24,010 nt of DNA from a virus (lineage: Duplodnaviria; Caudoviricetes), in IMG/VR virus record IMGVR_UViG_3300009320_000446, positions 1 to 24,010 of that record; one strand, 5' to 3'. The translations under genes and the position numbers were made by a program. Of this stretch, positions 1-24,010 are shown in pieces. Position 1 is the first letter of the stretch. The number at the start of each line of letters is the position of its first letter. Under the pieces are notes generated by a model, which made no database searches, was not told the origin of the DNA, and worked only from the letters and a program-made list of their open reading frames with translations.

Positions 1-104
1 ACCCCCCCCACAGGCGTGGAGTCAAATCCAAAATGTCGGGGCTTTTCTTTTGTGGGTTGACATGTGCTATGATACGAGCACCTACTTGCTTACCCACCTA
101 CATC

Positions 105-419
105 ATGGCTAAAACAAGCAAGGAATCACTAACAAGTCCTAATGAGCTAGGCGCCATCGAGCGATCTTATTATGTTATTGTAAAGGAGCAGCGCAAGAAA
201 CTTCCAGATGGCAATGAGGACAATGTTGAGGATCGTTATGAAATGGGGATGACTCATTATTTCGTGCACGGTGTTTATAGTTCATCAGAGGCTATCACGG
301 AGGTTGAATCTCTTTTTTGTACTAACGGCGTAGGGAGGCAAATGACAGTTAAGGAGTCGGTAGCTGTGAAGGCATTTAATCGTGGGGATGGTTTTGTAGA
401 AGTTTTTGAGATGCAATGA
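105..419 (+). CDS. Hypothetical protein (104 aa; start revised from 33 to 105)
   Basis: Extended -10 TGcTATGAT at 65-73, then the C/T-rich leader CTACTTGCTTACCCACCTACATC before ATG105. ATGA overlap with the next gene. Confidence 0.7.
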   Translation: MAKTSKESLTSPNELGAIERSYYVIVKEQRKKLPDGNEDNVEDRYEMGMTHYFVHGVYSSSEAITEVESLFCTNGVGRQMTVKESVAVKAFNRGDGFVEVFEMQ

Positions 420-628
420 GAAAGATTTATCCACGTCATCACTTTGCGGCGCGATTCCCAAGGTTTCTAGTCTTTGCCGAATCTGGGAGACTATTTTCTG
501 AGGCAGAAGGGAAATTCCCAAAAAATGTTGCAACGGAAATTCAAAGGTTTTTTGACGAGGAAGGAGTTGTCAGCCCCTATGAATTCTATTTTGATAATTT
601 CGGAAATGTGGTGATCTATTGGGCTTGA
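416..628 (+). CDS. Hypothetical protein (70 aa)
   Basis: ATGA translational coupling to the upstream ORF. Fills the gap to the next promoter. Confidence 0.7.
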   Translation: MRKIYPRHHFAARFPRFLVFAESGRLFSEAEGKFPKNVATEIQRFFDEEGVVSPYEFYFDNFGNVVIYWA

Positions 629-679
629 CCCACCTAAACACCTCTAGCAAGTCCCCTTTTATTTTGGTAGACTGTGGAT

Positions 680-868
680 ATGAAGATATTTGTTGTTGAT
701 TTCTCCCCGATGTGGCCTGTTCCGTGTGGTCTTGTTATAGCTGCAAAAGACAAGAAGGAGGCAAGGAAAATAGCGAAGGAGACTATCAGCCACACAAAAG
801 AGATTTACGTCAAAGAAGTTGATACATCTGAATCAAAGGTTATTTTTTATGAAAGTGGGGATTATTAA
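680..868 (+). CDS. Small hypothetical phage protein (62 aa; start revised to 680)
   Basis: ATG680 lies 6 nt after a -10 box. The VIAAKDKKEARKIA motif is typical of small phage alpha/beta proteins. Confidence 0.75.
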   Translation: MKIFVVDFSPMWPVPCGLVIAAKDKKEARKIAKETISHTKEIYVKEVDTSESKVIFYESGDY

Positions 869-908
869 TCCCCTTACACCTCCTTCTGACTTTTGATACC
901 ATAGAACC

Positions 909-1100
909 ATGCTTACTGTTAAGGATAAGAAATCAACGGAAGAAAAGATGGCTCGCCTATTGGTGGAGAAGGAAATGAGACTCAAAGGACGAGTAATCAA
1001 TCTAAAAGAAGCTAGGGCAGTCATAAGAGATTTTGGTGTATGGGAAAAAACCCCAGACAGAAAACACGCCTTAACTATTCTTTATACTGGATTTGGTTGA
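909..1100 (+). CDS. Small hypothetical protein (63 aa)
   Basis: Leaderless promoter TGaTACCAT-N6-ATG. Confidence 0.75.
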   Translation: MLTVKDKKSTEEKMARLLVEKEMRLKGRVINLKEARAVIRDFGVWEKTPDRKHALTILYTGFG

Positions 1101-1140
1101 CCCCCCTACACCCTCCCTTGATTTATGGTATGCTAGGGGT

Positions 1141-1341
1141 ATGAAAGTCCACTACGTTACCCCTACTGGCGAAGAGGAAGATATAGCCTTCTGGGATAAA
1201 GATATTACACACAAGAATAAAGAGTTTGGCTGTCTGGCGTTTTTCTATGATAAGGAATACGCTGAAATGTATGCTGATTTTCTCCAAGGGCATGAGCACT
1301 TGGATATTGACTACGAGGTGAGAAGTGTTGAGTTGCCTTGA
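1141..1341 (+). CDS. Small hypothetical protein (66 aa; start revised from 1093 to 1141)
   Basis: TGgTATGCT-N6-ATG1141, in frame with the ORF-track call. Confidence 0.75.
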   Translation: MKVHYVTPTGEEEDIAFWDKDITHKNKEFGCLAFFYDKEYAEMYADFLQGHEHLDIDYEVRSVELP

Positions 1342-1370
1342 TTTATACAATAGGGGTGTATAATTGAGAT

Positions 1371-1583
1371 ATGTTCTCAAAACCAGTGCCAGAAGCAGAG
1401 TTCTACGAGGAGCATGAGCCTGATGTCGCTTGTTGCCATTCGGATTTAAGATTGTCTCGCAGGAATTATTATATATTTTGCGGTGGATGTGGGATGCAAT
1501 GGATGCCTGTTACTGATCCAACAGGAAATTCTGTGGCACATCTTCCATATAGAAAAATAGCTAAAATGAAAGCTGTGGCTTGA
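1371..1583 (+). CDS. Small Cys-rich, putative zinc-ribbon protein (70 aa)
   Basis: TATAAT-N6-ATG. Contains CCH...CGGCG. Confidence 0.7.
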   Translation: MFSKPVPEAEFYEEHEPDVACCHSDLRLSRRNYYIFCGGCGMQWMPVTDPTGNSVAHLPYRKIAKMKAVA

Positions 1584-1616
1584 TTTATACAAGGGGAGTT
1601 CTGCTATACTCTTTGC

Positions 1617-1775
1617 ATGAAATCTCTAAGTAACATGTGGAATGACCTAGTGCTCATCCTCACAGTGGCTTTTTGGGACAGGCTTGGAGAGGAATTCACA
1701 AAGGACTTGGTGCTTATGGAAAAAGATGGGAAGAGGTTTTTTTGTCCAAAGCAATATCTTGAAATGGGGCAGTAG
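1617..1775 (+). CDS. Small hypothetical protein (52 aa, MKSLSNMWNDLVLILTVAFWDRLGEEF...), not in the ORF track
   Basis: Read manually. TGcTATACT-N6-ATG1617, stop TAG at 1773-1775. Confidence 0.7.
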   Translation: MKSLSNMWNDLVLILTVAFWDRLGEEFTKDLVLMEKDGKRFFCPKQYLEMGQ

Positions 1776-1790
1776 TGCTACACTGGAGGC

Positions 1791-1886
1791 ATGTCAAACT
1801 TAGAATTCTTTGTAGTAATGGTTTTTATGGTTGTTGTAATGGCTGCCCCATTGTTGGTGTTAGCCTTGCGGCCTTTTGGCGTATAA
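1791..1886 (+). CDS. Single-pass membrane micropeptide (31 aa, MSNLEFFVVMVFMVVVMAAPLLVLALRPFGV)
   Basis: Read manually. TGcTACACT-N6-ATG1791, about 20 consecutive hydrophobic residues. Its TAA lies inside dif-like site 1. Confidence 0.65.
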   Translation: MSNLEFFVVMVFMVVVMAAPLLVLALRPFGV

Positions 1887-1903
1887 CACTCCTTATGCGA
1901 ATA
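1876..1903. other. dif-like tyrosine recombinase site 1 (11-6-11)
   Basis: TTGGCGTATAA-CACTCC-TTATGCGAATA. The imperfect palindrome CGTATAA-N6-TTATGCG resembles Xer binding arms. Confidence 0.6.
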
Positions 1904-1976
1904 TATTTCAATGAGAGATTAAGAATTGTCAATATGATCTATTTGCTTTAACTATTTGTTAAGGTAATATGCCTGT

Positions 1977-2273
1977 GTGATTAAGAAAGGCAAACTCCTA
2001 CGGCTTCTACGAGAATCATTGAATCTTAGGCAAGATGAGGTGGCTGAGGATTGTGGAATATCTGCCTCTTATCTGTGCTTGATTGAGGGTGGGTACAAAA
2101 CGCCAAGCGGGGCTGTACTTACTGATCTCGCCAATCGATACAATGTGCCAGCTATTCTATTTGAATGGAACGAGGATGACCTTGAGCGCACAACGAACAA
2201 AGAGGAACGAGAGCTTGTGGATAAGATTAATGGTTTTATGGATGCACTTCTCATGTTAATCCTAAAAAGATGA
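1977..2273 (+). CDS. XRE/Cro-family helix-turn-helix transcriptional regulator (98 aa)
   Basis: LRLLRESLNLRQDEVAEDCGISASYLCLIEGGYKTPS matches the HTH_3 pattern. GTG start 6 nt after TAATAT. Confidence 0.9.
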   Translation: MIKKGKLLRLLRESLNLRQDEVAEDCGISASYLCLIEGGYKTPSGAVLTDLANRYNVPAILFEWNEDDLERTTNKEERELVDKINGFMDALLMLILKR

Positions 2274-2431
2274 CCAACAATCCATTTGAACCACAGGACG
2301 GATTTCAGCACGATATCGAGTGCGAAGGCAAAGAGTGTGGGTGCTTCCAAAGAGCAAATGATCGCGGTTATGCCGTCTTTTGGGAAACAATGACATTCGA
2401 TGAATTTCAGAGGCGCTATAACTTCGTATAA
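2270..2431 (+). CDS. Small Cys-containing hypothetical protein (53 aa, MTNNPFEPQDGFQHDIECEGKECGCFQRANDRG...)
   Basis: Read manually. ATGA coupling to the HTH gene. Its stop TAA lies in the left arm of dif-like site 2. Confidence 0.6.
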   Translation: MTNNPFEPQDGFQHDIECEGKECGCFQRANDRGYAVFWETMTFDEFQRRYNFV

Positions 2432-2448
2432 AAGACATTATTGGAAGT
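2421..2448. other. dif/loxP-like tyrosine recombinase site 2
   Basis: ACTTCGTATAA-AAGACA-TTATTGGAAGT (11-6-11). Read as 13-8-13 (2418-2451), the left arm ATAACTTCGTATA equals the loxP arm and the right arm matches 10/13. Confidence 0.75.
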
Positions 2449-2450
2449 TG

Positions 2451-2459
2451 TGATATACT
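2451..2459 (+). promoter_or_regulatory. Extended -10 promoter for the 2525-2872 cassette
   Basis: TGaTATACT. The predicted TSS at about 2466 coincides with the start of the inverted repeat. Confidence 0.7.
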
Positions 2460-2466
2460 ATTCTCG

Positions 2467-2903
2467 GTTCCTTGTCAGCACAGGTCAGCCCTATTGGAAG
2501 AATAGGGATAACCCATTTTTTATCATGGAACATGAAGCCAAACCAGAACCAATTACAGAAGAAGAAAGACTAATCAGGCAAAAGAGAAGAGACTTGCGCG
2601 AAGCAAGGATTTCAAAGGCGAGAGCAGAAGTTGTTAAAAAACAAATAATCGAGGCATACGAAATCTTAGAAAGCATACGCTTCGATTATGTATCAGATAC
2701 AATGTTCAGAGATTACATTACCTGCGCCAAGAAGGAATTGGAGGGCGCACTATCAGATTTCCTGTTGTCGGAGATTTATCAGGAAGAAAAAGTCAATGAG
2801 GTCAAAAAGAAAACACCAAAAGAATATGATGCCTTCTTAAAGGCAAAGGAAGCGGAGCCAACACAAGGCTAATTTTTATTTATGACCTGTGCTGAAAGGG
2901 AAC
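2467..2903. repeat. 21-bp imperfect inverted repeat (2467-2487 / 2883-2903) enclosing one ORF
   Basis: GTTCCTTGTCAGCACAGGTCA versus TGACCTGTGCTGAAAGGGAAC: 13 bp perfect core, 19/21 Watson-Crick pairs, plus one G-U. Confidence 0.9.
2525..2872 (+). CDS. Hypothetical charged helical protein (115 aa; start revised from 2441 to 2525)
   Basis: ATG2525 follows the pyrimidine-rich leader ACCCATTTTTTATC and lies downstream of the promoter at 2451-2459. The longer TTG start lies upstream of that promoter. Confidence 0.75.
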   Translation: MEHEAKPEPITEEERLIRQKRRDLREARISKARAEVVKKQIIEAYEILESIRFDYVSDTMFRDYITCAKKELEGALSDFLLSEIYQEEKVNEVKKKTPKEYDAFLKAKEAEPTQG

Positions 2904-2931
2904 TTCGTATAAAAAAGACATTACACACCTT
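2902..2931. other. Degenerate dif-like site 3 (direct repeat of site 2)
   Basis: AACTTCGTATAAAAAAGACATTA (2901-2923) versus AACTTCGTATAAAAGACATTA (2420-2440): identical except for two extra A. The right arm has diverged. Confidence 0.65.
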
Positions 2932-2968
2932 GACTGTAACACCTGTTTCAGTTTATCGTTGTAATACT

Positions 2969-3015
2969 AGAGACACCGAACCAATAGTTCCAGCTGGGCG
3001 TTGGTCGCTGTCTCT
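2969..3015 (+). ncRNA. Possible structured RNA or pre-tRNA leader hairpin
   Basis: AGAGACA/TGTCTCT, CGA/TCG and CCAA/TTGG stack into a ~47-nt imperfect hairpin. It lies downstream of a candidate promoter TTGACT(2930)-N18-TATCGT(2954). Confidence 0.35.
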
Positions 3016-3022
3016 TTTGTTA

Positions 3023-3097
3023 GGACAACTAGCTCATTAGCAGAGCGCTCGGTCTACACCCGAGAGGTAAGATGTGCAATTCATCTGTTGTCCACCA
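3023..3097 (+). tRNA. trnV: tRNA-Val (anticodon UAC), atypical loops, CCA encoded
   Basis: Acceptor GGACAAC/GTTGTCC, D stem GCTC/GAGC, anticodon stem CTCGG/CCGAG with loop TC-TAC-AC, T stem AGATG/CATCT, discriminator A, then CCA. Confidence 0.9.
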
Positions 3098-3114
3098 TGT
3101 GTTACAATACAACT

Positions 3115-3159
3115 ATGCCCTGCAAAGGAAAAAAGCGGCGTTCTAAGAAAAAGAAATGA
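3115..3159 (+). CDS. Highly basic micropeptide (14 aa, MPCKGKKRRSKKKK)
   Basis: TGtTACAAT-N6-ATG3115. The stop overlaps the next start (ATGA at 3156-3159). Confidence 0.55.
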   Translation: MPCKGKKRRSKKKK

Positions 3160-3344
3160 GAATCCGCAAAACAAGGACGGCAACAGTACACTTTATTGAC
3201 TGTGAACATTGTGATTGGTCAGTAGGAGCTGCTACCCCCTCCCTTGCTGTTGAAATGTTAGAAGACCACATGTACCAGTTCCACAGAGACCCAGACTGGA
3301 ATATTAGCGGAACCACTGCTATTACTGCTACAATGAAAGCATGA
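3156..3344 (+). CDS. Small C2H2-like zinc-binding protein (62 aa)
   Basis: CEHC...HMYQFH motif. ATGA overlaps at both ends. Confidence 0.7.
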   Translation: MRIRKTRTATVHFIDCEHCDWSVGAATPSLAVEMLEDHMYQFHRDPDWNISGTTAITATMKA

Positions 3345-3523
3345 GGATAAGAGACTTACCCTACATGCATATGTGCAGAGGATCGAGTCTCAGAACTTTG
3401 CATAAGGCTCCATACTATTGGATATTAGACCATTGGAAGAGATTGCCTTGGTACTGCTGGCCGTTACTAACATATGCCAGCATCTTCCATGTTAAGAAGA
3501 TATGGAATACAATAGTCACATGA
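3341..3523 (+). CDS. Small aromatic-rich hypothetical protein (60 aa)
   Basis: TGcTACAAT-N6-ATG. Confidence 0.6.
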   Translation: MRIRDLPYMHMCRGSSLRTLHKAPYYWILDHWKRLPWYCWPLLTYASIFHVKKIWNTIVT

Positions 3524-3696
3524 AAAAAACAGTCTGTATTAATCCTTTCTTACATGTAGATGAGCACAAGCTGGAAATACGCGCCCAGGTTAAGGGAAAA
3601 GAAACTACAATAAAATCAATCCCTTTTTACAACAACAAAACAAAACGCAAAAAGAGCATAAAAGAATGCTTTGCCCTACTGGGTTTCAATATCTAA
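3520..3696 (+). CDS. Small basic hypothetical protein (58 aa; start revised to 3520)
   Basis: TTCCAT-N17-TACAAT-N6-ATG3520, ATGA overlap. Confidence 0.65.
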   Translation: MKKTVCINPFLHVDEHKLEIRAQVKGKETTIKSIPFYNNKTKRKKSIKECFALLGFNI

Positions 3697-3713
3697 AAAT
3701 GTTACTATAACCC

Positions 3714-3944
3714 ATGATGAAAAAACCTTCTGACAAAATCAAAGAAATCTACAACTCCAACAAAAAGGATGCTGAAACAGCACACAAAAAGCTGGATGCG
3801 ATTTACCAATACTTAGACGAAGCCCTACCAGAAAGAGTACAACTAGCAGCTATAATCCTTAGCTCTATGTTAGCTAATGGTAAATATGAAAAGGAAGAAG
3901 CTGCTAGAATAGCTTTAGACTCTGCTGACCTACTTCTACAATGA
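3714..3944 (+). CDS. Hypothetical phage protein (76 aa)
   Basis: Leaderless promoter. The C-terminal LAAIILSSMLAN...AARIALDSADLLL pattern is common in small phage helical-hairpin proteins. Confidence 0.75.
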   Translation: MMKKPSDKIKEIYNSNKKDAETAHKKLDAIYQYLDEALPERVQLAAIILSSMLANGKYEKEEAARIALDSADLLLQ

Positions 3945-4022
3945 AAAAGCTACAAGTCAAATTAGGCAACAGAAGAGGATTTGGGAATATCATTGACCCA
4001 GAAAATGTGATACAATCTAATC

Positions 4023-4376
4023 ATGAAAAAGAACGAGACAACAAAGGAAAAGAAAGTAAAGAAACAATCGAAACACAAAAACCTCTTAGCAGGTAATCCT
4101 GCTTGGGAGAAGGGGGGCAAGAGTCCTAATCCAGAAGGAAGACCTGACTCTGCTTGGACTTGGCGAGACTTGTTTGTAAAGATTGCAGATCAGAAAAAAG
4201 ATCAACTGACAAGAAAAGAGTTAGCTGCTGATGCTATATGGAATAGGATGGAAGATGGAGATGTTAAAGCGTTTGAGAAGGTTGCTGATAGGATGGAAGG
4301 AAAACCAGATCAGAATATAAATGCCACAGTGTCGGTGGCGGACAAGGTTAAAGAGGAGCTACAATCTACCAAGTGA
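4023..4376 (+). CDS. terS: Terminase small subunit (DUF5681-like, 117 aa)
   Basis: WEKGGKSPNPEGRP and GDVKAFEKVADRMEGKP motifs. Immediately upstream of, and overlapping, terL. Confidence 0.8.
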   Translation: MKKNETTKEKKVKKQSKHKNLLAGNPAWEKGGKSPNPEGRPDSAWTWRDLFVKIADQKKDQLTRKELAADAIWNRMEDGDVKAFEKVADRMEGKPDQNINATVSVADKVKEELQSTK

Positions 4377-5785
4377 ACCCAGCAGATGTCGCAGAAGTCT
4401 CGGCCTTTATCGCAAAAGAATTCAGAGATGATCCTGCAAGATATTGTAGAGCTGTCCTCCGCTTTACTCCTGACGAATGGCAAGAAAAGGTTTTGGATAG
4501 CATCAAACAACATAGACGAGTTGCTATCCGCTCTGGGCATGGAGTTGGAAAAACAAGATTGGCGGCCAGTGTCATTCATTGGTTCATTGCCACAAGGGCA
4601 AATCCCCAAATCGTGGTCACTGCTAACACACAATCCCAACTTAAAGACAAATCATGGAGAGAGCTCGCAAAGATAAATGAGAACGCTGTAAACAAGGATG
4701 CTTTTGAAATAACAGCTACAAGGTTCTCAATGAAAGGATCAGATACTTGGTTTGCTTCTGCTGTTCCACACAGAGAAGAGAAGCCTGAAGCGTTTGCAGG
4801 AACACACGAAGAGAATGTCTTGATGGTATTCGATGAAGCCTCTGCTATCCCTGAAATCATTTGGGAAACATCGGCGGGGGCAATGACTACTAAAGGTGCT
4901 AGATGGTTAGTACTTGGAAACCCGACGCGGAACACTGGAAAGTTCCACGAGTGCTTTGGGCTTAATAAATGGCAAGAGGGTGACAGCAAAGACTCAGGAA
5001 AATGGCATACGTTCACTGTTTCTTGCTTGGATGTCCCAAGAGTTGATAGAAGTTACATAACTGAGATTGAGCGTGAATACGGTAGGACATCTGATCCTTA
5101 TAGAGTTCGTGTATTGGGATTGCCACCACAGCAGGAGGAGCAGCAATTCATTTCTGCTGAGTTATATGAAAAGGCTTTATACAACAAAGTACAAACATTT
5201 CCACATGAACCTAAAACATTAGGAGTTGACGTTGCAAGGTTTGGGAATGATAGATCGGTGTTAGTTGAGCGGAAGGGTAAAGAAATGAGATTGATTAAAA
5301 TGCTTAGGGGGCAAGATACAATGCAGATAGTTGGCCAAGTTATAAATGCAATAGAACAAGCAGATTATGAAGGTGAGCCCTATACATTTGTTTGCGTCGA
5401 TGTAATTGGTATTGGGGCAGGCGTGCTGGATAGACTGAAAGAGCAAAAGATTGATGTAATAGGAGTAAATGTCTCTGAAAAACCAAGAATGGAAGATTGT
5501 AAGAATATGAGAGCAGAACTGTGGAAGAGATATAAACAATGGTTGAATGAGGGGTCGCTTACAGAAGAATTTAGAGAAGATACGATTGGTATTTATTACA
5601 GCTTTGATTCAAATGGAAAGCTTGTAATGGAGAGAAAGGAGGATATGAAGAGGAGAGGGTTAGCTTCGCCAGATATCGCGGATGCAGCGTGTATGACCTT
5701 TTATCCTTTGCTTACAGAGAAGCCGTCACAAAAGAAAAAGAAGCGCCGTGCAAGTACTGGATGGCAGAAGCAGGTGGGGCTATGA
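4373..5785 (+). CDS. terL: Terminase large subunit (470 aa)
   Basis: Walker A SGHGVGKT, Walker B MVFDEAS, coupling motif GNP, RNase H-like nuclease LGVDVARFGNDRSV ... SPDIADA. Confidence 0.97.
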   Translation: MNPADVAEVSAFIAKEFRDDPARYCRAVLRFTPDEWQEKVLDSIKQHRRVAIRSGHGVGKTRLAASVIHWFIATRANPQIVVTANTQSQLKDKSWRELAKINENAVNKDAFEITATRFSMKGSDTWFASAVPHREEKPEAFAGTHEENVLMVFDEASAIPEIIWETSAGAMTTKGARWLVLGNPTRNTGKFHECFGLNKWQEGDSKDSGKWHTFTVSCLDVPRVDRSYITEIEREYGRTSDPYRVRVLGLPPQQEEQQFISAELYEKALYNKVQTFPHEPKTLGVDVARFGNDRSVLVERKGKEMRLIKMLRGQDTMQIVGQVINAIEQADYEGEPYTFVCVDVIGIGAGVLDRLKEQKIDVIGVNVSEKPRMEDCKNMRAELWKRYKQWLNEGSLTEEFREDTIGIYYSFDSNGKLVMERKEDMKRRGLASPDIADAACMTFYPLLTEKPSQKKKKRRASTGWQKQVGL

Positions 5786-5792
5786 TGGGGGT

Positions 5793-6008
5793 ATGTCATG
5801 CAACCATGACTTTCCGCCTTTCTTACGTGGCAGGAGAAAGTGTAAGGCATGTGGGCTGCGTGAGATTGAGATTAGGAATGAGCGTACGTATGTAGCTCGT
5901 GATGGTGATAGGTTTGTTCCAGTGGCTGACTATTCTAAGAATCTGTATAGGGTGGTATTGCCATATGTGGATTCGGTCTTGTTGTCTGTTAGAAGTAGGT
6001 TAAGATAG
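5793..6008 (+). CDS. Small zinc-finger-like protein (71 aa; start revised to 5793)
   Basis: TATGAT(5781-5786)-N6-ATG5793. CNH...CKACG motif. Confidence 0.7.
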   Translation: MSCNHDFPPFLRGRRKCKACGLREIEIRNERTYVARDGDRFVPVADYSKNLYRVVLPYVDSVLLSVRSRLR

Positions 6009-6012
6009 GGAT

Positions 6013-6396
6013 ATGGATGTAAGAGAGGCAACAAGATTGAGCAACTACATATTCTATGTCTCTTGTGATCTTAATACTTGTCTTGAGTCTCTTTTGTCCA
6101 GAATAGAGAAGTTAGAAGGGCAGAAGTTTTATGATACTAATGAGGTAAGAAAAGATTTTAGCTTATGTAAGACGAATCTTCACCATTCCTTTGAGAGACT
6201 AAGAGAGCTAATATGTGAGTATATGGATTGGGATTGGGAAGAGCTGGCACACATACTTGCTGAGAAAATCGGTGAGAACATGAAGATCACACAAGAGGAG
6301 ATTGACAAGCCTAAGAAGGTTATATTTGAGAAGGGTGATGGCTTCTATTTGATCTCGCAAGAGAATAAATATTCTGTCAATAGAACTAGAGAATAA
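6013..6396 (+). CDS. Hypothetical protein (127 aa)
   Basis: TAAGAT(6001-6006)-N6-ATG. Confidence 0.75.
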   Translation: MDVREATRLSNYIFYVSCDLNTCLESLLSRIEKLEGQKFYDTNEVRKDFSLCKTNLHHSFERLRELICEYMDWDWEELAHILAEKIGENMKITQEEIDKPKKVIFEKGDGFYLISQENKYSVNRTRE

Positions 6397-6416
6397 GAGG
6401 TGTAGGCTATAAGCGT

Positions 6417-6656
6417 ATGTTCGGAAGAAAGCCAGAGGAGCGGCCATATGAAGAATTTCTCAAAACACAGATTTACTTTAGAGAGAACAAGTCATCATAC
6501 GTACAAGTTGCAGATGTCCGCGAAAGCCATGAAGAAGTGCTAAAGAAGATCAAATCAAAGGAAAGGTTTGTTAAATTCACAGGTAAAAATGGAAAAACCC
6601 TTTATCTTCGCCCCGATAGAATAAATTATATTGAAGAATATTCTCCTTCCCCCTAA
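6417..6656 (+). CDS. Hypothetical protein, FlbD/SwrD-like motifs in permuted order (79 aa)
   Basis: VRESHEEVLKKI followed by FVKFTGKNGKTLYLRPDRINYIEE. Confidence 0.6.
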   Translation: MFGRKPEERPYEEFLKTQIYFRENKSSYVQVADVRESHEEVLKKIKSKERFVKFTGKNGKTLYLRPDRINYIEEYSPSP

Positions 6657-6661
6657 TTCCT

Positions 6662-6856
6662 ATGGACTCCAATCTACAAACCCTTCTCCGTCTTGTAAAT
6701 AATGAGTACGGCGCTCTTTATGGCCAAATGGTAAGGCTTGGCATACTTACTGACGCTGTACAAAGAGTTGCCGAAGGTGCTGATGCTGGAGAAGTTTTGA
6801 AAGATGTTCTCAAGGAATTGAGAGCAGAACTTATTGAAGATGAAGAGAAAGCATAA
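6662..6856 (+). CDS. Hypothetical protein (64 aa)
   Basis: C/T-rich leader TTCTCCTTCCCCCTAATTCCT before ATG. Confidence 0.7.
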   Translation: MDSNLQTLLRLVNNEYGALYGQMVRLGILTDAVQRVAEGADAGEVLKDVLKELRAELIEDEEKA

Positions 6857-7391
6857 GAAAGCACTGGCCAAGCTAGAGCACTTTATCTCACAACTACCAG
6901 AGAAGAGGCTGAAGTGTAACGATGCAGGGTTCTATAGATCAACCAGGAGGGGAAAACCATACAACGGCAAAAGAATCTCAGCAGAGGAGGCGTACTTTTT
7001 AATGACAGACAAGGGAATCGAATGTGCGAAGGAGCAGGTAGATGACTGGGAGAGATACAAGGGGCTGATCATCGCTCATAGATTATTTGGGATTACCGTT
7101 AAGCAATGGGGGGATGAATGGGAGAGGATGAATCCTGCTACGCTGATAAGAGAGTGGAAAGAAATGCACGACGATAGCCCTATGCCAAAGGGGTACAAAA
7201 GCCTGTTATTTGAAAGGCTTGGCTTTATTAAGGAATTGGAGGATGATGGGTTCGAGAATCCTTTGAAACTAATTACGGGTAGGACATGCCAATCTACACC
7301 TACAGATGCAAATGCGGCTACGAAAAAGAGCTTAAGGCAGAGTTCGAAAGTAGCCCCGAATCCTTTCGCTGTCCGTTCTGTCTGTGGTTAA
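6834..7391 (+). CDS. Hypothetical protein (about 185 aa; start may be ATG6840)
   Basis: Long + strand ORF. Its C-terminus overlaps the next gene by 106 nt. Confidence 0.7.
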   Translation: MKMKRKHKKALAKLEHFISQLPEKRLKCNDAGFYRSTRRGKPYNGKRISAEEAYFLMTDKGIECAKEQVDDWERYKGLIIAHRLFGITVKQWGDEWERMNPATLIREWKEMHDDSPMPKGYKSLLFERLGFIKELEDDGFENPLKLITGRTCQSTPTDANAATKKSLRQSSKVAPNPFAVRSVCG

Positions 7392-7699
7392 GGGAAATGC
7401 ACAAAGTGATTTACTCGCCTCCTGTACGCTTCTTGGGAGTGGGCTTCACAAAATCATGGAACGATTGGGATTACGAGAAGACATACAATGCTCCTCCTGT
7501 AACTGCTCCACTAGAACACCAAGTAGAATATGACAAATGGTGTGAGAAAGAGGAGATTAAGAGGCGGGAGGATAGGGATGCGTGGTCGAGGAAGGAGAAT
7601 CCAAAGAGCGGTGGTAAAGTCTCATTTCGTGTTGCACTGTTTAACCATTTGAAGTCTCTTGTAAGTAGGTGTAAAATAGGAAACCGTCATGCCCCTTGA
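7286..7699 (+). CDS. FmdB-family zinc ribbon protein (137 aa)
   Basis: MPIYTYRCKCG...CPFC...VRFLGVGF fits the FmdB zinc-ribbon signature. Confidence 0.85.
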   Translation: MPIYTYRCKCGYEKELKAEFESSPESFRCPFCLWLREMHKVIYSPPVRFLGVGFTKSWNDWDYEKTYNAPPVTAPLEHQVEYDKWCEKEEIKRREDRDAWSRKENPKSGGKVSFRVALFNHLKSLVSRCKIGNRHAP

Positions 7700-9815
7700 T
7701 AAACCAACCATTATTCTTTCTCCTCAGCAGCAGACACTGATGCGGGAGGATCAAGAGATGGTTGAGCATTTTAAGACATACAGACAGCCTTTTGAGGATC
7801 AAATGGAAATGGGTGCTAAAGCTGCGAATATGATCGCTGATCCCACACCAAGAAGTGATACATCCAACATTTTTATAGGAATTGCAAGGATGATTGGCGA
7901 AGCTAGTATTGCAGCACTAAACGAAGGCAGGCCTGAATTTGGATTTAGGCCTGGAGCGGCTTCTGATTACAAGAAAACAGTGTTCTGGGGTAGTGCAATA
8001 GACCATATCCTAGATATGTCTAACTTTGACTCCAAACAACACCAGTTCCTAACAGACTTTACCTACCTGAATATGGGAACTTACGAGGTTGTTAATCAAT
8101 ATCCTGTAAGAACAGTGCAAATGCCCACAAAAGGGGGGAAGATGGAGCCTATTGTTAAAAGAGATTATCGAAGGGAGAAGATTGAGGTACGACACAGAAA
8201 CCCATTTGAAGTGTGGTTAGACCCATCATCACCAAACTTACAGGAAGTTAGGAAGGTTTATGATGAGGAGTACCTAACAGAGCTAGAATTCAAGCGTAGA
8301 TACACTCACGCAGTAGTATTTAATGCAGATGGCACAACCAAACCAAGATACGAGAACACAGAACATGTAAAGCCTGGACTTTCAATGGGCTTCGGAGACC
8401 AAGACGAGCTTATGTACCGAGAGATTGAAAAGAAGGACAAGATCGTAGTAGGGAAGATACAGGATGAGGAAAACGACTCCGTAAGAGTTTATGCAAACGG
8501 TGTACCAATAATGAACGGAATGCTACAAATGAAAGAAATGGCTGATGGTAGAAGGACAGCGGGTATGAACGCACTAGGAGTTCACTCCTTCTGTTTCGGC
8601 CCCAACGAAATGCAGTACGATGACAACCTAAGAACAACAGCTTTGTACCCAATGGGATTACCGTTCACAATGAGAGGGTTTGATGCTCTGTATCAGGCAC
8701 TTACAAATATGCAGGTTGATAACGTAAGACTGTCAAACACAGTAGGAATTAGTTACAGGCCATTTGATGGGACGTCACAGATAGATTTAGACGCGAGAGA
8801 CTTCTACTCAGGTGACTTTATTGACGGAGAGATAGGGGTTCATCCCTTTGGGCAGCCAAGAACAGGCGAATATCAGGTAATGATGGAGATGCTAGACAAC
8901 TGGTGTATTTATTTGACTGGTGTCAACTTCAAACAACTACAGGGAGAGACAGCAAGAACGGCGTTTGAACTCTCACAAAGAATAAGAGCACAAAATAGAA
9001 GGTTTGAAAGCAAGCTGAAGGTGCTAGAGAATGGCTGCTTCCGTAAGCTAGGCCAACTGACTCTATCGGGTGCGATGTCTGAGCTTACTGTTGAGGACTA
9101 TGAGGATATTACCGAGAAGGAGGTAGAGAAGTATGCAAAGAAGATAAAAGCAGGCGAGATAACAGGTGAAGATTTTGAACTAGTGAACGGGAAGATTGGA
9201 AGGAAGAAGGTTAGAACTATGATCCGTGTAAAAGATCGTGCCTTCTCGGAGAAGTTCGACTCTACAACAAATAAGAAGCGCAAGTTCGATATCAATTCAA
9301 CGGACAATACTCTTATCGAAAATAAGAAACTCAAAGGACTAACAGACAGCTTCATCCCCGCTGCTCCTGAGTATCTATGGAGCCAAGAATACATAGAAAG
9401 AGGCGGAATACCAGATGTATACGCTAAAGGAATGAGGATGTTGGCTGATGATAAAGACCTGAAATTCGCTAAAGTAAATGCGCTTATGGAATTAGCAAGA
9501 ACACGAGCAATGGAAGACCCAGAAGGAACACAGTTCGATCTACAGAAACTAGAAAAGGAATATACAAGAGTTGTTGATCTACCAGAAGAGGATGTTATGA
9601 AGGACGAAGGTGGAGTAGCTATGGATTTGCGTAAAGATATCGAAGAGGCGGAAGAATCTTTATTCCCCACAATCCAAAATGCTCTACTTCAGTCTCCTCT
9701 TGAATCTAGTCCTGCTGGTACTGCTCCCAATCCTGCTACACCGGAAAGCCTTGCCACTAGAGAGGCTCCGTCTGTCTCAAACACAGAACAGCGTTTTGCA
9801 ACGCCTCTCCAGTAA
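7689..9815 (+). CDS. Portal protein (708 aa)
   Basis: Size and position between terL and scaffold/capsid. P22-like portal patterns (NPFEVWLDP, GETARTAFE). No search run. Confidence 0.85.
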   Translation: MPLDKPTIILSPQQQTLMREDQEMVEHFKTYRQPFEDQMEMGAKAANMIADPTPRSDTSNIFIGIARMIGEASIAALNEGRPEFGFRPGAASDYKKTVFWGSAIDHILDMSNFDSKQHQFLTDFTYLNMGTYEVVNQYPVRTVQMPTKGGKMEPIVKRDYRREKIEVRHRNPFEVWLDPSSPNLQEVRKVYDEEYLTELEFKRRYTHAVVFNADGTTKPRYENTEHVKPGLSMGFGDQDELMYREIEKKDKIVVGKIQDEENDSVRVYANGVPIMNGMLQMKEMADGRRTAGMNALGVHSFCFGPNEMQYDDNLRTTALYPMGLPFTMRGFDALYQALTNMQVDNVRLSNTVGISYRPFDGTSQIDLDARDFYSGDFIDGEIGVHPFGQPRTGEYQVMMEMLDNWCIYLTGVNFKQLQGETARTAFELSQRIRAQNRRFESKLKVLENGCFRKLGQLTLSGAMSELTVEDYEDITEKEVEKYAKKIKAGEITGEDFELVNGKIGRKKVRTMIRVKDRAFSEKFDSTTNKKRKFDINSTDNTLIENKKLKGLTDSFIPAAPEYLWSQEYIERGGIPDVYAKGMRMLADDKDLKFAKVNALMELARTRAMEDPEGTQFDLQKLEKEYTRVVDLPEEDVMKDEGGVAMDLRKDIEEAEESLFPTIQNALLQSPLESSPAGTAPNPATPESLATREAPSVSNTEQRFATPLQ

Positions 9816-9984
9816 GCAGAGAGAAACAATCCTAAGCTGGTTTGATTGCAAGCGCTTCACTATTGATGACGAGAACGTCCGCAAGGCTGCCAATCAGTTA
9901 AAGGGCGAGTGGAGAAAAGACACGCTATCGAAAAATAATCTCCTTTCTACTGATAAAAAACTCGGCTTGACTAAACTACTATGA
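9679..9984 (+). CDS. Membrane-anchored hypothetical protein overprinted on the portal 3' end (101 aa)
   Basis: N-terminal LYFSLLLNLVLLVLLPILL then HRK. Genome-typical leader TTTATTCCCCACAATCCAAA. ATGA coupling to the next gene. Confidence 0.7.
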   Translation: MLYFSLLLNLVLLVLLPILLHRKALPLERLRLSQTQNSVLQRLSSKQRETILSWFDCKRFTIDDENVRKAANQLKGEWRKDTLSKNNLLSTDKKLGLTKLL

Positions 9985-10181
9985 GTATTGTGTTAAATAT
10001 AATAGGCAAAGAAAAAATAAAGCTCACTGAGTGGGACAAGCTCACACCCTGGCAACGCGAAGTTTTGGCTTGTGTAAGGCATTTTGAGAAGATTAAGATT
10101 GCTGCTGCTGCGCTTGGAAGAGATGAGAAGGCAATACGGATGGTTATTTATCGGATTGCAGAGAAAGGAATAAGTGTATAA
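9981..10181 (+). CDS. Small HTH DNA-binding protein, LuxR/sigma70 region 4-like (66 aa)
   Basis: LTPWQREVL...IAAAALGRDEKAIRMVIYRI pattern. Confidence 0.7.
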   Translation: MSIVLNIIGKEKIKLTEWDKLTPWQREVLACVRHFEKIKIAAAALGRDEKAIRMVIYRIAEKGISV

Positions 10182-10188
10182 TGGATTT

Positions 10189-10383
10189 ATGAAAGAAGAA
10201 TACTTAGAAATATCAACGAAAGGTGGACATGTCCCTGGCTGCATACAGTGCTCATTCGATGAAATGAAGCTAAGAAAGGGAAGACGGTTCAAAGAAGATT
10301 ATTACTTTAAGGTTAAGAATAGGCAAAATATATTTATCGATATTGACGAAATAGCAACATTTCGAGAGTGGCCGTATGTGTAA
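10189..10383 (+). CDS. Small hypothetical protein (64 aa; start revised to 10189)
   Basis: TATAAT(10177-10182)-N6-ATG10189. Confidence 0.7.
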   Translation: MKEEYLEISTKGGHVPGCIQCSFDEMKLRKGRRFKEDYYFKVKNRQNIFIDIDEIATFREWPYV

Positions 10384-10397
10384 CGAACGTGGTTCTA

Positions 10398-10437
10398 TTT
10401 ACAGAACAAGGAGTACAAACTTTTAATAGCTCCTTGT
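10398..10437 (+). promoter_or_regulatory. Candidate late promoter overlapped by an 8-bp inverted repeat
   Basis: TTTACA(10398)-N18-TTTAAT(10422); ACAAGGAG(10406-10413)-N16-CTCCTTGT(10430-10437). Confidence 0.45.
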
Positions 10438-10453
10438 CATCAACGGCGCAAAC

Positions 10454-10504
10454 GCATGGAGGTTAAGGTTTGTTCTCTCGGAGAGTAAACCTGAGCCTCC
10501 GTGC
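10454..10504 (+). promoter_or_regulatory. Long RNA hairpin in the 5' leader of the head operon
   Basis: 23 of 24 positions pair (4 G-U) around a TCG loop. No U-tract immediately after the stem. Confidence 0.75.
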
Positions 10505-10532
10505 TCGATTTGTTTTCTAACCAGCTTTTACT

Positions 10533-11144
10533 ATGACTACTGACGATCCTGTAAAGGACGGCAGCGTTTCCCCTCCTGACGCCGAAGGCAATCAGGAAAC
10601 TTCTAAAGCCAAAGACACTGAAGAATCTTCGGAAGATTCACAGTCATCCAAGGTTCAAGAATTGGAAGAAGCCCTTAACCAAGAAAAAGAGCGATCAGCC
10701 GAGCTGCATCGCGGTTTGCAGGATAAAGCCAAAGAGGTCAAACGTCTTAAATCTGCTATTGTTGATGATGAACCTAAAAAGCAAGAGGAAAAAGTCGAAG
10801 AAGCAAAAGGCTTCACCGAAGACGAAAAGTCTCTACTTAAATGGGAAATCAAGAATCAGGATAAGATCGATCTCTGTCAGGAAGAGTATGACAAATATAC
10901 CAGTGACGGCGTTAAGCCAGAACTCGCATTGCGTCTCGCTCTCGATGATAAGGGCATTACCGAGTCAAACATTTCCGAGCATTTGCGCCAGATATCCGCA
11001 GGACAGCCTGCGGCATCTGTCAATCGCGAACCAGCTTCTGATGTTACCGAAAAAGAGCGTGCTGATATGGAATTTTGGGGGTATGACGAAGAAATCCTCA
11101 AAGAGCACAAGAAGCTGAAAGCTGAAAGACAACAAGGGGCGTAA
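10533..11144 (+). CDS. Capsid scaffolding protein (203 aa)
   Basis: Acidic, disordered N-terminus and a coiled coil. Located between the portal and capsid genes. Confidence 0.8.
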   Translation: MTTDDPVKDGSVSPPDAEGNQETSKAKDTEESSEDSQSSKVQELEEALNQEKERSAELHRGLQDKAKEVKRLKSAIVDDEPKKQEEKVEEAKGFTEDEKSLLKWEIKNQDKIDLCQEEYDKYTSDGVKPELALRLALDDKGITESNISEHLRQISAGQPAASVNREPASDVTEKERADMEFWGYDEEILKEHKKLKAERQQGA

Positions 11145-11167
11145 GTATTTCTTACCCCCCACAGAAC

Positions 11168-11575
11168 ATGCCTGCAGTAATAAGACGCATGACTGGACAC
11201 AGCAATTATAGAGAATACGCATCGTCTGGGACGATTGCAGCTGGTGATCCAGTGCAGTTTGACGAAAATGGGGAGGTAGCCGTGGGCGCAACAGGCAAGG
11301 CGATTTTGGGTGTAGCTGTGAACGCAGCAACATCATCTACGAACTGTCTTGTTGATATCGCTCTACCTGGTGACATCTGGGAATTTACCATCGGAACCGG
11401 CACCATGGCAGCAGCCGAAGTCGGTGAAGAGGCAGATATTCACGGAACGCCAGCAAGCGGTCTAACTCTCACAGAGTCAAACAACGACGTCCTCATCACA
11501 TCATGGGACGGCGTAACCACATCCCGTTGTTACGGGCAATACATGAAGCCAGCATCTACTACGATTGCCGCTTAG
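11168..11575 (+). CDS. Capsid decoration/cement protein (135 aa)
   Basis: IAAGDPVQFDENGEV...AILGVAVNAA pattern. Directly upstream of the MCP. Confidence 0.7.
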   Translation: MPAVIRRMTGHSNYREYASSGTIAAGDPVQFDENGEVAVGATGKAILGVAVNAATSSTNCLVDIALPGDIWEFTIGTGTMAAAEVGEEADIHGTPASGLTLTESNNDVLITSWDGVTTSRCYGQYMKPASTTIAA

Positions 11576-11606
11576 TTTTTTTATTTCCTAATTTCAACCC
11601 TCCAAT

Positions 11607-12614
11607 ATGGCTTATAATTCAACAGCATTCTCGGAGTTCGTTGACAACACTGAGCGGTCGGTCATGGCGCAAGTCAAAGAGGCAAAACCAGACATGGTTA
11701 GAGGCCTCTACATGCCTGTGCCCTGGTCGCCTGGAGACCCAGATAGAGTTACTTTTAACTCTGTGGCTCTCTCAGGATTCGCTGGTCGCGTTGATGAAAA
11801 CGAGAACTACCCAATGATTGACCCCACGCTTGGGGATGAACTCGATAAAACTCAGATTCAATACGGTGACAAACTCACCATCACTCGCAGGATGGCCAAA
11901 TTCAACAACCGTTACGCGGTTGCTAAGTTTGATGCACCTGCACTCGCAAATCGTCTCAAGAACGTACTTGACCTAGAGTTGACACAGCAATGCTTCGGTG
12001 AGGCTGATCAGACTACAATGACACCTCCTGGAAAAGCTGCTGTGAGCATAGCAACTGCCGACACGTTGGCCTTTGCATCAGCTAGCCACACAGTTAATGG
12101 CGCAGCAGGTTCTACGTTCAGCAATGTGCTATCGGGGGCAGGAGCCCTTTCGATGGACAACATGACTTCTGCTATGGCCACAGGCGAGCAGAACACAGTT
12201 GACGATCAGGGAACTTACCTGTCCCCGAACTTTAATACTCTTGTAATCGCCCAAGATGCCAACATGGAACGCAAAGCGCGTGAGATGCTTGGCTCTTCGT
12301 TGATCCCAGAAAATTCAAACAATGCAGTCAACGTCTACAACGGAGCAATGAAGCTCGTTGTTCTCAAACATGGTCAGAAGAACATGGTCGGAACAGTAGC
12401 TTCTGCAAACCGTTACAGATGGGTGATTATGGACTCAGAGATGGCTCGCGGTGCTCTCCAGCTCCAAATGGCTGAATCACCAACAACCGAGCAGAAGTTT
12501 ATAAACGAGGACAACATACTCGCTTCTATTCTTGTAACCCAATTCGCTGCATTCGCAGCAGTTCGATGGCAGGGATTTGTATTCTCGCTCTCGACAACCG
12601 CACCTACTTCCTAA
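11607..12614 (+). CDS. Major capsid protein (HK97 fold, Mu gpT-like; 335 aa)
   Basis: Size and position. ALSMDNMTSA...DDQGTYLSPNFNTLVI...AREMLGS...NNAVN pattern. Confidence 0.88.
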   Translation: MAYNSTAFSEFVDNTERSVMAQVKEAKPDMVRGLYMPVPWSPGDPDRVTFNSVALSGFAGRVDENENYPMIDPTLGDELDKTQIQYGDKLTITRRMAKFNNRYAVAKFDAPALANRLKNVLDLELTQQCFGEADQTTMTPPGKAAVSIATADTLAFASASHTVNGAAGSTFSNVLSGAGALSMDNMTSAMATGEQNTVDDQGTYLSPNFNTLVIAQDANMERKAREMLGSSLIPENSNNAVNVYNGAMKLVVLKHGQKNMVGTVASANRYRWVIMDSEMARGALQLQMAESPTTEQKFINEDNILASILVTQFAAFAAVRWQGFVFSLSTTAPTS

Positions 12615-12627
12615 CCCTTAACCGCTA

Positions 12628-13167
12628 ATGGCTAATTATACGAGAATCACGACATTCACGGCAGCGGCGCTAGGAGTAATTGCAACCGCAACTGTAACGG
12701 CTGCGGTCTCAAATTCCTTCTTCACGAGAGGGGATATCATCTACGATACAACTGGTCGTACTGATTCACCTTCAATCATTGTAGATACAGAAAGTATGTC
12801 GACTATGGTTGTTGAAACATGCACTTCAACAGGAGCTTCATCGAATCACAGAACGTGCTCTTTCACGAACCCGCGTTCTGGCTCAGGACTTCTTATGGAC
12901 TTGTTCATTGAGGCTACAGGTGTAGGAACAGCTACGACTATGGACTGTTCTTATGGTTTGGCGGCGGGTATTACTACCTCAGCCACTGGAACAACAGCGG
13001 TACCTGGATTCCAAAACAGAACATTCGCGACTGGATCAGTCCTACATAATCTCTCTGGGAGTATTCTCATCAGGAACAGCACAATCATAAACTGCGCTAC
13101 AACTGCTGACCCAGGGACTGTTGACGCAAGAATTAAGGCAGTTATTCGTGATGTTTACAAGAACTAG
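12628..13167 (+). CDS. Thr/Ser/Gly-rich putative virion protein with N-terminal signal/anchor (179 aa)
   Basis: Hydrophobic N-terminus FTAAALGVIATATVTAAV. Beta-rich body with 4 Cys. Follows the MCP. Confidence 0.75.
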   Translation: MANYTRITTFTAAALGVIATATVTAAVSNSFFTRGDIIYDTTGRTDSPSIIVDTESMSTMVVETCTSTGASSNHRTCSFTNPRSGSGLLMDLFIEATGVGTATTMDCSYGLAAGITTSATGTTAVPGFQNRTFATGSVLHNLSGSILIRNSTIINCATTADPGTVDARIKAVIRDVYKN

Positions 13168-13175
13168 CCCTCTGA

Positions 13176-13199
13176 CTTTCCGCTTTTAGGAGCGGAAAG
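13176..13199 (+). terminator. Hairpin after the capsid block (terminator/attenuator or processing site)
   Basis: CTTTCCGCTT-TTAG-GAGCGGAAAG. No U-tract on +, so the function is uncertain. Confidence 0.5.
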
Positions 13200-13238
13200 A
13201 TGAGCGGGACCCCCCGCATTTCATTCCCTACCCTAATC

Positions 13239-13640
13239 ATGCCAGACACTATCAATCCATTCGCAACGGGCAACGGCCCAAGGTATCTACCCATCTTCCA
13301 GAAAGGGAGGCTAAATCCCAATATCCCAGAGCAGCTTGCGATTATAAAGCAATTCCTTCGCTCATTTGAGGGAACAGAACAATATGATCATTATGTTGAA
13401 GTTTATGAGCGTATATGGAAAGTTCAGCTGAAAAAGAAAGAGGAAAGAGAGGAAACTGAGCCAAAAGCAGTAAAAAGAGGCGGTGAAGAGCCGACTGAGG
13501 AGGCAATGAAGAGAACCTCCGATCCAGAAACTCGCAGGGTGAAGCCAAAAACAGAAGAAGAAGCTAAGAAAGAGATCGAGAAAGCAAAAGAGAAGGCCAA
13601 AAAGAAGACCAAAAAACGTGGCAGACCCAAGAAATCCTAA
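13239..13640 (+). CDS. Hypothetical protein with highly charged C-terminus and AT-hook-like KRGRPKK end (133 aa; start revised)
   Basis: ATG13239 follows TTTCATTCCCTACCCTAATC. The ATG at 13200 abuts the hairpin. Confidence 0.75.
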   Translation: MPDTINPFATGNGPRYLPIFQKGRLNPNIPEQLAIIKQFLRSFEGTEQYDHYVEVYERIWKVQLKKKEEREETEPKAVKRGGEEPTEEAMKRTSDPETRRVKPKTEEEAKKEIEKAKEKAKKKTKKRGRPKKS

Positions 13641-13658
13641 TTCTTTCCCCTATAAATC

Positions 13659-14057
13659 ATGTCAGGAACAGCCGCTATCCTCTCCAACAACGTAACTCTT
13701 ACAGCTAGTTATGTCGCTAGCACAATAAGTGCTCCTATACATGGTGCAAGCCATCACACGTTATTCATAACGTATGCCCCAGATACTAATTCTACTAATG
13801 CTATAAACGTGCAGATAGATGTTAGTCACGATGGTGGAACAACTTGGCATGTATATGGGCAGTACACAAACTCGTCAGGCACATTAAGCGAGCAGGCATA
13901 TACAATATCAGACACTTCAGCAGGAACTGCCGATCAAGACTTGGTTCCTATTGTGTTTGAAGCTACAGGAACTCATTTAAGGCTCCGCGCTCTTGAGACT
14001 AATACCCCAGGTGCATATGGGGAATACACAGCCACTTTACGCTCCCGCTCATCATGA
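13659..14057 (+). CDS. Putative virion beta-sandwich protein (132 aa)
   Basis: VQIDVSHDGGTTW and HLRLRALE strands. Structural-module position. Confidence 0.7.
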   Translation: MSGTAAILSNNVTLTASYVASTISAPIHGASHHTLFITYAPDTNSTNAINVQIDVSHDGGTTWHVYGQYTNSSGTLSEQAYTISDTSAGTADQDLVPIVFEATGTHLRLRALETNTPGAYGEYTATLRSRSS

Positions 14058-14830
14058 ACATTGACATCATCCCACCAAAGGCCACCCGTAGAACGCTTAC
14101 ATTAGCCAAAAAGGACATTCGCACCTATTCCGATGTTGTAAAGATAGTGAATGCGGTGCTGAAGGATTGGGAACCGCCCATGCCAGAAATCCCCCCACTT
14201 CCAAAGCTCCCCGATTTTGATGAGTTTGAGAAGAAAGGAAAAGTCGTTTCTATTGCTGATATTAAGGGGTTGGATGAGTTTATAGACGGAAGAATTCCTA
14301 AAGTTGAAGTACCTACAGACTATGCTAAGAAGAGCCACAAACATTCTCTTAAAGACTTAGATGGAAAGCTACCGCTTGCTCGTCTTGAGCACAGTCCAGA
14401 GATTAAGAGATTACTCACAAAACACCTTGCTCTCAGAGATCACTCACACGCAGGAATAGAAAGAGAATTGAACGAGCTTGGGGCAGAGGTTGATGCTATT
14501 GAAATCCCCGATTACTCCAAAGAGATTAAGGAGCTGAAGGCAGAGATTAAGAAGTTGGAGAAAACCTTGAGCAAAGTGGACAACAGACACGTTGAGTTAG
14601 TCGTTATTGATAAGGATGACGTAAAACAACCCCGAAAGGGTAAGGAGTTCGCAAAGAGTGATAAGTTTTATGTTGTATTAGACACAGTTCCGAACGTTGA
14701 CATAGGTGTTAAGGACAAGGCTGGATACGAGGGAACCGTGAGCATTCAAAGTAAAGGTGGTGTATATCTATTATTCGCAGCCTTCGACAAAAAAGAGGCC
14801 TACCCGATTACTTTCTTTAAGTATGAATGA
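14054..14830 (+). CDS. Putative fibre-like virion protein with His-x-His tail-repeat-like motifs and a coiled coil (258 aa)
   Basis: IADIKGLDEFI, HKHSLKDLDG, DHSH; heptad IKELKAEIKKLEKTL. Confidence 0.6.
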   Translation: MNIDIIPPKATRRTLTLAKKDIRTYSDVVKIVNAVLKDWEPPMPEIPPLPKLPDFDEFEKKGKVVSIADIKGLDEFIDGRIPKVEVPTDYAKKSHKHSLKDLDGKLPLARLEHSPEIKRLLTKHLALRDHSHAGIERELNELGAEVDAIEIPDYSKEIKELKAEIKKLEKTLSKVDNRHVELVVIDKDDVKQPRKGKEFAKSDKFYVVLDTVPNVDIGVKDKAGYEGTVSIQSKGGVYLLFAAFDKKEAYPITFFKYE

Positions 14831-15068
14831 TTATAAATACCTTTCCATCGATGAGCAGAAGAATCACTTGCAGCAGCGCATAAAACTGGCCGAAAAAGAC
14901 CACTATGAATGCAAAATCAGCCTAAGAACAGCAGAAGGAAACAAAGATCGAAACTCGATCACCAATCTCGTGGCAAAACTGCGAGAACTTGAAAGCAAAA
15001 TATCTGTCCTTTCGGCAGAACTTGATTCCTTAACCAATACTAATCATGGCACTCAATGTACGAGGTAA
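14823..15068 (+). CDS. Coiled-coil hypothetical protein (81 aa; start revised to 14823)
   Basis: ATG14823 overlaps the upstream stop region. LVAKLRELESKISVLSAELDSL heptads. Confidence 0.7.
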   Translation: MNDYKYLSIDEQKNHLQQRIKLAEKDHYECKISLRTAEGNKDRNSITNLVAKLRELESKISVLSAELDSLTNTNHGTQCTR

Positions 15069-15399
15069 CATCTTCGAGCCGCAAGGAATATGGCGAGCAG
15101 CTTCTATCGCTGCTGCGGCACTTATCACACTTTCCGCGGGGATTACTTTAGTTGTAAAGGCAGGACAATCTGGAGATGAAATCCAAAGATGGGACGATTA
15201 CAACGACAAACAAAAAGGAGTCATTACTGCGAGTGGCACAACTGCTTTTAGTGGGGCACTTAGGCTAACGGGACAGGGCACGGGTTCGTGTATCACCATG
15301 AGAAGAAATAATAATGCTGGTGATTCGTGTTGTTATGTTGATCAAGCTGGAACCGCGTGGGTTTGCAAAGCTTCTGCATGTTCTTCCAACTGTGAATAA
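15046..15399 (+). CDS. Membrane-anchored or exported Cys-rich protein (117 aa)
   Basis: Hydrophobic AASIAAAALITLSAGITLVV. Six Cys in the last ~37 aa. Confidence 0.75.
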   Translation: MALNVRGNIFEPQGIWRAASIAAAALITLSAGITLVVKAGQSGDEIQRWDDYNDKQKGVITASGTTAFSGALRLTGQGTGSCITMRRNNNAGDSCCYVDQAGTAWVCKASACSSNCE

Positions 15400-16301
15400 T
15401 GCTTGCCTCAACTGTTCTTACAAGGGCGGAAGGTATCCTAAAAATAGATAGGGATAATATAGGGATTCCTGGGCTAGAAGAAACTCAACTGCTGGCGGTT
15501 CTTGACAAGGCAAACGCTGACTGGATTGAAGCGCATAAAAAGGGTGGTGGAGAACCGCCAGAATACATGCAAGCTGAAACTGGAGGGACACTTATTTCTG
15601 GTACTAATGTGAATGATTCCAGTGGTGTATTAACTACTGACACAACAATAACTGTTGATGACTCCTCAGAGTTTCCTTCTAGTGGGGCAATAGTTACCTA
15701 TGAGAATGACATGCCTGATGTTCACCCATATACAGGTAATACCGCAAATGTATTCAGTGGTGTAACTGGTATAGGGTTCGACAAGAGTGATAATGCGGCA
15801 GTTTATAATCTATACGCCCTTCCTACCGATTTTAGAGATTTAAGAGAAGAAGACGGATACAAGGATGGACTGATAGTAGAAGGATCAGAATTTAGATTTG
15901 TTTCTGGTGATCCAGGAGCAGGGCAGTTTACGATCTACGACAACGCTGGAACTAAATACTTGTGGTTTCCACGAGACCTAAGTGGGGATTACTCAGTGAT
16001 TTATAACAAAACTACAACAACTATTGATGACACTACTGATACTGTAGATATCCCAGACACAGAACCTGAGAACCAGTGGTACTTAGTATGGAGATTAGTA
16101 GCTTACGGCAGAGAGGTACTGGGAGTTGATGGGATTGATCTCGCCGAGTCAAGAGCAATTAAAATCTTGGCTGACGAATTAAAGAAGCGTACTCAGGGCA
16201 AGAGAGTCAAGCTTGCAAGTAGAAGGATCGACATGTCCTCTGATAATTTCCGTGTTTCATTTTATAACCCCCGTGCAGGAGTAAGAGGATTCTATAGATA
16301 A
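15399..16301 (+). CDS. Head-tail adaptor / tail tubular protein A-like (300 aa)
   Basis: YALPTDF, LWFP and DTVDIPD...LVWRLVAY patterns. Directly precedes the nozzle-sized gene. Confidence 0.72.
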   Translation: MLASTVLTRAEGILKIDRDNIGIPGLEETQLLAVLDKANADWIEAHKKGGGEPPEYMQAETGGTLISGTNVNDSSGVLTTDTTITVDDSSEFPSSGAIVTYENDMPDVHPYTGNTANVFSGVTGIGFDKSDNAAVYNLYALPTDFRDLREEDGYKDGLIVEGSEFRFVSGDPGAGQFTIYDNAGTKYLWFPRDLSGDYSVIYNKTTTTIDDTTDTVDIPDTEPENQWYLVWRLVAYGREVLGVDGIDLAESRAIKILADELKKRTQGKRVKLASRRIDMSSDNFRVSFYNPRAGVRGFYR

Positions 16302-18100
16302 TGCCTAAAGAAATTCTATTATCGGGTAACAGATTCGTCGGATATGTAGACGACACAAGAAATGCCTTCGGCAAGAAAGGAGAGGCTGTGCTTAGCTCTC
16401 CTAGTGTGAATGTGCGTATTACGCGTGGAGGAGAGGCTTACACAAGACCAGGATATGAAGATACAACTATTGATCTAAGTGAAGCATCTAAAGTTGCACG
16501 CGCATTTCATGTAGAGAGATGGGATGTGACGTTCTTCTGTCTTAATGGGAAGGTTAAATTTGTTGACCATAATAATTCTGATAATGTCATAGATACTGGT
16601 TTATCGCTTACAGATACCGACGGATTAAATACAAGATTTGCAGAATACGCTGGAGATATTTATTTAACCAACCGAACAGACGGGCTTAGGCAGATACACA
16701 TGGGGAGAGTAAACGAGACTTCTGCTGATTCTGGGGATGGGGATATCAAAGTTGATCAACATCTAGCAGGTAGATTAAGAGCATTCTCTGACACGACAGG
16801 AACTCTAAGAATCGCTAATACTACGCAATTTACAGAGGCTTATACTGCCGTGGCTGCAACAGGCGTTATTACTTTAACAAACACACTAGATGCGGATGTA
16901 AGCGATAACACTATCGTCTACACTGTTGAAGACATTAGTTCTAACAAGCCATTTGGATCAGGTATTACCTTTTGGAAAGAGAGGATGATTGTGTGGGGAG
17001 TGATAGATGACCAAAACACTTACGATTCTAAGGCGATAGACGATGCAACAAACGTAGTTTATATGTCTAAATTTGCTACGAGAGACGTATTAGAGAATGT
17101 AATTGATTTTGATACTTCTGGGACGGCAACTATTGAACAGGTCGGAAAAGGAGGTAGGGTAACAAATGTAATCGCTACGAGGGATTATATTTATTACTTT
17201 ACTAACACTGAGACTTACTTCTCTGCTGTTGCAGACGTAAATGCGACTACAGGGGCTACGTTTCCTCAACTACTAAGTAAGCAATACGGTTGTTTGAATG
17301 AAGACTCTGCTGCTGATTTAGGAAACGGTGTTATTGCGTTTGTAACTCAGAATAAACGTATAATCGCAATAAGAATTGCCACGGATACTGGAGCAACAAT
17401 CGTATTCCCTGATGAATTATTTGACCAAGATGTGCGAAATACACTAGAAATTATGGATGATGACCAAGAGGATGCACATGTTTTTTACCACGCAGGGGAA
17501 CGACTCTGTTACTTCCAGCTAAAAGTCGAGGCAGCATGGGTAACTTTTGTATACGACAACAACAAACAGAGATGGCTTCCACCTGACACAAATAAAGTAT
17601 TTGGAAGTTACTATGAAAAGGATGGGTTCCTATACGCTACTGATTTAACAGACGATACGATCTATCAAATGAATATAGGGAATCAGGATGAAGGAATAGA
17701 GGTTGATTTCCAAATGGCTTTAGGAGTGTTTGAGTTTGAAGGAGGAAGGCTTACTTCTGAATGGAAGGAGATGGAGCTATCGGGAAGTATTACACAAGAC
17801 ACTACTATCGAATGGACAGGGAGTGTGGGCGAAGGAACGTCTACTGCAAAAGAAATTGTATCTACTGATTATGCTTTTACTGGCGGGACATCGTTTGATG
17901 CTGTTGATATTGGAAGTTTAATAATTGGTGGAGGCGCAGCAATTGAGAACATAGCTAACTGGGAAAAGAGATTCCGCATTGCACCAACTACTTACGGTAA
18001 AAGTTTTCAACCAAAGCTAGTAAGTAGTGGTGCTTTTACATGGAAATCCTATCTTATTCGTTTAATTCCCCTTCCTTCATCACTTACCACTCTTGAATAA
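16301..18100 (+). CDS. Tail nozzle / P22 gp10-like stabilization protein (599 aa)
   Basis: N-terminal NVRI...TRPG, central YGCLN, TFVYD. Beta-propeller-like composition and podovirus synteny. Confidence 0.78.
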   Translation: MPKEILLSGNRFVGYVDDTRNAFGKKGEAVLSSPSVNVRITRGGEAYTRPGYEDTTIDLSEASKVARAFHVERWDVTFFCLNGKVKFVDHNNSDNVIDTGLSLTDTDGLNTRFAEYAGDIYLTNRTDGLRQIHMGRVNETSADSGDGDIKVDQHLAGRLRAFSDTTGTLRIANTTQFTEAYTAVAATGVITLTNTLDADVSDNTIVYTVEDISSNKPFGSGITFWKERMIVWGVIDDQNTYDSKAIDDATNVVYMSKFATRDVLENVIDFDTSGTATIEQVGKGGRVTNVIATRDYIYYFTNTETYFSAVADVNATTGATFPQLLSKQYGCLNEDSAADLGNGVIAFVTQNKRIIAIRIATDTGATIVFPDELFDQDVRNTLEIMDDDQEDAHVFYHAGERLCYFQLKVEAAWVTFVYDNNKQRWLPPDTNKVFGSYYEKDGFLYATDLTDDTIYQMNIGNQDEGIEVDFQMALGVFEFEGGRLTSEWKEMELSGSITQDTTIEWTGSVGEGTSTAKEIVSTDYAFTGGTSFDAVDIGSLIIGGGAAIENIANWEKRFRIAPTTYGKSFQPKLVSSGAFTWKSYLIRLIPLPSSLTTLE

Positions 18101-19458
18101 TGAAAAGATCACATATCGTAATAGGCATACTGATAATCGCTATATTTATCTTTTTTCTTCCGAAAATCGTAGGAGCTTTTCAGCAAACTCCTACTGATTA
18201 TGCAGCTAATATAACTGGGAGACTGACTTCCAAGATCACTGCCACTCAATCTACAGGTATAACAGTAACTGCTGATACTTACAGAACCCCCGCAGGTACC
18301 GCTGCTGTAACTTGGCCTACAGGGAATCATATTTTAAGAGTGAGCAGAAAAGCAGGAAACAAGACTTGGGTTGAACTTATAGGGGTGGCATCTGCCTCTC
18401 AAAGTAGTTCTACTGTTACTCTCGGTACAGTCACACGCTACTTGTCACACTCAGATGGTACAGATTTGACCTCACAAGGAGATGGATTAGCTTTTCCTTC
18501 TGGGTCAGTAGTTGAGCTTATCTGGTCTGTACAACAAGCAGAACAGACAATGTTTAAGAATAATATAAATGTACTAACAGGAAGTGGAAGAATTGAGAAG
18601 ACTGCTTCGGGTAGTGCAAGTATGAGACTAGTGAATGTAACAACTGCAGAGAGGGGATCATTTGAGGAGACTGAGAAGGGTGACTTGATCTACAACGAAA
18701 CACTAGGTACAACACAAGTTTATGATGGCGCAAACTGGTTAAACCTCTCCCAAACAGGGACAACATTACAAAATGCAGGATTTCAGAATAGGGGGGTTGT
18801 AGAACTTGCTACTCCTGCCGAAATACTTGCAGCAACAGCAAGCGGAAGTGCTACATCTCTTGTCCCTGCTGTTAAAGATATTGTCGCCCAATCAAGCGGA
18901 AGTGCTGACTCAGGAAAACTTTGTACCCTATCTGGAACAGGATTTTTAGACTCTTCTTGTATAGCAAGAGGGAATCCGACCAATGACAATACTAAAGTCG
19001 TAACAGGAAGCGGATGGACAACATTAACTAACCTTTCCGTAGGATCAGGAGCAAATCTTGATATTGATGATGAGCTTATATCTGATACGAATGATTTGAA
19101 CTCAGCAACTTTTGCACAAATTAGCTCATCTCTTAGCGGAACAATGGGCTTAAATGTTGGAGACCTGCTTCATATGACTCTACACGTTGCTGGGAATGAT
19201 GGCACAAATGGTTGTACAAGAATTGCTTTAGGCTTTCAGGTGGATGGTGGAACGGTTGACAACACATCATATGGCACACATACATTTAACGATATATGTA
19301 CGGCAAGTGTGGCCGCTGTCACTGTTTCTACTTATCACAGAGTTCTAACAGGTGGAACTTTAACCGTTCAGCCAGTCTACCGAATACAGAACGGTACTGA
19401 CTGGGATTTGGCTTGTGCTACTGAGCGTTGTGCCTTCCAAGCTGTCCGCATTAGATAA
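18100..19458 (+). CDS. Tail fibre/spike-like protein with predicted Sec signal peptide (452 aa)
   Basis: MKR + IVIGILIIAIFIFFLP + VGA. TTAER...GDLIYNET...QVYDGANW and GVVELAT fibre-type motifs. Six Cys. Confidence 0.75.
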   Translation: MKRSHIVIGILIIAIFIFFLPKIVGAFQQTPTDYAANITGRLTSKITATQSTGITVTADTYRTPAGTAAVTWPTGNHILRVSRKAGNKTWVELIGVASASQSSSTVTLGTVTRYLSHSDGTDLTSQGDGLAFPSGSVVELIWSVQQAEQTMFKNNINVLTGSGRIEKTASGSASMRLVNVTTAERGSFEETEKGDLIYNETLGTTQVYDGANWLNLSQTGTTLQNAGFQNRGVVELATPAEILAATASGSATSLVPAVKDIVAQSSGSADSGKLCTLSGTGFLDSSCIARGNPTNDNTKVVTGSGWTTLTNLSVGSGANLDIDDELISDTNDLNSATFAQISSSLSGTMGLNVGDLLHMTLHVAGNDGTNGCTRIALGFQVDGGTVDNTSYGTHTFNDICTASVAAVTVSTYHRVLTGGTLTVQPVYRIQNGTDWDLACATERCAFQAVRIR

Positions 19459-22247
19459 TGGCTACTCGCAGAACACGAAAGGCTGCTGTTAAAAAGAGGC
19501 TAGAAGCCAGAAAGACTGCACGGGCCAAGAAATTAACACCTGTAACTGGCTCTACGAGAATTACAAGGAAAAGACCAGTCCCAGCTAGAGTTGCAGCCCC
19601 GCAAGGACAAGCTACTAGCCCCGCGGGAGCACCAAAACCAGTAAAACTAATAAAAGCCCCTGTAGAAGTATTCACTGGGGGAAGAGAAGGGCCAAGCGCA
19701 CAACCAAAAGGAATTACTGATATTGGACGTTTACAAGACTTATTTGATAAGCGTGAGAGGGCGAGGCAAGCGATAGCAGAGGGAAGAGAGCCTGATCCTG
19801 CTGACTTAATCACAGCCCAACAGGGAAGTGCGGTTGATAGGGCTATCGCACTAGCCCAAGGAGCTATCAAAAGACTTCCCGAGGGTGCTCCAGACCTAGA
19901 AATTGGAGAGCAGGTTGGTCGAGTGGGCAGAGAACCTATCCCTATTCAATTACCAACCAGCCCGTTAGGTAGAGAAGCATTTGCAAGAGCTACTAATGTA
20001 GAGGATATAATTAAGGAGCTAGGAGGTCGTGTGAACATTCCTGATGATCCAGACACCACAGAGGAAGAAAAAGCCGCGAGAAGGGCACAGAATGCCGAAT
20101 TACTAGCCCGTGCAGAGGAGATCGCACAAATAAGACAGACTCAGGAAACAGAGCGCGCACAGCGTCAAGCTGCTGGGACAGCAGCAGGCGCAGCCGTCTC
20201 ACAAGAAGACGCATTAGGAAACACAGCACAAGGAATAGAAGATGCTGCACTATCACAAATAATGGCTTCCTTGCCAGAAGGAATGGAAGGACTTGGTACA
20301 GCGGTGCAGAACGCTCTAAATGCTCAGGATCAATCTATCGCAGCTCAATTTGGGCTTAGAAATCAGTCTATGGCTCTTGCAGAAGGGGTATTTAATCGTA
20401 AAAATGACATCTTCGGAGCAGCTTCCCAGCGTGCAGCCGATATATTCAACTCTACTGCTCAAATGCTTGAGAATTCGAGGGAAAGACAGAGCAAATTACT
20501 TGCTCAACAGCAGGACAACTTCAACAAACAATCTATCTTTGAACAGGGGAAACTTGAAAGAGACCAAAGGAGGCTATTAACCAAGCAAATAGACCAATTA
20601 ACAGCTTCCCTTGCTCTTAGGGGTGGATTTGGCTCAACAAGCGGCCTAGCAGAGATAAGTGAGGCTGAGTTTAGAGGTGAACAAGCCCTAATAGACATGC
20701 AAAAGGAGTTTGGCTTTGAAAGAGCGGATGTTTCCATGCAATTCACCGCCCTACAGAACCAAGCAGAAGATAACTTCCAACAGAAGTGGCTTACTAGCCT
20801 ACAAAACTACGGGAATAGGCTAGATATACTAGACTTACAGTTTGCAGCTAACGAAGACGCTATGAGCAAGTCTGTACTGGATGCTGCTACTAAGTTTGCA
20901 GATGAGGTTGGGGAGGCGAGGAGAGGGAAGGCAAAAATGATCTTAGACTTTGCAACTGATGTAAATAAGATGAACATGGAGATGTTACAAGAGCAGCGCA
21001 AAGGAATTATTAAGACCAAAGACTCGCTAGAGTTTGCTCAGAACATAAGAAAGGAAATAACTGCCAACAAGTTTATTTCAGAGGCAAGACAGGTAGATAC
21101 TCGCTTTAGATCAATAGAGTCTGCGCTTGCTTTTGTAGAAGAGGCAGAGAAATCTGGCGATGTTACACAAAAGAACTTCGCAGATCAGGCAATGATTAAC
21201 CTGTTTAACAAGATTACTGATCCTACGTCAGTTGTTAGAGAATCAGAGTTCGCACGTAGCGCTGCTGGGCTTTCGATGATGCAAAGATTTGAGGCTTTGT
21301 ATAGGAGGGTGCAAGAAGGTGGTGTTTTGGAGCCAGACGCACGTAGAGAGCTAAGAGATGCAGCTTCTGTGATAGCCAAGGAATATAAGTCTCAATTAGC
21401 AAGAGATATACAGCCTTATATTATTGATGTAGATACATTCAACAGCCAGCCAGGAGTTGAAACACCAATTAGGCTAGATCAAATCCTTCCGAGGAATCTT
21501 ATTCCTGTGCTACCGACTGCAACCATCGACCAATGGAAGATGCAGGCAGGAGGAGAGGATGTTAGCTTTGGGAGTAGTTTGCCTGATGGCTCATTTGGCA
21601 CTGGTAAATTCAGAACAGACAGACACAATAACCCAACTGCGTTTACTATAGACATAGCAAGGCAGGCAGGATTAGTTGAGGGCGTTGATTATGAAGTGGG
21701 TGACCCATTTCCAAAGAATCCAAATCTAAAGACTGCAAGGATTATTGGAGACCCTATAGCACAAACAATAAAAGTAATTGACAAGATAGGTTTTTACACT
21801 GGCAAGGGGCATCAAAGATGGACTCACACTGCAATGTCAAGAAGTGATTGGAATAGCTTAACACTAGAGCAAAAAGCAGGAGTTGTTGTGGAAATGAGCA
21901 AGAAAGAGGGGAGTGATGGGAGCTTCTTAGCTAATAGCTCCATAGCACCACAGGACGATATGTTCATAGCTTCCACACAAGTAACTCCTAAAAAGAGAGA
22001 GGAGATACAACAAGAGGTAGATAAGGTAAAGACTGGAGAAAAAACACAGCAAGATGTCATAAATGATCCTAGATTCTCTGCCGAAGATGTAAGACTATTT
22101 GCTCAAATGATGGGAATCCAAGCTATTAGATTCCCAGGAGAAATTTTCCATGGTGGAGCCGAAGCAGTTGCAGATATTTTGCAATTTGCAGGTAGAAACA
22201 TAGCAAATCCATTTATTAGAGGTGTTGCTCAAGCATTTTCCCCATAA
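19458..22247 (+). CDS. Internal virion / DNA ejection protein (929 aa), possible lysozyme-like domain
   Basis: Ala/Gln-rich helical protein. NKITDPTSVVRESEF and RTDRHNNPTAF motifs. Located after the tail genes. Confidence 0.7.
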   Translation: MATRRTRKAAVKKRLEARKTARAKKLTPVTGSTRITRKRPVPARVAAPQGQATSPAGAPKPVKLIKAPVEVFTGGREGPSAQPKGITDIGRLQDLFDKRERARQAIAEGREPDPADLITAQQGSAVDRAIALAQGAIKRLPEGAPDLEIGEQVGRVGREPIPIQLPTSPLGREAFARATNVEDIIKELGGRVNIPDDPDTTEEEKAARRAQNAELLARAEEIAQIRQTQETERAQRQAAGTAAGAAVSQEDALGNTAQGIEDAALSQIMASLPEGMEGLGTAVQNALNAQDQSIAAQFGLRNQSMALAEGVFNRKNDIFGAASQRAADIFNSTAQMLENSRERQSKLLAQQQDNFNKQSIFEQGKLERDQRRLLTKQIDQLTASLALRGGFGSTSGLAEISEAEFRGEQALIDMQKEFGFERADVSMQFTALQNQAEDNFQQKWLTSLQNYGNRLDILDLQFAANEDAMSKSVLDAATKFADEVGEARRGKAKMILDFATDVNKMNMEMLQEQRKGIIKTKDSLEFAQNIRKEITANKFISEARQVDTRFRSIESALAFVEEAEKSGDVTQKNFADQAMINLFNKITDPTSVVRESEFARSAAGLSMMQRFEALYRRVQEGGVLEPDARRELRDAASVIAKEYKSQLARDIQPYIIDVDTFNSQPGVETPIRLDQILPRNLIPVLPTATIDQWKMQAGGEDVSFGSSLPDGSFGTGKFRTDRHNNPTAFTIDIARQAGLVEGVDYEVGDPFPKNPNLKTARIIGDPIAQTIKVIDKIGFYTGKGHQRWTHTAMSRSDWNSLTLEQKAGVVVEMSKKEGSDGSFLANSSIAPQDDMFIASTQVTPKKREEIQQEVDKVKTGEKTQQDVINDPRFSAEDVRLFAQMMGIQAIRFPGEIFHGGAEAVADILQFAGRNIANPFIRGVAQAFSP

Positions 22248-22249
22248 AC

Positions 22250-24010
22250 ATGTTTACTAAACAAGACATCCAAAGGCTTCGCGAGACAACAGATGATGAC
22301 TCTATATTCAATTACATGAATAAGAGCGATGCAGGATTTAGAGAGAAGGTGAGGAATGTTAGAACTGCCAATCCTAATATGTCCGCACTAGAGGAAGCTA
22401 ATTTCGCCAAATCAATGATAGATATTCACTTTGGAATAAAGGCTGAAGAACCGCTGGTACCAGAAACAACACAAATGGTTTCTTCTGTTATGGAACTACA
22501 ACCTCCAGAGGAGCCAACGGGAAGTTTTGTGGGCAGAACCATCAGAAATATCCCAGGAAGTGCTAAAGAGTTCGCTGGGGCGCTATTTGAAGCTGTAAGA
22601 CATCCATTTCAAACCGCTGGGGCGCTTGCAGATGTAGCCGTTGGAGGAGCTGCAAACACTATAGAAACTGTTGCAGGGATGGCTGGGGCTGAGAATGCAG
22701 AGCAAATTTTTGACCTTCCTAGTGAGCAAATAGCCTCTGCCGTAGGAGACTTCTTTGCCGAGAGATATGGAGGTGTAGAAAATATCAAGAACACTGTCGA
22801 AACCGATCCTGTAGGATTTGCTGCTGATTTAGCAGGATTGCTTTCTATTGTAGGAGGAGTTTCAAGGGTGACTGGGAGGATTGCTCAGGCTGGGGCATTG
22901 GCGAGAGCTGGAGGTGTAGCTGCTGTACCATTGGAGTCAGCTACTGCAGTCTTAGGACAAGCTGGTACTACTGCAGTGAGAGCTGGCCAGGCAGCACAGA
23001 GAGCCGCCTCACTAGTTGACCCCATAGAAAGGGCTTTTAGTGTGCTGCGTGGTACTACTACTAGACTTGCTAAAGCAACAGTTGGAACAGGGAAATTTGC
23101 TATATCTGAAGTTACAGGAATGAATCCCACGACCCTTGGAACTATTATTAACAAAGCAGCAAAGTTTGAAGAGGCGCAGAGGGCTGGTGTTACTAGGATT
23201 TCTTTAGCAGATAAAGTTTTCAGGTCTATAAGAAAAGTTCAAGATGAGGCTTCCGAGCTTGGCAGTGAATATAAGCCAATAAGAGATAGTAAGCAGGTTA
23301 CGACTGTTGACAAGGATATATTTAGGAATATCTTGCAAGAAGAAGGATTCAAATTTACTGATGATGGTAAGTTAGGCCCAATAGATTTTGATACACCACA
23401 ACTTGATCCGTCTGAATTTTCTAAGTTAAAGGGATTCCTTGATGATTTTGATGTGTTGGACGAGACGGTAAACGCAAATCAATTCCTTAGATTAAGGGAT
23501 AGGCTCACAAAATTGGCTAGATTCGAGCAAACGGGTGTTAGAAGTCAGCAGTTAGATAGAATTGCAAAGGGCATGAGAAATGAATTAAACACTCGATCAA
23601 GAGGAGGTATTAAGGGGCTAGAAAAATTGGATGCGGAGTTTGGCCCACTACGAGACGAGCTTAACAGATTGGAAAGAGAATTTATTGACCCAAGGACAGG
23701 AGAGCTAAAATCTACGGCCTTCAGTAAGATAGCGAATCTTACCGGCAGAGGGAAAGAAAGGGCGTTGGAACTATTGAGAAAAGAAATTCCAAATATTGAT
23801 GAGCAGGTGAATATACTTAAAGCTATCGAGGATGTTACCGACGCCTCTGGGAATAAGGTTGGTACATATATCCGTGCTGGGACTGTTGTAGGGGGAGTCT
23901 TTTCTGGTAGGCCATCTCTAATAATTGCTGCAGTTATGGCCAACCCAACTATTGCGGTTCCGTTGCTGAAGTTTTATGGAAAAACAAAGGGGATTGCATT
24001 AAATACTATA
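22250..24010 (+). CDS. Large internal virion / ejection protein, truncated by the window end (at least 587 aa; not in the ORF track)
   Basis: ATG22250 after TTTTCCCCATAAAC. Starts MFTKQDIQRLRE and the same frame is open at the end (NPTIAVPLLKFYGKTKGIALNTI). Only the ends were translated in full. Gly/Ala-rich amphipathic segments. Confidence 0.78.
   Translation, partial: MFTKQDIQRLRETTDDDSIFNYMNKSDAGFREKVRNVRTANPNMSALEEANFAKSMIDIHFGIKAEEPLVPETTQMVSSVMELQPPEEPTGSFVGRTIRNIPGSAKEFAGALFEAVRHPFQTAGALADVAVGGAANTIETVAGMAGAENAEQIFDLPSEQIASAVGDFFAERYGGVENIKNTVETDPVGFAADLAGLLSIVGGVSRVTGRIAQAGALARAGGVAAVPLESATAVLGQAGTTAVRAGQAAQRAASLVDPIERAFSVLRGTTTRLAKATVGTGKFAISEVTGMNPTTLGTIINKAAKFEEAQRAGVTRISLADKVFRSIRKVQDEASELGSEYKPIRDSKQVTTVDKDIFRNILQEEGFKFTDDGKLGPIDFDTPQLDPSEFSKLKGFLDDFDVLDETVNANQFLRLRDRLTKLARFEQTGVRSQQLDRIAKGMRNELNTRSRGGIKGLEKLDAEFGPLRDELNRLEREFIDPRTGELKSTAFSKIANLTGRGKERALELLRKEIPNIDEQVNILKAIEDVTDASGNKVGTYIRAGTVVGGVFSGRPSLIIAAVMANPTIAVPLLKFYGKTKGIALNTI

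Follow-up and report, generated by a model that had tools for sequence, protein, structure and literature searches.

An uncultured phage, represented by a 44,670-bp record, carries three dif-type sites that match a site class of Patescibacteria, and the 481-bp unit between the second and third of them holds a 115-aa gene closed by an inverted repeat with co-varying arms. In our preferred reading, to which we give a probability of about 0.45, the sites are likely bound by the Xer recombinase of the host, and the unit is a mini-gene whose closing stem likely pairs in the mRNA. The clamp on this mini-gene is likely of the RNase III/Nus type, and the unit was probably inserted by host Xer. Both parts of the reading, the helix and the sites, rest on known mechanisms, which are transferred to this phage from its sequence. 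The window is the whole stretch of DNA that was analysed (24,010 nucleotides, positions 1 to 24,010 of the record), and its features are collected in Table 1.

If the helix works as proposed, uncultured phages package single genes in the rRNA-maturation signals of their hosts; literature searches returned no description of mRNA control through such signals around a single phage gene, and the accessible part of the Minerva preprint (10.64898/2026.09.22.753630) contains no description of this element. Should the sites prove to be Xer substrates, they would indicate a dif of Patescibacteria and a compact, Cre/lox-like system run by a single enzyme; they would also hint at the host of orphan phages and reveal a route by which an integrase-less phage can gain genes.

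Table 1. Features in and around the two modules (positions in the window)
Feature	Position	Strand	Remarks
Candidate 31-aa hydrophobic ORF	1791..1886	+	Stop codon in left arm of site 1
Site 1	1876..1903	none	11-6-11, near-symmetric, dif-type; centre CACTCC
Weak sigma70-like promoter match before HTH gene	1911..1938	+	9/12 positions
XRE-family HTH gene, 98 aa	1977..2273	+	Pfam HTH_31, E 3e-10
53-aa orphan ORF	2270..2431	+	Left arm of site 2 made up of final codons and stop
Site 2	2421..2448	none	11-6-11; centre AAGACA
Predicted promoter of 115-aa gene	2432..2459	+	Extended -10: TG and TATACT at 2454-2459
5' arm of long-range helix	2467..2487	+	Begins with boxA-like word
7-bp hairpin, GGAAN loop	2489..2507	+	Conserved; 5' leader
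115-aa ORF, unnamed protein family	2525..2872	+	Two long helices and a short one predicted
3' arm of long-range helix	2883..2903	+	Final two bases inside site 3
Site 3	2902..2931	none	11-8-11; left arm as in site 2, right arm decayed
Promoter-like match 5' of tRNA	2930..2959	+	Abuts site 3
tRNA-Val(TAC)	3023..3097	+	Absent from preliminary description

Three dif-type sites and their counterparts in Patescibacteria

The preliminary description had proposed three dif/loxP-like sites bracketing two small gene cassettes. All three sequences were found where it had placed them, and the contents that it had listed for the two modules (the XRE HTH gene and the 53-aa ORF in one, the 115-aa ORF in the other) were correct. 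The 11-6-11 architecture held for sites 1 and 2, in which two partly dyad-symmetric arms of 11 bp flank a 6-bp centre, and was given up for site 3. The arms were symmetric at 7/11, 9/11 and 6/11 positions in sites 1, 2 and 3, respectively; with its 11-8-11 layout and a symmetry of 6/11, site 3 is therefore no canonical 28-bp site. An assembly error is an unlikely source of its 8-bp centre, because a contig from a second study covers positions 2668-3007 with zero differences. Site 2 presumably resembles loxP. As had been noticed earlier, sites 2 and 3 have left arm and spacer in common apart from a slippage: they share an exact 14-nt repeat (starts 2420 and 2901), one of only four exact 14-mers repeated in the window, and the repeat resumes for 7 nt beyond a 2-nt indel. 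The centres of sites 1 and 2 were identical at 2/6 positions in direct and 0/6 in inverted orientation. The stop codons at 1884-1886 and 2429-2431 do coincide with the TAA of a left arm; this is weak evidence, because a frame entering the arm meets TAA one time in three. All three sites also lie at promoter-like positions.

We scored the sites with a matrix from 27 Patescibacteria sites (own range 23.0-32.6 bits), which is partly circular in that its search pattern was taken from the window's motif. Site 1 reached 25.4 bits, site 2 19.1 bits (left arm 16.2, right arm 2.9) and site 3 15.5 bits, with a right arm of -0.7 bits. These were the three highest scores in the 44.7-kb phage, the next independent place reaching 5.9 bits, and the 16.2-bit left arm of sites 2 and 3 was the top single-arm score. 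The best scores in 150 genome-length Markov sequences averaged 5.4 bits, with a 95th percentile of 11.4 and a maximum of 20.5. The pattern CGTATAA-N6-8-TTAT occurred twice compared to 0.03 expected, and none of 100 shuffles reached two; CGYATAA-N6-8-TTA gave five strand matches, a number that none of 300 order-3 Markov sequences reached (mean 0.15). The looser ATAA-N6-TTAT was not enriched (4 versus 1.3, a count reached in 40/300). The three sites are not due to chance.

A symmetric site of the form WCGYATAA-N6-TTATRCG was found in 26 of 301 Patescibacteria genomes (the reversed control gave 3) and in none of 81 Acidobacteriota; the exact pattern was missing from the other 275 Patescibacteria genomes. 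It was mostly single-copy, and the left arm of sites 2 and 3, in the printed orientation, was identical in 3 of the 27 sites. In one genome (G279) the site lay about 470 bp from a tyrosine-recombinase gene, and a single tyrosine recombinase was found in three of five checked genomes. The site was near a + to - switch in GC skew in two of three large contigs; G014 failed the skew test. These data fit the earlier suggestion of dif-type sites served by a single recombinase on near-symmetric arms. The phage sites are likely docking points for the single Xer recombinase of the host, as predicted from their sequence, and we infer that the host belongs to Patescibacteria.

Our literature searches found no paper on dif in Patescibacteria. 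The XRE HTH protein was not found in the 301 Patescibacteria genomes and had no close relative, and none of 26 candidates for the 115-aa family in genome contigs was confirmed. Two genome matches with a closing stem sit on contigs labelled Acidobacteriota. The absence of a recombinase gene, previously stated for the window, extends to the whole record: a search of the 44,670 bp with the PF00589 profile gave no match to a tyrosine recombinase, a Cre-type enzyme cognate to the sites included.

A conserved, probable long-range helix around the 115-aa gene

A 21-22-bp inverted repeat closes the 115-aa gene and is the best-conserved feature here. The 51 distinct loci of the 115-aa family were reduced to 44 with complete flanks and then to 35 non-redundant ones (<85% identity), the window included. 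The helix was present in 21/35 loci compared to 4/133 control ORFs, as counted by ungapped helix scoring; duplex-energy scoring was dropped as too permissive. In 20 of the 21 loci, the own 3' arm outscored every foreign arm. The remaining 14 loci fell below the cut-off; L054, to which a wrong start had been assigned, was entered as a miss, the helix of L045 was short, and the 3' arms of L049 and L058 were distant. Folding of positions 2460-2910 gave a z of -4.1.

RNAalifold predicted a 19-bp closing helix and the 7-bp hairpin for 18 selected cassettes, with a covariation term of -6.3 kcal/mol and compensatory changes in 23 of 28 pairs; the 18 had been chosen for having stems and are related by descent. 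Column-wise covariation was taken from this run, as L042 and L067 were out of register in the set of 24 stem arms. Furthermore, in 22 stems for which only Watson-Crick pairs served as anchors, 56 G-U pairs stood against 13 A-C pairs. The arms likely pair in the mRNA, as the flanks of rRNA do. The boxA consensus GYTCTTTAANA (given in the consulted part of PMC5725501) was exact in 6 of 24 family arms; the word in the window is degenerate, agreeing with the gamma-proteobacterial consensus at 7 of 10 defined positions, and is located inside the helix.

Similar helices were also sought by pattern alone. A protein-blind scan found a downstream partner arm in 6 of 21 viral matches, and five of these six stems enclose one unrelated ORF of 79-122 aa; the two stem-enclosed protein families have no detectable relation (hhalign probability 0.1%). 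In another locus (L094), a similar helix flanks a non-coding stretch beside a tRNA. A scan for the inverted-repeat pattern gave only two other matches, both unrelated. The 5'-arm pattern had 96 matches in genomes, mostly chance (partner score of at least 30 for four downstream and four upstream), and only L137 and L169 scored above 40. The hairpin pattern gave 79 matches with one true cassette, previously in the family set, and the scan is therefore silent on whether the hairpin is exclusive to the 115-aa family. CsrA binds the motif ANGGA; binding of this protein to the GGA loop was set aside, since the loop context is YGGAA.

The inverted repeat, the leader hairpin and the tRNA-Val gene were missing from the preliminary description. 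Over positions 1-4400, the tRNA was the sole Rfam match, and no rRNA was detected.

The 115-aa protein matched no Pfam, PHROG or NCBIfam family and none of the GenBank phages; it had no significant fold match in the PDB (best Foldseek E 0.32) and no usable Atlas match. It is slightly acidic overall (23 K+R, 26 D+E). The -35 position of its predicted promoter coincides with the centre of site 2, and a similar -10 lies upstream of the 5' arm in L045, L047 and L078. The gene was found in many different neighbourhoods. Within 600 nt, dif scores did not exceed 8.4 bits in any of the 34 other homologous loci, a few of which have short flanks. The inherited component of the cassette is the helix; the dif flanks are peculiar to the phage studied here.

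Probable insertion at sites 2 and 3 and the alternatives

A single insertion appears to have left sites 2 and 3 as its two scars. The similarity to the nearest cassettes appears to span from the right arm of site 2 and the promoter to the left arm of site 3, across short AT-rich flanks, and is in line with, though only suggestive of, insertion at these two sites. The core of site 2 matched this phage only among viral contigs, with no empty or hybrid site. The collections hold no close relative of the phage and no relative with an empty site: a terminase search returned 28 loci, which were the same phage (100%) or distant ones, with other terminases at best 33-46% identical, one 31-residue piece excepted, and the best GenBank phage at 44%. 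Contigs from three runs (two partial over the stretch) showed no joints and no loose ends, and such contigs drop rare forms. The module between sites 1 and 2 has no relatives in which to look for flanking sites of this kind.

In the preferred reading, the 481-bp unit likely entered as a small circle whose dif-type site had the centre AAGACA. One Xer crossover would integrate the circle and leave sites 2 and 3 as direct repeats with a common centre; given the 2-nt gain in site 3, the unit would now be locked in. Site 1 is likely either an intact phage site that serves to resolve dimers or to integrate, or the outer edge of the XRE module. Transcription would begin a short way 5' of 2467. Host Nus factors would be recruited by the boxA-like 5' arm of the RNA, which would afterwards base-pair with the 3' arm, and cleavage of the resulting helix by host RNase III would free an mRNA with closed ends. 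The 115-aa product, predicted to be helical, may bind the GGAAN hairpin of its own leader, a putative autoregulation. Genes for the required enzymes are common in Patescibacteria, with RNase III in 148/151 genomes and NusB in 37/41.

We regard as doubtful a wider form of this reading, in which plug-in genes of Patescibacteria phages would have the make-up of small rRNA operons (promoter, boxA, leader-trailer helix, and one ORF or ncRNA), would yield closed-end RNAs by means of host Nus factors and RNase III, and would be captured at loxP-like sites via the host's single symmetric Xer. Such a cassette system would have two layers, the RNA clamp serving expression and the DNA joint mobility.

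The preliminary description had favoured a candidate Xer-driven cassette system, with modules gained through a tyrosine recombinase of host or phage. In its full form, this would be a working pdif-like system in which such an enzyme swaps both modules as a matter of routine and each centre acts as an address for exchange with other phage genomes. We consider an active system of this kind unlikely in this phage. The three top-scoring sites do lie at gene borders within 1.05 kb, and in another phage locus (L339) two such sites with different centres bracket a 389-aa gene. Sections of PMC13141974 state that pdif recombination requires identical or near-identical centres, and also that differing centres are usual in pdif modules that move through co-integrates. 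However, the centres of sites 1 and 2 are unlike, the centre of site 3 spans 8 bp and its right arm scores -0.7 bits, the sites are missing from homologous cassettes, and neither a joint nor a swap was observed. Moreover, only 4 of 107 viral loci with this site type (80 of them at least 3 kb) had a second site nearby, one being an inverted pair in a tail-fibre gene.

Alternatively, only site 1 is functional, and sites 2 and 3 are a short duplication left by illegitimate or microhomology insertion of the stem-closed unit. Their dif likeness would then arise because the arms overlap a TATAA-rich promoter and an ORF end. The inner arms indeed align with promoter-like flanks of homologous cassettes without dif, L047 has an extended -10 motif where the left arm of site 3 sits, the centre of site 2 doubles as a predicted -35, and the right arms score only 2.9 and -0.7 bits. 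Nevertheless, each of the two left arms agrees with Patescibacteria arms at 11/11 positions (16.2 bits), site 2 alone exceeds the 95th percentile of the genome-wide null maxima, and the repeated stretch consists of left arm, centre and TTA, the outcome expected of a crossover within the centre. We consider this alternative improbable.

It is very unlikely that the sites are operators of the XRE protein, with this protein repressing the 115-aa gene and the tRNA unit in addition to its own promoter. Every site overlaps or abuts a promoter-like match, the HTH gene lies between sites 1 and 2, and the phage encodes no tyrosine recombinase, but the arms fit a site class kept in genomes where the XRE HTH was not found, promoter-like matches were not enriched (6 observed versus 8.9 in shuffles), and 11-6-11 is the geometry of Xer sites (passages of PMC5357621). 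Finally, a small non-autonomous transposable element with the inverted repeat as its DNA termini would account for one enclosed gene in many different neighbourhoods, but is barely credible in view of the 56-to-13 excess of G-U over A-C on the coding strand, arms that vary freely in sequence while pairing is maintained, and similar helices around 16S rRNA genes and the non-coding stretch by the tRNA in L094.

Comparison with known systems

In layout, the sites resemble the pdif modules of Acinetobacter Rep_3 plasmids, as described in the consulted sections of PMC13141974: 28-bp 11-6-11 sites border small accessory genes, the left arms of the phage resemble the tabulated XerC arms, the element has no recombinase, and the two sides of a module differ in the centre. 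However, the phage is a tailed phage with only three sites, one of them decayed, and shuffling was not observed. Its arms are near-symmetric, with no XerD-type TTATGTTAA arm and therefore no C/D alternation; the distinct XerC and XerD arms of pdif modules, C/D alternating with D/C, were not found, and other replicons did not show the same module flanked by sites of this kind. A longer centre and one degenerate arm are frequent in dif-like sites of phages (excerpts of PMC3025954).

One recombinase acting on both arms is known from the systems XerA/dif, XerS/difSL and XerH/difH, and in IMEX elements mobile DNA uses the enzyme of the host (parts of PMC5357621). Unlike in these systems, the matching site class here is in Patescibacteria, and the putative event is entry of a gene into a phage rather than of a phage into a chromosome.

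The leader resembles the lambda nut region (boxA, boxB hairpin, N) in its boxA-like word followed by a purine-loop hairpin, and the 115-aa protein resembles N as a small protein with a Lys/Arg-rich N-terminal helix (portions of PMC10250234). However, a long closing helix is no feature of nut, the 115-aa protein is net slightly acidic, and no link in sequence or fold to lambda N was found. ORF-bearing 23S IVSs are likewise elements of about 400 nt with a small ORF, for which excision by RNase III has been shown and rapid degradation of the excised RNA is reported (PMC4990558). In contrast, the phage unit lies outside rRNA with its own predicted promoter, and its excision by RNase III would be by analogy. 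The 115-aa protein has no Pfam or NCBIfam match and therefore none to the IVS/S23 family; neither a location inside 23S rRNA nor an S23/four-helix-bundle protein was found.

The helix of the phage unit resembles the leader-trailer helix of pre-16S and pre-23S rRNA, which is cut by RNase III. There, too, the two flanks of a single gene pair over more than 17 bp, the arms co-vary, and a boxA-like word marks the helix base (consulted parts of PMC10250234, PMC4838370 and PMC5725501). The phage helix differs in enclosing a protein gene of about 350 nt instead of an rRNA, in its extra GGAAN hairpin, and in having the boxA-like word within the helix arm; its cleavage is proposed by analogy. Among Patescibacteria 16S genes, 29 of 30 had a leader-trailer helix, with scores of 39-66. 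Six of these leader helices begin, by eye, with the same GYTCYTT word, and in one of the 16S genes (L264) the helix base has the sequence and register of several phage stems. As in pre-rRNA, a long co-varying helix joins the 5' and 3' flanks of the phage gene on the transcribed strand.

Candidate Xer sites in the phage and in Patescibacteria

The window is a complete 24,010-bp viral contig of a tailed phage; a second record of this phage (44,670 bp, rated 100% complete) showed no difference in the 15,782 bp that were compared. The three candidate dif-type Xer sites, the gene contents of the cassettes between them, and the two stop codons inside left arms were all present as the preliminary description had given them. 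The 11-6-11 layout of dif sites applies to sites 1 and 2 but not to site 3, where the centre is 8 bp long and the right arm poor; a contig from a second study had the sequence of site 3 unchanged. Sites 2 and 3 indeed share left arm and spacer save for a slippage: a common 14-nt exact repeat, 481 bp apart, resumes for 7 nt past a 2-nt indel. The site motif was far commoner than expected by chance; the bare ATAA-N6-TTAT core in the window was not above chance.

Features of the window, with scores of the sites on the matrix from Patescibacteria
Feature	Position	Remark
Site 1	1876-1903	25.4 bits
XRE HTH gene	1977-2273	
Site 2	2421-2448	19.1 bits
Inverted repeat, 5' arm	2467-2487	
115-aa gene	2525-2872	
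Inverted repeat, 3' arm	2883-2903	
Site 3	2902-2931	15.5 bits
tRNA-Val	3023-3097	
Terminase gene	4373-5785	

The pattern WCGYATAA-N6-TTATRCG was present in 26 of 301 Patescibacteria genomes (the reversed pattern in 3) and in 0 of 81 Acidobacteriota genomes, which are larger. These Patescibacteria sites were near-symmetric and mostly single in their genome, several with dif-like centres, and in 3 of 27 the left arm, in the orientation printed, had the same sequence as in sites 2 and 3. One lay ~470 bp from a tyrosine-recombinase gene, and three of the five site-bearing genomes examined had a single tyrosine recombinase. In coarse, noisy sampling, the GC skew turned from + to - near the symmetric site in genomes G172 and G246 and not in G014. 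Three Patescibacteria genomes (G066, G279 and G293) had two or three symmetric sites each rather than one. A search of main texts found no description of dif in Patescibacteria; supplements may hold dif tables for candidate phyla.

A scoring matrix was built from the 27 sites, whose own scores were 23.0 to 32.6 bits. The next independent place in the phage reached at most 5.9 bits, and 150 genome-length null sequences gave a top score of at most 20.5 bits (95th percentile, 11.4), the matrix being partly circular because the search pattern was taken from the window. The near-symmetric Patescibacteria matches and the matrix scores make the earlier guess of a symmetric single-recombinase site reasonable. 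Patescibacteria are the putative host, and site 1 at least is probably bound by Xer. No tyrosine recombinase (PF00589) was matched in the full 44,670-bp record, the positive control matching in 14 of 14 genomes, and the viral and GenBank phage terminase comparisons yielded no close relative of the phage.

Small genes were observed upstream of the terminase gene, and in positions 1-1620 very small genes follow one another, every one with a promoter-like stretch of its own in front and almost no leader; two of these stretches include an exact 14-nt repeat (at 1337 and 1579). In the part of the same phage upstream of the window (locus L002, 1282-1814 and 1893-1921), two genes that run opposite to those downstream of them stop close to a lone strong dif-type arm (14.5 bits) without a good partner. 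The ends of the G001 record (start of L030, end of L031) fall in an ORF of low-complexity Arg-Gly / Trp-Ser-Gly repeats, which is probably the break point of the circular assembly.

Possible cassette exchange or a single insertion

The working Xer cassette system proposed earlier is not supported on present evidence. In pdif modules, the plasmid accessory genes between Xer sites, crossover requires identical or nearly identical 6-bp centres, according to PMC13141974; the centres of sites 1 and 2 agreed at 2 of 6 positions in direct alignment and at none of the 6 when one was inverted, and those of sites 2 and 3 would agree except for a 2-nt gain. No empty site was found among the viral contigs searched, and no recombination joint across the contigs of three runs. 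The 115-aa gene has many homologues, and at its 34 other non-redundant loci the dif score never exceeded 8.4 bits in the 600 nt around the gene; close relatives of the HTH gene and of the 53-aa gene were not found for comparison. An active swap system is unlikely. A search of main texts found no description of dif-bounded cassettes in phages.

A second site lay nearby in 4 of 107 viral loci bearing the site type, namely the window's phage, L334, L339 and L367. One 389-aa gene of L339, adjoining tail genes, is flanked by two symmetric dif-type sites of unlike centres (1786-3025); in L367 (79-761), a tail-fibre-like gene contains an inverted pair with matching centres, which has the look of an invertible segment. 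Seven loci (L209, L212, L218, L219, L222, L223 and L227) had a single near-palindromic 11-6-11 site with the right arm of site 2, TTATCGGAA, and no second site within 1.5 kb.

The duplicated arm and centre of sites 2 and 3 are what one small-circle integration would be expected to leave. The most likely reading, with a probability of about 45%, combines sites for the host's Xer, a single past insertion that brought in the stem-closed unit (the 115-aa gene with its inverted-repeat arms) and rRNA-style transcript processing. The unit would have inserted once as a small circle, giving sites 2 and 3; decay of site 3 would now lock it in, and its transcript would be processed like rRNA. The nearest cassettes seem to stop resembling the unit at approximately the two centres, but the flanks compared are short and also readable as promoter. 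That site 1 alone is real, sites 2 and 3 being duplicated promoter-like sequence, is doubtful. That the sites are operators of the XRE protein, encoded between sites 1 and 2, seems improbable beside the Patescibacteria matches.

The probable helix closing the 115-aa gene

The preliminary description overlooked one cassette part, a 21-nt inverted repeat (fold z = -4.1) closing the 115-aa gene. Among 35 non-redundant loci of its homologues (drawn from the 44 of 51 whose flanks were complete), a closing helix was found in 21, versus 4 of 133 other ORFs of those loci, and in 20 of the 21 the own 3' arm outscored all foreign arms. Two of the four control matches were unrelated genes of L041 with the same helix type; this single locus holds three stem-closed genes of unrelated families (2997-3479, 3916-4400 and 5630-6034). 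The helix was shorter in L045, its 3' arm lay 157 and 196 nt farther along in L049 and L058, and it was absent by these tests in 11 of the 35 loci.

RNAalifold on 18 selected cassettes gave a 19-bp closing helix and, in the leader, a 7-bp hairpin whose loop is GGAAN; compensatory change was seen in 23 of 28 pairs. This hairpin occurred in 20 of 24 family stems (its match overlapping an ATG in three) and in neither of the two unrelated L041 stems. In 22 stems found by Watson-Crick scoring alone, the coding strand gave 56 G-U pairs against 13 A-C pairs, which identifies the transcript strand as the one that pairs. The RNA helix is very probably real and selected; a DNA-level terminal repeat is highly improbable.

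The AlphaFold2 model of the 115-aa protein (mean pLDDT 83.5) has helices at 12-49, 59-95 and 98-110. A profile search gave 44 family representatives at 50% clustering, in which a D-T-x-F-R turn and a D-F-L-L motif are conserved; domain-family and structure searches returned no family or fold assignment. Because hairpin and protein co-occur and the protein's N-terminal helix is basic, our guess is that the protein binds its own leader hairpin.

Scanning with the 5'-arm pattern by itself gave 21 viral matches. Six of them had a partner arm at 260-408 nt on the downstream side, with scores of 41-45 in five and 32 in one; upstream partners scored at most 32. In five of the six, the helix surrounds a single ORF of 79-122 aa without detectable relation to the 115-aa protein. 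Such 79-122-aa proteins make up a second, unnamed family, found within the same helix in L100, L101, L103, L108, L109 and L169, and a 3'-arm-like sequence just upstream in L100 suggests tandem cassettes. In the sixth, from a 273-kb phage (L094, 1501-1834), the helix closes 288 nt that contain no long ORF and match nothing in Rfam, preceded by promoter-like sequence and directly followed by a tRNA; this non-coding stretch is a candidate new RNA. Two of 96 genome matches were likewise stem-closed; both lie on contigs with an Acidobacteriota label, in regions of phage-like or accessory character. In L076 (18-3194), a stem-closed homologue is closely preceded by 22 tRNA genes of opposite strand, and a tRNA also lies near the cassette in L041, L047 and L074.

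Comparison with rRNA processing helices

A search of main texts, mostly outside subscription journals, found none that describes an rRNA-like helix closing an ORF of a phage. RNase III, present in 148 of 151 Patescibacteria genomes (NusB in 37 of 41), quite plausibly reads the helix. In many of the genomes listed, e.g. G046, G019, G014 and G042, about 1 kb or less separates nusB from the RNase III gene.

The 5' arm opens with a word like boxA, the Nus-factor word of rRNA leaders, whose consensus is GYTCTTTAANA in PMC5725501; 6 of 24 arms matched it exactly, and the window's arm at 7 of 10 positions. For E. coli, PMC10250234 states that an rRNA-type helix requires > 17 bp and that boxA tethering is thought to aid helix formation. 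Leader-trailer helices of like size were found in 29 of 30 Patescibacteria 16S loci. By eye, six of these open with the same GYTCYTT word as the phage arms, and the helix of one 16S locus, L264, has a register equal to that of several phage stems.
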